Origin: an uncultured Eubacterium sp. | GTDB taxonomy: Bacteria; Bacillota; Clostridia; Peptostreptococcales; Anaerovoracaceae | Length of the DNA stretch: 64,000 bases | NCBI GenBank assembly: GCA_964388765.1 | Contig: CAYMBU010000001.1 | Location: forward strand, 596 to 64,595 | Direction of reading: 5' to 3' | In this document: positions 1 through 64,000 of the stretch, piece by piece | How positions within the stretch are numbered: position 1 is the first letter of the stretch | Layout: each line of letters opens with the position of its first letter | Translations under genes and position numbers: made by a program | Notes under the pieces: model-generated | Told to the model about the DNA's origin: nothing | Databases searched by the model: none | Seen by the model: only the letters and a program-made list of their open reading frames with translations

Positions 1-1
1 C

Positions 2-1111
2 CTGTTTCTTTTCGTCGAGATCTTTCTTCAGGTGGTCACGGATCAGGTCAAGCGTAAGTGTCGAGCTCGACGTCATTACGAGTGATGACAATGTCGACAT
101 GGACGCTGAGAGCACCAGCACGACGACTACCGCGATCAGAAGATCCGGAAGTCCGGAAAGCATCGCAGGTATAACAGAGTCGAATCCGTTGGCCTCGATG
201 TCTACCATGTCTGAGAACAGCCGTCCGAAACCGCCGAGGAAGTAGCACCCTCCTGCTACGAGGAAAGCGAATACTGTGGAGATAACTGTACCTGTCTCAA
301 CAGACTTTTCACTTCTGATGGCGTAGAACTTCTGTACCATCTGAGGAAGCCCCCATGTGCCGAGTGAAGTCAGGATGACTACTCCGAGCAGGTTCAGCGG
401 ATCAGGTCCGAAGAATGACGCGAACACGCCCGGCGTCGAGCTTATCGTTTCATCCGTGACACGGCCCATGCCGTCAAGCGCAGCCATGAAGCCGCCTTTG
501 CTCATCAGTACGGCACCGACGACTGCAACGATACCGACGATCATGATCAGTCCCTGGATGAAGTCGTTTATCGCCGTCGCCATATATCCTCCGGCTATTA
601 CGTAGATTCCCGTAAGCACGGCCATTACGACGACGCAGACGCTGTAGTCGATATTGAACGCCATTCCGAAAAGACGGGACAGGCCGTTATACAGCGATGC
701 GGTGTACGGTATCAGGAATATGAATGTTATGATCGACGCGCCGATCTGGAGCGATTTGTTGTCGAATCTCTTTCCGAAGAAGTCCGGCATGGTCGCCGAG
801 TCGAGATACTGAGTCATTATCCTGGTCCTTCTTCCGAGGATCCTCCACGCCATGAGAGACCCGATGAGCGCGTTTCCTATGCCGATCCAGGTCGCGGCGA
901 TACCGTATTTCCATCCGAACTGTCCGGCATATCCGACGAATATTACCGCCGAGAAGTAAGATGTTCCATAAGCAAAAGCCGTGAGCCACGGTCCAACTGA
1001 ACGGCCTGCAAGAACAAAGCCGTTAACATTGGTTGCGTGGCGCCTGCAGTATAGACCTATACCGATCATGACGCCGAAAAAGATGATGAGTAACAATACC
1101 TTGATAAACAT
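2..1111 (-). CDS. Sodium:solute symporter family protein (PutP/PanF-like), runs off the left edge
   Basis: Not in the ORF track. Hand translation from ATG at 1111: MFIKVLLLIIFFGVMIGIGLYCRRHATNVNGFVLAGRSVGPWLTAFAYGTSYFSAVIFVGYAGQFGW..., with the typical SSS F-LAGR-GPW start. Last visible gene of the ior/paaK operon. Confidence 0.88.
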   Translation of the reverse strand, partial: MFIKVLLLIIFFGVMIGIGLYCRRHATNVNGFVLAGRSVGPWLTAFAYGTSYFSAVIFVGYAGQFGWKYGIAATWIGIGNALIGSLMAWRILGRRTRIMTQYLDSATMPDFFGKRFDNKSLQIGASIITFIFLIPYTASLYNGLSRLFGMAFNIDYSVCVVVMAVLTGIYVIAGGYMATAINDFIQGLIMIVGIVAVVGAVLMSKGGFMAALDGMGRVTDETISSTPGVFASFFGPDPLNLLGVVILTSLGTWGLPQMVQKFYAIRSEKSVETGTVISTVFAFLVAGGCYFLGGFGRLFSDMVDIEANGFDSVIPAMLSGLPDLLIAVVVVLVLSASMSTLSSLVMTSSSTLTLDLIRDHLKKDLDEKKQ

Positions 1112-1129
1112 ACTGTTTTATTTCCCCCT

Positions 1130-1561
1130 TTACAGATCAGCCATGTCTTCCTGGCTGAGGACTTTGATGCCGTTTGATACAAGCGCCGCTGACGCCTTCG
1201 CGTCGTCGTGCACCTTGAAGATCATATAGGCGTTGCTGCCTTCTGCTGAAAGGATCGCGTACATATACTCAAGATTGATATTGTTGTCTGTGAAGATCTT
1301 CAGGACTTTGTTGAGGGCTCCCGGCTCATCAGGGATCTCAGCCGCGACAACAGGAGTCAGCCTGCTGATATAACCCTCTTCATTCAGGATCGTTACTGTC
1401 TCAAGTACGTCGTCTACGATGAATCTCGCAATACCGAAGTCTGTAGTCTCGGCAAGTGAAAGAGCTCTCAGGTCGACGTTGTGGTCCGAAAGTGTTTCAG
1501 TCAGCTGATTCAGCTGGCCCGGTTTATTCTCCAGAAATACGGAGATCTGTTTAACTGACAT
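1130..1561 (-). CDS. Double ACT-domain amino-acid-binding protein
   Basis: KQISVFLENKPGQL and IPDEPGAL..NLEYMYA are tandem ACT repeats; commonly adjacent to paaK. Confidence 0.9.
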   Translation of the reverse strand: MSVKQISVFLENKPGQLNQLTETLSDHNVDLRALSLAETTDFGIARFIVDDVLETVTILNEEGYISRLTPVVAAEIPDEPGALNKVLKIFTDNNINLEYMYAILSAEGSNAYMIFKVHDDAKASAALVSNGIKVLSQEDMADL

Positions 1562-1580
1562 TTTATTTCCCTCCTTAGAA

Positions 1581-2882
1581 TCATATCTTACGCTTGTCGA
1601 TGACGCGGACTGCCTTGCCTTCGCTTCTCGCGATCGTCTTAGGCGCTACAAGTGATACGTTGGCCTTGATGCCGAGCATGGACTTGAGTCCATCTACGAG
1701 CTCATGCTGACGCTCGGAGATCTCGCCCAGGTTGTCTGTGAACATTTCCTGGGTCATTTCGACCTGAACGTCAAGTGTGTCGGTATTGTTCACGCGGTCA
1801 ACGATGATCTGATAGTTGGCCGGATAGCCTTTGTTCAGGAGCACCGTCTCGATCTGCGACGGGAATACGTTGACGCCGCGGATGATCAGCATATCATCTG
1901 TACGTCCTCTCGGTCTGGACATCTTGACGAATGTACGGCCGCATGAGCACTGCTTTCTGGAAAGTGAGCATATGTCGCGCGTACGGTATCTAAGGAGCGG
2001 GAATGCTTCCTTATCGAGTGATGTGAATACGAGCTCTCCCATCTCGCCTTCCGGCAGGACCTCTCCTGTCTCAGGATCGATGATCTCTGCGATGAAGTGG
2101 TCTTCATTTACATGCATGCCGCTCTGCTCTGAGCATTCGAATGAAACTCCCGGACCTGACAGCTCTGTCAGCCCGTAAATATCATATGCTTTGATCCCCA
2201 TCGTCTTCTCGATGTCGTGGCGCATCTCTTCGCTCCATGCCTCAGCTCCGAATATTCCTGCTTTCAGAGGAATTTCCTCCGGCGTCATTCCCATCTCTTT
2301 CATTGTCTCGCCGATATATGCGGCGTAGCTCGGAGTGCAGCAGAGGATAGTTGCCGAGAGATCCTTTATGAACATGATCTGGCGCTCTGTATTGCCGGAG
2401 CTCGTCGGAATGGTAAGACATCCGACCTTATGGCTTCCGCCGTTCAGCCCCGGGCCTCCTGTGAAGAGGCCGTAGCCGTAGGATACCTGACATACGTCTT
2501 CTTTGGTTCCGCCCGCTGCGACGATAGCTCTTGCGCAGCATTCTTCCCAGAGATTGATGTCATGCTGCGTGTAGAAAGCCACGACACGCTTTCCTGTCGT
2601 ACCTGAAGTAGACTGGATACGAACGCAGTCCTTCAGCGGTTTCCCGAGAAGACCGTAAGGATATGCTTCTCTCAGATCCGCTTTGCTCAGAAACGGCAGC
2701 TTGTGCAGGTCTTCTGTCGACTGGATGTCGTCAGGCGTCAGGCCTGCTTCTTCCATTTTCTTTCGGTAGTACGGAACGTCGTCCCATACGTGCCGGACCT
2801 GTTTGACGAGTTTCTCGTCCTGGATCTTCTTCAGTGTTTCTCTCGAGGCACACTCGATCTTTTTCTGGAAATACTTAATCAT
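1581..2882 (-). CDS. paaK: Phenylacetate-CoA ligase
   Basis: QSTSGTTGK AMP-binding loop, YGYGLFTGG, DIYGLTE, RYRTRD, GRTDDMLIIRGVNVFPSQIE. Confidence 0.95.
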   Translation of the reverse strand: MIKYFQKKIECASRETLKKIQDEKLVKQVRHVWDDVPYYRKKMEEAGLTPDDIQSTEDLHKLPFLSKADLREAYPYGLLGKPLKDCVRIQSTSGTTGKRVVAFYTQHDINLWEECCARAIVAAGGTKEDVCQVSYGYGLFTGGPGLNGGSHKVGCLTIPTSSGNTERQIMFIKDLSATILCCTPSYAAYIGETMKEMGMTPEEIPLKAGIFGAEAWSEEMRHDIEKTMGIKAYDIYGLTELSGPGVSFECSEQSGMHVNEDHFIAEIIDPETGEVLPEGEMGELVFTSLDKEAFPLLRYRTRDICSLSRKQCSCGRTFVKMSRPRGRTDDMLIIRGVNVFPSQIETVLLNKGYPANYQIIVDRVNNTDTLDVQVEMTQEMFTDNLGEISERQHELVDGLKSMLGIKANVSLVAPKTIARSEGKAVRVIDKRKI

Positions 2883-2973
2883 TGTCTAATACCCTCCCTG
2901 GTATCTTTCATCCGGTATTTCTTGCTGTCTTTCTTTTCTGCTTACGCGGATTTGATAAAAGTGATAGAAATAA

Positions 2974-3549
2974 TTACATGGCGTCGCGCCCGAGCGCGAA
3001 CGCTTTCTTATTGAGTTCAAGGAACTTCTCAGGCACATTTGCCTCGAGAGCCTTCATCCACGCCTCTTCAGGAAGATCGAAATAATGTGACAGTCTTCCC
3101 ATGAGCACGAGGTTCACTGCCTTGACGGAACCTGCCTCTTCGGCAAGCTTCACGCAGTCAAGGGCGTCAACTTTGGCGCCGCTCGCCTGAAGCTTCTTCA
3201 CGAGATCCCCTGGATATTCCGCCGCGCCTGTGATCACAGGCATCGGATCTATCTGCTGAATGTTCGTAACGATACGGCCGTCTTTCTTAAGGAACGGCAG
3301 CCATCTCGCGGCCTCCAGCAGCTCGAACGATACGATGAAATCTGCTTCTCCCTTATCGATGACAGGAGAATAAACTTTATCTCCGTATCTTACATAAGTT
3401 ACGACTGAGCCGCCGCGCTGGGACATTCCGTGCACCTCGGATACTTTTACGTCGTATCCCTCAGCAAGAAGAAGTGAGCCCAGCATCTTGCTTGCAAGCA
3501 GACTTCCCTGTCCGCCTACGCCTACTATCATTATGTTCCTGGTTTCCAT
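2974..3549 (-). CDS. iorB: Indolepyruvate (arylpyruvate):ferredoxin oxidoreductase beta subunit
   Basis: GVGGQG, SEVHGMSQRGGSV; adjacent to iorA. Confidence 0.93.
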   Translation of the reverse strand: METRNIMIVGVGGQGSLLASKMLGSLLLAEGYDVKVSEVHGMSQRGGSVVTYVRYGDKVYSPVIDKGEADFIVSFELLEAARWLPFLKKDGRIVTNIQQIDPMPVITGAAEYPGDLVKKLQASGAKVDALDCVKLAEEAGSVKAVNLVLMGRLSHYFDLPEEAWMKALEANVPEKFLELNKKAFALGRDAM

Positions 3550-3551
3550 GG

Positions 3552-5321
3552 CTACTCCTCCCTTCCTGTCTTTGGCGTCTCAACAGCAGGTCCCGCTGTT
3601 GATTCCAGAGCGCCGACTTTACAGAGCTGGCTGCATACCCCGCACCCTACGCAGAGTGTATCGTCGACATGCGCCTTGCCGTCTTTTATCGATATCGAAG
3701 GGCATCCGATCTTCATGCACATTTTGCAGCCGACGCATTTGTCTGTGTTGACTCTGAGCGGAGCATCGTGCTTTACATATTTCAGCAGTGTGCACGGACG
3801 TCTTGAAATGATCACAGAAGGCTCCTTTGCCGCGAGCTCTTCTTTGATCGCTTTATCTGTCTCCTCCAGGTCATACGGATCCACGACTCTTACTCTGTTG
3901 ATGCCCATGGCTTTTACCAGAGCCTCAAGGTCGATCTTGCCTGCAGGGTCGCCTTTGATGTTGTATCCCGTCAGCGGGTTCTGCTGGTGACCTGTCATTC
4001 CTGTTATGGAATTGTCCAGAACGATGACTGTCGAATTGGACTGGTTGTACGCGATGTTCGCCAGACCCGTCATGCCGCTGTGCATGAACGTAGAATCGCC
4101 GAGGACACCTACTGTCTTTCCTTCAGAAGCTCCGCCTGTAGCTGTATTGAAACCGTGAACGGCACCGAACGACGCTCCCATGCAGAGGGTCATCTCCATG
4201 GCACAGAGAGGCGGCGCGGCGGAAAGTGTATAGCAGCCGATGTCTCCGAGTACTGTTACCTTGTTCTTTGCAAGCTCATAGAAGAGACCTCTGTGCGGAC
4301 ATCCTGAACACATTACAGGTGGACGTACAGGGATCTGGTCATCGAGTGCCTTTCCTTCGCATACTTCTTCTCCGAATGTCTTCGCGATGAGATTCTGTGA
4401 AAACTCTCCGCAGATCGGAAGGATGTCTTTGCCGCTCACTTCCAGGCCAAGCTTTCTGCAGTGGTTCTCGATGATAGGGTCGAGCTCTTCAACGACTACC
4501 AACTTGTCCACCTTTGCGGCAAAATCCTTTATGAGCTTTTCCGGAAGAGGATTTGCCATTCCGAGTTTCAGAACTGATACTCTGTTGCCGAACACTTCCT
4601 TTACATACTGGTATGAAGTGCTTGACGTTATGATGCCCATCTCTGTTCCGCCGATCTCGATCCTGTTGACCGGTGACGTTTCCGCATATTCGATCAGCTT
4701 CTTTGTACGCTCTTCAACGAACGGGTGGCGCTTGATCGCGTTTCCTGGAGTCATTACATACTTGGAGATAGTCTTTTCATATTCCTTCTTAGGAACGGTG
4801 CGCTCACCCGGATCCACTACGGACTGGCTGTGCGCCACGCGCGTGCACATTTTCAGAAGCACAGGCGTGTCATATTCTTCCGAGATCTCATACGCGAGCT
4901 TTGCGAACTCATATGCCTCCTGTGAGTCTGAAGGCTCCAGCATAGGTATCTTGGACGCTATCGCATGATGGCGGCTGTCTTGCTCATTCTGTGAAGAATG
5001 CATGCCTGCGTCGTCCGCGACTCCAATGACCATGCCCGCGTTGACTCCCGTGTATGACATGGTATACAGAGGGTCTGCGGCAACATTCAGTCCTACGTGC
5101 TTCATACCGCAGAATGAACGTGATCCCGCAAGGCACGCGCCGAAGGCTGATTCCATAGCCACTTTCTCATTCGGCGCCCACTCGCTGTAGACATCGTCGA
5201 ATTTCGCGATCTCTTCTGTTATCTCCGTGCTTGGAGTTCCCGGGTAGCTGGATGCAAAGCAGCAGCCTGCGTCATACAGTCCGCGAGCGACCGCCTTGTT
5301 CCCTAACATCAGTTGTTTCAT
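3552..5321 (-). CDS. iorA: Indolepyruvate (arylpyruvate):ferredoxin oxidoreductase alpha subunit
   Basis: YPGTPSTEI, EWAPNEKVA, MKHVGLNVAAD, CSGCPHR, GDIGCY, GDSTFMHSG TPP motif, C-terminal 2x[4Fe-4S]. Confidence 0.95.
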   Translation of the reverse strand: MKQLMLGNKAVARGLYDAGCCFASSYPGTPSTEITEEIAKFDDVYSEWAPNEKVAMESAFGACLAGSRSFCGMKHVGLNVAADPLYTMSYTGVNAGMVIGVADDAGMHSSQNEQDSRHHAIASKIPMLEPSDSQEAYEFAKLAYEISEEYDTPVLLKMCTRVAHSQSVVDPGERTVPKKEYEKTISKYVMTPGNAIKRHPFVEERTKKLIEYAETSPVNRIEIGGTEMGIITSSTSYQYVKEVFGNRVSVLKLGMANPLPEKLIKDFAAKVDKLVVVEELDPIIENHCRKLGLEVSGKDILPICGEFSQNLIAKTFGEEVCEGKALDDQIPVRPPVMCSGCPHRGLFYELAKNKVTVLGDIGCYTLSAAPPLCAMEMTLCMGASFGAVHGFNTATGGASEGKTVGVLGDSTFMHSGMTGLANIAYNQSNSTVIVLDNSITGMTGHQQNPLTGYNIKGDPAGKIDLEALVKAMGINRVRVVDPYDLEETDKAIKEELAAKEPSVIISRRPCTLLKYVKHDAPLRVNTDKCVGCKMCMKIGCPSISIKDGKAHVDDTLCVGCGVCSQLCKVGALESTAGPAVETPKTGREE

Positions 5322-5369
5322 AAGCCTGTCACCTCTTGATTCATTGCTTTTTCGTCATTTGCTGTTCTG

Positions 5370-5403
5370 AATAAAACAAAGCCGCACAGATATTTGTGCG
5401 GCT
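5370..5403 (-). terminator. Attenuator terminator in the iorA leader
   Basis: Minus-strand RNA AGCCGCACA-AAUAUC-UGUGCGGCU followed by UUGUUUUAUU, between the promoter and iorA. Confidence 0.85.
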
Positions 5404-5446
5404 CAGATCTCATATTGGTTTATCACTTGTTGTCCGTGTCCCTGCA

Positions 5447-5458
5447 GCACAAATATCT
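5447..5458 (-). promoter_or_regulatory. Antiterminator strand of the iorA attenuator
   Basis: 5447-5458 (gcacaaatatct) is the exact 12-nt reverse complement of 5388-5399 (agatatttgtgc), which covers the terminator 5' arm and loop. Confidence 0.8.
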
Positions 5459-5464
5459 CTTACC

Positions 5465-5527
5465 TTAGTCCTTAAAGTAAAAGTAGTAGTAATATTCAGC
5501 TGCAAAGATAACGGAATATTTTCTCAT
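5465..5527 (-). CDS. Tyr/Phe-rich attenuator leader peptide MRKYSVIFAAEYYYYFYFKD
   Basis: 20-codon ORF with AAAGGA RBS, seven consecutive aromatic codons (YYYYFYF); stop codon lies 6 nt before the antiterminator strand. Confidence 0.85.
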   Translation of the reverse strand: MRKYSVIFAAEYYYYFYFKD

Positions 5528-5554
5528 GATCGTTTCCTTTCATTAGTTGTGTAA

Positions 5555-5584
5555 ATAATATCACTATTTTCCTTGGCGTGTCAA
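5555..5584 (-). promoter_or_regulatory. SigmaA-type promoter of the leader/ior operon
   Basis: TTGACA-N18-TATTAT with an extended TGn -10. Confidence 0.7.
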
Positions 5585-5592
5585 GAAAAGAA

Positions 5593-5621
5593 TTGATTTG
5601 AAAATGTTTTTACAGTATTAT
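5593..5621 (+). promoter_or_regulatory. Divergent sigmaA-type promoter for the acyl-CoA synthetase
   Basis: TTGATT-N17-TATTAT upstream of the AAAGGAG RBS. Confidence 0.55.
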
Positions 5622-5666
5622 TTAGTAGAACATTTTAACGATCAAAGTAAAGGAGTTTTATAGATC

Positions 5667-7301
5667 ATGCCTATTACAGATCTGCTGGAAAGAAACAGCA
5701 AATTATATGGAAACGAAGTCGCTCTGGTGGAGATAGATCCTCAGATAACAGAGCGTCAGAGAGTGACATGGAAGGAATACGAGCTTGTACAGCCAACGCA
5801 TAACGAGTTCTACCGCCGTGAGATCACATGGTCGGTCTTTGATGAAAAAGCGAACCGCGTGGCCAACCTCCTCATATCCCGCGGCATCAAAAAAGGCCAG
5901 AAGTGCGCCGTGCTGCTGATGAACTGCCTGGAGTGGCTGCCTATTTATTTCGGTATCCTGAAGACAGGCGCCATCGCAGTCCCTCTGAACTTCCGCTACA
6001 CATCGGACGAGATCGAGTACTGCATCAAGAAAGCCGACGCGGATGTGCTGTTCTACGGACCTGAGTTTATCGGCCGTGTTGAGGACATCATCGACCACCT
6101 CGACAAAGACCATCTTCTGTTCTTCGTCGGAGATTCATGTCCGAACTATGCGGACGACTACTACAAACAGGTCTCCAATTGTTCCAGCGTCGCTCCTAAA
6201 GTACTTATTGAAGATAAAGACAAGGCGGCTATATATTATTCATCAGGCACTACCGGTCTTCCGAAAGCGATCCTGCACAATCATCTGGCGCTGATGCAGT
6301 CTGCCCAGATGGAAGCCATACATCACGAGACGACGAAGAACGACGTGTTCCTCTGCATCCCGCCGCTCTACCATACGGGCGCCAAGATGCACTGGTTTGG
6401 CTCGCTCTACACGGGAAGCCGTGCAGTCCTTCTGAAGGGCAACACACCAAAGGCGATCATGGATGCTGTATCCAATGAGGGATGCACTATCGTCTGGCTG
6501 CTCGTTCCGTGGGCGCAGGATCTTCTGATCGCGCTGGATAACGGCGAGATCAAGCTGGAAGATTACCGCACTTCACAGTGGCGTCTGATGCATATCGGCG
6601 CGCAGCCTGTTCCGCCAAGCCTCATCAAGCACTGGCTTGAATACTTCCCGAACCATCAGTACGATACCAACTACGGCCTGTCTGAGTCCACAGGTCCGGG
6701 ATGCGTCCATCTCGGCATGGAGAATATCAATAAGGTCGGAGCCATCGGTATTCCGGGCTACGGCTGGAAGACCAAGATCGTTGATGAGAACGGCAAGAAA
6801 GTCGAGCAGGGCCAGGTCGGAGAGCTTTGTGTAAAGGGACCGGGCGTCATGCTTGAATATTACAAAGACCCTGAAGCTACGGCCGAAGTCCTGAAGAAGG
6901 GATGGCTGTACACCGGCGATATGGCACAGCAGGATGAAGACGGATTCATCTTCCTGGTAGACCGTAAGAAGGACGTTATCATCAGCGGAGGCGAGAACCT
7001 GTATCCTGTACAGATCGAAGCTTTCCTCAGCGCCATGCCTAAGGTACATGACGTCGCGGTTATCGGTCTTCCGGACAAGAGGCTCGGTGAGATCGCCACA
7101 GCTATCATCCAGGTCAAGGACGGCATGGAGTGCACCGAAGACGAGATCAACCAGTTCTGTCTGGACCTGCCGCGCTACAAGAGGCCTCGCAAGATCATCT
7201 TCGCCGACGTTCCAAGAAATGCCACCGGCAAGATCGAGAAGCCGAAGCTGCGCGAGCGCTACGGAAGCCAGCGTCTCGTAGAGATGGAGAACAAGGGCTG
7301 A
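5667..7301 (+). CDS. Acyl-CoA synthetase / AMP-binding enzyme (class I adenylate-forming)
   Basis: YYSSGTTGLPK, NYGLSE, WLYTGD, DRKKDVIISGGENLYP, PRNATGKI. Confidence 0.92.
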   Translation: MPITDLLERNSKLYGNEVALVEIDPQITERQRVTWKEYELVQPTHNEFYRREITWSVFDEKANRVANLLISRGIKKGQKCAVLLMNCLEWLPIYFGILKTGAIAVPLNFRYTSDEIEYCIKKADADVLFYGPEFIGRVEDIIDHLDKDHLLFFVGDSCPNYADDYYKQVSNCSSVAPKVLIEDKDKAAIYYSSGTTGLPKAILHNHLALMQSAQMEAIHHETTKNDVFLCIPPLYHTGAKMHWFGSLYTGSRAVLLKGNTPKAIMDAVSNEGCTIVWLLVPWAQDLLIALDNGEIKLEDYRTSQWRLMHIGAQPVPPSLIKHWLEYFPNHQYDTNYGLSESTGPGCVHLGMENINKVGAIGIPGYGWKTKIVDENGKKVEQGQVGELCVKGPGVMLEYYKDPEATAEVLKKGWLYTGDMAQQDEDGFIFLVDRKKDVIISGGENLYPVQIEAFLSAMPKVHDVAVIGLPDKRLGEIATAIIQVKDGMECTEDEINQFCLDLPRYKRPRKIIFADVPRNATGKIEKPKLRERYGSQRLVEMENKG

Positions 7302-7317
7302 TACAGATGATATCAAT

Positions 7318-7360
7318 AAAAAGTACGATCGTTCACCCGAGCGACCGTACTTTTCTTTTT
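7318..7360. terminator. Bidirectional intrinsic terminator
   Basis: aaaagtacgatcgttc...gagcgaccgtactttt hairpin with A and T tails between convergent genes. Confidence 0.7.
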
Positions 7361-7373
7361 ATGTGAAACTGCA

Positions 7374-7550
7374 TTACTGTTCTATCTCAGCGCCGAACGG
7401 CATGAGCCAGAGCTTTGCGATCTTGACAAACTGTCCTGCGAACGGTATCCCGATCACCGTGATGCAGCATACTATGCCGGCAAAAAACCATGCCAGCCCG
7501 TTAGCCCAGCCACCGAAAATGAACCATATTATGTTACCCAGTGTTCTCAT
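7374..7550 (-). CDS. Small YccF-domain membrane protein (58 aa)
   Basis: Hand translation MRTLGNIIWFIFGGW...CCITVIGIPFAGQFVKIAKLWLMPFGAEIEQ matches the YccF repeat pattern (LGN.IW..FGG...TIIGIP...PFG). Confidence 0.8.
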   Translation of the reverse strand: MRTLGNIIWFIFGGWANGLAWFFAGIVCCITVIGIPFAGQFVKIAKLWLMPFGAEIEQ

Positions 7551-7689
7551 TATTTATCAGTCCTTTACTTTTCCCCTGTATGTATTTGCCCGTATACCCA
7601 GATAGCACAGGTTTCCGCGGGTGGGTCCCGCTTGCCTATGAGCCTGTATATCTCATATCTATATTACGGCCAGGGGGGACCGGCCGCAA

Positions 7690-7845
7690 TCAGTATTTCC
7701 TGCTTTTGTTCTCAAGCGCTCTCGTGCCGATAAAGCCGAGCAGTGTGACGAGCAGGTCATCGACAGGTCCCGGTACTGCGTCTACAGGTGATACCACGTA
7801 GAGCATGATCAGCGCGACCAGAAGTCCTTTTAAAGTCTTGTTCAT
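7690..7845 (-). CDS. Small DUF1232/YkvA-like membrane protein (51 aa)
   Basis: Hand translation MNKTLKGLLVALIMLYVVSPVDAVPGPVDDLLVTLLG...; Y..SP.D..P...DD motif; GGAGG RBS. Confidence 0.7.
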   Translation of the reverse strand: MNKTLKGLLVALIMLYVVSPVDAVPGPVDDLLVTLLGFIGTRALENKSRKY

Positions 7846-7859
7846 TATCTTTACCTCCT

Positions 7860-8798
7860 TCATGCAACTTCGGTATCCGGCCTTTCCATAGGTCTTTTAC
7901 CGAACATATCCTTCAGTTTTTTCAGAACATTCTCACCCGCCCTGCCGGAGCACGTACTCACGAATCTGGAGTACTCCTCTGCGATCTTCACGCAGTCTAC
8001 CGGGCACGGTACCAGTACAGGTCTTATGCTCTGCCTCAGGAGACTGCTGATCTCCTGCATCTCCTTTGGTGAGATATGACGCTTGCCGTCGCTGAATCCT
8101 CTTATGTCGCCGAGTACCGTGCTCAGGCAGCTTACGGGGATCCTGCCATACCGGTCTGTTACTCTGACTTTATTGTCAGGCACGAGCAGAATGCTGTAAT
8201 ATGGCACATTCATATGTTTCTTCAGCACGTTTCTGAGCACGAGTTCTTTACAGTTTATCGTGTCCGCAAGGTTTTCTGCCTGTACCGGTCCGGAAACCGT
8301 GCTCATGTCACCGGCTTCTGCCGTCCTGATCATTCCTTTCTCGTCCCATATCATGCCCTGGCTGAAATTCCTTACCTCGATCACGAATACGCCGTAAGGC
8401 GTAATGACCACTGAATCGATGTCCGTATGGTCTTTCCCGTTCTGCAGCTCTACTCCGTACAGCACTTCCATCTCCTCGCCCGGGAGGATCCTGCTGAGCA
8501 CTCGTCTGGCACGCTCTTCTCCTGCGATGCTGCTCCACCAGGAGGCTATCGTTTCGCTTGCCTTGTCAAGGTTCCTCTTCAGATCCTGGAAGCCTCTGTC
8601 CGAACCAAGTCCATATGTGTCAGCCACCGCTTCAAGGTCTCTTGTGAAATACTTGCGGTTGACCAGATCCTTATTGAATCTCGCTCTGAAATCTCTGATT
8701 ATCTCGTCCTGGAATTCGCAGAGAAGTGCTGCGCCTTCCTCTCTCGTATACATTTTGCCGGGAACAGTTCCCCTGCAGTTGATATCAACTTTCTTCAT
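7860..8798 (-). CDS. NERD (nuclease-related domain) protein
   Basis: AGEE.A...L, DIDSVVITPYGVFVIEVRN is the NERD core. Start moved to MKKVDINC (8798), behind GGAAAGGAGG. Confidence 0.8.
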   Translation of the reverse strand: MKKVDINCRGTVPGKMYTREEGAALLCEFQDEIIRDFRARFNKDLVNRKYFTRDLEAVADTYGLGSDRGFQDLKRNLDKASETIASWWSSIAGEERARRVLSRILPGEEMEVLYGVELQNGKDHTDIDSVVITPYGVFVIEVRNFSQGMIWDEKGMIRTAEAGDMSTVSGPVQAENLADTINCKELVLRNVLKKHMNVPYYSILLVPDNKVRVTDRYGRIPVSCLSTVLGDIRGFSDGKRHISPKEMQEISSLLRQSIRPVLVPCPVDCVKIAEEYSRFVSTCSGRAGENVLKKLKDMFGKRPMERPDTEVA

Positions 8799-8964
8799 TA
8801 TTGCGTTCGCCTCCTTTCCACATATCCGACGAACCTGTGGTATCTGCTCTATCAAAATCCTTAAACTCTGACTGATCCTGAAGCCCGAGCTCTTCAGCAT
8901 ATTCCGGGTTCTTTTCCGCTTCTTCGATCAGCCTGCATCTCATTATCCTCTGCGCTATGGTCAT
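8785..8964 (-). CDS. Small hypothetical protein (59 aa) coupled to the NERD gene
   Basis: MTIAQRIMRCRLIEEAEKNPEYAEELGL...; AAGGA RBS; overlaps the NERD start. Confidence 0.55.
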   Translation of the reverse strand: MTIAQRIMRCRLIEEAEKNPEYAEELGLQDQSEFKDFDRADTTGSSDMWKGGERNNEES

Positions 8965-9184
8965 TTCTGTTTTCCTTCTTTTATACTTTTCCTTGTGTAT
9001 ATATATAGTACAATGCAAAGCGCCCGCGATAAACGTCCGGTACGGCGGATTAGGCATGGATAATCCTTTTATACATGAGAATTAACCGCTGTATATATGT
9101 TATAATGTGTCAAAGAGGACGGCTTTTGACGGCGCCGGGCTGTCAGCCATGTCCGTATCAGGGGAAGATCCGGAGGTGTCCCGA

Positions 9185-9718
9185 ATGGGTAAAAGGTCTA
9201 CGAAAGAAGATAAAAACGTCTATTTCCAGGCGCGTGAAGATGCAGGCCTCACGAGAGCAGAAGCCAGCGAGGCGACCAGCATTTCGGAAAGCCGCATAGA
9301 AAAGATCGAGCTGCAGAACTCGGTTCCGCATCCTGACGAGGTGAACGCCATGGCTTCAGCTTACGGCGCTCCTTCAATCTGTAATTATTACTGCTCCCAC
9401 GACTGTGAGATCGGCCAGCATTATGTCCCGGAGATACAGACACGTCACCTGACGCAGGCCGTACTTGAAATGCTTGCCTCGCTTAACGATCTCGACGAAC
9501 AGAAAAACCGCCTTATCGCCATAACCGCTGACGGCGTTATCGACGACAACGAGATACAGGATCTCGCAAGGATCCAGAATGAACTCGACCGCATTTCCAT
9601 GGCGATCGACAGCTTCAATCTCTGGGTCGATGATAAGGTCGCATCCGGAGTTATCGACAAGGACAGGCTTACTGCCGCGCGTACCGGTGCTTCAGACAAG
9701 ACTCCGTCTGACCGGTAG
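9185..9718 (+). CDS. XRE-family HTH transcriptional regulator with a Cys/His motif
   Basis: AREDAGLTRAEASE..ISESRIEKIE HTH, then CNYYCSHDCEIG. Start moved to MGKRSTKE after GGAGG. Confidence 0.82.
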   Translation: MGKRSTKEDKNVYFQAREDAGLTRAEASEATSISESRIEKIELQNSVPHPDEVNAMASAYGAPSICNYYCSHDCEIGQHYVPEIQTRHLTQAVLEMLASLNDLDEQKNRLIAITADGVIDDNEIQDLARIQNELDRISMAIDSFNLWVDDKVASGVIDKDRLTAARTGASDKTPSDR

Positions 9719-9748
9719 ATCTGTACTCATGTAATGATTCATATATGC

Positions 9749-9772
9749 AAAAAGCCGGACCTTGGTCCGGCT
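9749..9772 (-). terminator. Intrinsic terminator
   Basis: agccggacc-tt-ggtccggct stem with an A-run, giving a U-tail on the minus strand. Confidence 0.65.
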
Positions 9773-9828
9773 CTCTGCTGTAATGATGATATATGAGGTT
9801 AATATGTTTTTTCCTGATCTTTATTCCA

Positions 9829-12087
9829 TTACTCTGTAACGGTCTGTGACTGTGCGGCGATGTCGCTGCTTTCTTCGTTTTCTTTCTTATCTTTCTTCAG
9901 GATCATGAATACTGCTGCGATGAAGAGCATTGCCATTACGAATGTCCATGCATCTGCAAGAACCATCTTCTTTGTAATGTCTTCTGTCAGGATGAAGACG
10001 ATCACTGACAGTGCCGGCGGAACGATGCCCAGGAAACGTCTTGTCAGGCTGAACAGTCCCGCAATAATTGTAAGTGCCATCAGGATGAGGTTCATGATCG
10101 ACCATGCGCCTGTCTGTACTCCCTGCGGAAGCTCATGATCTTCAATCGTCTCTGCTTCAGGCTCTGCTGCCGCCTGTGGTACCGCATTGTTCTCAACGAT
10201 CTCGCCGGATGTAAGTTCAGATCCCTCTGCTGTCTGAGCTCCTGCTTCAGCAGCTCTTGCTGCTGCATCGATGATGCCTGCGAAGATCTCTGCGCTTACG
10301 GCTGAGTTTGCACCGCTGACTGATCCGGCTGTTCCGTTCATTCCGTTGCTGTCGCTGTTCTCTACAGCACCTGTTGCTGTCTCTTCGTCGTCTGTATCTT
10401 CTGGTGTCTCTGCTTCAGGCTCTTCCTCAGCCTCTGCATTTTCTGGTGTCTCTGCTTCTGACTGTACTTCAAGGTCGTCTTCGATCTGTGCTTCTTCCTC
10501 AGGCTCCTCTTCCGGCTCTTCCTCTGCCTGTGGCTCTTCTGTCTGCTCTGCTTCAGGCTTCTCCTCAGGTTCAGCCTCGTCCTGTGTTTCTGCCTCAGGT
10601 TCGTCCTTGATCTCAGGTTCTTCTGTTGTTTCTGCTGCAGGCTCTTCTTCAGGCTCAGCTTTGTCCTGTGTTTCCTCTACAGACTCTTCTACTGTTTCTG
10701 CTGCAGGCTCTTCTGCCTGTGGCTCCGCTTCAGGTTCTTCAGTCTGTTCTTCTGGTTCTTCTTCAGCCTGTGGCTCTTCTGCCGGCTCCTCTTCAGGTTC
10801 AGTCTCTATCTGTGTCTCTGCTGCAGGTTCTTCTGCCGGCTCCGGCTCAGCGATCTCTCTAGCGATCACGATACCGTCGATATGGATGCCGTTGTTCTGG
10901 TATTTTACTGAGAACCACTTTACTGTGTAGTGTGCTGTATCAAAGTCCTCATAGTTTTCTGTCTTTGTGATCTTCTTTGTTTCTCCGTCGATGATGACTT
11001 TCAGTGTGAGGCCGCCCTCGATCCTTCTTCTCAGGACTTCGAATACCTCTTCATCTGTCGGGAAGTCCATTATGCTGATCTCATACTCTGTGTAGCCTGC
11101 TTCTTCGTTTCCGTTTCTGCTGTCAAAGTAGTTGCTTACAGGTGTGTCTACCATGCCGCGGATCATCTCGTCTGCAGCATCGACTCCGATCCCGTTTGAA
11201 TCCTGGTTTACAACGACTCTTCCGTCGCCTGCGCTCTTCCAGTTCTTCATGAGAGGCTCTTTTGCGTCTCCAGGATATGCTACTGTTCCGTAGATGCCGC
11301 TTACATAATTGCCTGCGTTGTTGTCGACTGCTGTAGGGACCTTGCCTGTGTTGTAGATGCTGAATGTTGTATATCTGTACTTACCTTCGCTGTTGAAACC
11401 GAATGTATTGTTCCATGTTGCGTTCAGCTTTACGATCCCGTCTTTGTTTTTATCAAATGTCTTTGCCTCTGTTTCGAGGTCTGCTGTTGAAGCTGCTTCA
11501 ACGACTTTTCCGGACTCTGTTTTCCATCCCATGAACTCGTATGAGATCTTTCCCTTTGTGATGTCTGCCTGTGTCTGGTAGAGATTTCTTGAAAGGCTGC
11601 GGATCGTGTATGCCTTCATGCCGTTTGCCTTTACTGTCTCACTGTTTCCTTCGATGCCTTTGATCTCCGGAACGAAGCTTGCGTTTGCAGGTGTCTTGAG
11701 ATCATACTGTACTGTGATCTCTTCCTCTTCTTCTTCCTCTTCTGCAGGAGCCTCTTCAGTGTTCTCGTTCTCCGCTGTTTCTGTCTGCGCTGCTTCGGCT
11801 TCAGATCTGCTCTCTACAGTATTTACTGTGTTCTCGTCTTTTGTCTCAGGAGCCGGTGTCTCAGCTTCTTTATTGTCTTCTTTTACCTCAGGAGCTTTCG
11901 TTTCTTCTGTCTCCTGAACGTCTTCTTTCTTTTCTTCTGCTACGTTCTCGATCTTCTGCTCTTCTGTCTCTGTGATCTCTTCCTCACCATACACATACTG
12001 CATTCCGCCTGCTGTGATCTGGAATACCATCATGATCATGATCAGGACTGATATCATTTTTTTGTAACCAGCTTTGAAAGTTCTCAT
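9829..12087 (-). CDS. Secreted acidic (Glu/Pro-rich stalk) surface protein with a C-terminal three-helix membrane anchor
   Basis: Signal peptide; F.GW...W (InlB B-repeat-like) segment; EEPEAE repeats; C-terminal WSIMNLIL..FILTEDI..LADAWT hydrophobic block with a KKDKK tail. Confidence 0.78.
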   Translation of the reverse strand: MRTFKAGYKKMISVLIMIMMVFQITAGGMQYVYGEEEITETEEQKIENVAEEKKEDVQETEETKAPEVKEDNKEAETPAPETKDENTVNTVESRSEAEAAQTETAENENTEEAPAEEEEEEEEITVQYDLKTPANASFVPEIKGIEGNSETVKANGMKAYTIRSLSRNLYQTQADITKGKISYEFMGWKTESGKVVEAASTADLETEAKTFDKNKDGIVKLNATWNNTFGFNSEGKYRYTTFSIYNTGKVPTAVDNNAGNYVSGIYGTVAYPGDAKEPLMKNWKSAGDGRVVVNQDSNGIGVDAADEMIRGMVDTPVSNYFDSRNGNEEAGYTEYEISIMDFPTDEEVFEVLRRRIEGGLTLKVIIDGETKKITKTENYEDFDTAHYTVKWFSVKYQNNGIHIDGIVIAREIAEPEPAEEPAAETQIETEPEEEPAEEPQAEEEPEEQTEEPEAEPQAEEPAAETVEESVEETQDKAEPEEEPAAETTEEPEIKDEPEAETQDEAEPEEKPEAEQTEEPQAEEEPEEEPEEEAQIEDDLEVQSEAETPENAEAEEEPEAETPEDTDDEETATGAVENSDSNGMNGTAGSVSGANSAVSAEIFAGIIDAAARAAEAGAQTAEGSELTSGEIVENNAVPQAAAEPEAETIEDHELPQGVQTGAWSIMNLILMALTIIAGLFSLTRRFLGIVPPALSVIVFILTEDITKKMVLADAWTFVMAMLFIAAVFMILKKDKKENEESSDIAAQSQTVTE
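10380..10850 (-). repeat. Low-complexity EEP(A/E/Q)AE coding repeats
   Basis: Recurrent ttcaggctcttc/tgcctgtggctc units that encode the acidic stalk. Confidence 0.75.
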
Positions 12088-12148
12088 TTCTTCACCTCAT
12101 ATACTTTGTTTCCTTTGTTCCGGTTGACAAGTATATTTTAGGTGAAAA

Positions 12149-12212
12149 AGCGTCACAAAAAGCGTCTTAAAATCACATTGCGGGTTGCAGAACCGTCACA
12201 CATACCGTCACA
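12149..12212 (-). promoter_or_regulatory. Direct-repeat operator (CGTCACA pairs, 12-bp period) upstream of the acidic surface protein
   Basis: agcgtcaca/agcgtctta at 12149/12161 and accgtcaca x2 at 12192/12204; TAAAAT -10 at 12135-12140 has no consensus -35. Confidence 0.5.
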
Positions 12213-12234
12213 AAAAATCTTTTCGTGTGTAAAA

Positions 12235-12771
12235 TCAGCCGTTTTTTAAAAAACTCCTTTTATGTTTACGGCTTTTCGCTTTTCTCTTCGCCACTTCCTT
12301 TGCCTCGCGTGACGCGCTCGTCTTATCGGCGATCATAACGACCCATCCGACAAGATGATGCGGCGGTATCATGCATATCGGCCACATATGCCTGTGTATC
12401 GCATTCTGCTGGACTCTGTTCGCCCCGAATTCATTCATCGCGATGAACCGCCCCTCGACAGGATGCGAGAAAGCTTTGATGTACGACGGCCTGGTGAATA
12501 TGTTGTCCTCTGTCATCCCTATATCATGCAGCAGACTTGCGCGCACCACGTCCTCTTCACTCACATGCACCCCGTGCCTTGCGAGCCATCTCGCGATGAT
12601 CAAAGCGTACCCCGCGACTTCCAGGCTGTGGACCGCGATATTGTAATCAACATGATGCCTGACGTTCCAGGCTTTCTTGAATCTGTCTGAATGAATTATA
12701 TCTCCGCCCAGACGGAGGATATCTTTCCGTATCTCTTCATTGCTGTCTCTCTTCATCTCCGTACCCTCCAT
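12235..12771 (-). CDS. HD-domain phosphohydrolase
   Basis: HSLEVA, LLHDIG, HP..G, HMWP, ADK. Confidence 0.88.
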   Translation of the reverse strand: MEGTEMKRDSNEEIRKDILRLGGDIIHSDRFKKAWNVRHHVDYNIAVHSLEVAGYALIIARWLARHGVHVSEEDVVRASLLHDIGMTEDNIFTRPSYIKAFSHPVEGRFIAMNEFGANRVQQNAIHRHMWPICMIPPHHLVGWVVMIADKTSASREAKEVAKRKAKSRKHKRSFLKNG

Positions 12772-12790
12772 AAATATGTATGGACATCTT

Positions 12791-13819
12791 TTACGGCTGA
12801 CACATGCCGCACGGCACGTAGCCCTCCTCTATTGCTTCTTCACGGCTCCCGTAGAACCACTCTCTGTTGTGCTCCAGTATGTCCCTTGCGCCTTTGCAGT
12901 CTGTCCTGTGGAACCGCATTGTGTTGTTGTTAAGTATGTATGTTACTCCGTCCGGGATCTCCAGATCCGCGGCAGGAGTATCTTTGCTGCCGCTCCGGTC
13001 CTCAGCGTCCTCCGTATCTGTCTCCGGTTCTTTCTGATCCGCATCCGCGCTTTCCGGCAGCGTCGCTTCGTCAAGCTTATTCTTTCCTGTCCTGTAATCG
13101 ATCTTCACTCCCGGCTGCACGTTGTAGCAGTACACATTGTATGATACCCCTTTGCCGCCGTCTTCAAGCGAGTACGCTTCTATATCGACTCCGCGCGCCA
13201 CAAGGTCTTTCCCGCGGAACATCGGAGTCACCCTGTAAAGCACGTGGTTTCCTGTTGACCGCACGTATTCAGCGACCCGGTTCTCAAGCGGAAGCATTCC
13301 TTCCGTGTTCATGTACCTGGTCCCTGTGATAAGGTTCCGTTCTTCCGCGTTCTGCCCTGTGAGCTGCCATCCGATAAGGTGGCACCTGTTGTACAGATAT
13401 CCTCCGTTATCTATGAAGTCGTATTTATCCAGCCGCCATCCGGAAGGCCTTATCATTCCGATTGGCCCGCGCTCACCGTCAGGCATCGTTTCAGGGCCCA
13501 CGCATGCGACAGCGGCCCCGCACCTTCCGTATCTGTCCATCTCAGTGAATATCTCAGGCGCTTCTTCACCGTCCGCCGCGGCGTTCTGCTCTGCCCATCT
13601 GATCTCATCATCATCAAAATCCGGACTGTTTCCATTTATCTCAACGTACGGGCTCCCGCTCCACTCAGGTATCTCATCAAGAACGACATAATCCGAGTTG
13701 TCGCTGTCCCTCATCTTCGCGGACCTGATCAAAGAGCATCCTGCCAGACTCACCGCAATGACCAGGATCAGCACGCAGAATATATATTCAGTTATCCCTG
13801 TAAAGTATTTTCTCTTCAT
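12791..13819 (-). CDS. DNA/RNA non-specific endonuclease lipoprotein with a C-terminal Ada-like Zn-binding domain
   Basis: Lipobox LAGC; YNRCHLIG, NLITGTRYMN, VLYRVTP; FHRTDC...GYVPCGMCQP. Confidence 0.88.
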   Translation of the reverse strand: MKRKYFTGITEYIFCVLILVIAVSLAGCSLIRSAKMRDSDNSDYVVLDEIPEWSGSPYVEINGNSPDFDDDEIRWAEQNAAADGEEAPEIFTEMDRYGRCGAAVACVGPETMPDGERGPIGMIRPSGWRLDKYDFIDNGGYLYNRCHLIGWQLTGQNAEERNLITGTRYMNTEGMLPLENRVAEYVRSTGNHVLYRVTPMFRGKDLVARGVDIEAYSLEDGGKGVSYNVYCYNVQPGVKIDYRTGKNKLDEATLPESADADQKEPETDTEDAEDRSGSKDTPAADLEIPDGVTYILNNNTMRFHRTDCKGARDILEHNREWFYGSREEAIEEGYVPCGMCQP

Positions 13820-13930
13820 GCCATTATTATACTACAGCAATAAAAAGACGGCTCTGAAAAGCACACTCTCCGGAAAGTGCTCCCGGAAATATGTTTTTCA
13901 GGGCCGTATGTCTCAGTCCCCTGATCTGTT

Positions 13931-14572
13931 TTAATCCTGTATCTGATCTTCCACGTCGTCTGCGTAGATGTAAAGCTCCACATTGTCGATCGGCCCAAGC
14001 GATCCGTCGGAAGGCCTGCTGTCGATCTGGTCCATTCCGCGGTGTATCCCGTAGAACTGGTGATATGAGCTTTCATCAGAATGCAGATAGAACTTATTTA
14101 CACCGTTCTTCTTCAGATATCTGGCCATGTAATTGAACATGCCGCTTCCGACGCCCTGTCCGCGGTGATCCTCGTCGTTTATGAAGAGCGCAACTTCCGC
14201 GCCGTAGCCTTTTCCTTCCAGGACCTCTTCAGACTTATTGAACACCCTGTTCACGTTCGTTGAATGTTTCAGGTTATCAAGCCCGTCAGGGTCTTTTGCC
14301 ATCTCCGCGACTGCTTTGGCCATTCTGAACAGATAGACCTTATTCATCGGATGGCCGTCTTTGATATCGATCACGCATACCCCGGCCGCCTTGCCGTCGT
14401 CGTCTGAAACGAACGCCTTCGTCGCGTGGATCAGCTCATAGTAAAGCACCATCTCAGCATAGTGGATGGCTACTCCGGGCTTGGCTTTGACTTTCGACCC
14501 GGCCCACATCTTCCAGATCATATCCAGAAGAGCAGGTATGTCCGATTCTCTCATTTCGCGGTACGTTATCAT
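13931..14572 (-). CDS. GNAT-family N-acetyltransferase
   Basis: HRGQGVGS acetyl-CoA-binding motif. Confidence 0.8.
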   Translation of the reverse strand: MITYREMRESDIPALLDMIWKMWAGSKVKAKPGVAIHYAEMVLYYELIHATKAFVSDDDGKAAGVCVIDIKDGHPMNKVYLFRMAKAVAEMAKDPDGLDNLKHSTNVNRVFNKSEEVLEGKGYGAEVALFINDEDHRGQGVGSGMFNYMARYLKKNGVNKFYLHSDESSYHQFYGIHRGMDQIDSRPSDGSLGPIDNVELYIYADDVEDQIQD

Positions 14573-14686
14573 GATGTCTTCTCCTTAGTTCTTCTGCTAA
14601 CTGGATTATATACTTTTATCGGCGCGGCCGCAAGATATGTAGTATAATATGATACAGAATACAGACAGAACAGAAGGGATCGGACT

Positions 14687-16279
14687 TTGAGACATTATAC
14701 AGAAAGAAACAATAAACGATATATGAAAATACTGACGGCTGCGGCATTACTGCTGATGTGCTGCGTCCTGCTGACTTCATGCGCGAAAGTGCGCGACTTC
14801 TTCCGCAAGAAGGCGGATATCACCTTTGTTGCGAACGGAGGAGCGATCGCGGAGAAATATCTGGAGGATGAAAAGAACACCGGCGACTCCAAAAGCATAA
14901 CGATGAGATGCTTTGCCGGAGACACCCTCCCCGACGACATCGCGGAGAAACAGTATTACACGTTCACCGGATGGTACACGAAAAAAGAAGGCGGAAAGAG
15001 AATAATAAGCTGCCCGGAGAAGGAAGCGACATTTTACGCACAGTGGGAGAGCGCCAACCTTAACCGCTTCGTCGATATCACGGACATAAAAGTCAGCACC
15101 GAAGCGTCCCCGGCAAAGAAACACAACCTCGTAAGGATCAGCTCAGACAGCAGCAAAAACAGTGTAAATGTCACATTCAAACTGAGTGTCTGGTTCGGAC
15201 AGCAGGTCGCGTTCACAGACAAGAAAGGAAAAGTGATCGAGGAGATCAATGTCAGCGGAGAAGACGCAGACGGGACTGAAGGTAAGTACAGCAGCGACCC
15301 TGTTACTGTTTCATGTAAACTGCCGGACAGAAAGTGGATGGACAGAAAGACTTCTTCATATTATATAAAGTCTTTCGGAAACGACCACGTGGATGAAGGC
15401 GAGCCTGTCAGGTTCAGGATAAGGCTCGATGGGCAGTATGAGCACTTTGATAAGCCGATAGAAGGCTCCACGGTTTGGTACGGCGGCAGTGAAAAGGCGC
15501 CGGACAACAGGACAGCCGTGATCATGGCTACAGACGATAAATACGTTTACGCCCGCCACGAATCCACGAACGAGACAGAAGACGGCAGCATTATATATAA
15601 ATGGAAGAAATCAGACTGCATGATCAATCTTGCGGACGTGAGGACAGATATCATCTACGACATCTATAACGCGTACAACTCCAGGTTCTTCCCTATCCGC
15701 GGCAAAGCCATGTACATGGACAACGGCGGTAAAGGCCTGAAGAGGTACGGGGAAGTCAGCAAGGATTCCGCGATGCATAGAAACGAAAAGACCGGAAAGA
15801 CCACGTTCATGGTGCCGGTACAGTGGGATTTCGCCGAAAAGGTAGCGCTCGCGCAGTCGAGAGCAAGAGACGCGGGAGTTACACTTTACATAGTGGATTC
15901 GTTCAGACCGGCGGCTTCAGTCGACCCTGTCGCGAAAAAGGTCAAGGACGCCAGCCTTCTGGCATACGGCGGTACATCAGCCCATAACTTCGGCATGGCG
16001 GTAGACACCGGCTGGCAGAGAGTGAACGAAGACGGCGAGCCTGTGGGCGAGCCTTACGACAAGAATCTTCAGGAGCTCGACAAGAAGAAGGCTGTAAAAG
16101 GCCCTCGCGGAAACTCAGCAGAGATATGGTGGCAGGGAGTCCATAAGCTTCCTCAGGAATGGTGGCACTACGGTGATACCAATCTGGATAAAGAATACAG
16201 ATCTCACGCGAACCGTGTCGCCGAGCTGTACGTGAACCAGGCCGAATGCCTGTCTGCAAAGCGCAGCACTCTGGATTAA
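14687..16279 (+). CDS. Lipoprotein with an InlB B-repeat and a C-terminal M15-family (VanX/VanY-like) Zn D,D-peptidase
   Basis: LTSC lipobox; YTFTGWYT...FYAQW B-repeat; DSFRP, SAHNFGMAVD and EWWH M15 motifs. Confidence 0.75.
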   Translation: MRHYTERNNKRYMKILTAAALLLMCCVLLTSCAKVRDFFRKKADITFVANGGAIAEKYLEDEKNTGDSKSITMRCFAGDTLPDDIAEKQYYTFTGWYTKKEGGKRIISCPEKEATFYAQWESANLNRFVDITDIKVSTEASPAKKHNLVRISSDSSKNSVNVTFKLSVWFGQQVAFTDKKGKVIEEINVSGEDADGTEGKYSSDPVTVSCKLPDRKWMDRKTSSYYIKSFGNDHVDEGEPVRFRIRLDGQYEHFDKPIEGSTVWYGGSEKAPDNRTAVIMATDDKYVYARHESTNETEDGSIIYKWKKSDCMINLADVRTDIIYDIYNAYNSRFFPIRGKAMYMDNGGKGLKRYGEVSKDSAMHRNEKTGKTTFMVPVQWDFAEKVALAQSRARDAGVTLYIVDSFRPAASVDPVAKKVKDASLLAYGGTSAHNFGMAVDTGWQRVNEDGEPVGEPYDKNLQELDKKKAVKGPRGNSAEIWWQGVHKLPQEWWHYGDTNLDKEYRSHANRVAELYVNQAECLSAKRSTLD

Positions 16280-16310
16280 GTGATCAAAAAGAACAAACTG
16301 ACTGTAAACA

Positions 16311-16898
16311 ATGGACTCGATTCTGTTTTTTATTCTGAACAGTATACTATTCGGCGTAGGACTCGCGATGGACGCATTCTCTGTATCCGCTGCAAACGGG
16401 CTCGCGGCGCCGGACATGCACATAAGCAAATCCTTTAAGATCGCCGGGACATTCGGCGCGTTCCAGATGGCCATGCCTCTTATCGGCTGGTTCTGCGTCC
16501 ACACTGTCGCAGAGAAGTTCAAGGCGTTCCAGAAATTCATCCCATGGATAGCTTTGATCCTCCTGCTGTACATCGGCGGGAGCATGATCTATGAAGGGAT
16601 CACCAACAAGGCCGCAGAAGAAGCCCGCGAGGAAGTGTCCGGAGGGACTTTGTTCATTCAGGGCGTCGCGACTTCGATAGACGCGCTTTCCGTAGGTTTC
16701 ACGATCGCGTCATACACATGGGTCAAGGCCTTATCGGAATCGCTGATAATCGGCCTTGTGACATTCGTGATCTGCCTGGTCGGCATAAAGCTCGGCAAGA
16801 CGCTCGGCATGAAGCTTTCAGGAAAGGCAGAGATACTCGGCGGAGTGATCCTGATAGGGATAGGACTGGAGATATTCATAACAGGTGTTTTCATATAA
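16311..16898 (+). CDS. mntP: Manganese efflux pump MntP-family protein
   Basis: GLAMDAFSVS and ATSIDALSVG duplicated motifs. Confidence 0.85.
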   Translation: MDSILFFILNSILFGVGLAMDAFSVSAANGLAAPDMHISKSFKIAGTFGAFQMAMPLIGWFCVHTVAEKFKAFQKFIPWIALILLLYIGGSMIYEGITNKAAEEAREEVSGGTLFIQGVATSIDALSVGFTIASYTWVKALSESLIIGLVTFVICLVGIKLGKTLGMKLSGKAEILGGVILIGIGLEIFITGVFI

Positions 16899-16917
16899 AG
16901 GTTAAGGAAGGTGGAAA

Positions 16918-18099
16918 ATGGAATCAAGAAAGTTTTTCCCTGAGCTGGATCCGGAGAAGAGACTTGCCCTCGGCTGCATGAGGCTCCCTCTCAACGGAGA
17001 CGGCGAGGGCGACATCGACATGGAAAAATGCAAAGAGATGGTCGACAGGTTCATGGAAGCCGGCTTCAACTATTTTGATACGGCGAGGGTCTATCACCGC
17101 GGAGTAAGCGAGAAGATGATAAAGGAATGCATCTCTGACAGATACCCTCGTGAATCGTTCGTTCTTACCGACAAGCTGTCAGACGCATGTTTCGAGAACG
17201 AAGAGGATATCCGCCCGCTGTTCGAGGATCAGCTGAAGGTACTTGGCGTGGACTATGTGGACTTCTATCTTATGCACGCGCTCGACAAGGGTAATTACGA
17301 CAAATATCAGCGCACTCACGCATGGGAGATCGCGCAGGAGCTCAAAGCGGAGGGAAAGATAAAGCACGTCGGCTTCTCTTTCCACGACGACGCGGAATTC
17401 CTGGAGCAGATACTGAACGACCATCCGGAAGTGGAAGTCGTACAGATACAGTTCAACTACTATGACTTCGACAGCCCTTCCGTGCAGAGCGGGGCGCTGT
17501 ACGAGATCTGCGAGAAATACGACAAGCCCGTGCTCGTTATGGAGCCTGTCCGTGGCGGAGGGCTCGCCAAGCTGATTCCTGCTGCTCAGGAAGTGCTCGA
17601 CGAGCTTTGTGAGGGAGAAGAGAATGACGCAGAGCAGGCTGATGGTGAAGACGTGAAGCTCCCGACCGCGGCGTCGTATGCTCTCAGGTTCGCGGCATCG
17701 TTCCCGCAGGTATGTATGGTGCTCTCCGGGATGGGAAGCATGGACATGATCGAGGACAACATCGATACGTTCACGGATTTCTGCCCGATAGATGAAGAGG
17801 AGCTTGAAGCGCTTAACAAGGTCAAGAAGATGATCAAGGTGCCGGGGCTCATCTCATGCACCGCCTGTCATTACTGCACGGCAGGCTGCCCGCAGAACAT
17901 CAGGATACCGGATCTTTTCCAGAACTACAACAACGAGAAGCTGTTCCCGAGCTGGAACAGCACCATGTACTATGAGATAAACACAAGGGACTCAGGCAAG
18001 GCGTCGGACTGCATCAAGTGCGGCAAGTGTGAGAAGGCCTGCCCACAGAAACTCCCCATCCGCGAGCTGCTTGAGAAAGTCGCGGCGGAATTCGAATAA
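16918..18099 (+). CDS. Aldo/keto reductase with a C-terminal 4Fe-4S dicluster
   Basis: LGCMRLP, NYFDTARVY, GFSFHD, VMEPVRGG, CTACHYC..CP, CIKCGKCEKACPQ. Confidence 0.9.
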   Translation: MESRKFFPELDPEKRLALGCMRLPLNGDGEGDIDMEKCKEMVDRFMEAGFNYFDTARVYHRGVSEKMIKECISDRYPRESFVLTDKLSDACFENEEDIRPLFEDQLKVLGVDYVDFYLMHALDKGNYDKYQRTHAWEIAQELKAEGKIKHVGFSFHDDAEFLEQILNDHPEVEVVQIQFNYYDFDSPSVQSGALYEICEKYDKPVLVMEPVRGGGLAKLIPAAQEVLDELCEGEENDAEQADGEDVKLPTAASYALRFAASFPQVCMVLSGMGSMDMIEDNIDTFTDFCPIDEEELEALNKVKKMIKVPGLISCTACHYCTAGCPQNIRIPDLFQNYNNEKLFPSWNSTMYYEINTRDSGKASDCIKCGKCEKACPQKLPIRELLEKVAAEFE

Positions 18100-18153
18100 A
18101 AGAACCGGATATGATCGGAAAGTATAAAGAGATATATTAAAAAAGAGAGAGGT

Positions 18154-18741
18154 ATGGAAATGAAAGAAACAGACACATCTTCTGAAAGCAGGACTCTGGG
18201 CAGAGTCAGCCTTAAAACATCGACGATAGCGGCACTTATCTCCGTAGCCGCGGCCGTAGCGCTGCCGCAGCTCCTTCACGTATTCGGAGCGGTGACCGGG
18301 CTGGGAACGCTCCCCGGCGAGACGTTTCTCCCGATGCACCTTCCGGTGATGCTCTGCGGATTCCTGGCGGGACCTCTGGCGGGCCTCGCGGCAGGCGCTG
18401 CTTCACCTGCCATAAGCTCCGCGCTCACGGGCATGCCGCTTCCTGCGATGATGCCGTTCATGATGATAGAGCTCGCCGCGTACGGGCTTTTCGCGGGACT
18501 GCTCAGGAACAAAGACGACAGCATGCTGACGACAGCGGTCAAGGTTCTGATGGTCCAGGCCGCGGGACGGCTGGTCCGCGCGGCCGCGATACTCATCTCG
18601 TTCTACGGGCTCGGCTTGAAGATGATCGCTCCGCCGGTGATCTGGAATTCGGTCGCTGCCGGCATCCCGGGTATGCTGATCCAGCTCGCTCTGATCCCTG
18701 TGATATGCAAAGCTGTCTATGCGGCTGAGTCCAAAGAGTAG
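18154..18741 (+). CDS. ECF transporter substrate-specific (S) component
   Basis: LPQLLH, FLPMHLPV..GF..GP, SP.IS..LTGMP, IEL..YG; about six TM helices. Confidence 0.82.
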   Translation: MEMKETDTSSESRTLGRVSLKTSTIAALISVAAAVALPQLLHVFGAVTGLGTLPGETFLPMHLPVMLCGFLAGPLAGLAAGAASPAISSALTGMPLPAMMPFMMIELAAYGLFAGLLRNKDDSMLTTAVKVLMVQAAGRLVRAAAILISFYGLGLKMIAPPVIWNSVAAGIPGMLIQLALIPVICKAVYAAESKE

Positions 18742-18759
18742 GACAGCAAGACCGAGAGT

Positions 18760-19197
18760 GTGGCCTGCATGAGCGATCTGGAGCTTGCAAAAGAAGAACT
18801 GAATAAAGAAGGCGTGACGTTCGCCGCCGCAAAGAACGGGAAAGTGATCTCGTCAGAAAAGCGCGGAGTCGTCCCGCTGATCGAAATGCTTGATTCAGGA
18901 CATGATCACAGCGGCTTTTCCTGCGCCGACAAAGTATGCGGGAAAGCGCCCGCTCTGATATATGTCCTGCTTGGCGTATCGGAAGTCTACGCGCGCGTGA
19001 TGACGCGCGACGCGGCGCGGATCCTTGAAAGCGCCGGGATCGGATGCACGTATGATGCGCTTGCGGATAAGATAATAAACAGGGCCGGAACAGACATATG
19101 CCCCATGGAGAAGACAGTCCTCGGGATCGGCGATCCTGAAGAGGCTGTAAGCGCAATCAGGGCAAAACTGGCAGATATGAATATTCTGATCGACTGA
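18760..19197 (+). CDS. DUF1893 (TM1506-like) protein
   Basis: RGVVPL, ADKVCGKA.A, IINRAGTDICPME. Confidence 0.82.
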   Translation: MACMSDLELAKEELNKEGVTFAAAKNGKVISSEKRGVVPLIEMLDSGHDHSGFSCADKVCGKAPALIYVLLGVSEVYARVMTRDAARILESAGIGCTYDALADKIINRAGTDICPMEKTVLGIGDPEEAVSAIRAKLADMNILID

Positions 19198-19206
19198 CAT
19201 GGAGGG

Positions 19207-22200
19207 TTGAAAATGAAAAAGTTTATTTCTATTATTCTTACACTTGTGATGTGCTTCACGCTCGTGCCGGGCATAACGGCATCTGCGGATGACGGGACGC
19301 CTTCAGACGGCGCGGCCTATGAGCAGGAGCCTCTTACGGAAGACTACCTCGAGAAGTACTTCATCGACCTTAACGATGAAGGAGACCTCGTGCTTCCTGA
19401 TCCCGCCGGAAGCATAAAGGCAGTTGCTGAGACCGACGGAAACGGCGTGCTTCTCTCTGCGAAGCCTGCTTCTGACCTTGCCGGAGCGAAGTTCAGGATC
19501 TGCGGGAGCGGAGAAGACGGCAAGTTTGATTTTGATGGAAACGCTGTCGCAAGGCTGACGATCGACGGACTCGCCGCTCGCAAGACGAAAGCCGCGGTAA
19601 ACATCTTCATCGATGATGCGGAAGAGCCTCTCACGACCATCCAGCTCAAGGCACAGCCAAAGGAAGATGACTGGACGAGGGATGGAAAGATCTCTGAGAC
19701 GATCGTCGGAAAAGGCCTGAAGGGCGAGCACGACATCTACTTTACGATCACGTTCGACGGTATCGATGAAACAAAGAAGACAAGCGTGCTTCTGAGGTCG
19801 ATAGAGTTCGCCGAAGGATCCATCCCGGTATTGGATTTCCATATCGATGAAACGCTCGGCTCGATCGCCGAGATGAACGCTGACGATGAACATCAGACAG
19901 AATGCTACGGCGATTTTGACATCATGGTGCCGTCTGAGTTCCGGTGCGAATTCACGGACGGCCCTGTGGCGTCTGTCAGGGGAGTCGATCTGGAATACAT
20001 CAGAGGCCGCGGCAATTCTACGTGGATGGCAGACAAGAAGCCGTATAAGATCAAGCTCGATAAGGGGCAGGATCTGTTCGGCATGGGCAAGAACAAGCAC
20101 TGGGTCCTGCTCGCGAACAGATACGACAACTCCCTGATCAGGAACAGGATGACATACTGGCTGACGAGGAAGCTCGGCGAGGACACCGGCGTATTTGCTC
20201 CGGAGTGCGTTCCCGTTGAAGTCGTGATGAACGGCAGATACTACGGAAGCTATCTTCTGTGCGAGCAGATCAGAGTAGATGAGTCGAGGATCGAGATAGA
20301 CGACCTTGAAAAAAAGGAAAATCCTTCCGCGACAGAGGAGCCTGAGATAACTGGAGGATACCTCATTTCAAGGGACTTCGGCTCGGATGACAACGAACAG
20401 GGCATATCAACATTCAGGCATGAAGGCTTCTGTATCGAAAGCCCTGATTTTTCAAAAAAGCATACAGATGAGGCGAAAACAGCTCAGAAAAATTACATAC
20501 AGGACTATGTCCGCAAAGTAGAGACCGCCATATACGGGCAGGATTTCAAGGATCCTCTGGGACACGGCTACGCGGAATATCTGGACGTCGACTCCGCGGT
20601 GGATTACTGGTGGATCCAGGAATTCTCGGAAAACGGAGACGCTTATGTAAACGGAAGCACGTATCTCTACAAGCCCCGCGACACAGAGGAAGAAGCGGGC
20701 AAGCTCATATGGGGGCCTCTCTGGGACTTTGACTACGTTGCGTGGGGAGATCTCGAATACGGCATCGATCCGCAGGAGACCTTCGACTACACGTCGTTCT
20801 CATGGATGACGAGGCTCAGAAGCGATCCTTCATATGTCGAGAAGCTGAAAACAAGATGGCTGAAGCTTAACACCCTCCTCGAGGAGATCACGAAGAAAGA
20901 CGGCATCATCGATCGGTACGCTGAAGAGGCCAGCATATCCGAGCAGTATGACAACCGGCTCTGGGGCTTCTATACCGAAGGCGGCGGAGAATACAGCGGC
21001 TATGACGGCGAAGAAGAAGACGGCGGGAAAGGTGTCGTCGAGGAAGACGGCGGCGAAGAAGGTGAAGAGCAAGACACGCCGGAGCTTTCATACGACTATG
21101 AGATAGCACAGCTCCGTGACTGGATAGAGAAGCGCCGCGCCTGGGTGAATCAGGAAGGACAGCTGGACAACCTCGCGCCTAAGCAGTACAAAGTCGACTA
21201 TGTGGCAGACGGCAAGACGCTCGAGACAAGATATCTGACCGAAGGCGAAAGCTTCGAGCCTTTCCCTGAGGCGCCGGAGAAAGAAGGCTATACATGCGTC
21301 GGCTGGACAGATCCTGATAATAGCGTAGTCGATGATGAATGGACCGTCACGGAAGACACCGTCCTTACGGCCTGGTACATGAAGACCAGCGACATACCTC
21401 AGATAAAGGATATCTTCTTTGGCGAGCAGGAGATGTATTCATATTACTATGCGGGCGAAGAATATCTTAATTATCTGGATGTTGAGTACTCGACGATCCC
21501 CGAATTCGCTGTCGGCAGGATCACATGGTCGTCGTCTGACGAGAGCGTCGTACTCGTAGACGAAAAAGACGACCTTCAGATCGTCGGCACAGGAATGACT
21601 GAGATCACGGCGACTCTTCCAAACGGGAAGCAGAAATCCTTTACGGCACATATAATCAGTACTGACGATGAAATGGATTATATCGAGGGCTTCAGCCTCG
21701 ACAGAACAAAGCTCACCCTGGAATCAGGAGCGTATACTCAGATAGTCCCGCTCAGGGAACCTTATCCGTGCTCAGGCGGCAACTTCAAATGGATCTCCAC
21801 AGAACCTGAAGTCGCTACGGTCGACAGCATTGGCGTCGTGGTCGCGCAAAAGCCGGGCACCACTTACGTCGTAGCTTACGAAAACAACACGGAGACGTTC
21901 CAGGCCTGCAAGGTGACCGTCATGATGAACAAAGCCCAGAAGATACAGAAGGCGAAGAAGGCGAAGACGGCCCTGAAGGCAAAAGCGCTCAAAGGGCATA
22001 AGGCAAAGCTCTCCTGGAAGAAAGTAAAGGGCGTCAGCGGATATTACATCTTCCGCGCATCAAAGAAGAATGGGAAGTACAAGAGAGTAAAGGTCATAAA
22101 GAAGGCCGGCACAAAGACGTGGACACAGAAGAAGCTGAAGAAAGGAAAGATTTACTTCTACAAGATCCGCCCGTTCACGAAGATCTCCGGGAAGGCTTAT

Positions 22201-22242
22201 GCCGGAAAGATGTCGAAGGCCGTAAAAGTCAAGGCAAAATAG
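19207..22242 (+). CDS. Secreted CotH-kinase-family protein with InlB B-repeat, Ig-like (Big_2) and Lys-rich FN3-like C-terminal domains
   Basis: RGRGNSTW, KKPYKIKL, HWVLLAN, YYGSYLLCEQI, GPLWDFD; WSSSDESV and WISTEPEVATVD; LSWKKVKGVSGY.IFR. Confidence 0.85.
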   Translation: MKMKKFISIILTLVMCFTLVPGITASADDGTPSDGAAYEQEPLTEDYLEKYFIDLNDEGDLVLPDPAGSIKAVAETDGNGVLLSAKPASDLAGAKFRICGSGEDGKFDFDGNAVARLTIDGLAARKTKAAVNIFIDDAEEPLTTIQLKAQPKEDDWTRDGKISETIVGKGLKGEHDIYFTITFDGIDETKKTSVLLRSIEFAEGSIPVLDFHIDETLGSIAEMNADDEHQTECYGDFDIMVPSEFRCEFTDGPVASVRGVDLEYIRGRGNSTWMADKKPYKIKLDKGQDLFGMGKNKHWVLLANRYDNSLIRNRMTYWLTRKLGEDTGVFAPECVPVEVVMNGRYYGSYLLCEQIRVDESRIEIDDLEKKENPSATEEPEITGGYLISRDFGSDDNEQGISTFRHEGFCIESPDFSKKHTDEAKTAQKNYIQDYVRKVETAIYGQDFKDPLGHGYAEYLDVDSAVDYWWIQEFSENGDAYVNGSTYLYKPRDTEEEAGKLIWGPLWDFDYVAWGDLEYGIDPQETFDYTSFSWMTRLRSDPSYVEKLKTRWLKLNTLLEEITKKDGIIDRYAEEASISEQYDNRLWGFYTEGGGEYSGYDGEEEDGGKGVVEEDGGEEGEEQDTPELSYDYEIAQLRDWIEKRRAWVNQEGQLDNLAPKQYKVDYVADGKTLETRYLTEGESFEPFPEAPEKEGYTCVGWTDPDNSVVDDEWTVTEDTVLTAWYMKTSDIPQIKDIFFGEQEMYSYYYAGEEYLNYLDVEYSTIPEFAVGRITWSSSDESVVLVDEKDDLQIVGTGMTEITATLPNGKQKSFTAHIISTDDEMDYIEGFSLDRTKLTLESGAYTQIVPLREPYPCSGGNFKWISTEPEVATVDSIGVVVAQKPGTTYVVAYENNTETFQACKVTVMMNKAQKIQKAKKAKTALKAKALKGHKAKLSWKKVKGVSGYYIFRASKKNGKYKRVKVIKKAGTKTWTQKKLKKGKIYFYKIRPFTKISGKAYAGKMSKAVKVKAK

Positions 22243-22313
22243 GTTATTTACGGGTATTTCATGGTTCGGGGCAGCGGCGGACTGCCGGGAATATATGTAA
22301 AAGACGGATATAG

Positions 22314-22347
22314 AAAAAGCGTGGGACTGATTCGTCCCACGCTTTTA
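22314..22347. terminator. Bidirectional intrinsic terminator
   Basis: aaaagcgtgggac-tgattc-gtcccacgctttt between convergent genes. Confidence 0.8.
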
Positions 22348-22400
22348 TTATCTTTCTGATACGTCCTGCACCCGGCAGGCATGCATCTCTTACGCTTCTA

Positions 22401-23357
22401 TTAAGCTGCGCTCCCCTTCTTTCTTCTGAATATTAGGAACAGAAGTACCGCGAGCACCGCGAACCCCGCGACTCCGGCTACGACGCCCGCGTTCGGGCCT
22501 GCGCCGCCGTCCTGTCCAGCCTTGTCTCCGGCTGCCTTAGGAGGCTCCTTATCTCCGTCAAGATCAGTAACGTCGCCGGTGTTTCCTCCGTCGCCGCCGT
22601 CTGAATCATCGCCGCCGTAGAAGATACGGCCTGCCGCGGCTCCAGTCGTCCTGCCGCCGTTTCCGTCAGCATCACCGGCGTCATTCCCGCCTTCTCCGCC
22701 GTTTTCACCTTCCTCGTCTCCTGATCCTTCTTCCTCGATCACATTCGATCTATAGGTGAACACGAAGTGGTTGTCCTCTTCATTCTCCGTAAGAGTCTTC
22801 ATCACATTGTTGTGATCAGGCACGTAGCCTTTAATGTGCTTATACGATACCACCGGCTTATCTCCCGGCATTCCATAATACGTGTCTGTATCACGCAGCT
22901 TCTTACCGTCTTCATCGACATAGTCGACAGTATACTCTACCATGCCGCCTTTCATTCCATACGCCGCTGAAAAATCAAGGTCTTCCTTGACTTCAAACGT
23001 GTACGTCTGATAGTAGGCTCCGGCTATCTCATCATTGTCATGTCCGGAAAGCTTGAGGCCCCTGACATAATACTTGTCGCTGTCCTTGATCTTCAGGTCC
23101 AGCTCGCCTGCGTCGATAGTGCATGTGTCTCCATATTTAAAGCCGGTCAGCTTCTTTACAGTATTGCCTTTGGTCCCGAAGTATCCCTCTTTGCCGGAAT
23201 GTATGGTGACCGTGTAGGTATATTCTTCCTCATCCGCGTAAACGGTTTTTTCTCCCGGCAGCTCCATGCCGGCGTTCCGGCAGACGAGCACCGCCGCCAT
23301 GATCATCAGAACTGAGGCGAGCAGCACCGCGATCCTGATCTTACTGGTCATTTTCAT
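22401..23357 (-). CDS. Surface protein with a MucBP-like domain, Gly/Asp linker and C-terminal TM anchor
   Basis: Signal peptide; YTVDYVDEDGKKL...IKGYVPD...FVFTY; TM helix plus RRKK tail. Confidence 0.72.
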   Translation of the reverse strand: MKMTSKIRIAVLLASVLMIMAAVLVCRNAGMELPGEKTVYADEEEYTYTVTIHSGKEGYFGTKGNTVKKLTGFKYGDTCTIDAGELDLKIKDSDKYYVRGLKLSGHDNDEIAGAYYQTYTFEVKEDLDFSAAYGMKGGMVEYTVDYVDEDGKKLRDTDTYYGMPGDKPVVSYKHIKGYVPDHNNVMKTLTENEEDNHFVFTYRSNVIEEEGSGDEEGENGGEGGNDAGDADGNGGRTTGAAAGRIFYGGDDSDGGDGGNTGDVTDLDGDKEPPKAAGDKAGQDGGAGPNAGVVAGVAGFAVLAVLLFLIFRRKKGSAA

Positions 23358-24126
23358 CTGCTTCCCCTCCTTTTCTTCTGAGTACAGCGATAAGCAGGAT
23401 GATCCCTGTCAGCATAAGGACTATGTACGGGATGAGCTGTGTCATGTCTCCCGTGCGCGGGCCGCTCTTCACTGCCTTCTTTCCAGGCGTCGTATGGGCA
23501 CTCGCAGGTTTCGTTACTGTCTCAGGCTTATCTACCGCAAACGCAAGCTCTACCGATCCGTCCGTATCCATGTAGTCGTTAACTTCAGTCTCACCGTCAA
23601 AAGCGATGTTGAGCGTCACCCTTCCGGACTCTCCTTCTTCCAGGCTGGCAAGATAGAACCAGTCGCTCAGGGCGTTTGTCGCCTGTTCCAGTCCCTGCAT
23701 GTCGTTCGGCGTCTCTTCTCCTCCGACCTTGCCGTTGGAAAAGATCACTTTCTGTTTCCCTCTGTCATCCGTATGGATGAGCTCATAGGAATACGCGCCG
23801 TTTTCAGGAGTTCCCGTGCCCTTCACTTTCTTCTTTGAGCTGTTGGCCTTTTCAAGAGTCTGGATCACGTCGTTGGACATGTACCAGTCCGTAAGGCCGT
23901 CGTACGCATTCTTGTATTTTACTGTAAATGTTACACTGTCTCCCGGCTGCAGGCCTGATATCGTGTCAGCGACTTTACCTGTCTTGAAAGATGAGGTGAT
24001 CTTGCTGCCGTCGAACTCTGAAGTACCGTTCAATTTATATGTCTTAGCGGACGATACCGCAGTCTCTGCTCCCAGCATGACAGCCACGGCTATAAGGAGC
24101 ACGAGTACCGATCTGTATCTTTTCAT
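23341..24126 (-). CDS. TasA-like subunit with a sortase sorting signal (GPRTGD)
   Basis: Signal peptide; LQPGDSVTFTVKYKN; C-terminal PRTG, TM helix and RRK. Confidence 0.68.
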   Translation of the reverse strand: MKRYRSVLVLLIAVAVMLGAETAVSSAKTYKLNGTSEFDGSKITSSFKTGKVADTISGLQPGDSVTFTVKYKNAYDGLTDWYMSNDVIQTLEKANSSKKKVKGTGTPENGAYSYELIHTDDRGKQKVIFSNGKVGGEETPNDMQGLEQATNALSDWFYLASLEEGESGRVTLNIAFDGETEVNDYMDTDGSVELAFAVDKPETVTKPASAHTTPGKKAVKSGPRTGDMTQLIPYIVLMLTGIILLIAVLRRKGGEADENDQ

Positions 24127-24138
24127 ATCTCTTCCTCC

Positions 24139-24915
24139 TTAATCCACCGTGATCTTTCCGCCGCGCACAGCGACGTTCGATACTCCCCACTGGCTCTCCA
24201 TAGCGTCGTTTGCGTTATGGGTCTGCACAGCCTGGACGTCGGCTTTGATCATGAACGCGCTTCCGTCGTATCTGTAAACATAAGTATACGTCGTCACGCC
24301 CGTTTCCTTATTCTCATCTGTAGTGACTTCATAGTCGTCAGCTATCTTGCTGTCGATCACGAGCCTGTTGAACAAAGGCGCGCTGCTCTTTCCGGCAGGT
24401 ACTTCTGATCTGCAGTAATACGTGCTCGCTTCAGCTGTGGACTCGTGCTCGTTAATGACCCACGCGGAGCTGTTGTACTCTTTACCGTCATATGAGAGTC
24501 TGATCAGATCAGGTGAAAGGGTCGTGATCTTCTCTTTCGTCTCAGGATCAAGCCAGTATTTCCTGATCGTCATCCTGACGTATACCGGGATGTCCTGGCC
24601 GTTGCCCGCGGCGATCTCTTCCTTATACATCTTTCCCGGCTCAAAGCTTCCGAGCTTGTTTTCGCTTTCATAGCCGAGGTACCCAACGAGCTCTCCTGTG
24701 ACCTTGCTTTCTCCGTCCAGCGTGTTCTCTCCGCCGCATACGTCGCGGCCGTTCTCCAGAAGGTGTACCTGGAGATGGTTCATAAAGAACGAAGCCTCAT
24801 AGCTGTCGCTCTCAAAGTCCATACCGGATCCCGCTGCAAAACTCCCTATCGCTCCCGCGACAGTAAGTACAACTGCAAGGATGATGAGCGCTGTTTTCCT
24901 GCTTATCTTCTTCAT
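24139..24915 (-). CDS. SipW-type/BsaA-like fibre subunit
   Basis: GAIGSFAA signal end; PGKMYKEEI..N...PVYVRMTI, YYC..V.AG..S.PLF, IKADVQAVQ pattern of camelysin/TasA/BsaA-like proteins. Confidence 0.65.
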   Translation of the reverse strand: MKKISRKTALIILAVVLTVAGAIGSFAAGSGMDFESDSYEASFFMNHLQVHLLENGRDVCGGENTLDGESKVTGELVGYLGYESENKLGSFEPGKMYKEEIAAGNGQDIPVYVRMTIRKYWLDPETKEKITTLSPDLIRLSYDGKEYNSSAWVINEHESTAEASTYYCRSEVPAGKSSAPLFNRLVIDSKIADDYEVTTDENKETGVTTYTYVYRYDGSAFMIKADVQAVQTHNANDAMESQWGVSNVAVRGGKITVD

Positions 24916-25427
24916 CAGTCGCTCACCTCCTCCATACCAACGGCTATATCAGGATAGAGCCAGCCTTCCGGCTTCACGACTCTGTTCTCTTCTGTACCGT
25001 CGTAGATGACTCTGACGGACTCGTGTGCCACGACTATATCGAAGTCATGTCCGGCTTCATCTGCCTTGGCCTTATCGATCCTGACGTTGATGACACTGGT
25101 CGTGTTCCCTGCCTCAAGGATCTTCTTGTAATACCAGAATCCGTCGCTTCCTTCGACCCAGTCCTCTGAAGGCGCGTCTATCGTGATGTTATCACCGTAG
25201 ATACCTACTCTAACGAGAAGATCTGTCTCACCTGTGTTTTCCACTTGCAGGACTTTCCCGTTTTCGTCCGCTTCCTCATGGACCAGGCTCGAGCCGTTCA
25301 GATGAACGTCCGCTCCGCCTTTTGCCTCTTCATAGTCAGTGAAGTACGCATAGCATACAGCCGCTGACATGACAGCAATAGCTGCCGCGAGACAAATCAG
25401 AATTGTTGATCTCGCCTTTCTCATCAT
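24915..25427 (-). CDS. SipW-type/BsaA-like fibre subunit
   Basis: YAYFTD SipW-class signal end; VENTG...LVRV, DGFWYY...LEAG.TT. Start moved to MMRKARST behind GAGGAG. Confidence 0.7.
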   Translation of the reverse strand: MMRKARSTILICLAAAIAVMSAAVCYAYFTDYEEAKGGADVHLNGSSLVHEEADENGKVLQVENTGETDLLVRVGIYGDNITIDAPSEDWVEGSDGFWYYKKILEAGNTTSVINVRIDKAKADEAGHDFDIVVAHESVRVIYDGTEENRVVKPEGWLYPDIAVGMEEVSD

Positions 25428-25428
25428 C

Positions 25429-28400
25429 TTACTCCTCACCGCCTTCGAATCTGACGCCGCTGCCGTTGTCACTGTAGTTGTTGACTATACCACCGTTATC
25501 TCCGGTCCCGCTCTCGCCTATATCGTTCTCGAACTCGAACAGCCATACGGTCCTTCCTCTGTATCCGCGGTACTCTCCGTCGTACTGCTCGACTTCCTTC
25601 TTGGTTATCTTCGCCTGCTTAGGAGTGTAGCTGCCGCTGTAGATCTCAGTCACTGTATACTCCGCGTCTATCGGAACTTTCTTCAGCACCTTGGTCTCAG
25701 AAGCTCCGCTCTCCTCGTTAAAGGCAAAGCCCACTGTATTCTGATAAACGATATTGCCGTCCTTGTCTTTACCTTCAACACGGAACGCGATTGTCGAGTT
25801 CTTTCCTGAGCCGGCGCCGAATCTCTCCGGCATCTTCTTGGTGAGCAGAAGATCTATGTAGAGGCAGCGGTTTGTTATCGTGAACTTTCCGTCTCCGGCA
25901 GGCGATATGCCCGTTTCATAGTCTGCTACAGGCTGCTCAGAAACAGTATATTTGATCTCATTCCAGTTCGCGTCTACCTTAGGAAGGTTTGCGAACGTGT
26001 GCTTCCAGTCCTGCTCCGCTGTGACTTTCACGGTATCGGCGACCTTGCCGTCCGCGAGAAGCTCCACTGTGATCTCGCCCGGCCTCAGCCCTGCTGAATC
26101 GTTATAGTCGTCCCAGTACTTCTCTACGCTGACCTCGGTAAGTTCTATGCTGTTTGTGATCCTGAATTCCTTATTGATCTGGTCTTCGATCTTGTTGCCT
26201 TCATCGTCCAGCACATATTCACCGTTCTCATCGACGACATACTTCGTTACAGGCTCTACGACCGGCTCTTTGTAATGAGGAACTCGGTCTTCTTCTACGA
26301 CGTAGTTGATCATGTTGCCCTTGTCGTCTGCCATCATCAGCTGATCGAACCTGAATTCCCAGCTGCCCTGCGCATCCGGAAGCTTCGCCGTTATTTCCTC
26401 ATATGTCGGCTTGCCGTTTTCATCAAGTACAGGCTCTCCGTTTTCATCCATGATCTGCCTTGTCGCAGGGATCAGTACCGGCTTTCCGTTCTCGTCAACG
26501 ATCTCTTTACCGTTTTCATCGAACTGGTTCCTCATGAGGCGTACAGTTATCTGTCCAGGTCTGAGTCCCGCCGCATTATCCCGGTCGTCCCAGACTTTGG
26601 TCCCTGTTACTTCCATGTAATTCAGCGTATTGGTGACGGTGAACGTCGTTACTATGCCTGCGCTGTCGGTCTCCTGATCGATAGTGGTGTCATAGTAGTC
26701 TACTTCATCCTCAGTTACTCTGTATTCGATCTTCACACCGTCTTTGTTGTGGTCCGGAAGATCCTTGAACAGCTTGCTCCAGTTTCCGTCTTCGTCTTCT
26801 TTGATCACAGCAGAATCGATCTCTTTGAAGTCTTCTTCTGCAGGCGCCTCATATACCGGCTTACCGTTATCGTCAAGGACCGGCTCGCCCTGATCATCAA
26901 GCTTCTGTTTCCATTCCGCTGACAAAAGATGTACTTTGATCTCATCCGGACGGATCTTCGCTATATCGTCTCTGTCATCCCACTTCTTCTCTACATTGAT
27001 CTCCACATAATTCAATGTATTGGTGATGTTGGACGTCACATTGCCGTTTTCATCTGTCTCAGGGTCGCTTATTTCTGTGTCATAGTACCGGACCGCATCC
27101 TCTGTAACAGAGTAACTTATATGCGTACCGTCTTCCTTTTCCTTGAGCAGATGTCCGAATTTATATGTCCAGTTTCCGTCTTCGTCCGGAGTAAAGTCCT
27201 TACTGTCGACTTTCTCGCCGTTTGCAAACAGATTCACCGTTATCTTTTCCGGACGCTTTCCTGCCTTGTCATCGTTATCGACCCATGTCTTGGTGCCGCT
27301 GACATCCACATATTCAGGCTGATATCTGTTGTCCACCGTAAGCCGGATCTTGGTATCTGTGTTGTTTACGAACCACCGGTTGTTATTGCTGTGCTCTTCT
27401 CCGTCAATGCTTATCTTCAGATACTCATAGTTATATTGACCCATATCGAGTTCGAGCAAAGTATATTTCTTCCCGCTTATCCATGCCCAGAGATTGTCTT
27501 CATCATCTATGAAAGCTTCGCTCTCCGGATCATATTTACTGCAATAGTCAATGGTCCAGAGTCCAAGCTCATATGAGCTTTCTCCTTTCTTGACCGTATA
27601 TGGAAGATAAACAAACTTCCTGCCCTGTGTCACCAGATTGGCTGCTATCTGGTCTTCTGTCATATCAGAGACATCATTAAGATCCTCAATCGGGTCTCCT
27701 TCATATATTATGAATTTGAAATCCAGATCCTGTTCAGCCTTATGATTGACGATCTTGGTGACTTCTTCTGTATCCGGCTCTACTACATCTTCCATAACAG
27801 GTTCATAAACAGGATCACCGTTCACGTCTAGAACCGGATTGCCTTCTCCGTCAAAGACCTGCTGCTGCATCGGTTCTCCGTTTTCATCAAGGACCGGCTG
27901 CTGCTTCGGATTGCCGTTCTCGTCCAGAACCGGCTTAAATACAGGATTACCGTTTTCATCTATCTTCTGAACAGTTTCCGTGACCTCTTCAGAAAGCTTC
28001 TTTGTCAGGATCGGAGCGTTAGGATACTTAAGCCCGACGTTAAGAGGCTGAGCTTCAAGGTAAATACTTGCACTATCCTCTTCTGTGTCGTTTCTGGTAA
28101 GAGGTACCTGATACTTATAGCCGAAACTGTTCCAGGCTATCTGTCCCGGTTCAGCGTTATTGTCATTGATTCTGGCATTAAACGTTATATGCAGGCGGAA
28201 TTCCTTATACATCTGATATAAGCTGGAGTCCATCTGCCATGCGTTCGGATCTTTTACTACGACTCTTATGGATCTTGCTGATTTAAGGACCTCCTTCAGT
28301 TCATCCCCTTCAAGGTCATCGATCCTGGTCCATCCTTCTCCAGTGCCTATCCAATCCGTTGCTCTATCAAACGTAGTCTTGGTCGAGACATACACTTCAT

Positions 28401-31400
28401 ACTGTGACTCATCAACAACAGTCTCTGCACCATCTGTATTTACACCACCCGACTCCCCGGTCTTCTGAGCCATAGTGACTGTAAGTCCCAGATCGCTTTC
28501 AAGGAAGCCGACCGAGAATTCGCTGTGTCTTTCATCATCTTCAACGAACGCACTATGGTCTCCCTGATGAGGCAGATCGTCAATAACGACCATTTTGCTG
28601 ATGGACGTAGTAGGCCCGATTACATAAAGATCATATTTAACGTTCTTTGTCTTATCACTTAGTACAATGTAGTTGGATGATTCATCACTTCTCGCAGTAT
28701 TTGAAGGATCGTCTATCTCTGTTATCTGTTTCCAGCTCGATGTAGTATATCCCTGGTTCAGCATTATCGACGCACCGGACTGGATGCCGTCGTTCTTTGT
28801 TATCAGCTGACCACTTTCATCATATTCCTGCTTTGTTCTGGCGCGGCCCTGCACAACGCTGTCCGGATCATAGCCCTGCTCCGGATATAGAATAGCGTCA
28901 TTATATTTAGGCTCACTGATGATGACCTCATCAAGCGTGTACATGGTATGTACGCATAGATCCATCCAATGCCCCGCAGGGATCGAATACCCCGGCCCGG
29001 TCATCTTTATGGTCATTATTTCTTTGCCTTTGGCATCTCTTTCAATCTTGACCTTGCCTGATTTTGCTCCGGAACCGAATGAGAACCAGTCATCATCGCT
29101 GTCATCCTCAGCGCTGCCTATATTCAGATCTCTGTTTCCGCTCGCTGTAAGAGTATCTCCGGAAGAGATCCTGACTTTCGTATCGCGTCCGGATTCAGAT
29201 TCGGCGATCGTTCTCGTTCCTAAAGTAAACAGGTATTGTGTAGAATGCGTTACTTTAGTTCCGTTTGCAGAAGTATTACGGTACATGTCGTAATACACTC
29301 TCCCGGTAAAGCTGAATGGCGTATCAACAGTATCTACTATCGTATAATCTGTCATCATGCCTCCGGCTTCATCATTTCTGCCCGGTGCTTCATTATACAG
29401 CCTGAGCTTCCAGTTAACTACATCGCTGGTCTTTGCGCCGCCTTTATATTTCGTGCCGTATCCTGATGAAGGGCCTTCAACTGTAGTGGAAGTCGGATTA
29501 TTGGCTTTCTCTGTCAGTCCGCCTATCGTCTTCTGCAGGCCCGGCGTTATGCCGGCACGATGAACCGTTACTGATGAAACCATGAAGTTACCCTTCTCAT
29601 TGGAATTGTATGCGTCATCTGTATACTGTGACGTATTCATACCAAACTTTTCAGCAACTTCATCTTTCGTCATCAGCTCGCAGCCGCCGTCATTAGGAGT
29701 AATGCCGGTTACGGCTCTGGCTTTCTGGATCGCACCGCCATTGCCTTCCTCGTCAGGGGCATCAAGGGTAAATCCTGTATTGTAATAGTCGTAATACGGC
29801 ATGGTGATGGTATTGGTCGCCTCATCATCTGTCTTGGCATACTGATCGATCAGCACGTTATATCCGAAACGTACTGCTTCGCCCGGATTCAGATAATTCT
29901 TGCCTACCTCACTGTCATATCCCACGCCTGTGACCTTGAACGTGATATGCTGCCTGCCGTTAACAGTCCTGACTGAAGGAGCGATATACGCTGCTTTATA
30001 TGTTACTGTATTATTGTCATATGGGTCCGCGCTTTTGTCTATCGTAACCAGCTTCTCGCTTGTGCTGCCTCTTGATTCTGTAGTTACTGAACTGTTATAT
30101 GAACTGGTACGATAACCTATATAGCCAGTATACGTAGAAGAGTTGTTATCTATACGAGTGTTTGTTGCACTGGTATAGCACATACTGTTATATGTGAATC
30201 CCCTTGGTAATTCATCTTCAATATCGCTTAAATACAGTCTGTCATAACTGCCATTATATAGGATCGTATAGTAAGTTATTGTCGATGCTTTCAGGTCAGG
30301 GTCGCTTATAGAATTACTGCCTGTACCGTTCTGATACATCAAGCGTGTATTATTGCTGGTGTAAGTTCCGCGATAGCTATATTCAGATCCACCTTTTGTT
30401 GTCAGGCCATTATCGTAGACCCCTTTATACAGTACGGCTTTACCCTCGCTCTCAAGCAGATGATTGACTGAATCGTATCGTCCGTCAAGATAGAAAGTAT
30501 TTGTCAGCTGCTTTCCGGCATATTCAGCCACATACTGATCCCATACTGAAACACCTTCGGTTCTCGCAGGGAATGTAAGATCTACCAGTATTTTTACATT
30601 TCCGCTGACAGGGAAATGGATATTGAAATTATTATCCCATCTTATCTGCTGCAGTCCGGCTGTGGAAGTGGTATCTATCCTCCAATGATCGTCAACAGTT
30701 CCATCTGTCGGAATGCTGACAGCATCTGTTCCCGAACCATATTTGATTTCCACTCCATCGGAACCTATGAACCTTAGATTCTTGACATTCACACCCTTTT
30801 CCCATGTAAACTTGCCTTTGTTGTTAGGCAGGTTGTCATAGATGCGGCTTCCATTCAATACAGTCGGCGCAGTGCTGGTGTTGTTGATCGTGATCTGGTA
30901 TGTCGCGGTATCAGACTGTCTCAGCCTTGAGAATTTCACTAAAGTACCATCTGAGGTGCTGTCTGTTCCGTCGCCATGTCCATTTTTAGAGACAATGTAT
31001 TTACTGAAACTGTATACCTGAGTATAGAAGCCCATGTAATCATACAGTCTGTGCCCCTGATGATCTCCGAGCCATGCTTTATTATTAAGTTCATATTGTT
31101 TGACTTCACCAGGATTATCCGCACCGGCTAATCCTGCTTTTTCAGCACTTACAAGACTCCTGTAGTGCATATATGTAGCAGTAGATGTCCCGCCCCAGTT
31201 CTTAAAAGGCTTCCATATTATCTTTGTATTAAGACTGGTGCGTTTATTATTACTCACTGTTTCAGTAACAGTGATATCCGCTTTCCAGTTTTGTGTGCCC
31301 TTTCTTTCGCTGGCTGAGTTGGTACTTGTTTTTCTCCCGAAAGTCACGTTTGTATATGTTCCGGGTTTATTCAGAAGATAATAACTTATTCCATCTGCCG

Positions 31401-34400
31401 TATAAGTGTCCAGCTCGCTGCCGTCAGGCGCTGTAAGGCCCGGATTCTGAGCCACCGGAGCCAGTGCGACCTGAGCTCCGATCATATAATCAGACATGTT
31501 CATGTGATCATACGCTTTGCCGCTGGTATTATATGCATATAGTGTTGAGTCTATTACAGTACCGTCCTTGACCGATGTAGAGTTGCTCGTTATCTGTGAG
31601 TTGTTCATGTATCCATATTTGTATAAATACAGTTCTCTGTACCAGTCATGGACATATTTGGTTTTATATGTTTTATTTCTGTCCTCCTTGCCGACTCTCA
31701 ATCTCACAGTTGCTGAATTATCAAGGGACATATAAACACTTGGATAATATGATTCACTATCTGATGTGAGCAACATCGGCGTTGTCTTTATGGTAGTCAG
31801 TATTGGGACCACCAGTTTTTGCCCTGGCTTAAGTATGAATTGTTCATTAGGCCTGAGCTTATAATCCGCTTTATATATTGTATTGCTTGTCGGCATATAT
31901 CCTATTGCCGTAAACAAAGCTTTTATGCTGGAATAATCGCCGCCTGCTCCAATCGTATATGTTTTATTATTTTCGGCTGTAGTATCTCCGCTGAGGGTGA
32001 CAATAATCTGACCATCGGTGTTTTTAGTAATAACAAATATTGCGCCCTCATTTACCCTTAAACCGTTATCATTGGCATGCGATATGTTAGAATTGCTGTT
32101 TGCCGTATATTTATTATTCTGGTCAGTACCGTCTACTACAGGATATTCGTTAGGATCACCATCATTGTTGTTATATAAAGAGCCCTTGGTTATCGTTATC
32201 GTAAGCCAGTCTCCGATATTTACATTCTGCGCGTTGGCGCCTGTTCCCAGCGAGACGACCTGATTGAGCATTTTTTCAATATTCTGCGGCTCAATGAAGA
32301 GATATCTATTGATCGTGTCTTCAATCAGATGACCATCATATTTCTTTACACCGTCTACAACGGACGCGGCTCCCCAATCAGTGAGATTTAAAATACCCGT
32401 ATTATTAATGGTAATGTTAAAGAATTCGTCTGTTCCGCCATTCCTGTTAGGACGGCTGCTGTCATCTAGCTGCTGGAATTTTTTGTTGATCAGAACATCA
32501 TAATTGGCGTCGACCGGGTTGTCGGCGCTGCTTTCAGCTGTCTGATTCGGCGAATATGAATAGTGTCTTATCTCATCTGTCTCATTGTGGATCTTAAGCA
32601 GCTCAGGCAGTGTCTTGTCCGGGTTGTTGTCAAGCAGCTCGTTTACTTTATCCAGGTCAGCCATGATGACGCCGTCGCCGAATCTCAGATAGAAATCCTG
32701 AGCTGCATATTCATTCGTAGCGCTGGCTCCGCTGAGTGAAGTATTCGATACTTTCCACGTAAGCCTCAGGGTCTTCCCGTCATCTCCGACTTTTACCTTA
32801 AGATTATCTATATATGTATAGTCATAACCACCGCGTTTACCGAGATATGCCAGATAATACTTCTTGCCATTCGCATTCACGGTAATGGCTTTCTGTGTCA
32901 TGGTGTTGGTACCATTATCCGAATACTGAGAGGAAACATCTTCCACGGACCACTTGCCGGCCTGCAGAGCTTCTATGACCTCAGGTCTCCAGTATAGTTC
33001 TTCAGGGAGCGTTATCTCATCATGGTAATTGACCCATCTGATGAAATCCAGTCCTTCTGTTGTTGACGAGCTGCCGCTCTGATTAGTTTCCTTTAGCCTG
33101 TATGCCAGTGCCGTTACATAGGCTTCTCCGTCCGAATTAGTCATTATTATCGGAGTACGTCCCTTGGATACTGTAGTATCATAATATGTAGTGTTGGTCT
33201 TATTGTAATCAAACACTATCGGCGATGTGAGCCAATCCAGCTCCATATAATCCTTAGGATTGATGACCTGTCCTTCAGTCTCCTGAGCGAGTTCCTTGGA
33301 GATGGTATGCGTCCAGATCTTGACTTCACCGCCGCCGGTTTCTTTGACCGGATAATGTATGTCGTTGGTGAACGCCAGCGTTTCTCCCGGAAGAATACCT
33401 GTGATCTCGTAATAATAGACGTTAGGATTGTCCGTCTGGACAACTTTCATAGGATAGATAGTGCCTGTAGAAGGATTCTTGATGTTATAATCTCCCTCAT
33501 AGAAAGACCCCATTTTATATCCGTCTTCACTGTAGGAGAAATAGATCCTTACCACTTTATCTAAAGTAACATTGTCATCATTGGATATGGCAATCGTATA
33601 TGTTGCGATCTGTCCAGTCAGATAATCATACGTTTTATCCTCTTCAGGCTGTTTGTCGTTAACGGCAACCACAACTTTAAGGGTCTGTTTTCCATCACTG
33701 TTGATATAAGTATCCTGGATCGTCTGTACCAGCTCACCTTCCACGTTTCCAATCGGGAAATCACAGAGGTTAGATACTTTACGCCAGGCATCAACATCTG
33801 TGATCGACTCCTCGCCGTTTACGGTTTTGCCCATATTGTCTGTCGCCGTGCTCCATCCGGTAAACGCAGAGGATTTAAGATAAATATTCTCAGGCTTGGC
33901 AAAAGTTATTGCAGTAAGATCGTCCGCAAGACTGAGCGCATATGCGTTGATGCCGTTAACGGTGTATTCTGTGCCATCCGGCGTGGTTATGGTTTCCGGA
34001 ACCGTATAGGTCTCTATCCCTGGCGGAACATATGCCAGAGATGCCTTGCCGTCATCGGATAATTTGTAAAGGACACCCTGTGGATCAACATAAAATGTCC
34101 CGTTGAGATCCTTGAGCGGTTTTGCTCCGCCTTTGGCTGTAGCCTTGGTGATCTCTATTACGTTTTCTCCCTCAAAGAATGTGTCTGCGTCTGCAGGTAT
34201 GGCGGCAAGCACGTTTCCGTTGATTTTCTTTGTTTTATCTGAAATCGTTACAGTTTTAAGATTATCGTCGCCATGGAACAGATTTGAATTTGATACAGAT
34301 GTAAGCTGTTTTGCTTCTATCCTGACCGTTTCCAGATTGTCGCAGTTTTTAAAAGCAGCTGACCCGATGGTTGTAACATTTTCCGGAATGACAAGCTTTG

Positions 34401-35904
34401 TCATATCTTCGCAGTTCTTGAACGCTTCCATTCCGATAGTTGTGAGTTTTGTCATGTTAGACATATCACATGATTCCAGCCTGGTCCCATAGAACGCTCT
34501 GTCTCCGATCGAGGTGATATACTCGTGGTTCTCCAGCTGATCCCAGTTTTTGATGCCTGTTTTATTGTAGAATGTATTGTTTCCTATTGTTATGTCCTTT
34601 TCAGGCAGTATGATCTTCTCCAGATTGGTAAGCTTTACTGTACTGTTAGTCGCGCTTGATTCAAACAGGCCGTAAGACAATGAGAAAGTTGTGGCTCTCG
34701 TTGATTCTGTCCATGCGGAAAGGTCCACGACCTTAAGATTTGTATCTCCTCTGAAAATGGCGTCAGGAAGAGCGCTGCTGTAGTAGTTTCTGACAATAGC
34801 GCCTTCTACTTCACGGAAAACAACATCTTCAAGTGCTGTGCAGTTTGAAAAAATGTAAACTCCTGCTGAATATGGAATATAGAAAAACGCCGGCATGCTT
34901 ACAGACTTCAGCTTGCTGTTGTCCGCAAAAGCATATCCGGCGATCTGATAGTTTGAGTTGGATGAATTATACGAAGTCGTGCTTTTCGCAATGCTGTCAG
35001 GAATATTTACTTCTTCAAGCGCGCATGACCTGAATGCCTCGTATCCGATGAACTGAAGCTGGGTGTCTTCCAGATTGACTGATGACAAAGCAGAGCAGCC
35101 GGTGAAAGCGCCTGCCTCAATTTTCTGGAGCGAACTCTTGCCATTAGAACCCGTCTTGAATGTGACTTTCTTTAGCTTGGTATCTCTTATGCCTGCATTA
35201 CTGCTGTTGTTGTCTCCGAATGCAACGGTCCCTATCGTCTGGACTGTGGACCCTATCTCCACTTCTTCCAGCCCTTTGAGATTCTGGAAAGCACGGGTAT
35301 TGATGGCCGTGCATCCCTCGGGGACGACCACTTTCTTGATCTGTGACTTTAAATCACCCAGCTGAGTGGAAATGTTGGCAACAAAATTAGCCGGCACTGC
35401 AAATGTTGGCGGGGTCGCGGCCGTTCCGGTGTACTCAAAAGTAAGGGTATAATTACCCTCTTCACCGGTGACTTTCCATATCCAGTCGCCCGACACTGTT
35501 CCTGAAGGCAGTTCGTCTGCCCGAAGCTGAAGTGATGAACGTGGAACTACAGCGCTCTGCTTTTTCTTTCCGGCGCTGTTTTCTGACTTTTCGTCGTCAC
35601 TGTTAGATGGGCTGGCTTTCTGCTGCCCGCCCGAAGATCGTTTGTTCTGGCCTTGTTCCGGCGCGCTTTGACTTTCCGCGCCTTTTTCAGGCTGTTCGAC
35701 GCTTTCCCCGGATCCTTTCCCCGGGGACGTATCGTCTGTTTCTGCCTTTACTTCGCCTGCCTGCTCTGAAACAGCCTGTTGTTCTGTTTCTGCAGCACTG
35801 CTGACCGCTTCCTCTGCCGCGGCGGCGACCGCCTGCGACGGCATCATGGAAAAGATCAGCAACATGATAAGTAGTAGGGACAATAACTTCCTGCTCGTCT
35901 TCAT
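25429..35904 (-). CDS. Giant (3491 aa) adhesin: BspA-type LRR_5 N-terminus, large central region, tandem CnaB domains, no LPxTG or TM anchor
   Basis: Signal peptide MKTSRKLL (AGGAG RBS); I...AF..C..L..V.IP repeats; four K.WDD.D....RP..I.V.L CnaB repeats; ends FEFEND...GGIVNNYSDNGSGVRFEGGEE. Confidence 0.85.
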   Translation of the reverse strand: MKTSRKLLSLLLIMLLIFSMMPSQAVAAAAEEAVSSAAETEQQAVSEQAGEVKAETDDTSPGKGSGESVEQPEKGAESQSAPEQGQNKRSSGGQQKASPSNSDDEKSENSAGKKKQSAVVPRSSLQLRADELPSGTVSGDWIWKVTGEEGNYTLTFEYTGTAATPPTFAVPANFVANISTQLGDLKSQIKKVVVPEGCTAINTRAFQNLKGLEEVEIGSTVQTIGTVAFGDNNSSNAGIRDTKLKKVTFKTGSNGKSSLQKIEAGAFTGCSALSSVNLEDTQLQFIGYEAFRSCALEEVNIPDSIAKSTTSYNSSNSNYQIAGYAFADNSKLKSVSMPAFFYIPYSAGVYIFSNCTALEDVVFREVEGAIVRNYYSSALPDAIFRGDTNLKVVDLSAWTESTRATTFSLSYGLFESSATNSTVKLTNLEKIILPEKDITIGNNTFYNKTGIKNWDQLENHEYITSIGDRAFYGTRLESCDMSNMTKLTTIGMEAFKNCEDMTKLVIPENVTTIGSAAFKNCDNLETVRIEAKQLTSVSNSNLFHGDDNLKTVTISDKTKKINGNVLAAIPADADTFFEGENVIEITKATAKGGAKPLKDLNGTFYVDPQGVLYKLSDDGKASLAYVPPGIETYTVPETITTPDGTEYTVNGINAYALSLADDLTAITFAKPENIYLKSSAFTGWSTATDNMGKTVNGEESITDVDAWRKVSNLCDFPIGNVEGELVQTIQDTYINSDGKQTLKVVVAVNDKQPEEDKTYDYLTGQIATYTIAISNDDNVTLDKVVRIYFSYSEDGYKMGSFYEGDYNIKNPSTGTIYPMKVVQTDNPNVYYYEITGILPGETLAFTNDIHYPVKETGGGEVKIWTHTISKELAQETEGQVINPKDYMELDWLTSPIVFDYNKTNTTYYDTTVSKGRTPIIMTNSDGEAYVTALAYRLKETNQSGSSSTTEGLDFIRWVNYHDEITLPEELYWRPEVIEALQAGKWSVEDVSSQYSDNGTNTMTQKAITVNANGKKYYLAYLGKRGGYDYTYIDNLKVKVGDDGKTLRLTWKVSNTSLSGASATNEYAAQDFYLRFGDGVIMADLDKVNELLDNNPDKTLPELLKIHNETDEIRHYSYSPNQTAESSADNPVDANYDVLINKKFQQLDDSSRPNRNGGTDEFFNITINNTGILNLTDWGAASVVDGVKKYDGHLIEDTINRYLFIEPQNIEKMLNQVVSLGTGANAQNVNIGDWLTITITKGSLYNNNDGDPNEYPVVDGTDQNNKYTANSNSNISHANDNGLRVNEGAIFVITKNTDGQIIVTLSGDTTAENNKTYTIGAGGDYSSIKALFTAIGYMPTSNTIYKADYKLRPNEQFILKPGQKLVVPILTTIKTTPMLLTSDSESYYPSVYMSLDNSATVRLRVGKEDRNKTYKTKYVHDWYRELYLYKYGYMNNSQITSNSTSVKDGTVIDSTLYAYNTSGKAYDHMNMSDYMIGAQVALAPVAQNPGLTAPDGSELDTYTADGISYYLLNKPGTYTNVTFGRKTSTNSASERKGTQNWKADITVTETVSNNKRTSLNTKIIWKPFKNWGGTSTATYMHYRSLVSAEKAGLAGADNPGEVKQYELNNKAWLGDHQGHRLYDYMGFYTQVYSFSKYIVSKNGHGDGTDSTSDGTLVKFSRLRQSDTATYQITINNTSTAPTVLNGSRIYDNLPNNKGKFTWEKGVNVKNLRFIGSDGVEIKYGSGTDAVSIPTDGTVDDHWRIDTTSTAGLQQIRWDNNFNIHFPVSGNVKILVDLTFPARTEGVSVWDQYVAEYAGKQLTNTFYLDGRYDSVNHLLESEGKAVLYKGVYDNGLTTKGGSEYSYRGTYTSNNTRLMYQNGTGSNSISDPDLKASTITYYTILYNGSYDRLYLSDIEDELPRGFTYNSMCYTSATNTRIDNNSSTYTGYIGYRTSSYNSSVTTESRGSTSEKLVTIDKSADPYDNNTVTYKAAYIAPSVRTVNGRQHITFKVTGVGYDSEVGKNYLNPGEAVRFGYNVLIDQYAKTDDEATNTITMPYYDYYNTGFTLDAPDEEGNGGAIQKARAVTGITPNDGGCELMTKDEVAEKFGMNTSQYTDDAYNSNEKGNFMVSSVTVHRAGITPGLQKTIGGLTEKANNPTSTTVEGPSSGYGTKYKGGAKTSDVVNWKLRLYNEAPGRNDEAGGMMTDYTIVDTVDTPFSFTGRVYYDMYRNTSANGTKVTHSTQYLFTLGTRTIAESESGRDTKVRISSGDTLTASGNRDLNIGSAEDDSDDDWFSFGSGAKSGKVKIERDAKGKEIMTIKMTGPGYSIPAGHWMDLCVHTMYTLDEVIISEPKYNDAILYPEQGYDPDSVVQGRARTKQEYDESGQLITKNDGIQSGASIMLNQGYTTSSWKQITEIDDPSNTARSDESSNYIVLSDKTKNVKYDLYVIGPTTSISKMVVIDDLPHQGDHSAFVEDDERHSEFSVGFLESDLGLTVTMAQKTGESGGVNTDGAETVVDESQYEVYVSTKTTFDRATDWIGTGEGWTRIDDLEGDELKEVLKSARSIRVVVKDPNAWQMDSSLYQMYKEFRLHITFNARINDNNAEPGQIAWNSFGYKYQVPLTRNDTEEDSASIYLEAQPLNVGLKYPNAPILTKKLSEEVTETVQKIDENGNPVFKPVLDENGNPKQQPVLDENGEPMQQQVFDGEGNPVLDVNGDPVYEPVMEDVVEPDTEEVTKIVNHKAEQDLDFKFIIYEGDPIEDLNDVSDMTEDQIAANLVTQGRKFVYLPYTVKKGESSYELGLWTIDYCSKYDPESEAFIDDEDNLWAWISGKKYTLLELDMGQYNYEYLKISIDGEEHSNNNRWFVNNTDTKIRLTVDNRYQPEYVDVSGTKTWVDNDDKAGKRPEKITVNLFANGEKVDSKDFTPDEDGNWTYKFGHLLKEKEDGTHISYSVTEDAVRYYDTEISDPETDENGNVTSNITNTLNYVEINVEKKWDDRDDIAKIRPDEIKVHLLSAEWKQKLDDQGEPVLDDNGKPVYEAPAEEDFKEIDSAVIKEDEDGNWSKLFKDLPDHNKDGVKIEYRVTEDEVDYYDTTIDQETDSAGIVTTFTVTNTLNYMEVTGTKVWDDRDNAAGLRPGQITVRLMRNQFDENGKEIVDENGKPVLIPATRQIMDENGEPVLDENGKPTYEEITAKLPDAQGSWEFRFDQLMMADDKGNMINYVVEEDRVPHYKEPVVEPVTKYVVDENGEYVLDDEGNKIEDQINKEFRITNSIELTEVSVEKYWDDYNDSAGLRPGEITVELLADGKVADTVKVTAEQDWKHTFANLPKVDANWNEIKYTVSEQPVADYETGISPAGDGKFTITNRCLYIDLLLTKKMPERFGAGSGKNSTIAFRVEGKDKDGNIVYQNTVGFAFNEESGASETKVLKKVPIDAEYTVTEIYSGSYTPKQAKITKKEVEQYDGEYRGYRGRTVWLFEFENDIGESGTGDNGGIVNNYSDNGSGVRFEGGEE

Positions 35905-35974
35905 AATAGCCACACTCCTGATTGATATTGTCAGATCTAGTCTGTATCTTCTATCATGATCTATGCTGTGACGC

Positions 35975-36021
35975 AAAAACCCAGAGAGCCTTGTCTTCTT
36001 TAGAACGGCCTCTCTGTTTTT
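35975..36021 (-). promoter_or_regulatory. Terminator-like hairpin in the 5' UTR of the adhesin operon
   Basis: RNA CAGAGA(G)GCC...GGCUCUCUG followed by GGUUUUU, just downstream of the promoter. Confidence 0.45.
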
Positions 36022-36043
36022 CACGTATTTGTCAAACAAGTTG

Positions 36044-36072
36044 ATTATATTGCCTGGACTGTGTAAAGTCAA
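36044..36072 (-). promoter_or_regulatory. SigmaA promoter of the adhesin operon
   Basis: TTGACT-N17-TATAAT. Confidence 0.75.
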
Positions 36073-36243
36073 TAATCTGAAGCACCTCAGACGTTGATTT
36101 TCCGCAGGTTTCGGCTCAAGTAAGCTTTCCGGCCCGGAAATGAGATAAGGTAAAGTACTTTTACATAAGCAACTCTACATCACGTACCGTCTGCATATGC
36201 GTCACAAATGCGATATTTTGCTCTTCTGCCCTGGAGAAGCAAG

Positions 36244-36271
36244 TTGACTTGAGCCTTTAAGCGCATATAAT
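36244..36271 (+). promoter_or_regulatory. SigmaA promoter of the CoA-transferase
   Basis: TTGACT-N16-TATAAT. Confidence 0.65.
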
Positions 36272-36330
36272 TAAGTTAGTTATTCATGGCAATGAAAGCC
36301 ATCGGCTTTGATAGATAAGGGAGGAACGAC

Positions 36331-37689
36331 ATGTATAAGATCTCATCTGTGCCGGCTATGTACAAGAGAAAGCTCATAACCGCGGACCAGGCGGCGGCTC
36401 TGGTGAAAAAGAATTTCCGCATCCACTATGGAACAGGTCTCGGAGCACCGCAGGACATCGACGCTGCGCTCGGAAGGCGCGCGAAGAAACTGAAGGGAGT
36501 GGAAGTCCTGAGCAACATCACGATCACCCACGGACCTTTCCAGATCTACCAGGGCTCTGACTCCGTGGATCAGGTAAAGTTCAGCTCAGCACATTTCAGC
36601 GGCGCTGACAGAAAGATCAACAAGGACGGACGCTGCTGGTACATTCCTATGCTGTTCAATGAACTCCCATACTACTGGGACATCAATGAAAAAGGAATAG
36701 ACATCATCTTCATCTCCGTAGGTCCTATGGATAAATACGGGAATTTCAACATCGGGCCGCAGGTCGCAGATGAGTGGAGAGCCATAGAAGTTGCAAAGAC
36801 AGTCGTAGTCGAGGTCAATGAGAACATGCCTCGCGCGTTCGGCGAGAAGGCCTTCCTCAACATTGCAGACGTTGATTACATCGTAGAGAGCAGCAACCCT
36901 CCGCTTGCGGAGATCCCGGGCAAGGAAGCAGACGCGGACGACCAGAAGATCGCTGAATTCGTAGTAGACAGGATCAAGAGCGGAAGCACCCTTCAGCTCG
37001 GAATCGGCGGACTTCCTGCTGCTATCGGAAAGATGCTTGCAGACTCCAGCGTCAAAGATCTTTCAGGCCACACCGAGATGCTCGTTGATTCCTACGTCGA
37101 TCTTTACAACGCAGGCAAGCTGACCAATACGAAGAAAAATCATCCAGGAAAGCTGGTATACGGATTCGCCGGCGGAACAAAGAAGCTTTATGACTTCATC
37201 GACGACAACCCTGTATGCTACACGATGCCGGTCGAATACGTAAACAACGTACAGACAGTTGCTGACATCCCGAACTTCGTATCCATCAACAGCTGCATCC
37301 AGCTCGACCTCTTCGGCCAGATCGCATCTGAGTCGGCAGGTCCTCGTCAGATCTCCGGAACCGGCGGACAGCTGGACTTCGTTCACGGCGCATTCCTCTC
37401 AGAGGGCGGCCAGAGCTTCATCTGCCTCCACTCCACGAGAAAGAACAAAGACGGCAGCCTGAGCTCGCTGATCAATCCTACCCTTCCGGAAGGAACGATC
37501 GTGACTACGCCAAGATCAGCTACGAACTTCGTTATCACAGAGTACGGTGCCGCAAATCTGAAAGGCCGCACGACCTGGGAGAGGGCGGAGATGCTGATCA
37601 ACATCGCGCATCCTGACTTCAGGGAAGAACTGATCAAGCAGGCTGAGAAGATGGGTATCTGGACCCAGACGAGCAAGTGCACATGGTAG
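36331..37689 (+). CDS. Acetyl-CoA hydrolase/transferase family (butyryl-CoA:acetate CoA-transferase-like)
   Basis: TLQLGIGGLP, GHTEML, QISGTGGQLDF, VITEYGAANLKG.T.WERAE.LINIAHPDFRE. Confidence 0.88.
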   Translation: MYKISSVPAMYKRKLITADQAAALVKKNFRIHYGTGLGAPQDIDAALGRRAKKLKGVEVLSNITITHGPFQIYQGSDSVDQVKFSSAHFSGADRKINKDGRCWYIPMLFNELPYYWDINEKGIDIIFISVGPMDKYGNFNIGPQVADEWRAIEVAKTVVVEVNENMPRAFGEKAFLNIADVDYIVESSNPPLAEIPGKEADADDQKIAEFVVDRIKSGSTLQLGIGGLPAAIGKMLADSSVKDLSGHTEMLVDSYVDLYNAGKLTNTKKNHPGKLVYGFAGGTKKLYDFIDDNPVCYTMPVEYVNNVQTVADIPNFVSINSCIQLDLFGQIASESAGPRQISGTGGQLDFVHGAFLSEGGQSFICLHSTRKNKDGSLSSLINPTLPEGTIVTTPRSATNFVITEYGAANLKGRTTWERAEMLINIAHPDFREELIKQAEKMGIWTQTSKCTW

Positions 37690-37741
37690 AATAGCTGCCG
37701 GAGCAGCGGGACTGCTGTGCTGACAGACCAATTTGTAAAGT

Positions 37742-37784
37742 AAAGACCCGGCGTCCTGAATGACTGAATGACGCCGGGTCTTTT
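37742..37784. terminator. Intrinsic terminator
   Basis: aaagacccggcgtc...gacgccgggtcttt 14-bp stem. Confidence 0.82.
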
Positions 37785-37789
37785 ATTGG

Positions 37790-38169
37790 GGTGCATGTTA
37801 TCACATTCAAGGCTATGGCCATGTAGCTTCCTTCGACGCCGAAGTTCTCGTCAAAAAAGAGCTTGCTGTTCTCATTTACCGTCGTGCTGAATACTGACGC
37901 CACGGCAGGCTTTCCGCTGTCAGGAAGTCCGAACAGAAAGTCCTGGGCGAAATTCCACATCATGTGTGAAGTGCATGCGATCCACAGATTGTCAAAGCTC
38001 CAGTACATCGCAACATGCTCGTATCCGGCATCCACCCTAAGCAAGCCGATCAGATCGAAATATCTTACCCTTAAAAAATATCAAAATAACTGAGCCCGTA
38101 GCCAAGCATAAATACCGTGACTATGGTCGCGATAACAGAATTGGGTTTTTCTGTATTCTGTTCTTCCAT
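37790..38169 (-). pseudogene. Degraded CPBP (CAAX/Abi) intramembrane protease gene
   Basis: AAGGAGG RBS and ATG at 38169 give only MEEQNTEKPNSVIATIVTVFMLGYGLSYFDIF*; another frame carries NLWIACTSHMMWNFAQ..FGLP.SG...FGVEGS (CPBP C-terminal motif) and lacks the EE..R core. Confidence 0.65.
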
Positions 38170-38257
38170 AATGTGTCAGCCTCCTTTGCGGTGCGCACAA
38201 AAAAGCTATATCAGTATTTTAACACAATCATGAATGTAAGGACCGATGGCGGACGCA

Positions 38258-38286
38258 TTGAATAATTACAGGTGCTAGAGTATAAT
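38258..38286 (+). promoter_or_regulatory. SigmaA promoter of purB
   Basis: TTGAAT-N17-TATAAT. Confidence 0.7.
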
Positions 38287-38335
38287 AATATTTTGTGGTA
38301 ATAGGCTTTGATCATATTACAGCAAAGGAGAAAAA

Positions 38336-39778
38336 ATGGCAAAAGATGGCTATATAAGCGCGTTTTCGGAAAGATATCCGAGCGCAGAGATGAAGTATCT
38401 GTTCTCGCAGGAGAAAAAGTTCAGGACATGGAGAAGGCTCTGGATCGCACTTGCAGAATCGGAACAGGAGCTTGGGCTCGACATCACGGACGAACAGCTG
38501 GACGAACTTAGGGCTCATAAGGACGACATCAATTACGAAGTCGCCGAAGAGCGCGAGAAAGTCGTCCGCCACGACGTAATGTCGCACGTATACGCATACG
38601 GTGTTCAGTGCCCGAAGGCTAAGGGGATAATACACCTAGGCGCGACTTCGTGCTACGTTGGAGACAACACTGACATCATCGTAATGACAGAAGCACTGCA
38701 ACTGATTAGGAAAAAGCTGCTGAACGCAATGGACAGGCTGGCTGCTTTTGCCAAAGAATATAAAAACATGCCTACGCTTGCATACACGCACTATCAGGCT
38801 GCTCAGCCGACGACTGTGGGCAAGCGCGCAACACTCTGGCTGCATGATCTGCTGCTCGACTATCAGGATCTGGAGTATGTGCTTGGCAGCATGAAGCTTC
38901 TGGGGTGCAAAGGAACGACCGGCTCACAGGCTTCGTTCATGGAACTCTTTAATGGCGACCACGAGAAATGCAGAGCGCTGGACAGAAAGATCGCGGAAAA
39001 GATGGGCTTTGATGCCTGCTACCCTGTTTCGGGGCAGACATATTCCAGAAAGGTCGACAGTCGCGTGCTCTCCGTGCTCGCCGGGATCGGACAGTCTGCT
39101 CACAAGTTCAGCAACGACATCAGACTGCTCCAGCACATGAAGGAAGTCGAAGAACCGTTTGAAAAGACGCAGATCGGCTCATCCGCCATGGCATATAAGA
39201 GGAACCCGATGAGATCAGAGAGGATGGCTTCGCTCTCAAATTATCTGATGAGCGACGTTATGAATCCGCAGATCACGGCTGCGACACAGTGGTTCGAAAG
39301 GACGCTTGATGACTCCGCCAACAGAAGGATCGCAATATCGGAAGCATTCCTCGCGGCGGACAGCATCCTTGAGCTTTACATAAATATCACTGACGGCCTC
39401 GTCGTTTATCCGAAAGTCATTGAGTCACATCTGATGGCAGAGCTTCCGTTCATGGCGTCAGAGAACATCATGATGGACGCAGTCAAGGCCGGCGGCGACA
39501 GGCAGGAGCTCCATGAAAGGATCAGAGAGCTTTCAATGGAAGCCGGAAAAGTAGTCAAGGAAGAAGGAAAACCTAACGATCTTCTCAAAAGGATCGCTAA
39601 AGACCCGATGTTCAATGAACTCGGCGTAACGGAAGAATCGCTGGCCGAGGTCATGAAGCCTGAGAAATATGTGGGGCGCGCGCCTGAACAGGTCGAGGAG
39701 TTCCTCGACGGATTCATCAGGCCGCTCCTTGAAGAGAATAAAGAAGAACTCGGCGTAAAGGCCGATATAAACGTATAG
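38336..39778 (+). CDS. purB: Adenylosuccinate lyase
   Basis: RHDVM, IHLGATS, THYQAAQPTTVGKR, GSSAMAYKRNP signature. Confidence 0.96.
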   Translation: MAKDGYISAFSERYPSAEMKYLFSQEKKFRTWRRLWIALAESEQELGLDITDEQLDELRAHKDDINYEVAEEREKVVRHDVMSHVYAYGVQCPKAKGIIHLGATSCYVGDNTDIIVMTEALQLIRKKLLNAMDRLAAFAKEYKNMPTLAYTHYQAAQPTTVGKRATLWLHDLLLDYQDLEYVLGSMKLLGCKGTTGSQASFMELFNGDHEKCRALDRKIAEKMGFDACYPVSGQTYSRKVDSRVLSVLAGIGQSAHKFSNDIRLLQHMKEVEEPFEKTQIGSSAMAYKRNPMRSERMASLSNYLMSDVMNPQITAATQWFERTLDDSANRRIAISEAFLAADSILELYINITDGLVVYPKVIESHLMAELPFMASENIMMDAVKAGGDRQELHERIRELSMEAGKVVKEEGKPNDLLKRIAKDPMFNELGVTEESLAEVMKPEKYVGRAPEQVEEFLDGFIRPLLEENKEELGVKADINV

Positions 39779-39818
39779 ACGCCGGCAGCGGTCAGACAGC
39801 CTTGACAACACCGTGTCT

Positions 39819-39905
39819 GGACGGCTGTGGCATATGCGCGGCGTTTGGGCGGCTTTGGCATATGCGCGGCGTTTGGGCGGTTTTGGCATATGCGCGGCGT
39901 TTGGG
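39819..39905. repeat. Three tandem 28-bp repeats
   Basis: gggcggctttggcatatgcgcggcgttt x3; catatg at 39831, 39859 and 39887. Confidence 0.9.
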
Positions 39906-39948
39906 AATAAGCACAAAATTCTGTTATTTAATTATAGGGAGAGAAAGA

Positions 39949-41238
39949 ATGGTAAAAGCAATTGTTGGAGTAAACTGGGGCGACGAAGGCAAAGGCAAGA
40001 TCACTGACATGCTCGCCAGTGAAGCTGACATAGTCGTCAGGTTTCAGGGCGGAAGCAACGCGGGACATACGATCAAAAATGAATTTGGAAAGTTCTCGCT
40101 TCACATGCTCCCGTCAGGAGTTTTCTATAAGGATGTCACATGCGTGCTTGGAAACGGCGTCGCGCTGAACATCCCAAACGTAATGAAGGAGCTGAAGAGC
40201 CTTACTGACCAGGGCGTGCCGGAACCGAAGCTGCTCATTTCCGACAGAGCACACCTCGTTATGCCGTACCACATTCTTCTGGACGGATATGAAGAGGAAA
40301 GGCTCGGCGGAAAGTCGTTCGGATCGACCAAATCAGGTATCGCGCCTTGTTATTCTGACAAATACGCGAAGATCGGCTTCCAGGTTAACGAGCTGTTCAT
40401 GCCTGAGAAGAATCTCCGCGACCGTATAGAAAACGTATGCACGATAAAGAATACTCTCATCAAGTATCTGTATCACAAGCCGGAGCTTGATCCGGACGAG
40501 CTGTATGATACGATGATGGAATACAAGGAAATGGTAAAGCCGTATGTTGCAAACACTACGGCGTTCCTGCACGATGCCATCGACCAGGGCAAGACGATCC
40601 TTCTCGAAGGCCAGCTGGGCTCGATGAAAGACGTTGACCACGGTATCTATCCGATGGTCACAAGCTCAAACACTATTGCGGGGAACGGCGCCGCAGGCGC
40701 CGGGATACCGCCTTATGCCATAGATGATGTTCTCGCTATCACGAAAGCGTATTCCAGCGCCGTAGGCGCGGGCGCCTTCGTCTCCGAAATATTCGGAGAC
40801 GAAGCCGACGAGCTTAGGGCTCGCGGCGGTGATGGCGGCGAGTACGGCGCCACCACCGGGCGCCCGCGCAGGGTCGGCTGGTACGACTGCGTTGCCTCCC
40901 GCTACGGCTGCAGAGTGCAGGGCGCGACCGAGGTCGCGCTGACAGTCCTGGATCCGCTTGGATATCTGGACGAGATCCCTATCTGCGTAGCATATGACGT
41001 AAACGGAAAGATCATGGAAGACTTCCCTAACACAACTTACCTGTATCAGGCCAAGCCTGTACTGGAGAAGCTTCCGGGCTGGAAGTGCGACATCACAGGC
41101 ATCCGCAAGTGGGAAGACCTTCCGGAAAACTGCAGGAACTATGTAGACGAGATCGAGCGCCGCATAGGATGCCCGATAACATACGTATCGAACGGACCGG
41201 CTCGCGAAGATATTATCCGCCGCACGCCGAAACTGTAA
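39949..41238 (+). CDS. purA: Adenylosuccinate synthetase
   Basis: NWGDEGKGK, RFQGGSNAGHT, EYGATTGRPRRVGW. Start moved to MVKAIVG. Confidence 0.96.
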   Translation: MVKAIVGVNWGDEGKGKITDMLASEADIVVRFQGGSNAGHTIKNEFGKFSLHMLPSGVFYKDVTCVLGNGVALNIPNVMKELKSLTDQGVPEPKLLISDRAHLVMPYHILLDGYEEERLGGKSFGSTKSGIAPCYSDKYAKIGFQVNELFMPEKNLRDRIENVCTIKNTLIKYLYHKPELDPDELYDTMMEYKEMVKPYVANTTAFLHDAIDQGKTILLEGQLGSMKDVDHGIYPMVTSSNTIAGNGAAGAGIPPYAIDDVLAITKAYSSAVGAGAFVSEIFGDEADELRARGGDGGEYGATTGRPRRVGWYDCVASRYGCRVQGATEVALTVLDPLGYLDEIPICVAYDVNGKIMEDFPNTTYLYQAKPVLEKLPGWKCDITGIRKWEDLPENCRNYVDEIERRIGCPITYVSNGPAREDIIRRTPKL

Positions 41239-41240
41239 TC

Positions 41241-41364
41241 TCTGTCCCCGGGTGTCGCATAGATGCGACACCCGGGACGGTTCTGAGAGGCGCATAAATG
41301 CGACACACAGAACCGTCCCTGCCTTCGCATTTTTGCGAAGGAGGGAAACGTCCCCACCATCGCA
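41241..41364. repeat. REP-like palindromic mosaic, copy 1
   Basis: cccgggtgtcgcat-ag-atgcgacacccggg; gggacggttctg...cagaaccgtccc; ccttcgca-tttt-tgcgaagg; gaaacgtccccacc. Confidence 0.8.
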
Positions 41365-41376
41365 AAGGAGGAAGTA

Positions 41377-42516
41377 ATGTTCACAGATGCGCTCAGATCT
41401 GTCTGGGTCGAAGTAAACTTAAGCAATCTCGATTACAATGTAAAACAGATATATAAGAAGATCGGGCCTGACCCGGAGATGCTCGCGGTCATCAAGGCTG
41501 ACGCCTACGGCCACGGCGTAAGGCGCGTGGCAGAAGTGCTGCGTGAAAACGGGGTCAAGACTTTTGCCGTATCAACGATGAGCGAGGTCGTCACGCTTCG
41601 TGAAGCAGGCGCCAAGGAAGAGATCATCATCCTCGGGCTCACGCCTGACATGTATGCGGACATGCTGGTACGCTACGACGTAACGCCGGCTGTATGCAGC
41701 TACAAGAATGCGAAAGCGATAAGCGACGTGGCAAGGATCCAGGGCAGGAAGATGTTCGGTATGGTCGCAGTCGATACCGGCATGGGACGTATCGGCTACC
41801 AGTGGGACGATACGGAGCACGCGATCGAAGAGATCAAGAAGATGGAAAAGCTTCCGAACTTCAAGGCAAAGGCTTTGTTCTCGCACTTATCCACAGCAGA
41901 TGAGATGGATAAGTCTTATTCGGAACTGCAGGAAAAGAGAATGGAATACTTCCGCGACGCTGTGAAGGCAGCCGGCATCGACATCCCGTTCGTGACAATG
42001 GCGAACAGTGCCGCTATCATGGAGCTTCCGTCGACGCACTACGATGCGGTAAGGCCGGGCATCATCCTCTACGGCGTATATCCGTCAAATGAGGTGGACA
42101 AGTCTCAGCTCGACCTTAAGCCGTGTATGTCGGTCAAAGCCAACATAATCCATTTGAAGACTTTGAAGAAGGGCTGCGCTGTAAGCTATGGACGCAACTT
42201 CATCTGCAAGCGCGACTCCAAGATCGCAACGATAAATCTGGGCTACGCCGACGGTTTCCCTCGTGCCTATTCAGGCAAAGGCAAGGTTATCGTAAATGGC
42301 GTCGTCTGCCCGATCGCAGGAAATCTCTGCATGGACCAGTGCATGATCGATGTTACCGACGTGCCTAACGTGAAGTTCGGCGACGAGGTCATAATCATGG
42401 GGTCCGACGGCAAAAACACGATCACGCCGGAGTACATAGCTGAGTCGACTGGCACGATCAACTACGAGATCCTCTGCGCGTTCGGCCAGAGGCTGCCGAA
42501 AGTATACGTTCGCTAG
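41377..42516 (+). CDS. alr: Alanine racemase
   Basis: AVIKADAYGHG PLP motif, VDTGMGRIG, VRPGIILYG, GYADG, CMDQ. Confidence 0.96.
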   Translation: MFTDALRSVWVEVNLSNLDYNVKQIYKKIGPDPEMLAVIKADAYGHGVRRVAEVLRENGVKTFAVSTMSEVVTLREAGAKEEIIILGLTPDMYADMLVRYDVTPAVCSYKNAKAISDVARIQGRKMFGMVAVDTGMGRIGYQWDDTEHAIEEIKKMEKLPNFKAKALFSHLSTADEMDKSYSELQEKRMEYFRDAVKAAGIDIPFVTMANSAAIMELPSTHYDAVRPGIILYGVYPSNEVDKSQLDLKPCMSVKANIIHLKTLKKGCAVSYGRNFICKRDSKIATINLGYADGFPRAYSGKGKVIVNGVVCPIAGNLCMDQCMIDVTDVPNVKFGDEVIIMGSDGKNTITPEYIAESTGTINYEILCAFGQRLPKVYVR

Positions 42517-42632
42517 AACGCAGTTTTGTCCTATATCTCAAAAATCAAAAACACTCTGCGGGAATTTCTGTTCCATTCACAGAGTGCTTTTTTATATGAT
42601 GTTTCCGACGGGACCTATTCCATCGGTACCCA

Positions 42633-42926
42633 TTACAGTTTTTTATATATGTCTCCCCTGCTGCCTGCGGCGATGACGCGGATCACTACGATCTTTCCGT
42701 TGATCACTGTATATATGACCCTGTACTTTCCGAGTCTGATCCTGTAGAAATCGCCTGCGGCGCCTTTGATCTTCTTCACATCGACATGTTCCGGATGGCC
42801 GGTCATCAGTCTGCGCACCGCGTTCCTGTACTTCTCCCGGACCTCTTCATGCTTCTGAAAGAACTTGTCCGCGGCGGTGGTGTACTCGATGCAGTATTCC
42901 AGGAGCTTAGAAGGTGTTTTACTCAT
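42633..42926 (-). CDS. RelE/ParE-family type II toxin
   Basis: Y...ADKF, DVKKIKG...YRIRLGKYRVIY...GSRGDIYK. Start moved to MSKTPS. Confidence 0.85.
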   Translation of the reverse strand: MSKTPSKLLEYCIEYTTAADKFFQKHEEVREKYRNAVRRLMTGHPEHVDVKKIKGAAGDFYRIRLGKYRVIYTVINGKIVVIRVIAAGSRGDIYKKL

Positions 42927-43221
42927 CTTCACCTCCGCCTTTATCCGCATCGGTCAAAACCACTCTTTCCACACGGCTTATCTTCATGTCCTCGTCCGAC
43001 ATCCCGTTGACTGCGTCAAGTATCTCTGCCGACTCTTCAGGGCCGGCTTCTTCAACCATCGCTGTGAGTCTGTAATACGGATCCTTCTGCATTCTGTCTA
43101 TATATTCGGAAATCGCTTCGCGGACCACGTCAGTGTAGTTCATCCTGAGCATCGCGGCTACCCGCTTCATTTCTTCTATCTGCGCTTCATCAAGCTTGAA
43201 ATTTACTGCCTTAAGAGCCAT
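42919..43221 (-). CDS. Ribbon-helix-helix antitoxin
   Basis: KAVNFKLDE..IEEM...A......TDVVREAISEY RHH pattern; acidic C-terminus; overlaps the toxin start. Confidence 0.75.
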   Translation of the reverse strand: MALKAVNFKLDEAQIEEMKRVAAMLRMNYTDVVREAISEYIDRMQKDPYYRLTAMVEEAGPEESAEILDAVNGMSDEDMKISRVERVVLTDADKGGGEDE

Positions 43222-43257
43222 CCTGCACCTCCCTGCATCAAAACCCTTCTCTGCTTC

Positions 43258-43289
43258 AGTATAGTTTGTCTTTATCGTAAAGTCAAACT
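43258..43289 (-). promoter_or_regulatory. TA promoter overlapped by a palindromic operator
   Basis: TTGACT-N17-TATACT; AGTTTGTCTTTA-TCG-TAAAGTCAAACT inverted repeat (11/12 match) spans it. Confidence 0.75.
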
Positions 43290-43308
43290 TTATCACAAGC
43301 TGTCACAC

Positions 43309-43341
43309 AAAAAAGGAGAGGCGGATACCTCTCCCTTTTGT
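43309..43341 (-). terminator. Intrinsic terminator
   Basis: aaaaaggagag-gcggatac-ctctccctttt. Confidence 0.7.
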
Positions 43342-43357
43342 TTATGACTGCCTTGTC

Positions 43358-44767
43358 TTACCAGGCTTTATACCCGTGTTCCCACAGCGGCGTATATCTG
43401 ATGCTGTAGGTCACGGTACCATTTTTCAGATCTCCGACTTTTCCTTTGAATTTCAGCGTGATCTTCTTGACCGAATTTTCCTTCATGTTCACTTTCTTGT
43501 TTTTAATTGTCTTCTTGCCGATGAGCTTTCCGTCCGCATATACTTTCAGCGATATCTTCTTATACTTCACCAGCTTGAATATCCGGTTATTGTATGCGTA
43601 CAATGTCGCCGTATATTTCTTTCCCTTGCCGGAGATCTTCTGAACTCTCACGCTTCCTTTGGCATAGCCGTCAGAAGAATATGACTTTGAAATAGAGCGC
43701 TTGTACACATTCGCTTTCGGCTTTACTTTATTCGACCCGCCTTTATATGCTTTACCTGATGCCTTGACATAAGGGATAACTCTGAATTTTGACGTGCCTG
43801 CCTTCTTACGCTTGATAGTAACTTTTCTGGCTGTGCTCTTTACTGTTTTCACTTTCTTGCTGCCCTGGTACACATAATAGCCTGTCGCGCCGGATACACC
43901 TGTCCATCTCAGGATCGCCTGGTTTGAAGTGATCTTAGTCGCATAGACCTTATTATTGCCTATTTTTTCTGCCTTGTCAGTGAACGTAATAGATCCGCCT
44001 GTTTTTTCTTCATCCCCATAGAAAAAGGACAGCTGGACTTTAAATTTTATAGTCTTTGTATACGATACTTTTACATTTTTAAATATTGCTTTGGAACCCG
44101 AAAGCTCTACAGTTTTAAGCACTTTATTATTATCTGCGTTCAAAAGCGTTACCATGAAATCACTTGAATAGTATGTTTTCCCGCTGTTCTGACATGTATA
44201 GCTCAGCGTCTGGCCATCAGTAGTTACCTCATAGTTCCTCGACAAAAGTCCGGTTATTGTCCTGAGGTATGTAGTGTTCAGCGAAGGACCATAATTTATG
44301 GTGATCGTTCCGGAATACACCTCTATCTGGCTGCTGTTCATATTATAACCCGTATCATCAAACCCGTTCTTACAGCCTATACTGAGCCATACCTTTTTTT
44401 TGGCGTCTCTTAATGTTATCTTCGTGGAAAATTCGCCTCCGGAATAAGTCGTTTCGGCAACTTTTTCATCGCCAAACTCTCCTGTAACCCACGTTATGTC
44501 GAGTTTGTCCTGATTATACAGGTCTTTTATTCCAGCCTTTTTTGCATCCAGATCATTAAGTGACACACTCAGGGTCGCCCCTGGATCTACAGTACCGTCA
44601 GAATTTTTACCTTTGATCACGTCATCAATATCTATACCTTCGCCCGCATGGGCCTCTTCAAGTCCCGGAGCTCTTACTCCCATTGCCGCCATCATGGCCG
44701 GTATCATCAAAATCATCAACGCCGCTGCGACCGCAATCAGCAGCCTTCTTCCTGCCAGGTCCTTCAT
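43358..44767 (-). CDS. Secreted protein with an FN3-like, Lys-rich C-terminal region
   Basis: Signal peptide ending EAHA; LRWTGVSGATGYYVY; strongly basic C-terminal third. Confidence 0.7.
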   Translation of the reverse strand: MKDLAGRRLLIAVAAALMILMIPAMMAAMGVRAPGLEEAHAGEGIDIDDVIKGKNSDGTVDPGATLSVSLNDLDAKKAGIKDLYNQDKLDITWVTGEFGDEKVAETTYSGGEFSTKITLRDAKKKVWLSIGCKNGFDDTGYNMNSSQIEVYSGTITINYGPSLNTTYLRTITGLLSRNYEVTTDGQTLSYTCQNSGKTYYSSDFMVTLLNADNNKVLKTVELSGSKAIFKNVKVSYTKTIKFKVQLSFFYGDEEKTGGSITFTDKAEKIGNNKVYATKITSNQAILRWTGVSGATGYYVYQGSKKVKTVKSTARKVTIKRKKAGTSKFRVIPYVKASGKAYKGGSNKVKPKANVYKRSISKSYSSDGYAKGSVRVQKISGKGKKYTATLYAYNNRIFKLVKYKKISLKVYADGKLIGKKTIKNKKVNMKENSVKKITLKFKGKVGDLKNGTVTYSIRYTPLWEHGYKAW

Positions 44768-44905
44768 TTCTCAGACCTCCCTTCACGCATCAAAAACCAA
44801 CTTTTTCCCTTATTTATGATAACCTTCGTTATCTAACTAGAATATAATCCGAATATTCTGAAAAATCAATCAGCAATTCTGTTGGAAATACAGTAAATAC
44901 AGTTA

Positions 44906-44958
44906 TTGACGCTTTACTTGATCTTGCTGTATACTATGTATATACATAACGTATATAC
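44906..44958 (+). promoter_or_regulatory. TA promoter with GTATATAC palindromic operators
   Basis: TTGACG-N18-TATACT; TATGTATATACATA at 44935-44948 and a second GTATATAC at 44951-44958. Confidence 0.7.
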
Positions 44959-44970
44959 ACGGAGGATATA

Positions 44971-45276
44971 ATGACTACGACTAATATCAGGAAATGGGGA
45001 AACAGCCAGGGTCTGTATATACCTGTAGATTATCTTAGACAACTCGGGATCAAAATCAATGATTCTGTTATTCTCAATGTAGAAAACGATACGATCGTAA
45101 TAAGACGAAATGATGATTTCTCTGCTAAAGCGATGGCTGTCAAATCACTCAGGGAAATCCGGGAAAAGGCTTTGTTAAAGAAAGAGTCCGAGGGATCCGA
45201 CGTTTATGGCAAAGATGCGCCTCGTGACTACAAAAAGGAATATAAGGAATACCTAGATGAAAGATATAACATATAA
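44971..45276 (+). CDS. AbrB/MazE-family antitoxin
   Basis: IRKWGNSQGLYIP...LGI..ND.V.L. Confidence 0.88.
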   Translation: MTTTNIRKWGNSQGLYIPVDYLRQLGIKINDSVILNVENDTIVIRRNDDFSAKAMAVKSLREIREKALLKKESEGSDVYGKDAPRDYKKEYKEYLDERYNI

Positions 45277-45709
45277 TGATACCCGACATAAGGCGACCAG
45301 AGTTTTTCTAGACACTAACATTCTGCTTGATTACCTGTCATTTCGCAGCGAAGAAGCACTGGCAGTTGAATATCTGGTTGATATGTGCCTTCGCGGAACG
45401 ATAGAATGTTGTATAGCAGCGCACTCGCTTACGGATCTGTTTTATATAATAAAAGATTATACTGAATCTGATAGAAACCAGATAATACTTACTATGTGTG
45501 ACATATGTCATGTGCAGGAAATCTCACGTGATGCGATAAAACAGGCTATCGTTGCCGGATACAGCGGAGATCTGGAAGATGCACTTCAGATGCAATGTGC
45601 TGTGGACAGTCATGCGGATTTTCTGCTGACCAGGGACCGGAACGGCTTTGATAAAAGCCCTGTCAAAGCATTGCTGCCGCATGAACTGATACATGAACTC
45701 AAGCTGTGA
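45257..45709 (+). CDS. PIN-domain (VapC-like) toxin
   Basis: VFLDTNILLD, DLEDALQ..CA, LLTRD..GF. Confidence 0.88.
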   Translation: MKDITYNDTRHKATRVFLDTNILLDYLSFRSEEALAVEYLVDMCLRGTIECCIAAHSLTDLFYIIKDYTESDRNQIILTMCDICHVQEISRDAIKQAIVAGYSGDLEDALQMQCAVDSHADFLLTRDRNGFDKSPVKALLPHELIHELKL

Positions 45710-45727
45710 TCTGCCATGCATGATATT

Positions 45728-45764
45728 AAAAAAGCTGTTGCTATAAACACAACAGCTTTCTTTT
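45728..45764. terminator. Bidirectional intrinsic terminator
   Basis: aaagctgttg-ctataaaca-caacagcttt. Confidence 0.72.
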
Positions 45765-45793
45765 ACTATTTCATTCTTTACTAACTACCTCGC

Positions 45794-46330
45794 CTATGGT
45801 CTCAGCAGTCCTGTCACGAATACCATGAACGGCATGCGGCCTTTCTCGTCAGGCCATACAGGTTCGATATCAAAGAAGTCCTTCGATATCTTCATTACAT
45901 CGCCGCCAAGTGACTCCATGTTGTGGCGCATGTACTGAGGGAACCTGCAAGGCTTGCCCTGCTGCCTCGCGCAGTTTCCGAGTCCGCATATATCGCATGC
46001 TCCGCCAAGGAGGCCTTCGCTCCCCGGCTGCTCTTTTTCTCTTACATAAAGCTCCTGAGCAAGTTCAGCGCGGCATTTGTAGAAGAATACCTGAAGGTCG
46101 AGGTCGTCATAGTCGCCTTCCTCCTCTTCAAATATATACTTCCTGCAGTAGATCATCAGCGTCTTGTACTTACGCAGATATTCCAGCGGATCAAAATCGA
46201 ACGGCGGGCAGGCCCAGGTCACTCCGTAGTACGGGCACTGCTTGCACGCAGCCAGAAACTTAGGCACATCGACATACTTCTCGATGTACTCCTCTATCCC
46301 TATACGCGCTTCATAATTCTCTACACGCAT
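45794..46330 (-). CDS. DUF2284 putative metal-binding protein
   Basis: CKQCPYYG..WACPP, GACDIC..C....PCRFP..R.NME.LG.D. Confidence 0.82.
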   Translation of the reverse strand: MRVENYEARIGIEEYIEKYVDVPKFLAACKQCPYYGVTWACPPFDFDPLEYLRKYKTLMIYCRKYIFEEEEGDYDDLDLQVFFYKCRAELAQELYVREKEQPGSEGLLGGACDICGLGNCARQQGKPCRFPQYMRHNMESLGGDVMKISKDFFDIEPVWPDEKGRMPFMVFVTGLLRP

Positions 46331-46497
46331 TTCCTGACCTCCTGCGGCCTTCTCACCGGACCGCGCTTAAATATCTGCATAAATATCTTCTGCTATCTTA
46401 ATTCTACAACCTATACAGGAGATGTCAACGGTGTGTTTTTCCGGATCTATACTGAAAATGGCTTCCGGCTCTGTTTCGAAAACACGCAAAAACGCTT

Positions 46498-47175
46498 TTA
46501 CACCCTGTATACATACTCGGCGCGGCCCATGGAATTTGTCATGTGCGCCGACATAGCCGCGACTGCCGCGTCAGCGTCGTGCTTTTCAAATCCGGCGACT
46601 ATCGCACGGTGTTCGTCCACGATCTGCTGGAGGAATTTTGATTCATAGAATATCGGCCGTGTGGTCTGCTCTATATACTCCTTGTACGAGCGGAGGACCT
46701 GCGACATGAAGCGGCTCCCCGTCGCCTTGTAGATGATCTCGTGGAACTCCTTGTTCACAGAAAGAACGTACGCGCTGTCGCCTTTGTCGACATAGCGCTG
46801 CATCTTGTCGCATTTCGCGTTCAGGTCCGCCACTTCCTCATCGGTGATCCTCGCTGCCGCCCACTCAGTAGTGAGCTCCTCCAGAGCCTTACGTATGGCA
46901 TAGATGTCCTCGATATCCTGCCTGGTGAAACCCTTGGCGAAGCACCCTCTGTTCGGAACGTACTCGATCAGGCCTTCAGCTTCAAGCTGCTTGAAAGCCT
47001 TTCTGATCGGGGTACGGCTGACGGAAAGCTCTTCCGCGACGTGAGTTTCCTTGATCTTTTCTCCTATTTTATATTCACCCTTCAGAATACGCTCACGGAC
47101 GACGCCCGCGATGCTGTCTGTCAGGGAATCAAACTGTGTGTTATCTTTACTCATACTATCTACTCCTGCGAGCAT
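46498..47175 (-). CDS. GntR-family (FadR/FCD-type) transcriptional regulator
   Basis: VSRTPIRKAF.QLE.EGL wHTH; N.EFH...EH..I FCD domain. Confidence 0.9.
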   Translation of the reverse strand: MLAGVDSMSKDNTQFDSLTDSIAGVVRERILKGEYKIGEKIKETHVAEELSVSRTPIRKAFKQLEAEGLIEYVPNRGCFAKGFTRQDIEDIYAIRKALEELTTEWAAARITDEEVADLNAKCDKMQRYVDKGDSAYVLSVNKEFHEIIYKATGSRFMSQVLRSYKEYIEQTTRPIFYESKFLQQIVDEHRAIVAGFEKHDADAAVAAMSAHMTNSMGRAEYVYRV

Positions 47176-47192
47176 GCTCTCGCATGACCCGT

Positions 47193-48101
47193 TTAAAGAA
47201 TATGGTTCTCCAATACCTGTTTATTGAAATCAAAGTCCTTGATCTGCAGGTAATATTCAGCTGAATCGATCAGTGCCTTCATCGGGCAGAGTCCGATAAG
47301 CTCACTTTCTGTCACAGTCACGCCGTAGCGCTTTGCCTCCATCTTTACCATCTCACATACTCTGTAGATAGGCGCCACCTCGAAGTTGGTGAGATTGCAT
47401 GATACCTGCGCGTATTTTCTTCCTGTCTCCTCGTCCTCGATGGCAAAGCCCATGGCTTTGACTGAATCGAGTCCGCCGTTCCTCTCGCGGATGATCGGCG
47501 CGATCTTCTTGGCGATCTCAACGTCGTCTGTGTTCAGGTTGAAGTTATATGCGATGAGAGGAGGTCTGGCGCCGACTGCCGTTACGCCAGCTGTCGGATG
47601 GATCCTGCGTCCGCCGAAATCCGGCTCCCAGTCAGGCTGTTTGACTTTTTCCGCCATGCCCTCGAACTGGCCCTTTCTGATGGTCACGAGATTTCTTCTC
47701 TCCGGCTTCTGCGCGGAATATTCATACAGGAATACAGGCACTCCTACCTCTTCAGCGATCCTTTTGCCGATCCATTTGGAAAGTTCGACGCAGTCGTCAG
47801 TCGTACAGTCTTTTATCGGAAGGATAGGCATAACGTCTACCGCGCCCATCCTAGGATGCTCGCCTTTATGCTTGGTGAGATCGATCAGCTCCGCGGCTTT
47901 CTTCTCCAGCTTCACGCTGGCTTCTTCTATTGCCTTGGCGTCTCCGATATATGTGATGACCGAGCGGTTGTGACTTTCGTCTGACGAATAATCAAGAAGC
48001 GTGCAGCCCGGGGTCGTCCTGATCTGGTCGACGCAGGCCTCGATAACTTCTTTGTTCCTTCCCTCGCTGATGTTCGGGATGCTTTCCATAATCTGTGCCA
48101 T
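47193..48101 (-). CDS. ftcd: Glutamate formimidoyltransferase
   Basis: ESIPNISEGR, HNRSVIT, GEHPRMGAVDV, VGARPPLIAYN, SELIGL.P. Confidence 0.92.
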   Translation of the reverse strand: MAQIMESIPNISEGRNKEVIEACVDQIRTTPGCTLLDYSSDESHNRSVITYIGDAKAIEEASVKLEKKAAELIDLTKHKGEHPRMGAVDVMPILPIKDCTTDDCVELSKWIGKRIAEEVGVPVFLYEYSAQKPERRNLVTIRKGQFEGMAEKVKQPDWEPDFGGRRIHPTAGVTAVGARPPLIAYNFNLNTDDVEIAKKIAPIIRERNGGLDSVKAMGFAIEDEETGRKYAQVSCNLTNFEVAPIYRVCEMVKMEAKRYGVTVTESELIGLCPMKALIDSAEYYLQIKDFDFNKQVLENHIL

Positions 48102-48111
48102 GTCTGTCCTC

Positions 48112-48744
48112 CTAGAATTGTTTCATTGTGTCTTCGTATAATCTGTCTGCGATCTCTGTGCCGCGGGCAAAAAGCTCGTCTGCCTCTGCAGAAAGCTTAT
48201 CCGCGGTCTCCTGGTCTTTGATGCCCGGAAGGTTGATCTTTACGTTCATATATGCGCCCTGGACGCAGAGCCTGAGGTTCATGACCCCTACTCCGAAGTC
48301 CGATAGGCAGTTCGGATTGAAGCTTCCGTTCAGATCCTCTGCGGCCTCAAGCGCGCTTACTGCTGCGCGCATGTTCGCAAGCGGCGCTTCGGTGGACGCT
48401 ATCGTCCCAGCCTGTATCGCGGCTCTCCTCGCAGCTTTCTCCTCGTCAGTTTCTTTCGGCATTCCGAACGCAGCCATGACCATGTTGAAAGCTTCCGTAT
48501 CACGGTCTATTCCTGCGGTCAGGATATCTACAGCCTCCGACAGCACGGGTTTTGCTGCTTTGCATGCCTCTTCAAGATCCTTGTATTTCTCTTTGCCGAT
48601 CGTAAGGTCGCACACCATCATGAGGAGGCCCGCACCCTGCGATCCCGCAAGAGCCGAGACCGAGCCGCCGCCCGGCGCCGGAGCGTCCGACTTGAGAACG
48701 TCGAGATAGTCACTGACAGTAAGATCTATTAGCTTGTCACTCAT
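48112..48744 (-). CDS. Formimidoyltetrahydrofolate cyclodeaminase/cyclohydrolase family protein
   Basis: SDAPAPGGGSVSAL, D.EAFN, N.NC.SD.GV, NVKINL. Confidence 0.9.
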   Translation of the reverse strand: MSDKLIDLTVSDYLDVLKSDAPAPGGGSVSALAGSQGAGLLMMVCDLTIGKEKYKDLEEACKAAKPVLSEAVDILTAGIDRDTEAFNMVMAAFGMPKETDEEKAARRAAIQAGTIASTEAPLANMRAAVSALEAAEDLNGSFNPNCLSDFGVGVMNLRLCVQGAYMNVKINLPGIKDQETADKLSAEADELFARGTEIADRLYEDTMKQF

Positions 48745-50051
48745 TACAGCACTTTACCTTTCTTTATTACTGTGTCGACCTGATTGCTGCAGAATCTGTA
48801 GCAGAGCATCTCCACGTCCGGAGCGTTCCAGATGCAGATGTCTGCCTGCTTGCCGGCTTCAAGCGTGCCGACCTTGCCTCCGAGTCCGATCGCGCAGGCC
48901 GGGTTGATCGTTACCGCCGTAAGCACTTCTTCAGGAAGCAGCTTGTACTTCAGGCAGGCGAGGTTCATGACGAACTGCAGATTCAGCGACGGGCAGGACC
49001 CCGGGTTGAAGTCTGTCGCGCAGGCTACAGGTATGCCCATATCTATCATCTTTCTCGCCGGAGCAAAACCCGCCTCCAGGTAGAATGACGTGGCTGGCAG
49101 GCACATCGCTGTAACGCCGCCCTTTGCCATGGAATCAAGGCCTTCCTGATTGATGCTGATCAGGTGCTCTGAGCTTACAGCTCCGAGCTCTCCTGCTAAT
49201 TTCGATCCGCCTATCGCGGCGATCTCATCCGCGTGGACTTTCAGGCCGAAGCCGAGTTCTTTCGCTCTTTCAAGATATTTTCTGCTCTGATCGTAATTAA
49301 ATACGGAATCTTCTGTGAAAACGTCGGCGTAATCGGCAAGATCGTGCTCCTTTACATACGGAAGCATTTCTTCGCAGACAAAATCTATGAATTTATCTGC
49401 GGCTCTCTTGTGCTGCTCCGGGGTCTCGAGCTCGCCAGGGCCGACTTCCTTGAATTCAGGTGGTACCGCATGTGGGCCCAGGAAAGTTGAAACGACATCC
49501 TGCGGACACTCGGCGTCAAGTCTTTTGATCACTCGGAGCATCTTGTACTCCGTTTCAGGGTCGAGGCCGTAGCCGCTCTTTGCTTCAACAGACGTCACGC
49601 CAAGACTTCCCATCTCCTGCAGGAATCCTCTGGTCTTCTCGAAGAGCTCGTCCTCATCTGCCTTTCTCGTATGCCTTACGGTATCAAGAATTCCTCCGCC
49701 GGCTCTCAGTATGTCGAGGTACGTAGCACCTTTCAGTTTCATCGGGATCTCATGCTGTCTGTATCCGCCGAACACCATGTGGGTGTGGCCGTCAACAAGG
49801 CCCGGTGTAACGAGCTTTCCGCCGGCGTCGATGACCTGACAGGTCCTGTCTCCCGCAACTGCAGCTCTTACGGCATCGCCCGCAGCGGCAGGCACTTTTC
49901 CGTCTGATGTTATCTCTTTGATGATGCCGTCTTCTGCGTAGATGCACGCATCTTTCAGCTTCAGGTTCTCGCCCTGAGCCTCACCCTTATGGCTGAAGCT
50001 TCCGACAGGTGTCTGAAGGAGTCCGATGTTTTTGATCAAAAGCCTGTACAT
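48744..50051 (-). CDS. hutI: Imidazolonepropionase
   Basis: PGLVDGHTH, EAKSGYGL, KVHADE, ATDFNPGS. Confidence 0.95.
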   Translation of the reverse strand: MYRLLIKNIGLLQTPVGSFSHKGEAQGENLKLKDACIYAEDGIIKEITSDGKVPAAAGDAVRAAVAGDRTCQVIDAGGKLVTPGLVDGHTHMVFGGYRQHEIPMKLKGATYLDILRAGGGILDTVRHTRKADEDELFEKTRGFLQEMGSLGVTSVEAKSGYGLDPETEYKMLRVIKRLDAECPQDVVSTFLGPHAVPPEFKEVGPGELETPEQHKRAADKFIDFVCEEMLPYVKEHDLADYADVFTEDSVFNYDQSRKYLERAKELGFGLKVHADEIAAIGGSKLAGELGAVSSEHLISINQEGLDSMAKGGVTAMCLPATSFYLEAGFAPARKMIDMGIPVACATDFNPGSCPSLNLQFVMNLACLKYKLLPEEVLTAVTINPACAIGLGGKVGTLEAGKQADICIWNAPDVEMLCYRFCSNQVDTVIKKGKVL

Positions 50052-50148
50052 GCCTGTTCTCCTTTCGTTTATCTTGTCCGCGCGCCGGCACGTATAAAAT
50101 CGGTCCGCGCACTACTCCGCGCGCGAGCTGGCTTTTGCTCCGGTATGC

Positions 50149-50188
50149 GCAAAACAGAAGGCCCGCCCTGCCCGGAAGCAGAACGGGC
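50149..50188 (-). terminator. Terminator-like hairpin between hutU and hutI
   Basis: RNA GCCCGUUCUGC-UUCCGG-GCAGGGCGGGC then CUUCUGUUUU. Confidence 0.55.
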
Positions 50189-50240
50189 TCGCCGTGTTGT
50201 TTTTTATACGGTCTGATCAAAGACCGCCTTGCGTATCATC

Positions 50241-50349
50241 TCTGTCCCGGGTGTCACATACATGTCACCCCCGGAACCGTCCCCAGCGTGTCACGTCTGT
50301 CCCCTGGTTCGCAATTCTGCGAAGGGGAGAAACGTCCCCACCTTCGCAT
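50241..50349. repeat. REP-like palindromic mosaic, copy 2
   Basis: tctgtcccgggtgtc, ggaaccgtcccc, ttcgca-attc-tgcgaa, gaaacgtccccaccttcgca; same modules as 41241-41364. Confidence 0.75.
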
Positions 50350-52373
50350 TAGTCCATGAAGTCGTCGATCGTCTTGTCGATGAGGTCGTCGTCAGCGATG
50401 AACGGAAGTGTGATGTGGCCTTTGCCAGCGTACTTCTTGTTGTACTCAGCTGATGTCGAAAGAGCATGCTCATTTCTCGCCCAGCTTCTTCTGGCAACTC
50501 CACCCATTACATCCCACATGACAGCTCTCTTGATGATCTCATCTGTTCTTTCTGAACCGTCAAGCAGGAGTCCGAATCCGCCGTTAATGGCTTTGCCGAT
50601 GCCTACGCCGCCGCCGTTATGCAGTGCACAGAGGGACATTCCTCTCGCTGCGTTTCCGGCGTAGCACTGAACGGCCATGTCAGCCATTACGTTAGAACCG
50701 TCTTTGATGTTTGATGTCTCACGGAACGGTGAGTCTGTACCGGATACGTCGTGGTGGTCACGGCCCATCATGATAGGACCGCACTTTCCTTCACGTACCA
50801 GCTTATTGAATGCAAGCGCGATGTCGCGGCGGCCTTCTGCGTCCTGATAGAGGATCCTGGCCTGTGTTCCGACAACGAGCTTGTTCTTCTTGGCGTCTCT
50901 GATCCATACCCAGTTGTCTCTGTCCTGAGCTCTTCTGGTCGGGTCGATGACTTCCATAGCAGTCTTGTCTGTGAGGTCGAGGTCTTCCGGCTTGCCGGAG
51001 AGGCAGCACCATCTGAATGGTCCGTATCCGTAGTCGAACAGTATCGGTCCCATGATATCCTCAACGTATGACGGCCAGATGAATCCGTCTTTATCGTCTA
51101 CTCCGTTCTTGGAGATCTCCTTGATGCCGGAGTCGTACATTGACTTCATGAAGCTGTTGCCGTAATCGAAGAAGTATGAACCTCTCTTGGTCAGCTCTTT
51201 GATAGCTGCGTAGTGTCTCCTCAGCGTCATGTCCACTCTGCGGCAGAACTCTTCTCTGTCGTCATGCAGCATCTGTGTTCTCTCTTCGAATGTCATGTCT
51301 ACCGGGCAGTAGCCTCCGCCGTATACGTTGTGGCATGATGTCTGGTCGGAAAGAAGGTCGATGTGGAAGTCTTTTTCTACTGCTGCTTCGAGCAGGTCTA
51401 CGATGTTTCCGTGGTATGCGATCGAGATCGTCTTCTTTTCTTTGATGTGTTCGTTTGCCACCTTGAAGATCTCATCTATGTCGTCCATTACTACGTCGAC
51501 CCATCCCTGATCGTAACGTGTCTTGATCCTGGACGCGTCAACTTCAGCAAAGATACCTACCGCGTTCGCGATGTTGGCTGCCTTAGGTTGAGCTCCGCTC
51601 ATTCCGCCAAGTCCTGATGACACGAATGTGTGTCCTGCGAGGTCTCCCTGTTCCGGGATCCCCAGATATTTTCTACCTGCGTTCAGGATGGTGTTGAATG
51701 TTCCATGTACGATACCCTGTGGTCCGATGTACATCCAGCCGCCTGCTGTCATCTGTCCGTAGTTGGCGACTCCCATCTCTTCCGCGACTTCCCAGTCCTC
51801 GAGGTTGTCATATTCACCTACCATGAGGGCGTTCGTGATGATGACTCTTGGCGCGTCTGGTCTTGAAGGGAAAAGTCCGAGCGGATTACCTGATTCTACT
51901 ACGAGTGTCTGGTCTTCTGTCAGCTCTTCAAGGTATTTCTTGATGAGTCTGTACTGCAGCCAGTTCTGGCATACAGAACCTGTTTCACCGTATGTTACGA
52001 GCTCGTACGGATACAGCGCGCACTCAAAGCTGAGGTTGTTGTCGATCATTACCTGGAAGGCTTTGCCCGCGAGGCATTTTCCTTTATATTCGTCGATCGG
52101 CTTGCCCCAGATGCGTCCTTCCGGCCTGTAACGGTAAGCATATACACGGCCTCTTGTCTTGAGCTCTTCCATGAACTCAGGCGCGAGTTTCTCATGCAGC
52201 TCTTCAGGAACATAACGAAGCGCATTCTTCAGCGCGATCTTTGCCTGGGCCTTCGTCAGTCTGAATCCTCTGTCCGGAGCTCTTCTGATACCATCGACAA
52301 ACTCCGGATAGTCCGGATATTCGTTGTCCAGTTTGATCGTCATAGCCTCCCCGATCTCTTTGTTGTTCAGCAT
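50349..52373 (-). CDS. hutU: Urocanate hydratase (long form)
   Basis: YPYELVTYGETG, YGQMTAGGWMYIGPQGIVHGT, SGLGGMSGAQ, GRDHHDVSGTDSPFRET, HNGGGVG. Confidence 0.96.
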   Translation of the reverse strand: MLNNKEIGEAMTIKLDNEYPDYPEFVDGIRRAPDRGFRLTKAQAKIALKNALRYVPEELHEKLAPEFMEELKTRGRVYAYRYRPEGRIWGKPIDEYKGKCLAGKAFQVMIDNNLSFECALYPYELVTYGETGSVCQNWLQYRLIKKYLEELTEDQTLVVESGNPLGLFPSRPDAPRVIITNALMVGEYDNLEDWEVAEEMGVANYGQMTAGGWMYIGPQGIVHGTFNTILNAGRKYLGIPEQGDLAGHTFVSSGLGGMSGAQPKAANIANAVGIFAEVDASRIKTRYDQGWVDVVMDDIDEIFKVANEHIKEKKTISIAYHGNIVDLLEAAVEKDFHIDLLSDQTSCHNVYGGGYCPVDMTFEERTQMLHDDREEFCRRVDMTLRRHYAAIKELTKRGSYFFDYGNSFMKSMYDSGIKEISKNGVDDKDGFIWPSYVEDIMGPILFDYGYGPFRWCCLSGKPEDLDLTDKTAMEVIDPTRRAQDRDNWVWIRDAKKNKLVVGTQARILYQDAEGRRDIALAFNKLVREGKCGPIMMGRDHHDVSGTDSPFRETSNIKDGSNVMADMAVQCYAGNAARGMSLCALHNGGGVGIGKAINGGFGLLLDGSERTDEIIKRAVMWDVMGGVARRSWARNEHALSTSAEYNKKYAGKGHITLPFIADDDLIDKTIDDFMD

Positions 52374-52644
52374 TTTCTACCTCCTGTTAAACTGTCTGCC
52401 GTATGTACCGCGCGGCCGCCTCTCTGGCTGTCCCGTTTACCGCCGCTGTACCCCGGCTCGACAGATATATGATCAGTACAGAATTAACTGATTATATTGT
52501 ACTCTTCAAGAAACATTTTTACAACTTAATCTGGCTTTTTTCTGCCTACTGCGGCTTGTTCCCGCAGTTATGAACCATCCATCTGTAGCTATTTTGCTTT
52601 TCTCCCACACTCAACTATGGGGACGAGCCCACAAAGCCATATGC

Positions 52645-52912
52645 AGCATCGGTTTTTGTTGCCGTTCTCTTACAAAACGCCCTGCGGTAACGGAATTCCA
52701 CCATTTTTCTTCGTACGGTAACGAAACTCGCATCCCAACAAAGGTTTTGGTTGCCGTTATCTTACAAAACGCTCTGCGGTAACGGAAATCCGCAAATTTT
52801 ATTAGTACGGTAACGAAACCAGCATCCCATCAACTGTTTTTGTTGCCGTTCCATTACAAAACCGCTCTGCGGTAACGGAATTCCGCAAATTTTCTTCGTA
52901 CGGTAACGAAAC
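52645..52912. repeat. Three imperfect tandem ~92-bp repeats (GTTGCCG..CGGTAAC..CGGTAAC)
   Basis: GTTGCCG at 52658, 52750, 52842; CGGTAAC at 52685/52716, 52777/52808, 52870/52901. Confidence 0.88.
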
Positions 52913-52962
52913 CTCGACCTTTGTAGAAAACATCGACATCTGCAGATAAAATAAAGCATATT

Positions 52963-53859
52963 CTATGCAAACATGCGCTCTTTTATCTTGTCCAGCGCTT
53001 CAATCATCATTAACTCATTTGTATGATGATCGATGTCATCGCTTGTGCCAATGAGGTTGTCGCCAAGAATAAAACCGCAATCAAGATATTCCTGTATCTT
53101 TCTCTTGTTTCTTTCAGCGTATCTTTCGTCAGCCCAGTCGCCAAAATGCTCCACCAGAATAATGCTTCCATCAAAACATTTGAACTGAAAATCAGGATAC
53201 AGCTTATGCCATTGCCCACTTCTACCCTGGATGATCAATTCGGGATCATATCTGACCGGCAGGCCTTCAAATAAAATATTGTCATACCACATACATTCAC
53301 CCTTTGAACGCATAGGAGTACCATCGCTTGCAATATTTGGATTGTGCGGAAGAGGCATGGGATTTTTATTATACTTCTCCGATGCCCATGAAAGCAGTTT
53401 CTTGAATCGTTCATCCTTGTAGATGTTGTATGGCAGATGTCTATATGACTTATGAAAAGCATTTGCTCCGGTATCCTCATACCGCCCGACCGGAAGCTCC
53501 TGGTATGAAACAGGCAGTTTTTTCTGTATCGTCTCCGGCGAATAATCTTTATATTTTGCCAGAAACTGTTCAATGGCTTTTCTGTCGAGCTTTAAAAGCT
53601 TCAGCTTTTCACGGAAATACCGTTGGCGCTTATAGGCGATCACCTTTTTGTTGTCGGCTTTTCCCAGTGGATATAATTTCTTATTGCCGTTGTTCCAATC
53701 CTGCTCATAATAGTCAATGCAGCCGGCGCTCCTGACTCTTGACACAAGGGTCATATCAGGCAGGTCGTCATATGTTTTCAGACGTTTTTCTGTCTCATCA
53801 ATCAAATCATCGAGCATAAGCAATTGTCTTTTCATTATTTCAACGATGAACATTATCAA
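52963..53859 (-). CDS. Hypothetical protein: N-terminal coiled coil and C-terminal Vsr/DUF559-like PD-(D/E)XK-type nuclease motif
   Basis: MRSKGE...YDPEL...YPDF......VEHFG...Y...K...Y...G pattern; visibly more AT-rich than the hut genes. Confidence 0.55.
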   Translation of the reverse strand: MIMFIVEIMKRQLLMLDDLIDETEKRLKTYDDLPDMTLVSRVRSAGCIDYYEQDWNNGNKKLYPLGKADNKKVIAYKRQRYFREKLKLLKLDRKAIEQFLAKYKDYSPETIQKKLPVSYQELPVGRYEDTGANAFHKSYRHLPYNIYKDERFKKLLSWASEKYNKNPMPLPHNPNIASDGTPMRSKGECMWYDNILFEGLPVRYDPELIIQGRSGQWHKLYPDFQFKCFDGSIILVEHFGDWADERYAERNKRKIQEYLDCGFILGDNLIGTSDDIDHHTNELMMIEALDKIKERMFA

Positions 53860-53989
53860 AGTCCTCTCTGTTGCATGTGATTATCGTATGGGTTTTCGGG
53901 GAGTGTGTTAAAACTACTGCGTTATATGCTTTATGTCAAGAGAAAATGAAAAGAAAAAAGCCGGCGGGGAATAGTAAGTTTTTTATCTT

Positions 53990-54086
53990 TGCAGCGCATC
54001 AAAAAACAGGGACGATTTCAGACGTCCCTGTTCCTGGCAGCGCATCAAAAAACAGGGACGGTTTCGGACGTCCCTGTTCCTGTTCC
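53990..54086 (-). terminator. Tandem duplicated (46-bp) terminator hairpins after hutH
   Basis: gcagcgcatcaaaaaacagggacg-N8-cgtccctgttcctg at 53991 and 54037; U6 tails on the minus strand. Confidence 0.8.
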
Positions 54087-54134
54087 GTATCAAGATGTAT
54101 TGCAGTTCCGCGTTGCTGCGCCGGCCCTCTCGCG

Positions 54135-55676
54135 TTACCGAAGCTCTACCACTTTCTCTACTGCGCCAAGCAATGATCCGTCCTTGACCATGCGGTCGAA
54201 TTTTACGAGCTCGTCGTGCATGACGACATCGTCGTCAACAGGATCAGACTCCTCCCTGATCCTGTCATATGCGGCTTTTGTTGCAGGGGCGAGATTACCG
54301 AGATCGCTTTCACCGATCTCCTGCCTCAGCCATATCGCCTGCGCCGCACACCCGAGCTCGATGCCGAGCACCTTCTCGGTGTTGTCCAGGACCATTGCAG
54401 CTGTTCTGGCTGACGTCATACCCATTGATACGTGGTCTTCCTGATTCCCCGAAGACGGGATCGAGTCGACGCACGCCGGATGGTCATATATTTTATTCTC
54501 CGAAACAAGCGATGCAGCAGCGTACTGCGTGATCATGAATCCGGAGCAGACTCCGCCGTACTTGGTCAGGAACGCAGGCAGCCCTTCAGAAAGCGCCGGA
54601 TTTACCAGACGCTCAATACGTCTCTCCGAAATATCCGCGAGCTCTGAAATGGCCATCTTCATGAAGTCAAAAGCGAGCGCCATAGGCTGTCCGTGGAAGT
54701 TTCCGCCCGAGATGACCTCGTCGTCGTCCGGGAAGATCAGCGGATTGTCGGTAACGGCATTGATCTCTGTGGATACGACGTCATATACATATCTGAAAGC
54801 GTCTCTTGACGCGCCGTGTACCTGAGGCGTGCAGCGAAGCGTGTACGGATCCTGGACTTTTGTTTCCTGGTCGCGCAGAGCGTTTTTGCTCCCGGCGAGC
54901 AGGTCGAGCAGGTTAGCGGCCGACTCTTTCTGTCCCTGATAACCGCGGAGATCCTGCACTTTCGGATCGTATGCGGAAGTAACGCCGTGGAGCGATTCGT
55001 CCGTCATCGCGCATGCTATGTCAGCGACCTTGGCAAGATGCATCGCGTCCCAGAGCACATTCAGACCGACAGCGGTGAGCATCTGAGTACCGTTGTTCAG
55101 CGCCAGGCCTTCCTTCGCGGAAAGCTCGACCGGCTTGATGCTCTCCTTGTACATCGCTTCAGCCGAAGTTACGACTTCACCTTTATATTCGCAGAAGCCT
55201 TCGCCCATGAGACCGAGCGCTATACAAGACAGCGGCGCAAGGTCACCGGACGCGCCGAGGCTTCCCTTTTCAGGAACCAGCGGGTGGATCCCCGCGTTCA
55301 GCATGTCGAGCATCGTCTGTATCGTCGACAGCCTGATGCCGGAATTGCCGCGGACCAGCGCGTTGCATCTGAGCAGCATCGCTGTCCTGACATATTTTCT
55401 CTCGAAGCACTCGCCCATCGCACAGGTATGGCTCCTGATGAGGTTTTTCTGCAGCTTGGCAGAATCCTTCTTGGATATCTTTATATTCGCAAACTTTCCG
55501 AAGCCTGTCGTGAGCCCGTAGATCACGGCATCCTCATCCAGTTTTTTGTCGATATACGCTCTCGCTTTGTTTACGCGTTCCTTTGCGTCCTCGGCGATCT
55601 CGACCTTCTCCATGTCGCGCGCGACTCTTATCGCATCCTCGATCGTAAGGTCTTTACCATTGATAATGACTGCCAT
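54135..55676 (-). CDS. hutH: Histidine ammonia-lyase
   Basis: YGLTTGFG, GSLGASGDLAPL (MIO), KEGLALNNGT, QDPYTLRC.PQVHGA, SGGNFHG, NQEDHVSM. Confidence 0.96.
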   Translation of the reverse strand: MAVIINGKDLTIEDAIRVARDMEKVEIAEDAKERVNKARAYIDKKLDEDAVIYGLTTGFGKFANIKISKKDSAKLQKNLIRSHTCAMGECFERKYVRTAMLLRCNALVRGNSGIRLSTIQTMLDMLNAGIHPLVPEKGSLGASGDLAPLSCIALGLMGEGFCEYKGEVVTSAEAMYKESIKPVELSAKEGLALNNGTQMLTAVGLNVLWDAMHLAKVADIACAMTDESLHGVTSAYDPKVQDLRGYQGQKESAANLLDLLAGSKNALRDQETKVQDPYTLRCTPQVHGASRDAFRYVYDVVSTEINAVTDNPLIFPDDDEVISGGNFHGQPMALAFDFMKMAISELADISERRIERLVNPALSEGLPAFLTKYGGVCSGFMITQYAAASLVSENKIYDHPACVDSIPSSGNQEDHVSMGMTSARTAAMVLDNTEKVLGIELGCAAQAIWLRQEIGESDLGNLAPATKAAYDRIREESDPVDDDVVMHDELVKFDRMVKDGSLLGAVEKVVELR

Positions 55677-55830
55677 TACGTCCTCCTGATCAAAATCCTC
55701 ATGCCGTGGCCTTTCGCGGCGGCCTCGTTCTGGCCACGATCAAAGCCCTTATCCGGCACTGTCAAAAGAATATTTATACAGTTTTTCTGCATATCCCCTC
55801 GAGCGGGGATCCTGCGTCCATCTACCTCGA

Positions 55831-55858
55831 ATTATACCACCGATCCGCAGAAATTCAA
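55831..55858 (-). promoter_or_regulatory. SigmaA promoter of hutH
   Basis: TTGAAT-N16-TATAAT with extended TGn. Confidence 0.55.
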
Positions 55859-55937
55859 TACCCCCGTGCGGTTCAGGGGCTCCCGCTTTATCCCTCTATC
55901 GATTTAACGCATTAATGCTTTAATGTATAATTATTAA

Positions 55938-56086
55938 TGCGAAGGCAGGTGCGAAGGCAGGGACGTTTCCCACCTTAGCATTTTGGCGAAGGTGGGGACG
56001 GTTCTGGCCGACACATCCATGATATGGGCAGAACCGTCCCCGGTGTCGCATTTTTGCGACACCGGGAAACGTCCCCACCCTCGCAA
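55938..56086. repeat. REP-like palindromic mosaic, copy 3
   Basis: tgcgaaggcagg x2, gggacgtttccc, ggggacggttctg...cagaaccgtcccc, ccggtgtcgca-tttt-tgcgacaccgg, gaaacgtccccacc. Confidence 0.82.
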
Positions 56087-56115
56087 TTGAATTGACGCAT
56101 GTCTTCATATATAAT
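56087..56115 (+). promoter_or_regulatory. SigmaA promoter of the transglutaminase/MBOAT operon
   Basis: TTGAAT-N17-TATAAT directly abutting the REP-like mosaic. Confidence 0.65.
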
Positions 56116-56161
56116 AGGTACAGATACTAAGATCCTTTTACTTCACAGGAGGATGCCAACA

Positions 56162-57430
56162 ATGCATGGGATCATTTTTTTGAACGATAAAACAAGATCC
56201 GGGAGAACTATACCTGTTTTGTTTTGCGCGGTTTTGATCGCGGTGATCGCGGTGATCGCAGCAGGTATCATGACGACAGATGAAACGTACGCCGCGGAGA
56301 GAGGCCCCGGAAAATATAAAGGCAAGCTGTATTTTCTGAACGCAAACGGCAAGCCGGCTACTGCCCGTAAGGAGCGTGTCCTCACAGCGAAAGGCAGAAA
56401 ATATTACGTCCTCAAGAACGGCCGCATCAGGAAGGGCTGGAACATCGTCGGGGACGACCTGTATTATTTCGGCAGGAAGACCGGCAGGATGATCGTGAAC
56501 AAGACGATTGCCGGGATCACTCTTCTGCCCGACGGCAAGGCGCAGAAATCATATAAGAACTCGAAGGGCAAGAAGGTCCAGTCTCTCGACGTCGCGATAC
56601 GGACAAAGTGCATCAAGGTCCTGAAGCGGCGCGGCGCCTATAACAAGAGCAAGGCAGCGCAGCTCAGAGCGGCGTGGACGTACATGACAGACAGGAAGAC
56701 GTTCCACTACAGCAAAATCTACCCGAACATGAAGGATCCGCAGTGGACCAAAAAGTATGCGAACAGGATGCTTTCTACCCACGGCGGCAACTGCTACGGA
56801 TATGCCTGCACACTGTCCGCCTTCGCGTGGACGATCGGTTTTGATCCTTACGTGGTCGCAGGGAGATGCCCCGGCGGAAGAGACGGCGCAAGAGACGGAT
56901 TCACCCGCCACTGCGTGCTGAAAATCAACGGCAGATGGTACGACCCTGAATACTGGGCGATCTACAGGAGCCACTACCTCTACGGCGCAAAGGGTCTTTC
57001 TTACACGTTCAAGAACCGCCATAGAGCCGTAAGGTTCAAGAAAGTCAAGGGCAGCGTTACGCCGGCCGTTAAAACCATCTCCGGCAACCTGAAGAAGATC
57101 GGCGGGAAATATTATTATTTCAACTCTAAAGGCAAGGCGAAAAAAGGCGTATACTATATTAAGGGAAAACTTTACAGCTTCACGAAAAAGGGAAAGTACG
57201 GCTGGTGTATGACGCCGGCAAGGCAGAAGAAAATCCAGAAAGCCGCGAAGAAAGGCAAGCCGTACACAACGCTCGTCAAGCTCATCGGCAAGGCGAAGCG
57301 TTATAACGACGAATGCGACGAGTACAGCAGCAGGACTTATATCTATCCGCACATCGCCGTAAATGTCCGCAGGAAAAGCGGCAAATGGGTCATCCGTAAA
57401 GTTATGGATATAAAGGAAATACAGTTGTAG
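56162..57430 (+). CDS. Basic secreted protein with cell-wall-binding-like (YYF) repeats and a transglutaminase-like domain
   Basis: Signal/TM; GW..VGDDLYYF repeats; GGNCYGYA, RHCVL, WYDPE Cys-His-Asp triad. Confidence 0.7.
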   Translation: MHGIIFLNDKTRSGRTIPVLFCAVLIAVIAVIAAGIMTTDETYAAERGPGKYKGKLYFLNANGKPATARKERVLTAKGRKYYVLKNGRIRKGWNIVGDDLYYFGRKTGRMIVNKTIAGITLLPDGKAQKSYKNSKGKKVQSLDVAIRTKCIKVLKRRGAYNKSKAAQLRAAWTYMTDRKTFHYSKIYPNMKDPQWTKKYANRMLSTHGGNCYGYACTLSAFAWTIGFDPYVVAGRCPGGRDGARDGFTRHCVLKINGRWYDPEYWAIYRSHYLYGAKGLSYTFKNRHRAVRFKKVKGSVTPAVKTISGNLKKIGGKYYYFNSKGKAKKGVYYIKGKLYSFTKKGKYGWCMTPARQKKIQKAAKKGKPYTTLVKLIGKAKRYNDECDEYSSRTYIYPHIAVNVRRKSGKWVIRKVMDIKEIQL

Positions 57431-57447
57431 TTCAAGGAGGAATCAAA

Positions 57448-58401
57448 ATGAATATCACAAGAAAGCTCACCTCAGGTGTTGTGATCATTCTGCTGGCTCT
57501 CACATTCTTCGCAGTGATCATGCCTCTTCAGGACGAGGCGCACGCGACAGTGGCAAAGGCCGCAGTAAAGAAAGCGAAGACTTACAGCAAATCGGCGAAT
57601 AAGCTGTTCAAAGTCAAAGGCTACTGGTACTGCTTCAGCAAGAAAAAGGTAAAGAAGGGCCTGCAGAAGGTCGGCTCCAATTACTATTTCTTCAACAAGT
57701 CGACCGGTAAGATGTACCTCAAGACAGGGCTCAAGAAGGTCAGCACCGCATACTACTACTTCAAGAAGTCAAGCGGCAAGGCTCCGGCTTACAGGAACAA
57801 GTCCTGGAAAGATGCAGACAATAAAGTCTGGTTCTTCAAGTCCAACGGCAAGAGGTACAACTACAGTTACAAGGACACAGGCAGCACAGCCGGAAACACA
57901 GCTGCCGGATATATCATCTCAGCAGCAAAGATAAAGCCGGAAAACAGCGCTACTGCGGCGCAGCTTCAGACAGCGTACAAGAAGATCGTGAACAGATCTA
58001 AGTACATTGCTCTCGACGTAAAGCCTATCACATCTTCTTCCGTAATCGGCTCATATGCTCTGACCGCCGCTAAGAAAAAAGGCGGGAAGTGTTATAACGT
58101 CGCGGCTCTGACTTTTGTTACATTCAAAGCTCTCGGCGACAATCCGTCACTTGTGACAGGGAAATGCACCAGGACCGGCGATATCAAAGATAATCAGGAT
58201 CATGCCTGGGTAGAAAGCAAAAAACTGGTGTACGACGCTGTATTCGATGTAACTATTACCAAGAAGTCCATGGCGTTCATGGGCAAGACCAAGGACGAGC
58301 TCCACGGAAAAGAGTACAAGGACAAGGAGTTCAAGCTGTCAGACGTCGACGCTGCATATAAAGACTATCTCTACACACCGGACAAACAAAACACATTCTA
58401 A
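57448..58401 (+). CDS. Basic secreted protein with YYF repeats and a transglutaminase-like domain
   Basis: Signal peptide EAHA; GLQKVGSNYYFF and GLKKVSTAYYYF; GGKCYNVA, DHAWVE, VYDA triad. Confidence 0.7.
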   Translation: MNITRKLTSGVVIILLALTFFAVIMPLQDEAHATVAKAAVKKAKTYSKSANKLFKVKGYWYCFSKKKVKKGLQKVGSNYYFFNKSTGKMYLKTGLKKVSTAYYYFKKSSGKAPAYRNKSWKDADNKVWFFKSNGKRYNYSYKDTGSTAGNTAAGYIISAAKIKPENSATAAQLQTAYKKIVNRSKYIALDVKPITSSSVIGSYALTAAKKKGGKCYNVAALTFVTFKALGDNPSLVTGKCTRTGDIKDNQDHAWVESKKLVYDAVFDVTITKKSMAFMGKTKDELHGKEYKDKEFKLSDVDAAYKDYLYTPDKQNTF

Positions 58402-58421
58402 TATAATCACACTAAAGTCAT

Positions 58422-60041
58422 ATGGTATTCAGTTCAGCACCGTTCATCTTCATATTCCTGCCTCTGGTATTTGCGGCGTATGCCCTTATGCCGGGACTTC
58501 GGGCGAAGAATGCGATGCTCACGATCGCGAGCCTGTTTTTCTATGCGTACGGCGAGCCTTTATTCGTGCTCGTCATGCTCGGCTCGATCGTGCTGAACTA
58601 TATTCTTGCAAGGATGATAGCCGGAGCGGATATAAACGCCCCGGCTTTTCATGTTTCCGAAAACAAGGCTGCCTCTGCCGGAGAGGCTGGCAGCGCAGAC
58701 AAAACAGCCAAGTCGGCCGGCAGGATGCATACATCTGCCCAGAGGGCTTTGCTCGCGGTCGCTGTCGTTTGTAATCTTCTATTGATCGGCGTATTCAAAT
58801 ACGCCGGTTTCTTCGTGCAGACGATCAATGATGTGACTGGCCTTAGCCTGCGTGTCCCGCAGATAGCGCTTCCGATCGGGATCTCGTTCTTCACATTCCA
58901 GGCGCTGTCGTATGTGATCGACGTATACCGCGACCCTTCGACTGTGCAGAAAAGCCTGGGTAAGGTGATGCTTTACATTTCGTTTTTCCCGCAGCTTATC
59001 GCGGGACCGATCGTCAAATACCATGACATCGCGCCGTATCTGGAATCGCGTACACAGAATATCGATGAGATCACTATCGGCATCCACAGGTTCGTGACCG
59101 GACTCGCCAAAAAGATGTTCCTCGCGAATTCCATGGGCGCTGTCGCTGATATGATGTTCGGCCTTCCTGAGGCTGACATGTCCGCGGGCACTGCGTGGAT
59201 CGGCGCCGTCTGCTATACGATGCAGATCTTCTTCGACTTCAGCGGATACTCCGACATGGCGATCGGTATCGGACACATGTTCGGCTTTACGATCAAAGAA
59301 AACTTCGACCATCCATATATCTCCACCAGCATCAAAGACTTCTGGCGCAGGTGGCATATATCGCTTTCGACCTGGTTCAAGGAGTACCTGTATATCCCTA
59401 TGGGCGGGAGCCGGGTTGGTCTGGCAAGGACCGAGATCAACAAACTTATTGTGTTCTTCGCGACCGGGCTCTGGCACGGAGCGAGCTGGAACTTCGTGAT
59501 TTGGGGCATGATCCACGGCATAGCGATAGTTGTGGAAGATCTGGTTGGACGGATACTTCCGGGGGAAGGCGGCTCCGGCCTGTGGAACGATGCCGTGACT
59601 GCCGGCTCGGGGAAAATCGGCACGTCCGCTGGTTTGGGGAAAGTCGGCGCGTCCTCCGGTTTGGGAAAAGCCAGAAGATTCTCACTATCAAAAGCCGTTG
59701 GCTGGCTGTATACGATACTTATCGTGATCTTCGCGTTCGTCCTCTTCAGAGCGGACACGCTCACGGACGGACTTTTGATGTATAAAGAGATGCTTACGGG
59801 GTTCGGAAGTGCCGTCGAAGATCCTTCGGCTGCATACAATACCTGCATGGAAGCATTGAACGCATATAACATAACGCTCTTTGCGGCAGCCTGCTTCTTC
59901 TGCGCGCCGCATCCAAAGCTGAACGAAAAACTGTGCGAGCACGGAGTCGGCGCGTACATTGTCACCGCAGTGCTCTTCATCCTGTGTGTACTTGAGATCG
60001 CAGGCGCGTCATTCAATCCGTTCATATATTTCAGATTCTGA
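58422..60041 (+). CDS. MBOAT O-acyltransferase (AlgI/PatA-like)
   Basis: MVFSS..F, LPIGISFFTFQ, FFPQLIAGPI, DFSGYSDMA, ENF..PY, FWRRWHISL, TGLWHGA, FIYFRF. Confidence 0.93.
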   Translation: MVFSSAPFIFIFLPLVFAAYALMPGLRAKNAMLTIASLFFYAYGEPLFVLVMLGSIVLNYILARMIAGADINAPAFHVSENKAASAGEAGSADKTAKSAGRMHTSAQRALLAVAVVCNLLLIGVFKYAGFFVQTINDVTGLSLRVPQIALPIGISFFTFQALSYVIDVYRDPSTVQKSLGKVMLYISFFPQLIAGPIVKYHDIAPYLESRTQNIDEITIGIHRFVTGLAKKMFLANSMGAVADMMFGLPEADMSAGTAWIGAVCYTMQIFFDFSGYSDMAIGIGHMFGFTIKENFDHPYISTSIKDFWRRWHISLSTWFKEYLYIPMGGSRVGLARTEINKLIVFFATGLWHGASWNFVIWGMIHGIAIVVEDLVGRILPGEGGSGLWNDAVTAGSGKIGTSAGLGKVGASSGLGKARRFSLSKAVGWLYTILIVIFAFVLFRADTLTDGLLMYKEMLTGFGSAVEDPSAAYNTCMEALNAYNITLFAAACFFCAPHPKLNEKLCEHGVGAYIVTAVLFILCVLEIAGASFNPFIYFRF

Positions 60042-60164
60042 TGTGCGGCAACGACGTTTCCCCACGAGCAATATATCACTTTGTGAAAAATCGTTTTAGA
60101 GCGATTTTGTTTGGGGTTTTGGTGTTTCGGTCATCAAAGCAGTGAAAGTATGTTATTTCAAGGT

Positions 60165-60333
60165 GATACTTTTTAGAGAATAATCATCAAAAAGTAGCAG
60201 TTTTGCGGATAAAGCAATCAAAAAGTATCAAAACAAGGGCTTTTTACACCAATAAAAGGAAGGTTTTTGATACTTTTTAAAAAGAAACGTCCAAAAAGTA
60301 GCACTTTTGTGCAAAACCCCGCAAAAAAGTACC
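60165..60333. repeat. Two imperfect 104-bp repeats (GATACTTTTT..AAAAAGTAGC..AAAAAGTA)
   Basis: GATACT at 60165 and 60269; AGTAGC ends at 60198 and 60302; AGTATC/AGTACC ends at 60229 and 60333. Confidence 0.7.
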
Positions 60334-60370
60334 CACACTGAATGTAATCGGAGACCAGTATGTAGATAGC

Positions 60371-60416
60371 AAAAAGCGGACACCTTTTCGATTCATGTGA
60401 AAAGGCACCCGCTTTT
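60371..60416 (-). terminator. Intrinsic terminator for the 319-aa gene
   Basis: RNA GCGGGUGCCUUUUC...GAAAAGGUGUCCGC-UUUUU. Confidence 0.65.
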
Positions 60417-60497
60417 ATTTATATTTTTCTGCTTATATCTCTGCTTAGATCTCTTCGCTTAAATTACTCGGAAAACATTCTGTCAGCATTGTTTATT

Positions 60498-61457
60498 TTA
60501 CCACATGGCCTCGTATTTCCAGTTCTTTAGCTGGTACGTAGATGGAAGGGTAAGCTTCTGTCCGTATTTATTCACGACCCAGACTTTGAACTTGGCTGAT
60601 GATGTCATTTTCTTCTTCAGCTTGACGCTCACCCATTTCCAGGTCTCGTAGGATGTGTCTGTCTTCCACTTGGCGGATTTGTATGTCTTTCCTTTATATT
60701 TGACCTTAACGACGTCTCCTTTGTGGAGGTTCCTGACCTCGACCTTGAGAACTTTGGCCTTTTTCTTGCTGGATTTGAATCCCCAGCATGAAGTGGCGCT
60801 GTTGATCTTAACCGTCTTTGCCTGAACGGTAAGACCGTTATACGTAATGGTAGGTATGATCTTGGTGCCGATCTTATATGCTTTGTTCAGCTTGAACGTC
60901 AGGTTATCGTGATCCTGATATTCTTCTCTGGTGAAATCTGTATAAACATCATCTCCGACCTTGAGCGTCGCGTCGGCACCTTTCATCGTGCTGAGTTCCA
61001 GCATCTTCAATCCATAGTAGTGATCAATTATGGAGCTGTTCTTAAGTGTCGCTTCTGTTACCTTGGATGTGACCGTGATAGGTATCGTGACCTCGTCCGA
61101 CGGGTTGCTGACATTCTGGACCGTTATCGCGCAGCTTCCTTCTTTGATGCCGTACACGCTGATATAACTGTCTGCGCTGCGACTTGACCATGTCTTGACA
61201 CTTATCCAGCAGCAATCTGTATCTCCGCTTTTGGTGTACGACATTATATCGCCGGTGCCCTCTGTCGGATAGATGGTGAACCAGTTGTCATCATTCAGTG
61301 TTATGCCTTCTGCCCTGCTGTAAGAATTGACGCCATCCGTCTTTTCATCAAAAGACATCCCCGCGTGCGCATAGCTCGTCTGTACGAGCATCATGCAGAT
61401 CAAAACAACGCAGGCCGCCGCAAGGATCGTAAGCGTATTTTTATAAACTGCCTTCAT
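60498..61457 (-). CDS. Secreted protein with an Ig-like N-terminus and a Lys-rich C-terminus
   Basis: Signal peptide YAHA; G.KEGS..ITV Ig-like strand; basic tail. Confidence 0.65.
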   Translation of the reverse strand: MKAVYKNTLTILAAACVVLICMMLVQTSYAHAGMSFDEKTDGVNSYSRAEGITLNDDNWFTIYPTEGTGDIMSYTKSGDTDCCWISVKTWSSRSADSYISVYGIKEGSCAITVQNVSNPSDEVTIPITVTSKVTEATLKNSSIIDHYYGLKMLELSTMKGADATLKVGDDVYTDFTREEYQDHDNLTFKLNKAYKIGTKIIPTITYNGLTVQAKTVKINSATSCWGFKSSKKKAKVLKVEVRNLHKGDVVKVKYKGKTYKSAKWKTDTSYETWKWVSVKLKKKMTSSAKFKVWVVNKYGQKLTLPSTYQLKNWKYEAMW

Positions 61458-61672
61458 TTGGAATTCTCCCTTCTGTAGTTCATATCCAGCTATATGTTCC
61501 GCTGTTCATACAGATATGATATCACTTTTCGCCGTGTAAATACAGGCTCTTGCCACGTTTTTCCGGACATCCGCCGTAGTTCCATCAAAACCCTTACGGG
61601 CTCCCGATTCGATCACGATTTTCATGTTGCTTTAAACTTTGACCGGCAATTCATGTATGTTACAATATAACC

Positions 61673-63448
61673 ATGAAGAAGGAAACTATCCGAAAACTGA
61701 AGATCACGTTCATCGTGCTTTTCTTTGCGGCGTCGCTTATGCCGCTTGTTCTGATGCCGTGGTTTGGAAACCAAGAGGCCGAGAGCGAAGAAGCGGATGT
61801 AAGGCTGAAACCGCTTTTCGCTGCGGGGAAGCTGGACACGGCGGCACTCATCGGCACAACCGGCGGCAGCAATCCCGACGGCGGCAGTTCTAGTGGTGCC
61901 GGCAGTAGCTTCCTGGAGAGCGCCGGCGACTATTTTGCAAAGAAGTTCGCGCTGCGGCGTGAGATGGTGACTGCGGGTGACCTTATCAAGGCGAAAGTGT
62001 TCGGCGTATCAGGCCAGGACGGCGTTGTCGTGGGCAGAAAAGGCTATCTTTTCTATAAGGATTCTTTCAACGATTATCTGGGGCGCGACGAGCTGACCGA
62101 CTATGAAGTCGCGTCGCTTTCATATAATATACAGCTCATGCAGGATGAGCTGGAGGCGCAGGACATTGACTTCCTCTTCACGGTCGCGCCGAACAAAAAC
62201 AGCCTTTACCCGGAGCTGATGCCTTCGCGCTACAGGCCGAACGTATCAAAGCGGAACATGACGAGGCTTAAGCCGCTTCTGGAGAGATCCGATGTGAATT
62301 ACCTGGACCTGTATGAGCTTTTCAACGACATTGACGAGGTCATGTATCTCAAAGGTGACTCTCACTGGAACAATACGGGCGCCGCACTCGTCGCGGGCGA
62401 GATCGTCAGTGCGCTGGGACGCGAGCGCATGTCTTACGACGACGGCAGGTCGGAGATAAGGAAAGATTTCTACGGCGACCTGACGGCCATGCTTTATCCG
62501 GCCGGCAGTAAAGATAAGGCAGCTGGCTCGACCGGCGGCAATAAGAAGACGGCTGGCACGGCCGGCAGCAATGAAATAGCGAGTGGCAAGACCAACAGCT
62601 TTGCTGACGAGCAGGTATACTATGACAAAATGGATTCTTCCGTGTATAATGAAAGGGTCGAGGTCAGCACGCTGAACGACGAGACCGGCGAACTGGAGAC
62701 GACCGATATAATGGCAAGGCCGGACTGGTCCACGGAATCCGAGATCGTGACAGAAAGCTACAGCGGCGCCGATGGAACGCTTTTGATGATAAGGGACTCT
62801 TTCGGTAATTCCCTTACGCCGTGGATGGCGGAAGAGTTCGGCGAGGCGCTTTTCCTGAATGGCACTCCGTATGATATCGGAAGGGCCGCGGACGAGGGCT
62901 ACGGGACGGTGGTTTTCGAGACGGTCGAGCGGAATCTCGACAGGCTGATAAGCGACGCGCCGGTCATTTCCACGACGGATCAGTGCATCACGACCGAGGA
63001 CATGTCGCTGCTCGACAAACTTCTTGCTCCGGACGTCACGAGAGAGAAGTACGCCGGTTCGTTGGAGATGGCGCCGTCCGACAGCGAGTTCGATTACACT
63101 TATGTGCAGGGCACGCTTGATCCTGAGCTGACCGACGACGACTCGAAGGTATGTCTCGTGCTCCAGAGCAAAGATACCGGCGAAACTGAGTACCACGCAC
63201 TTTTCCGTGTGTCGACATCAAAAGCCGCAGGCGGAAGCGGCAAAAACGAAAACGGCAGCAGTAATGCCGGCGGCACGGGCAAAACCGATGCAGCTGACAG
63301 CGGCAAAATTCCGGGCTGTGCGGCATATCTCAAAACAGAAGATCTGCCGGAAGGCAGTTTCGATCTACATCTGGCGTATACAAAAAACGGTGAATGGCGT
63401 GTCACGGACACGCTGGGAGAATACGACAGCGAACAGGCCGGCGAGTAG
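61673..63448 (+). CDS. AlgJ/AlgX/PatB-like SGNH O-acetyltransferase
   Basis: N-terminal TM; VVVGRKGYLFY, VAPNKNSLYPE, KGDSHWN..GA, IRDSFG, ETVERN. Confidence 0.85.
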   Translation: MKKETIRKLKITFIVLFFAASLMPLVLMPWFGNQEAESEEADVRLKPLFAAGKLDTAALIGTTGGSNPDGGSSSGAGSSFLESAGDYFAKKFALRREMVTAGDLIKAKVFGVSGQDGVVVGRKGYLFYKDSFNDYLGRDELTDYEVASLSYNIQLMQDELEAQDIDFLFTVAPNKNSLYPELMPSRYRPNVSKRNMTRLKPLLERSDVNYLDLYELFNDIDEVMYLKGDSHWNNTGAALVAGEIVSALGRERMSYDDGRSEIRKDFYGDLTAMLYPAGSKDKAAGSTGGNKKTAGTAGSNEIASGKTNSFADEQVYYDKMDSSVYNERVEVSTLNDETGELETTDIMARPDWSTESEIVTESYSGADGTLLMIRDSFGNSLTPWMAEEFGEALFLNGTPYDIGRAADEGYGTVVFETVERNLDRLISDAPVISTTDQCITTEDMSLLDKLLAPDVTREKYAGSLEMAPSDSEFDYTYVQGTLDPELTDDDSKVCLVLQSKDTGETEYHALFRVSTSKAAGGSGKNENGSSNAGGTGKTDAADSGKIPGCAAYLKTEDLPEGSFDLHLAYTKNGEWRVTDTLGEYDSEQAGE

Positions 63449-63595
63449 GCGGCGGTAAGCAAGCCAGGAAACCGACAGCGAGCAGGCCGGTAGTAGGCGA
63501 CCGCAACCGAGCCGTTGAGTGGGCGGTGGATCACCGGCTGTCAAGTGATCAGATAATAAACAGATAGTTATATATAAATAAGGAGGCTTTATAAT

Positions 63596-64000
63596 ATGGG
63601 GAATTGGGTAAAAAGAACAGCAATCATTTTAATGTGCGTCGCGATGGCACTATCTGCCGCGGCGTGTAACTCGAAGCAGAAAGAAAAGGAAGAAGCTGAA
63701 AAGGCCAGGCAGGAACAGATAAAGCAGGAAAACGAAGCCGCGGCCAATGCTTTTGTCGGAGCTGTGGAGGCTTTGCCTGGGATCGATGAGCTGAAGCTGA
63801 AGGATGAGACAGAAGTCGCAGGCGCGCGTGAGCTGTATGACGCACTGACAGATGAACAGAAGGAACTCGTTTCTTCCGCTGCAGTGACAAAGCTGGAGGA
63901 AGCAGAGAGGACGATCGAGGAGCTGAAGGAGAAGAAGGCCGAGCGGGACGCCGAAAAGAAAGAAAACAAGAAAGCCGCGAAGCAGGCAGAGGAAGTGATC
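63596..64000 (+). CDS. Lipoprotein with a helical coiled-coil surface repeat, truncated by the window edge
   Basis: AAGGAGG RBS; MGNWVKRTAIILMCVAMALSAAAC lipobox; ARELYDALTDEQKELV...KLEEAE; open to 64000. Confidence 0.72.
   Translation, partial: MGNWVKRTAIILMCVAMALSAAACNSKQKEKEEAEKARQEQIKQENEAAANAFVGAVEALPGIDELKLKDETEVAGARELYDALTDEQKELVSSAAVTKLEEAERTIEELKEKKAERDAEKKENKKAAKQAEEVI

Follow-up and report, generated by a model that had tools for sequence, protein, structure and literature searches.

In Escherichia coli, the trpL, pheL-pheA and hisL attenuators consist of a short open reading frame (ORF) carrying the sensed codons, alternative 1:2, 2:3 and 3:4 pairings, and an intrinsic terminator placed before the first gene. 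Upstream of aroF in Acholeplasma, a mini-ORF with Phe codons followed by a terminator, uORFC-13-1, has been read as a case of ribosome-mediated attenuation (PMC8632094). As regards aryl acids, Methanococcus maripaludis is described, in the work of Porat et al. as cited in PMC4162585, as activating exogenous aryl acids and converting them to aryl-pyruvates by indolepyruvate oxidoreductase (IOR), a second path beside de novo synthesis, and rumen bacteria are cited as converting phenylacetate to phenylalanine (Allison and others, as cited in PMC7356843). For a Bacteroides homologue, assays showed aryl-acetate-CoA ligase activity, and its authors argued for an anabolic role because it is AMP-forming (PMC13285125); the same paper cites the IOR of Bacteroides thetaiotaomicron as oxidative in vivo, from Phe to phenylacetate, so that the enzyme can run either way. 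The idea that aryl-acetates are turned into amino acids is hence not new, having been raised for methanogens, in rumen physiology and, in a 2026 proposal, for Bacteroides.

We consider it probable that a five-gene unit in the 64,000-nucleotide stretch of DNA analysed here (the window, from an uncultured Eubacterium sp. of the Anaerovoracaceae, a member of the Clostridia from rumen or gut) takes up aryl-acetic acids and turns them into aromatic amino acids, and that it would be switched on by a shortage of charged tRNA-Tyr or tRNA-Phe. The initial annotation had placed a symporter, an ACT protein, PaaK and IorAB in one orientation behind a Tyr/Phe leader, and every one of these parts is found on the minus strand, in the order promoter, leader ORF, antiterminator/terminator pair and iorA-iorB-paaK-ACT-SSS, with gaps of 2, 91, 19 and 18 nt between successive genes. 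The alpha subunit of an indolepyruvate (arylpyruvate):ferredoxin oxidoreductase is encoded by iorA (3552..5321) and the beta subunit by iorB (2974..3549); both exceed the curated equivalog cut-offs (TIGR03336, 703 bits against 650.9; NF005325, 278.7 bits against 230). IorA carries a TPP domain and two 4Fe-4S domains, the Pfam families of the pair being POR_N, TPP_enzyme_C, Fer4 and POR. The third gene (1581..2882) encodes a PaaK-like AMP-forming aryl-acetate-CoA ligase with the Pfam domains AMP-binding and AMP-binding_C_2. It scores 511.5 bits with the PaaK equivalog TIGR02155, short of the cut-off of 646.3; among solved structures, the PaaK of Bacteroides thetaiotaomicron (4R1L, E 2.8e-125) is its nearest relative. 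With a class I/II aminotransferase elsewhere in the genome (contig C145; 44% identical to a cluster-linked one in Blautia), the genes for an aryl-acid route are in place, the AMP-forming ligase and IOR standing in one operon. Divergent from the operon, on the plus strand (5667..7301), lies a gene for a 544-aa AMP-forming acyl-CoA ligase, which is outside attenuator control. It is a conserved neighbour of iorAB, found beside iorA in all sister species and, at 66-82% identity, in roughly 50 of the 80 loci from other taxa. The iorAB-paaK-ACT module itself is patchily distributed and has probably been transferred.

The fourth gene (1130..1561, minus strand) encodes a stand-alone protein of 143 aa with a pair of ACT domains (PF19571; PDB 2F06, E 1.7e-21), and it stays beside paaK even where paaK is apart from iorAB. 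In structure prediction, a complex of PaaK with this protein scored 0.47, against 0.00 for the best control, a result rated as weak support: unless a pairing was already likely, most passes at or below 0.60 are wrong. Of 80 solved complexes, 58 attain the mark applied, as do 2 of 110 mismatched pairs; at least 97% of contacts recur between runs, and the partner has a pLDDT of 85 or higher. The ACT protein is a candidate for sensing amino acids in connection with PaaK, and may act in feedback.

The last gene (1..1111, minus strand) runs off the window and encodes a sodium:solute symporter (SSS) of the PF00474 superfamily, 516 aa long in the assembly, of which the first 370 residues lie inside the window; in the assembly the gene continues for 439 nt past the window start, with a terminator after it. 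The SSS protein may be an aryl-acetate importer, as the initial annotation had it. It is also conceivable that the operon is anabolic while the symporter carries aromatic amino acids or some other solute, aryl-acetates entering by diffusion or through another carrier. Among family models, the protein matches PutP (173 bits) and PanF (134 bits) best, reaching the cut-off in neither case; ActP-type models give only 32-36 bits against cut-offs of 750-1099, which places it outside ActP and, by sequence, nearest PutP/PanF and not ActP or phenylacetate permeases. The sister species G005 and G012 have the same gene in the operon; it is absent from the operon of G041, which keeps the leader and iorAB-paaK-ACT. 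Undissociated aryl-acetic acids are moreover able to cross membranes, and an amino-acid importer would suit the same starvation logic. We nonetheless regard this alternative as rather unlikely, because SSS genes 70-79% identical lie near the iorAB-paaK-ACT cluster in 12 loci of other taxa, and because none of the family matches reaches its equivalog cut-off.

Transcription of the operon would start from a sigma-70-type promoter (5555..5584, minus strand; TTGACA-18 nt-TATTAT with a TG; the top-ranking site in 6 kb, with 11 of 12 matches), which lies 28 nt ahead of the start of the leader ORF. This ORF, P0001 (5465..5527, minus strand), is preceded by a purine-rich ribosome-binding site and has 20 codons, 6 of them for Tyr and 3 for Phe; its aromatic run occupies codons 12-18, with 7 aromatic codons in the 8-codon window 11-18. 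In the minimum-free-energy fold of the leader (-55.6 kcal/mol, z = -6.66, equalled by 0 of 200 shuffles), stem 1:2 (5440..5508, minus strand) pairs codons 8-12 with the segment right after the stop codon and encloses a small hairpin. Region 2, the antiterminator strand (5447..5458, minus strand), begins 6 nt after the leader stop codon and is a perfect 12-bp complement of region 3 (5399-5388), which comprises the 5' arm and loop of an intrinsic terminator with a T-rich tail (5369..5404, minus strand; hairpin 5404-5379) identified by both scan and fold. The terminator has a 10-bp stem with 6 GC pairs, a 6-nt loop and a hairpin energy of -17.4 kcal/mol, and the 2:3 duplex reaches -20.4 kcal/mol against a shuffled mean of -9.1 (0 of 200 shuffles equal it). 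An ORF with a ribosome-binding site, a run of regulatory codons, an intrinsic terminator and a 2:3 pairing that excludes it, together with a 1:2 pairing over the regulatory codons, give the leader the geometry of an attenuator opened by starvation. When charged tRNAs are scarce, the ribosome would stall in the Tyr/Phe run and free region 2 (5458-5447) to pair with 5399-5388, so that the terminator is blocked and polymerase may enter iorA; with ample Tyr and Phe, the ribosome at the stop codon would cover region 2 and the terminator would form. No Rfam family matches the element, and the window's own genome has only three T-box matches. Leader-peptide attenuators are rare in this genome: a genome-wide search for mini-ORFs of biased amino-acid content that come with a ribosome-binding site and a terminator gave eight candidates, of which P0001 is the only aromatic one and the one clear case.

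Aromatic-rich leader ORFs stand at the same place before iorA in four sister species (G005, G012, G024 and G041), where an 8-codon window holds 5-7 aromatic codons, and 6-7 when it is comparable to that of P0001. The five species, whose IorA differ by at most 15%, have all kept the ribosome-binding site and start codon, the aromatic run and 1:2 stem, and the antiterminator and terminator. The terminator, present in all five ior leaders, is nearly invariant, and the antiterminator duplexes (-15 to -20 kcal/mol, against shuffled means of -6 to -9) are at least as strong as the terminators (-15.6 to -17.4 kcal/mol). Across the 5 species, 93% of cells preserve the 2:3 pairing, with one compensatory change from GC to AU, a single pair among five close relatives that 102 of 500 shuffles match equally well.

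Leaders of the same kind are found elsewhere in the family, ahead of the DAHP-synthase (DAHPS) or aro operon of de novo synthesis: within the genus, a homologous Tyr/Phe leader precedes this operon in 22 of 29 species, and outside it the same holds for 22 of the 28 other genera of the family that were sampled. This distribution marks the element as a sensor of biosynthetic operons. The leader DNA of the window has matches ahead of the DAHP synthase genes of G003 and G019 (E 7e-7 and 8e-5), and the 1:2 layout is common to the ior and aro leaders; part of the similarity between the two sets is owed to low-complexity Tyr/Phe codon runs. The aro operons of the five ior-leader genomes, that of the window included, have no leader ORF, and these genomes form one group on the DAHPS tree (support 91/88). 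From this comparison, the leader before iorA would derive, by copying or by relocation, from the attenuator that the family has at its aro operon.

The same clade differs from its genus in what it can make. Prephenate dehydratase (PDT) was found in 24 of the genus's 29 species and in none of G005, G012, G024 and G041 (draft assemblies 88, 96, 76 and 93% complete); in G012 and G041, whose aro operons are intact, no PDT gene was found after aroC. TrpA and TrpC were not found in any of the five clade species. All these absences rest on drafts 76-96% complete and on one clade, that is, on one evolutionary event. The clade retains tyrA and chorismate mutase while PDT (4 of 5), TrpA and TrpC (5 of 5) are not found, so Phe, and possibly Trp, would be the products most needed, Tyr being the sole aromatic amino acid that the clade can still make. 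For the four sister species, the aryl-acetate route is likely the only way to Phe. The window's genome (G000) is a case apart. The initial annotation had suggested checking whether it lacks aro, pheA and tyrA; instead, it encodes DAHPS, aroB, aroQ, aroE-K, aroA, aroC, tyrA and a CM-PDT gene. With this complete de novo route to Tyr and Phe, it does not depend on the operon. Its pheA, a second and foreign-looking one, is 31-32% identical to the genus type (its DAHPS, 63-64%) and sits in a segment absent from the sister genomes. Since the full shikimate pathway, tyrA and pheA are kept, the aryl-acetate route would be a supplement in this genome, and apparently a cheaper one, beside its own pheA. 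Tentatively, and as a history that falls somewhat short of probable, we propose that the attenuator moved from the aro operon onto an acquired aryl-acetate operon in a lineage that lost prephenate dehydratase and was without a tryptophan pathway, so that Phe, and perhaps Trp, then came only from the phenylacetate and indoleacetate of neighbouring organisms.

The pathway that we envisage draws its steps from family knowledge and inference. The SSS protein would import the aryl-acetate; the PaaK-like ligase would form aryl-acetyl-CoA, pyrophosphate release pulling the reaction; IorAB, with reduced ferredoxin, would reductively carboxylate this thioester to the aryl-pyruvate; and a housekeeping aminotransferase, encoded elsewhere, would complete the amino acid, whose level the ACT protein probably reports to PaaK. 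On substrates, the initial annotation took the predominance of Tyr codons to indicate 4-hydroxyphenylacetate and phenylacetate and not indoleacetate. This argument is not supported, since a mixture with more Tyr than Phe is also that of the aro leaders, which govern the common pathway; the balance in the sister ior leaders runs from Tyr-rich to Phe-rich, two of them with a Trp codon. Of the possible fluxes, that from phenylacetate to Phe has the best support, that from 4-hydroxyphenylacetate to Tyr is likely and that from indoleacetate to Trp is possible.

Because the switch would open at a shortage of Tyr and Phe, it points to the rebuilding of aromatic amino acids and not to their breakdown. 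The step from starvation induction to biosynthesis, already taken in the initial annotation, gains support from the attenuator geometry, the homologous leader at the aro operon and the failure to find pheA in four of the five clade species. The reverse direction deserves consideration: in a catabolic operon, IorAB would serve energy supply or redox balance by oxidising aryl-pyruvates from Phe, Tyr or Trp to aryl-acetyl-CoA, the aryl-acetates being exported. IOR was first described in peptide fermentation, the oxidative activity cited for B. thetaiotaomicron yields phenylacetate from Phe, and SSS proteins could in principle transport the acid in both directions. Such an operon would, however, be induced to break down a compound exactly when that compound is scarce, under a leader homologous to that of the aro operon and in a clade where pheA is mostly not found. 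Its ligase, moreover, is AMP-forming, which next to IOR favours the synthesis of thioesters; catabolic clusters instead have ADP-forming ligases, or else a phosphotransacylase with a kinase (PMC13285125). We find the catabolic direction very unlikely. That the leader is a relic, or works otherwise (e.g., by translation-independent termination), leaving the operon in effect constitutive or under an unseen factor, is likewise very unlikely, for although the covariation is weak and donor-like clusters of other taxa function without such a leader, all its parts are kept in five species and the same design is kept family-wide ahead of the aro operon. The anabolic reading is, in our view, well supported by comparative genomics.

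Whether these abundant clusters of gut and rumen bacteria act as sources or as sinks for phenylacetate, 4-hydroxyphenylacetate and indoleacetate, compounds with known host effects, depends on the direction of flux through IOR. A starvation switch held in common with the de novo pathway, together with the loss of pheA, would be regulatory and evolutionary evidence for a sink, that is, a biosynthetic role, in bacteria, and would represent the re-use of a leader-peptide attenuator for a new operon in Clostridia. If attenuator relocation and pheA loss did occur as proposed, they would explain in genetic terms the need for aryl acids long known in some rumen bacteria, and would imply that gut IOR-PaaK clusters consume phenylacetate and do not produce it. 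Concrete genes, species and an RNA element of about 200 nt can now be named for testing the rumen physiology of the 1960s.

Compared with the systems described so far, the locus shares with rumen phenylacetate conversion its habitat and predicted chemistry; that physiology, as cited, was described without genes or regulation, unlike the operon reported here. It resembles the Methanococcus maripaludis route in coupling activation to reductive carboxylation by IOR in parallel with de novo synthesis, and differs in that the latter is archaeal, whereas the genes of the window form one operon with a putative importer, an ACT protein and a predicted Tyr/Phe attenuator; no description of leader-peptide control of the methanococcal route was found in the papers searched. 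In Bacteroides (PMC13285125; 4R1L), the same two enzyme families, IOR and an AMP-forming ligase, stand side by side; no starvation switch is cited there, and the window adds regulatory and gene-loss evidence. The Acholeplasma uORFC-13-1 parallels the family-wide aro leader in layout, with an aromatic mini-ORF and a terminator before DAHP synthase, and differs in taxon, in being Phe-only and in having no link to iorAB-paaK. The leader of the window has the codon-run ORF, alternative pairings and terminator of the E. coli trpL, pheL-pheA and hisL attenuators; in contrast to these, it is predicted to sense Tyr and Phe together, and it would do so ahead of a salvage operon, in a family of the Clostridia.

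We find that the operon at the edge of the window is preceded by a Tyr/Phe attenuator that appears to have come from another operon, that of de novo aromatic biosynthesis. Within positions 1-5600, and all on the minus strand, lie iorA (5321-3552; 703 bits against an equivalog cut-off of 651) and iorB (3549-2974; 279 bits against 230), which specify indolepyruvate:ferredoxin oxidoreductase (IOR), followed by genes for a PaaK-like AMP-forming ligase (2882-1581; 511 bits, below the PaaK equivalog cut-off of 646), a 143-aa protein with a pair of ACT domains (1561-1130) and a sodium:solute symporter (SSS) that starts at 1111 and continues past the window edge (516 aa in the assembly). The intergenic gaps are 2, 91, 19 and 18 nt, and each of the five genes is single-copy in the genome. 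Because a strong terminator follows the SSS gene in the assembly, we take the operon to end there. The initial annotation had described the symporter, ACT protein, PaaK and IorAB as co-oriented behind a Tyr/Phe leader, and all five genes and the leader were indeed recovered in that arrangement.

Downstream of a near-consensus promoter (5584-5555, minus strand, as are all leader elements) lies a leader ORF of 20 codons with a ribosome-binding site (5527-5465), which contains 6 Tyr and 3 Phe codons; codons 11-18 include 7 aromatic ones. The middle of this ORF pairs in a stem with a segment 3' of its stop codon. The antiterminator strand, region 2 (5458-5447), starts 6 nt past the stop codon; all 12 of its nucleotides are complementary to the 5' arm and loop (5399-5388) of a 10-bp, GC-rich terminator with a T tail (5404-5379). 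The region 2 duplex is predicted at -20.4 kcal/mol, versus -17.4 for the terminator and -9.1 for shuffled sequences, and the whole-leader fold is much more stable than shuffles (z = -6.7). A ribosome stalling in the aromatic run would free region 2 and thereby block the terminator; one arriving at the stop codon would cover region 2, and the terminator would form. Reading the direction of control from this geometry, we infer that the operon is on when Tyr or Phe is short.

Four sister species in the genus (G005, G012, G024 and G041) have the same arrangement, ahead of an iorA that is 85-95% identical. Their leader ORFs have 20-22 codons with 6-7 aromatic codons per 8-codon window, their Tyr/Phe balance ranges from Tyr-rich to Phe-rich, and two include a Trp codon. 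Across the five species 93% of cells retain the antiterminator pairing, and a single compensatory change (GC to AU) is seen; the covariation among these five close relatives is not statistically strong, being equaled in 102 of 500 shuffles. Folds masked to mimic a stalled ribosome gave the antiterminator in three of the five leaders. Among 80 loci from other taxa, and among the genus's other iorA types, no convincing aromatic leader was found upstream of iorA, which confines the iorA leader to the five-species clade. The genus has another iorAB type (L013, L014, L015, L017, L019 and L023), with an identity of about 53%, that is directly followed by a class I/II aminotransferase gene and carries no aromatic leader.

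An Rfam scan of positions 1-10000 (E up to 1) gave no match above threshold; an RcsR1 match over the terminator reached 22 bits, where the gathering score is 60, and we read it as chance. The T-box core motif was absent from the 500 nt upstream of iorA in the 109 loci searched, and the whole assembly has only three T-box matches (contigs C19, C17 and C7; L113-L115), one of them above the gathering score, a low number for a member of the Clostridia. When the genome was scanned for mini-ORFs of biased amino-acid content that have a ribosome-binding site and are followed by a terminator, 8 candidates emerged, among which only the iorA leader is aromatic. Elsewhere in the genome, a 16-codon mini-ORF (contig C104:5301-5352, plus strand; L118) ends in an Ile-rich run and has a terminator 66 nt downstream; it could be an Ile leader, on a contig that ends about 300 nt further on.

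The leader DNA also matches sites in two species that do not have this iorA, where it lies upstream of the gene for DAHP synthase (DAHPS), the first of the aro operon. Leader ORFs of the same design (a short N-terminal part, then 4-6 Tyr and about 3 Phe codons, followed by a region-2 strand and a terminator rich in GC) precede DAHPS in 22 of the 29 species of the genus (L133-L156). When 60 other genera of the family were sampled by one genome each, an aromatic leader ORF was present at 22 of the 28 best DAHPS loci (L172-L199); the aro leaders lie 60-300 nt upstream of DAHPS. This distribution makes the leader an ancestral sensor of de novo aromatic biosynthesis in the family. In the DAHPS tree the five genomes with an iorA leader cluster together as a single group (support 91/88), and two species without any leader are its sister. 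No leader ORF precedes the aro operon in the four of the five clade genomes whose DAHPS upstream region is assembled, and in three of those four, the window's own genome included, a terminator-like hairpin persists there. Together, the single group and the aro operons stripped of a leader ORF indicate that the leader changed operon within this clade, by duplication and loss or by recombination.

Two further observations concern the DAHPS upstream region. Two species, G022 (L142) and G011 (L155), have neither leader; in both, a short conserved element of a different sort precedes DAHPS together with a terminator-like hairpin, so that control there may be of another kind. In the window's genome, a 275-aa ORF (L116:4785-5712, contig C23) with a hydrophobic N-terminus, no Pfam match and a 39% identical copy in G041 lies directly 5' of DAHPS, at the leader's place in other species, and the GC-rich hairpin between the two genes resembles an aro attenuator terminator.

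The proposal that the genome might lack aro, pheA or tyrA was not borne out, and aromatic auxotrophy is rejected: the aro operon (L116) comprises DAHPS, tyrA, aroA, aroC, aroE-K and aroQ, with aroB located elsewhere and a CM-PDT gene on a separate contig (L117). A gene for prephenate dehydratase (PDT, pheA) was detected in 24 of the genus's 29 species. In most it shares a contig with DAHPS, some 5 kb downstream of it, and in the two operons read it comes directly after aroC. It was not found in G005, G012, G024 or G041 (88, 96, 76 and 93% complete, respectively), and like all gene absences reported here this concerns draft assemblies of a single clade and counts as one event. In G012 and G041, whose aro operons are contiguous, no PDT is seen after aroC; these operons carry a small stand-alone chorismate mutase in its stead. 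The pheA of the window's genome shares 31-32% identity with the genus type (DAHPS, 63-64%), and the segment with CM-PDT and an Asp/Glu racemase (L117:1654-3543, contig C50) is absent from the four sister genomes, which have its flanks in common; this pheA looks like a separate acquisition. Contamination was rejected for this contig, as its flanks match the sister genomes at 73-81%. None of the five draft assemblies yielded TrpA or TrpC, and TrpA is present in only 11 of the 29 species. By gene content, then, the clade would be able to make Tyr, mostly not Phe, and not Trp.

The switch for Tyr/Phe shortage common to this operon and the de novo pathway, the AMP-forming operon ligase, a type that favors thioester formation, and the lack of a detected PDT in four of the five species argue for flux from aryl-acetates to amino acids and against degradation, as the initial annotation had held. 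The same anabolic logic has been applied in Bacteroides, where a ligase adjacent to IOR was assayed as an aryl-acetate-CoA ligase (PMC13285125). The aryl-acid/IOR route is established in Methanococcus maripaludis, in work cited in PMC4162585, and phenylacetate-to-Phe conversion is established as rumen physiology (PMC7356843). An oxidative direction is reported for the Bacteroides thetaiotaomicron IOR, in work cited in PMC13285125, which suggests that direction is set by context and not by the enzyme. The further prediction that Tyr dominance in the leader points to 4-hydroxyphenylacetate, and not indoleacetate, as substrate does not hold: the aro leaders show the same excess of Tyr over Phe, the balance differs between sister leaders, and Tyr is the amino acid that the clade least needs.

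Clusters in rumen and gut assemblies of Lachnospiraceae, Oscillospiraceae, Selenomonadaceae and Treponema share 72-81% identity with the iorAB-paaK-ACT module, and the iorA genes of other species of the genus only 47-65% with its iorA, which suggests transfer or differential loss. The nearest solved structure to the PaaK-like ligase is B. thetaiotaomicron PaaK (4R1L). In other taxa, more than 45 loci have the ACT gene adjoining paaK, even where the two stand apart from iorAB. Complex prediction for PaaK with ACT gave 0.47 against 0.00 for the best control, with at least 97% contact agreement between runs and partner pLDDT of at least 85; of 80 solved complexes 58 reach the mark, as do 2 of 110 mismatched pairs, and a pass at or below 0.60 is wrong more often than not if the pairing was not already likely, so that a PaaK-ACT complex is tentatively suggested. 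The SSS gene lies within the operon in G005 and G012 and is missing from it in G041; in other taxa, 12 loci have it close to the cluster. Its protein is nearest PutP/PanF by sequence and far from ActP; an ESM Atlas look-up returned generic symporter clusters only, and its PDB relatives are sugar transporters. Divergent from the leader (5667-7301, plus strand) is a gene for a 544-aa AMP-forming acyl-CoA ligase. All sister species have this gene next to iorAB, as do about 50 of the 80 loci from other taxa, at 66-82% identity. Among solved structures the ligase is closest to FadD13 and to feruloyl- and 4-coumarate-CoA ligases, and it may be a second aryl-acid ligase. Two neighbors seen in other taxa are not in the window's operon: an Amidohydro_2 protein, of a family that includes non-oxidative aromatic decarboxylases, after the ACT gene in about 24 loci, and a class I/II aminotransferase between the ACT and SSS genes in Blautia-like loci (L036:11885-12745, L039:11269-12081 and L039:12116-13306).

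In the literature searched, we did not find the combination described here, the relocation of an aro leader or its pairing with pheA loss, nor anything direct linking indolepyruvate with reductive carboxylation, a leader peptide or an attenuator. The idea of such a pathway is not new, and neither are its enzymes or this type of switch. The family's aro leader is comparable to the uORF with Phe codons catalogued before aroF in Acholeplasma (PMC8632094), and the geometry of the iorA leader is the same as that of the classical trp, phe and his attenuators.

Follow-up and report, generated by a model that had tools for sequence, protein, structure and literature searches.

Two questions are raised by the DNA that precedes an indolepyruvate:ferredoxin oxidoreductase operon on the minus strand of the window (the whole 64,000-nucleotide stretch analysed here, taken from an 87.6%-complete, 201-contig, 1.75-Mb assembly of rumen or gut habitat): whether a short reading frame rich in tyrosine and phenylalanine codons is the leader peptide of a transcription attenuator, and, if so, what this form of control says about the direction in which the operon works. 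On the strength of comparative sequence evidence, we consider it very probable that the leader is a functional, ribosome-mediated leader-peptide transcription attenuator, which controls iorA-iorB-paaK-ACT-symporter. The genes at the locus are the following.

3552..5321, minus strand: iorA, indolepyruvate (arylpyruvate):ferredoxin oxidoreductase alpha subunit (TIGR03336, 703 bits, cut-off 650.9; Pfam domains; ATG at 5321)
2974..3549, minus strand: iorB, beta subunit (NF005325, 278.7 bits, cut-off 230)
1581..2882, minus strand: PaaK-type arylacetate-CoA ligase, AMP-forming (TIGR02155, 511.5 bits, below the equivalog cut-off of 646.3)
1130..1561, minus strand: ACT-domain pair protein, 143 aa (PF19571; match to PDB 2f06)
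2..1111, minus strand: sodium:solute symporter (SSF) family transporter, cut by the window edge
5667-7301, plus strand: AMP-binding ligase gene, 544 aa, divergent from iorA

The nearest solved structures to the PaaK-type ligase are PaaK enzymes (E = 3e-125). Between positions 5380 and 1 we found no minus-strand promoter, and the only terminator-like match in that interval is weak and intragenic (991-979).

Anatomy and folding of the leader

The elements of the leader are listed below in the order in which they would be transcribed.

5555..5584, minus strand: sigma-70-type promoter, with TTGACA (-35) at 5584-5579, an 18-nt spacer and an extended -10, TG-n-TATTAT, at 5563-5555 (11/12 matches)
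5535..5539, minus strand: ribosome-binding site (RBS) AAGGA, 7 nt 5' of the ATG of the upstream open reading frame (uORF)
5465..5527, minus strand: leader peptide uORF MRKYSVIFAAEYYYYFYFKD, ATG 5527-5525, TAA 5467-5465, 20 codons plus stop
5492..5515, minus strand: segment 1, 5' arm of the outer 1:2 helix, uORF codons 5-12
5474..5494, minus strand: regulatory codon run Y12-Y13-Y14-Y15-F16-Y17-F18, seven aromatic codons in a row, the presumed stalling sites
5457..5483, minus strand: inner hairpin extending 1:2, with codons 15-19 as its 5' arm and the stop codon included in its 3' arm (-8.1 kcal/mol)
5433..5458, minus strand: segment 2, 3' arm of 1:2, whose first 12 nt (5458-5447) are the antiterminator strand
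5388..5404, minus strand: segment 3, terminator 5' arm and loop, of which 5399-5388 pairs with segment 2
5370..5388, minus strand: segment 4, terminator 3' arm (5388-5379) and T-tail (5380-5370)

The promoter, the RBS and the 20-residue frame with 6 Tyr, 3 Phe and no Trp had already been named in a preliminary description of this DNA, and all are found on the minus strand; Tyr and Phe account for 9 of the 20 codons of MRKYSVIFAAEYYYYFYFKD. Transcription is predicted to start near 5548. The -35 and the TGn -10 are also present in 4/4 orthologous leaders, and a GAAAGGnAA motif is kept 5' of the uORF start in relatives. The antiterminator strand AGATATTTGTGC (5458-5447) begins 6 nt past the uORF stop and is the exact reverse complement of GCACAAATATCT (5399-5388); as described earlier it complements the terminator 5' arm and loop, to which the first base of the 3' arm has to be added. 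The intrinsic terminator lies with its T-tail between the uORF and iorA, as proposed, although its stem (10 pairs, 6 of them G-C, with a 6-nt loop) spans 5404-5379 and not 5380-5403. The uORF region 5515-5492 pairs with 5456-5433 to form a 1:2 anti-antiterminator, and the leader has the full 1:2 / 2:3 / 3:4 layout of the trp- and phe-type attenuators. The long 1:2 hairpin, which pairs the uORF with the antiterminator segment, was overlooked on first reading.

The fold of the whole leader has an energy of -56 kcal/mol vs -33.2 +/- 4.0 kcal/mol for shuffled sequences (z = -5.8), and the minimum-energy structure consists of 1:2 plus 3:4. Taken separately, the long 1:2 hairpin (5515-5433) is worth -31.4 kcal/mol, the 12-bp antiterminator duplex (5458-5447 with 5399-5388) -20.5 kcal/mol, and the terminator -16.9 to -19.2 kcal/mol. 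By chance, a perfect 12-nt complement would turn up about 4e-6 times in some 60 positions. The uORF is the sole start-codon-led, RBS-preceded aromatic frame of its kind in the 1.75-Mb assembly, a genome-wide scan of aromatic windows having returned, besides the ior leader, only non-initiated or low-complexity frames. Because of the fold z-score, the rarity of such a complement, the uniqueness of the uORF in the assembly and the conservation in relatives described below, the arrangement is not due to chance.

When the full-length leader was folded at equilibrium with ribosome masks, the terminator was retained at most ribosome positions and these folds gave no discrimination among them. Attenuators decide kinetically, and, since the equilibrium folds retain the terminator in this way, by analogy with the known systems the switch would have to be kinetic here as well. 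We have also folded a truncated transcript, whose 3' end was placed at 5388, just before the terminator 3' arm emerges, with a 30-nt ribosome footprint masked. With no ribosome, 0/12 antiterminator pairs are formed and segment 2 is locked in 1:2; with the A-site at codons 4-19, 11-12 of the 12 pairs are formed and segment 2 is with segment 3; with the A-site at the stop codon segment 2 is partly covered and the count is again 0/12, or 6/12 under a steric model in which pairing across the ribosome is disallowed. The truncated transcript, folded with and without the mask as had been suggested, switches as the attenuator model needs, and the ribosome-masked folds agree with that model as far as calculations of this kind go. 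The stalling attenuation of the pheL/hisL type put forward in the preliminary description is consistent with anatomy, comparative data and masked folds alike. Its proposal that a ribosome reaching the stop codon leads to termination is in line with the 0/12 or 6/12 pairs, but this is not the sole route, as in an untranslated leader 1:2 sequesters the antiterminator.

We infer the stalling and the response to Tyr and Phe from this layout, in the following sequence of events. RNA synthesis would begin near 5548. If the uORF were not translated, segment 2 (5458-5433) would be locked in 1:2 with the uORF; if it were translated to the stop codon, segment 2 would be half covered by the terminating ribosome. 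With segment 2 unavailable in either case, the 3:4 terminator (5404-5379 plus U-tail) would form and transcription would stop before iorA. Scarcity of charged tRNA-Tyr or tRNA-Phe would instead stall the ribosome within YYYYFYF, with 1:2 melted; the freed segment 2 would pair over 12 bp with the terminator 5' arm and loop, the terminator would be blocked, and the operon would be transcribed.

Contigs from bovine gut metatranscriptomes (four runs, three studies) cover 5373-5534, none of them extending 5' of 5534, and two contigs from RNA libraries bridge the terminator into iorA (5174-5524 and 5298-5515). These contigs are weak evidence: they place the leader sequence in RNA libraries from the expected habitat and say no more than that, DNA carry-over being possible. 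Neither termination nor the start of the transcript is argued from them, as contigs cannot give ends, strand or level.

Conservation, family and origin of the leader

The ior-linked leader is found in five closely related, uncultured species of one genus, that of the window and four others. The four orthologous leaders precede the same operon, and their promoter, RBS, frame and aromatic run are kept, the last through Y/F/W exchange; the peptides include MRNYSVKTAEAYYYWFYFMS, MRNYSVKFAGAFDFWFYFTGRK, MNIYSVKTADAYYFGFYFINQE and MIRNSVDYAYAYYFDFYFKN. At a DNA identity of 72-74%, promoter, RBS, intact uORF, aromatic run, 1:2, 2:3 and terminator are present in all five copies. Conservation of the uORF and of its aromatic codons had been singled out beforehand as the decisive check, and the outcome is retention with Y/F/W exchange; the loss that would have spoken against the attenuator is not seen. 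The exact terminator sequence occurs in two records only among genome contigs (G025 and G012). Two of the orthologous records are labelled Anaerovoracaceae bacterium and Eubacterium sp. from sheep ileum.

A first covariance model, built from the five ior leaders alone, identified homologous leaders in nine other genera of Anaerovoracaceae, all of them before DAHP synthase genes whose products have an N-terminal regulatory domain. In seven further species of the window's genus the leader also stands before DAHP synthase, not before iorA. With a wider model, leaders were found in 39 of the 151 Anaerovoracaceae genomes sampled (36/121 genera), and outside that family there was one weak match in 132 genomes from 11 other families of the order. 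The targets are nearly all DAHP synthase, with two exceptions: once the target is pheA (prephenate dehydratase), where the uORF is Phe-rich (FFF), and once a class-I Tyr/Trp-type tRNA synthetase, where it ends in NNNNYYYYSS. Reading frame, RBS and start are kept in more than 40 leaders, with the aromatic run at the same position in all members; the peptide sequence varies between leaders, while the distance from the stop codon to segment 2 is fixed. Because the amino-acid make-up of the uORF follows the gene that is controlled, these comparisons are strong evidence that selection would act on the codons rather than on the peptide.

An Rfam cmscan of positions 5250-5750 (E <= 10) returned only chance-level matches, with no Phe, Trp, His or Leu leader among them and no T-box (RF00230); the best relevant one, Thr_leader, scored 14.1 bits (E = 5.9) against a gathering score of 55. 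Since no Rfam model matches, the leader belongs to an uncatalogued attenuator family and not to the leader sequence families of Rfam. The ior leader is, to judge from the homologues, a copy of a leader that normally controls DAHP synthase in the Anaerovoracaceae.

Covariation was studied in an alignment of 21 sequences which, being fitted to a covariance model, favours the structure: 91% of the alignment cells are paired, and both sides change in 32/36 pairs vs 5-14 in controls whose partners were slid by 1-3 columns. Helices 1-4 covary; the terminator does so at 10/10 pairs across the family, and both-side changes are seen at 9 of the 11 pairs of helix 4 (the inner hairpin). Differences among the terminator loops rule out a column-wise alignment of the antiterminator, and the pairing of segments 2 and 3 was examined through duplex energies, each leader's segment 2 being combined with segment 3 from the same or from another leader. 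Over 14 non-redundant leaders, cognate duplexes have a mean of -13.9 kcal/mol vs -9.5 kcal/mol for the non-cognate ones (permutation p = 2e-5); the comparison was also made on all 20 leaders. Covarying terminator and antiterminator pairs, which had been proposed as a thing to look for, are thus found across lineages. The ior group varies little, and within it 2:3 is backed by one compensatory change only, between segment 2 and a base of the terminator loop (AGATAT/ATATCT in the window vs AGGTAT/ATACCT in the other four), for which the terminator stem itself cannot account. The four orthologues have a C-A mismatch within the 12-bp antiterminator.

The preliminary description had also suggested a search for aromatic uORFs before iorA homologues. 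Apart from the four orthologues of the same genus, the outcome was negative, both for the 80 nearest iorA loci from other genera and for a further 17 copies of iorA within the genus. As the uORF is absent from both sets, iorA genes do not in general have the ior-linked leader. In a tree of IorA the proteins from the five loci with the leader group as a single clade (SH-aLRT 99), nested in a well-supported group from Lachnospiraceae, Oscillospiraceae, Selenomonadaceae, Treponema and Melainabacteria, with the other copies from the same genus in distant clades. Butyrivibrio and Oscillospiraceae-labelled MAGs have the cassette (divergent AMP-ligase gene plus iorAB-paaK-ACT) in synteny, with proteins about 80% identical. 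Tree placement and synteny together indicate horizontal sharing of the cassette; the simplest view of the leader is that of a derived acquisition from a putative aro-type leader of the host. No second leader copy was detected in the five genomes with an ior leader, and none was found before the DAHP synthase or pheA of the window's genome.

Three of the closest related cassettes, all in Oscillospiraceae-labelled MAGs (L009, L013 and L046), have a T-box at the corresponding place, in the interval that separates the divergent AMP-ligase gene from iorA (RF00230, matched at 102.5 and 93.4 bits in L009 and L013); a simple T-box motif scan of the 80 loci was positive for 3/80. The order at these loci is T-box, then a TrpR-like gene, then iorA. 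The specifier loops of all three read GAAAUUUCAU before the closing helix, and, by the usual rule that a purine comes after the codon at the loop's 3' end, our own reading of the specifier is UUC, for Phe. The earlier remark that Firmicutes usually rely on T-boxes for aromatic amino acids is well illustrated here, as in the nearest homologues of the ior cassette a Phe T-box stands just where the window has its leader. As a tentative history, rather less probable than even, the iorAB-paaK-ACT cassette may have entered one lineage of Anaerovoracaceae and captured the attenuator of the host's aro operon, with the DAHP synthase operon there losing its leader. If true, the case would document the exchange of one RNA sensor for an unrelated one that reads the same physiological signal, and the primary response to starvation would have shifted from de novo synthesis to aryl-acid salvage.

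Direction of the operon and alternative readings

These results can be considered in the light of what the operon may do. From regulatory logic, we think it likely that the operon is anabolic and serves the salvage of aryl-acetates to Phe and Tyr: the anabolic direction is the most likely one because the operon would be switched on by a shortage of Tyr or Phe, and the occurrence of two unrelated sensors of aromatic tRNA charging on the same cassette favours induction by starvation, and hence an anabolic role. In the pathway that we infer, an aryl-acetate would be imported and activated to its CoA ester by the AMP-forming PaaK, IorAB would carboxylate the CoA ester reductively to the arylpyruvate, and this would be transaminated to Phe or Tyr by an aminotransferase encoded elsewhere. 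An aryl-acid route through IOR has been reported for Methanococcus maripaludis (Porat et al., as cited in PMC4162585), and the formation of Phe from phenylacetate for rumen cultures and bacteria (PMC7356843). De novo synthesis is encoded in the window's genome as well (DAHP synthase, prephenate dehydrogenase, chorismate synthase and CM-PDT), so that the aryl-acid route would be a supplementary salvage and not an obligatory one.

It is also conceivable, though unlikely, that the attenuator is real and the operon does not salvage aryl-acetates, in that some other substrate is imported and processed, or arylpyruvates are broken down oxidatively (fermentatively), and the leader adjusts expression for some purpose that is not biosynthetic. 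IOR enzymes can run in both directions and are most familiar from organisms that ferment amino acids, the operon has no aminotransferase gene, and the symporter has its best family match, below the cut-off, in the proline/pantothenate-type SSF; the presence of the de novo genes just listed points the same way. Yet a catabolic operon would need the opposite of induction by Tyr/Phe shortage, and the AMP-forming ligase spends ATP on a CoA ester where a fermentation would conserve it. In other lineages the same cassette carries another starvation sensor, the Phe T-box, and leaders homologous to the present one control biosynthetic genes elsewhere (DAHP synthase, pheA); both observations argue for the salvage direction.

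A second alternative, very improbable in our judgement, has the switch worked by a protein, a tRNA or a metabolite instead of the ribosome, the uORF being incidental or encoding a functional micropeptide. T-boxes and protein-mediated antitermination are common in Clostridia, and to this extent such a switch would be in keeping with the habit of the class. It would leave unexplained, however, why the spacing from stop codon to segment 2 is fixed, why frame, RBS and start are kept in more than 40 leaders, and why Y/F/W exchange preserves the aromatic run in a manner that matches the pathway (FFF for pheA, YYYY for the Tyr/Trp-type synthetase); nor does the leader match any Rfam family. Least probable of all is that the leader is a decaying, non-regulating relic of a rearrangement and the hairpin a constitutive partial terminator, for although the ior copy is confined to five species whose DAHP synthase has no detectable leader, which makes a translocation conceivable, all elements are retained in five copies that have diverged to 72-74% DNA identity, the window's copy shows the compensatory 2:3 change, and, as a weak further point, RNA-library contigs bridge the terminator.

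Relation to known systems

For a ribosome-mediated attenuator on a salvage operon, the consequences are of several kinds. A widespread, uncatalogued family of leader-peptide attenuators would be present in a family of Clostridia, where such control is usually credited to T-boxes. The linkage to iorAB-paaK, with the Phe T-box on the nearest cassettes, is regulatory evidence for the biosynthetic direction of a cassette that is common in the gut and rumen, and an old physiological observation, the use of phenylacetate by rumen bacteria, becomes genetically testable. There is also an aid to annotation here, as a 20-codon uORF falls under gene-calling cut-offs and IOR operons are routinely labelled catabolic. 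In a literature search of incomplete coverage, we found no paper in which indolepyruvate oxidoreductase is linked with control by a leader peptide or by a T-box.

The leader-peptide attenuators of E. coli include pheL-pheA, pheM-pheST (Rfam Phe_leader, RF01859), trpL and hisL. The present leader shares with them a short translated frame, a run of cognate codons, the mutually exclusive pairings 1:2, 2:3 and 3:4, an intrinsic terminator before the first structural gene and, presumably, read-through upon shortage of the charged tRNA. It differs from them in having no Rfam leader match and a host in the Clostridia (Anaerovoracaceae), in its mixture of Tyr and Phe codons, with Trp in some relatives, and in its target, an operon for an oxidoreductase, a CoA-ligase and a transporter rather than a canonical biosynthetic enzyme.

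By analogy of function, the nearest counterpart would be the aroR leader of Corynebacterium glutamicum, which contains Phe-Tyr-Phe and precedes aroF (DAHP synthase; Neshat et al. 2014, as related in PMC11802643); in that account only Phe limitation mattered. In both cases an aromatic leader peptide is placed on a gene for aromatic amino-acid supply, and the parent family described here likewise stands before DAHP synthase; on the other hand, the phyla are unrelated, there is no detectable homology, and the present copy has moved to iorAB-paaK. With the Phe T-box of the three related loci (L009, L013, L046) the leader has in common its intergenic position, the class of signal (uncharged or scarce aromatic tRNA) and antitermination as the output, whereas the sensing would be by ribosome stalling here and by direct binding of tRNA there, and the TrpR-like gene is present at the T-box loci only. 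The aryl-acid route of M. maripaludis and the conversion of phenylacetate to Phe in rumen bacteria resemble the pathway proposed here in the CoA ligase and indolepyruvate oxidoreductase that are implied, and the habitat of the present organism is again rumen or gut; those reports are physiological or genetic and name no control at the level of RNA, while the evidence presented here is regulatory and comparative. Set against these systems, the mechanism is classical, the family is uncatalogued, and the target is unusual and informative.

Phe T-boxes at three homologous cassettes

Three of the closest homologous iorAB-paaK-ACT cassettes outside the genus of the window, in Oscillospiraceae-labelled MAGs (L009, L013 and L046), are preceded by a Phe T-box leader in the same intergenic position that is occupied in the window by the leader-peptide attenuator:

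L009:5272-5527, T-box leader, specifier read as UUC (Phe)
L013:5272-5530, T-box leader, specifier read as UUC (Phe)

The T-box leader of L046, also with a UUC (Phe) specifier, lies ~720 nt upstream of iorA. At all three loci the leader is followed by a gene for a 103-aa TrpR-family protein and then by iorAB; the iorA of L009 is the closest homologue outside the window's genus, at 81% identity.

As a separate observation, this closest homologous cassette (L009) carries an insertion between iorB and paaK: a fluoride riboswitch, along with a gene of the Na+/H+ exchanger family, on the opposite strand (L009:9578-9651).

Variation in RNA-library contigs

Contigs assembled from bovine gut metatranscriptome runs differ from the window by T>C at position 5428 (all 4 of 4 runs) and by G>A at position 5361 (3 runs); neither position belongs to a paired segment of the attenuator, so these changes are strain variants that leave its structure intact. 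Inside the divergent AMP-ligase gene, contig joints from 3 metatranscriptome runs omit 86-97 bases at 6397-6495, with short flanks of 18-26 letters; these joints probably originate from related organisms rather than from a real deletion.

Homologous leaders before other genes

The aromatic leader was not found at the DAHP synthase - prephenate dehydrogenase - chorismate synthase operon of the window's own genome (contig C23:5128-5787, outside the window); it is present at the DAHP synthase operon in many genomes of the same genus and family. Homologous leaders also precede other genes (L149 and L150), and a further leader lies at L155:

L155:1527-1622, leader, uORF beginning MTKAFTYYAAYYYYYFFKNN
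L149:1501-1684, leader, Phe-rich uORF beginning MHRTHTAATFFFDSFTFNN
L149:1728-2315, prephenate dehydratase ORF downstream of the leader
L150:1501-1677, leader, uORF MNRTLLVNNNNYYYYSS
L150:1750-2385, class-I Tyr/Trp-type tRNA synthetase ORF downstream of the leader

Downstream of the L155 leader, to ~2300, the sequence resembles, as judged by eye, the N-terminus of an enzyme of the tryptophanase or tyrosine phenol-lyase type; with its in-frame TAG and divergent end, this stretch could be a broken gene. The Phe-rich uORF in front of prephenate dehydratase in L149 indicates that the leader family matches codon content to the controlled gene. The L150 leader belongs to another Anaerovoracaceae genus than the window's, and the synthetase gene that follows it is probably tyrS; for Tyr/Trp-type tRNA synthetase genes in Firmicutes, T-box control is the norm.

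Follow-up and report, generated by a model that had tools for sequence, protein, structure and literature searches.

Five genes in a 64,000-nucleotide stretch of clostridial DNA (the whole of which we refer to as the window) may together encode a heteromeric, wall-anchored appendage of the TasA/BsaA strand-complementation kind, with a giant adhesin plugged at its end, a reading to which we assign a probability of roughly one half. A sequence-only reading of this DNA had suggested that the adhesin sits on a fibre of TasA/BsaA-like subunits tethered to the wall, and analysis in silico appears largely to support this idea.

Gene organisation and conservation across related loci

All five open reading frames lie on the minus strand, where the sequence-only reading had placed them. 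They encode a secreted adhesin (g1; 25429–35904; 3491 aa from its ATG), a small subunit (g2; 24915–25427; 170 aa, or 185 aa from a GTG at 25472), a secreted subunit (g3; 24139–24915; 258 aa), a secreted TasA-like protein with a sorting signal (g4; 23341–24126; 261 aa) and a type I membrane protein (g5; 22401–23357; 318 aa). The gaps g1/g2, g2/g3, g3/g4 and g4/g5 measure 1, -1, 12 and -17 nt respectively, which bears out the earlier description of the genes as tightly coupled. These genes are real and closely coupled, and stand between a promoter-like site and a terminator. The former (TTGACT-17-TATAAT; 36044–36072, minus strand) lies ~140 nt upstream of the g1 start and was recognised purely by its match to the consensus (11/12). 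At the other end, a palindromic GC-rich hairpin with a flanking A-run and T-run (22315–22346, strand unassigned), found between g5 and a convergent gene, likely acts as a bidirectional terminator that closes the operon. Two RNA libraries (X19 and X20) contained a few exact contigs (151–254 nt) over g1, g2 and g3, which may reflect DNA carry-over, and in these libraries the uncovered parts of the operon carry no meaning.

The order F1-g2-g3-g4-g5, in which F1 stands for the product of the first gene, is kept in all of the ~25 related loci examined. This includes 12 of 14 genome loci (the exceptions being L018 and L022, where g2 was filtered out or the contig ends), the distant metagenome loci L023, L026, L028, L030 and L032, and L034–L036, which were reached by sampling from F1-like proteins. 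The genome under study itself holds three paralogous cassettes. In most relatives, F1 is a pilin-like protein of ~330 aa encoded directly behind a class C sortase pilus, and in canonical loci the sortase pilus lies upstream of the module and sipW downstream. The window locus varies this plan, with a giant adhesin standing in for the upstream sortase pilus, and one stalk probably carries either a sortase pilus or a giant adhesin. The sequence-only reading had envisaged an architecture distinct from class C sortase pili. This stands in so far as g1, g2 and g3 lack a sorting signal and the window lacks a sortase; the claim of a wholly distinct architecture must, however, be tempered because of the position of the module directly behind such a pilus in most related loci, and there are also two precedents for strand exchange with a sortase anchor, namely the Elr pilus of E. 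faecalis and the LPXTG-bearing BsaB of C. perfringens.

The adhesin ends in an invariant attachment module

Domain scans of g1 identified an N-terminal signal peptide, six LRR_5 stretches (BspA-type LRRs at about 33805–35157, minus strand), four Cna_B domains (about 25870–27300, minus strand) and a terminal attachment module, with a long stretch without domain assignment between the LRRs and the Cna_B domains. The N-terminal signal is the sole hydrophobic segment of the protein: none of its three LPXTG-like strings (0/3) is followed by a membrane segment, and g1 has neither a sorting signal nor a C-terminal membrane segment. The domain scan and the check for hydrophobic segments thereby confirm the earlier description of an LRR/CnaB adhesin that lacks both an LPXTG motif and a transmembrane anchor.

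The terminal module opens with a DUF5979-like Ig domain (residues 3347–3464; 25513–25866, minus strand), which scored 20.4 bits against PF19407 (cut-off 25); most of the ~330-aa orthologues of g1 carry PF19407 in precomputed annotation. Three invariant residues of g1, K3356, E3420 and N3460, which correspond to columns K30, E94 and N134 of the orthologue alignment, look like an intramolecular Lys-Asn isopeptide triad. The domain is followed by a C-terminal tail (25432–25512, minus strand) that consists of a Gly-rich loop, the sequence GGIVNNY (25474–25494) and a variable acidic end, and in which G3472 and N3475 are invariant. The tail motif, GxG[VI]xNx[YF], is itself invariant in every one of about 25 related loci. 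While F1 ranges from 322 to about 3,500 aa in length and its payload is variable, it always ends in the same way, with a DUF5979-like domain, a Gly-rich loop and this tail. The C-terminal peptide singled out by the sequence-only reading is thus real and conserved, and comes after a last domain that looks complete. The idea that the tail is merely the last strand of a CnaB-like domain was considered and ruled out, as the canonical last strand (FEFEN) lies upstream of the tail in the alignment, making the tail an extra element. On the basis of the modelling described below, we regard the tail of g1 as a candidate C-terminal donor strand into g2.

Modelled docking of the adhesin tail on g2

A complex model placed one face of the last domain of g1, together with the entire tail, on g2 with a score of 0.78 (a model confidence, not a measurement, which refers to the interface of g1 only), as compared with 0.45 for the best of three controls and 0.00 for unrelated partners. 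In calibration, 58 of 80 solved complexes attained the score mark, as did 2 of 110 mismatched pairs, counts that hold only roughly here, since custom alignments were used and the four-chain job is unlike the calibration set. The runs agreed in at least 96% of contacts, with a partner pLDDT of at least 79. On the g1 side, the interface comprises residues 139–163 of the 165-aa segment, i.e. the whole tail; on the g2 side it comprises residues 17–31 and 98–111, which form the first and last long strands and include the invariant residues E24, K31, F102, V106 and E109. Contact with g3 is minimal. Within the C-terminal part of F1, conservation is higher at the interface than at the remaining residues (p 0.003). 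The insertion of the adhesin C-terminus into the first subunit, for which the sequence-only reading had proposed a multimer prediction as a check, is therefore what the model returns. The last domain of g1 looks complete, and without g2 the tail could conceivably just bend back onto that domain.

Invariant N3475 of g1 and E24, K31 and E109 of g2 all fall within the modelled interface, an arrangement that may be compared with the Asn-Glu-Lys triad of BsaA. This raises the speculative and rather doubtful idea that GxG[VI]xNx[YF] is a plug, which would insert into g2 and then be locked by an intermolecular isopeptide bond between its invariant Asn and a Lys of g2 (mature K31), catalysed by E24 or E109. 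The g2-g3-g4-g5 socket would then be a universal wall-anchored stalk, either for a sortase-built pilus (via the ~330-aa pilin without LPXTG) or for a giant adhesin. If true, such a covalent plug would amount to a modular, SpyTag-like coupling that joins two pilus assembly chemistries in one appendage.

g2 and g3 resemble TasA and BsaA in predicted shape

The g2 protein, which is the smallest and most conserved subunit, carries an AYFTD-type signal whose match to the SipW-cognate model TIGR04088 is borderline (17.8 bits by hmmscan and 20.3 bits in a six-frame search; cut-off 19). While the core of g2 is modelled as a beta-sandwich at pLDDT >85, the first 15 residues of the mature protein (N-terminus YFTDYEEAxGGA) are near-invariant and yet modelled at pLDDT <50, that is, predicted to be disordered, as would be expected of a donor strand. 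The sequence-only reading had given both small subunits SipW-class signal ends; this remains tenable for g2, but the GSFAA end of g3 was not recognised by the SipW-signal model.

When predicted shapes were compared with other predicted shapes, g2 and g3 matched PF12389-rich or BsaA-family clusters at TM 0.64–0.71, the share of PF12389 carriers in the shape-matched clusters being 13–74%, and g3 matched the BsaA (CPF_0494) and Peptidase_M73 families at TM 0.65–0.71. A search of the PDB by shape with the g2 model (Foldseek, VIA-align) returned only generic Ig-like sandwiches (Z ≤6.7), and TasA was not among the top matches listed; searched by sequence with g2 and g3, the PDB gave no match even at E 10. 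No curated family took in g2, g3 or g4 when the window proteins and 13–26 orthologues of each were scanned against Pfam and NCBIfam. None of the window proteins g2, g3 and g4 matched PF12389 at its gathering score, and among 13–14 orthologues of each a single g4 orthologue matched this model, below the cut-off (E 0.0014; 19 bits, cut-off 22.5). Similarly, the window g3 had no match to TIGR04090 (BsaA) at E <0.01; its orthologues scored 35–39 bits (E 6e-10 to 1e-8), below the cut-off of 60 bits, which points to remote homology and not to membership of the family. From predicted shape, embeddings and sub-threshold HMM matches, g2 and g3 are predicted to be TasA/BsaA-like sandwiches. The TasA/BsaA likeness that had been claimed for the subunits may therefore hold at the level of predicted shape, whereas none of them reaches the PF12389 or TIGR04090 threshold. 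The best candidate for a repeating unit is g3.

A sorting signal on g4 and sortases elsewhere in the genome

The C-terminus of g4 consists of GPRTGD (23446–23463), a membrane segment (residues 227–253) and RRK, which together make up a full sorting signal, with [VIP]xTGD as the consensus of the family. Orthologues of g4 pass the models TIGR03063 srtB_target (22.5 against 18.15) and TIGR01167 (18.1 against 15.9), in keeping with the earlier description of a TasA-like protein that ends in PRTG, a membrane segment and RRK. The C-terminus of the window g4 also has a weak match to NF053819 (EF2685 (ElrB)/EF0750; 24 bits, cut-off 47). Its sorting signal makes g4 a candidate for the wall-anchored base.

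A profile search found no sortase or SipW gene within the window, as the sequence-only reading had noted. When the search that it had recommended was carried to the rest of the genome, sortases were located but SipW was not: there is a class B sortase on contig C129 (TIGR03064, 190 bits; cut-off 153.75), which is a candidate for the enzyme that acts on g4, and a class C sortase on contig C92, while SipW gave no match above cut-off in this 87.6% complete genome, a level of completeness at which absence is not proven, and the nearest were two weak LepB-like matches on C42. A SipW-type gene does follow g5 in loci L020, L030 and L034–L036. A gene of ~190 aa that follows g5 in a paralogous locus was considered as the cognate sortase and ruled out, as the alignment shows it to lack the catalytic His and, in this genome, the Cys as well; it is more likely to encode a pseudo-sortase.

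A Mub-like membrane protein closes the operon

The last protein, g5, is built of a signal peptide, a two-domain MucBP/Mub-repeat-like head (22746–23228, minus strand), an acidic low-complexity linker rich in Gly, Asp and Asn, a C-terminal membrane helix (22419–22502, minus strand) and a basic tail. The AlphaFold 2 model of the head (pLDDT 89) was matched by Foldseek to Mub repeats/MucBP and YwfG (4mt5, E 2e-5; 7yl4, 6e-5; 3i57, 7e-4), and the MucBP model matched 10 of 13 g5 orthologues (best E 9.5e-6), the window g5 scoring 20.8 bits against a cut-off of 23. Judged by this predicted fold, the head is of the two-domain Mub-repeat/MucBP type, and together with the C-terminal membrane segment this agrees with the membrane-anchored, MucBP-like protein of the sequence-only reading. 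The g5 gene is the last structural gene in every related locus, and its family comprises >580 sequence clusters at E <1e-30. A role as an ElrE-like or PapD-like chaperone was dropped in view of the match of the head to Mub repeats, a fold that differs from those of the known strand-donating chaperones. This leaves g5 as a candidate accessory or assembly factor, or a second adhesin.

A model for assembly and its alternatives

In the assembly that we propose, g1 would be exported by Sec and would carry the universal C-terminal module, in which a flexible loop joins a complete DUF5979-like Ig domain to the strand GxG[VI]xNx[YF]. This strand and one face of the domain would dock onto g2, filling its sandwich, and g1 would therefore play the part of TapA, from which TasA is predicted to receive its first strand (PMC9674648): it would be the first strand donor and would form the distal tip. 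Next, g2 would complement g3 through its invariant, unstructured N-terminus, and further copies of g3, or else g4, would follow. The latter would end the chain and be cleaved and linked by a sortase to peptidoglycan through [VIP]xTGD, while g5, as a membrane-tethered Mub-like protein on a long linker, would probably aid assembly or hold the base. Of these steps, polymerisation, the hand-over of strands from g2 through g3 to g4 and cleavage by a sortase are inferred, as is the role of g5.

It is possible, although we do not think it probable, that the operon builds no fibre at all and that its products instead form a fixed 1:1:1:1 adaptor, in which g2, g3 and g4 are a short, non-polymeric connector between the wall and F1 (the adhesin in this locus, a sortase-pilus base in others) and no subunit is repeated. 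The three subunits belong to distinct families with distinct conserved N-termini, none of them obviously the major one, and in canonical sortase-pilus loci, where a basal pilin with LPXTG is missing, the module takes its place; furthermore, BsaB, a paralogue of BsaA, forms dimers only (PMC11580942). Those relatives of TasA and BsaA that have been studied do, however, polymerise (PMC9674648, PMC11580942). The computed results fit a single copy of g3 and many copies alike. A chaperone-guided assembly like that of the Elr pilus, with g5 as a chaperone anchored in the membrane and priming g2, g3 and g4 by strand complementation, and with g1 as an acceptor-only tip, appears unlikely. It would parallel elrABCDE, in which an LPXTG-free LRR adhesin is likewise combined with two small secreted subunits and a sortase-anchored protein, the membrane protein coming last, and would fit the weak NF053819 match of g4, but Pfam scans of the window proteins and their orthologues gave no match to WxL, DUF916 or DUF3324, the g5 head matches Mub repeats/MucBP (4mt5, YwfG and 3i57) and not PapD-like or CsuC-like chaperones, and the model places the tail of g1 in g2, which would make g1 a donor and not an acceptor.

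We consider it quite improbable that g2 is only a transient partner of the g1 C-terminus, as a secretion or folding chaperone or a cap, with g3, g4 and g5 forming a separate surface structure. The g1-g2 contact is the one that was scored, with little contact to g3, and g2 stands out by its small size and conservation; yet a chaperone role leaves its invariant, disordered N-terminal extension unexplained, and g2, like g3, has a signal peptide and a TasA-like shape. Least credible, at a very low probability, is that the five surface proteins, adhesins and matrix proteins alike, share their regulation but remain physically separate and form no joint assembly. Although public records list these proteins as hypothetical and none has been studied, such independence is at odds with the strict gene order across distant families, the translational coupling, an invariant terminal module on a g1 that has no anchor of its own, and a modelled g1-g2 interface that outscores its controls. 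We favour the heteromeric wall-anchored appendage with g1 at its end.

Relation to known surface fibres

Gram-positive surface fibres are usually of two kinds, sortase pili and sortase-free matrix fibres of the TasA type. Work of late 2026 described one hybrid, the Elr pilus of E. faecalis, in Bacilli, which combines strand exchange with a sortase anchor (bioRxiv 10.64898/2026.10.17.759780). The operon described here points to a second hybrid, unrelated to Elr, that recurs in gut and rumen Clostridia, and in which a small set of TasA/BsaA-like proteins is proposed to form a wall-anchored socket for interchangeable adhesive payloads. If true, this would explain how giant adhesins without an anchor of their own are retained on the cell, would give a function to four families now annotated as hypothetical, and would provide a C-terminal strand-donation module usable as a protein-coupling tool.

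The bsa locus of C. perfringens (sipW-bsaA-bsaB-bsaC with an adjacent srtB; PMC7395162, PMC11580942) is, like the window locus, clostridial, and both have distant or putative TasA relatives, SipW-type signals (borderline in g2) and several paralogous subunits per operon. BsaA assembles by strand exchange with an isopeptide lock, and LPXTG is found on one BsaB copy (PMC11580942), which in most strains lies beside a sortase B gene (PMC7395162, PMC11580942); more generally, LPxTG, SpaA, signal-peptidase and sortase genes are frequently found next to those for BsaA/TasA (preprint; PMC7395162, PMC11580942). In contrast, the window locus has neither sipW nor the VWA protein BsaC, its [VIP]xTGD anchor is on a dedicated subunit (g4), and a Mub-like membrane protein and an adhesin that bears an attachment peptide at its C-terminus are found in it alone; its relation to BsaA is distant, g3 orthologues matching TIGR04090 at E about 1e-9, below the family cut-off. 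The tapA-sipW-tasA system of B. subtilis (PMC9674648) is likewise a strand-complementation beta-sandwich fibre with N-terminal donor strands, in which the first-strand role of TapA is that proposed for g1. However, TapA uses an N-terminal strand, whereas g1 would use a C-terminal one that comes after a complete Ig domain; TasA fibres have no sortase anchor, and the window proteins fall below PF12389.

Class C sortase (SpaA-type) pili share with the window locus Ig domains of the CnaB, SpaA and DUF5979(-like) types, in which internal isopeptide bonds are probable, and in most related loci the module comes behind genes for the tip pilin, for the backbone pilin and for one or two class C sortases, with F1 at the place of the basal pilin. 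Whereas those pili have LPXTG on every structural subunit and a pilin sortase, F1, g2 and g3 lack LPXTG, no sortase is present in the window, and the subunits are proposed to be linked by the non-covalent insertion of strands instead of by sortase-made bonds. C-terminal strand donation is also a feature of the type V pili of Bacteroidota (FimA/Mfa1), and shape searches with g2 and g3 list Mfa-like proteins among their weak neighbours, but these shape matches are weak and generic, and type V pili belong to another phylum, with lipoprotein export and protease-triggered assembly. With the Elr WxL pilus, the window locus shares the division of five genes into an LPXTG-free LRR adhesin for the tip, a pair of small subunits, a terminator anchored by sortase and, as the last gene, a membrane-anchored protein; the proposed hybrid of non-covalent strand exchange and sortase anchoring would be a further common feature. 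Elr is nonetheless reported to be almost confined to Bacilli (bioRxiv 10.64898/2026.10.17.759780), whereas this operon is found in Clostridia; the folds and families are unrelated, the window lacking WxL, DUF916 and DUF3324 and g5 being Mub-like and not chaperone-like; and the proposed polarity is opposite, the tip being a strand donor here and a strand acceptor in Elr. The closest known kind is thus that of the TasA/BsaA fibres, to which the Elr WxL pilus adds an analogous case.

Organization of the operon and its relatives

Five co-directional genes on the minus strand, g1 (25429-35904; 3491 aa counted from the ATG), g2 (24915-25427), g3 (24139-24915), g4 (23341-24126) and g5 (22401-23357), are separated by successive intergenic gaps of 1, -1, 12 and -17 nt. 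A promoter-like site lies at 36072-36044, while a palindromic hairpin between convergent genes (22315-22346; perfect 13-bp stem, A-run 5' and T-run 3') likely serves as a bidirectional terminator. The g1 protein combines BspA-type LRRs with four Cna_B domains and has no sorting signal, its signal peptide being its sole hydrophobic segment, as expected of the adhesin without LPxTG or transmembrane segment described from sequence alone. The g2 protein carries AYFTD and scores borderline on the SipW-cognate model TIGR04088; g4, previously described as a TasA-like protein with a PRTG-TM-RRK end, terminates in GPRTGD, a membrane segment and RRK; and g5 has a weak MucBP match and a C-terminal membrane helix. 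The 64-kb window contains neither a sortase nor a SipW gene, again as first described, and the gene coupling, domain content and signals claimed in that sequence-only reading were borne out.

Using a g2 profile, we identified 14 related loci in Anaerovoracaceae, Oscillospiraceae, Lachnospiraceae and unclassified Clostridia MAGs. The order F1-g2-g3-g4-g5 (where F1 is the first-gene product at any locus) was retained in all of these that are not cut by a contig end, and in every case of two further samplings, one of distant g5 representatives and one made reciprocally from F1-like proteins. At an E-value limit of 1e-3 the g5 head family comprises 1542 representative clusters, of which 585 remain when the limit is set at 1e-30. 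Close g3 orthologues are patchily distributed, with strong matches in 3 of ~398 other sampled Clostridia species, none of them in the same genus or family. In public records orthologues are annotated as hypothetical, except for g4, which is named a sortase B protein-sorting domain-containing protein. Two database proteins, P0033 (573 aa) and P0121 (575 aa), read g4 and g5 as a single product, with the sorting signal of g4 and the signal peptide of g5 still present between the halves; they stem either from read-through in gene calling or from genuine fusion.

At the majority of loci, a pilus part (an LPXTG tip pilin, an LPXTG backbone pilin with GramPos_pilinBB and SpaA domains, and one or two class C sortases) is followed by an F1 of ~330 aa, g2, g3, g4, g5 and a SipW-type peptidase. 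This canonical F1 consists of DUF7601 and DUF5979, without LPXTG. Loci of the Anaerovoracaceae type, including the C92/C116 copy from the window's own genome, have a bacterial-type signal peptidase I upstream and, after g5, a ~190-aa sortase-like protein (C116:3097-3693, minus strand; L013:13095-13661; also L014, L015 and L017-L019), whose gene occupies the place of sipW in other lineages. It has SGSP at the position of the catalytic His; the Cys is absent from the C116 and L017 copies, and the Arg is missing from most. It is probably a pseudo-sortase. Ahead of the signal peptidase I associated with related loci comes a small protein with a coiled coil and the motif LLEIMLRQGEEID (C92:5305-6024, minus strand; L013:4639-5016; L036:5741-6373); in the window's own genome it seems to be fused to the peptidase N-terminus (239 aa).

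In the window, on contig C40 of the same genome and at three loci from elsewhere (L010, L011 and L016), F1 is an adhesin of 3,300 to >3,500 aa with no pilus, sortase or peptidase genes adjoining it. Since a giant adhesin replaces the ~330-aa F1 at some loci, the variable part is the F1 payload; and since gene order and the F1 end are kept across loci, the constant part is the F1 end plus g2-g5. The window is thus a payload-swapped variant without pilus, sortase or peptidase genes of its own, newly recognised here.

The genome itself is a 1.75-Mb assembly in 201 contigs, 87.6% complete and almost identical to L009, a MAG of Eubacterium sp. from sheep gut. The module occurs in it as three paralogous copies: that in the window, one on C40 (3-12449) and one on C92 (68-6024) continued by C116 (1-5181), together with an additional g4-g5 pair on C183 (98-1734). 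C92, which encodes signal peptidase I, an LPXTG pilin, a class C sortase, a 437-aa F1, g2 and g3, and C116, with g4, g5, the pseudo-sortase and a giant adhesin, look like a single locus divided by assembly. The C40 adhesin, of >3,500 aa, has the same C-terminal tail as g1. A g3-like ORF at C40:11121-12449 (plus strand) matches g3 in its first ~190 residues only and continues as hydrophobic unrelated sequence until the contig end, possibly reflecting a chimeric contig or a disrupted gene.

About ten studies of the bovine and sheep gut yielded metagenomes in which the stretch is present at ≥99% identity. In two gut RNA-seq libraries, a few exact contigs of 151-254 nt fall on g3, g2 and g1 (24251-25727, 27230-27409 and 33380-33821), at best a faint indication of operon transcription in the animal gut, as DNA carry-over is possible.

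A conserved C-terminal plug on F1 and its modelled docking on g2

An alignment of 16 diverse F1 proteins revealed an invariant Lys, Glu and Asn in the last domain (K3356, E3420 and N3460 in g1), with the Asn lying in the canonical last strand (FEFEN in g1). Such a K/E/N pattern marks pilin-type Ig domains that form a Lys-Asn isopeptide internally, as is familiar from CnaB and Spy0128-type domains, and we infer the same for this domain. It is followed by a Gly-rich loop and then by an additional segment, GxG[VI]xNx[YF], in which Gly and Asn are invariant (G3472 and N3475 in g1); the tail beyond it is variable. Since the segment is conserved past a complete domain, the free C-terminal peptide noticed in g1 by the sequence-only reading is a real added element; this invariant plug is a new finding of the present analysis.

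A single complex was then modelled in which the last 165 residues of g1 served as the partner of the mature forms of g2, g3 and g4, with an alignment as input for each. The complex scored 0.78, against 0.45 for the best of three controls, with contact agreement between runs of at least 96% and a partner pLDDT of at least 79; of 80 solved complexes, 58 reach this mark, as do 2 of 110 mismatched pairs, counts that are approximate because we used our own alignments and four chains in the run. With unrelated partners the score was 0.00, and it fell to 0.45 when g3 was replaced, indicating that the contact is chiefly with g2. On the g1 side, the interface takes in all of the tail (segment residues 139-163) as well as one face of the terminal domain, and its residues are more conserved than the remainder of the module (p 0.003). 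On the g2 side it involves residues 17-31 and 98-111, the first and last long strands, including the invariant E24, K31, F102, V106 and E109. Such an arrangement is as expected for a C-terminal donor strand between g2 edge strands. No solved relative was found by sequence, making recall of a known complex improbable. The idea that the adhesin's end donates a strand to the first subunit therefore gains a tail modelled on g2, a docking new to this analysis, but the model supports binding of the g1 end to g2 short of demonstrating it.

Predicted structures of the g2-g5 subunits

Modelled with 26 homologues, mature g2 has a beta-sandwich core (pLDDT >85). Its first 15 residues (YFTDYEEAxGGA) are nearly invariant yet have a pLDDT <50, as would be expected of a donor strand. 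In shape, g2 matches ESM-Atlas clusters with 73-74% PF12389 members (TM 0.64-0.71), one of which bears the label CPF_0494/BsaA family, and for g3 an Atlas model gave TM 0.65-0.71 with clusters of the CPF_0494/BsaA family and with clusters bearing PF12389; for orthologues of g3, matches to TIGR04090 have E-values of 6e-10 to 1e-8 and fall short of the cut-off. Against solved structures g2 retrieved generic Ig-like sandwiches only. In embedding space, g4 has clusters with PF12389 and Gram_pos_anchor among its neighbours. Members of the g4 family have [VIP]xTGD near the C-terminus, with a membrane segment and basic residues after it, and orthologues pass the srtB_target or LPXTG_anchor models. 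Sortases, which the earlier reading had suggested seeking elsewhere in the genome, are encoded on C129 (class B) and C92 (class C).

The g5 protein is present in all cases and membrane-tethered, with a linker of sufficient length to span the wall. Its head (22746-23228) was modelled as two small beta domains (pLDDT 89) that match Mub-RV (4mt5, E 2e-5), YwfG and Mub-R5 in shape, and 10 of 13 orthologues have a MucBP match. The fold is not that of a PapD-like or ElrE-like chaperone. The first domain possesses a nearly invariant loop, RG(L/F)KxAGHDNDE (with H63, D64, N65 and D66 of the head alignment), which looks like a metal-binding or functional site.

A candidate strand-complementation fibre

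In TasA fibres, each subunit uses its N-terminal strand to complete the one after it, and TapA is predicted to give the first strand (PMC9674648). By analogy, g1 would be both the strand-donating starter and the distal tip, g2 an adaptor, g3 the likely repeating unit, and g4 the final acceptor, which would be sortase-linked to peptidoglycan. In BsaA, an Asn-Lys isopeptide lock is added to strand exchange (PMC11580942); since the g1-g2 interface of the model contains Asn, Lys and Glu residues that are invariant, a similar lock is conceivable here. Overall, we put the probability that the operon encodes a TasA/BsaA-type strand-complementation fibre with sortase anchoring at about 0.5. The main uncertainty is that the same proteins could form a fixed adaptor rather than a fibre; the part played by g5 comes second. 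The observations of the sequence-only reading are confirmed, and its interpretation is partly supported.

Comparison with known systems

The BsaA preprint describes BsaA/TasA genes adjoining LPxTG, SpaA, signal-peptidase and sortase genes. The Elr WxL pilus of Enterococcus faecalis (elrABCDE), reported to be nearly confined to Bacilli (bioRxiv 10.64898/2026.10.17.759780), resembles the window operon in its parts: its tip is an LRR protein lacking LPXTG, it has two small subunits, its terminator carries LPXTG, and one protein sits in the membrane. It also combines strand exchange with sortase anchoring, as proposed for the window operon. The protein families of the two systems are, however, unrelated, and their proposed polarities are opposite.
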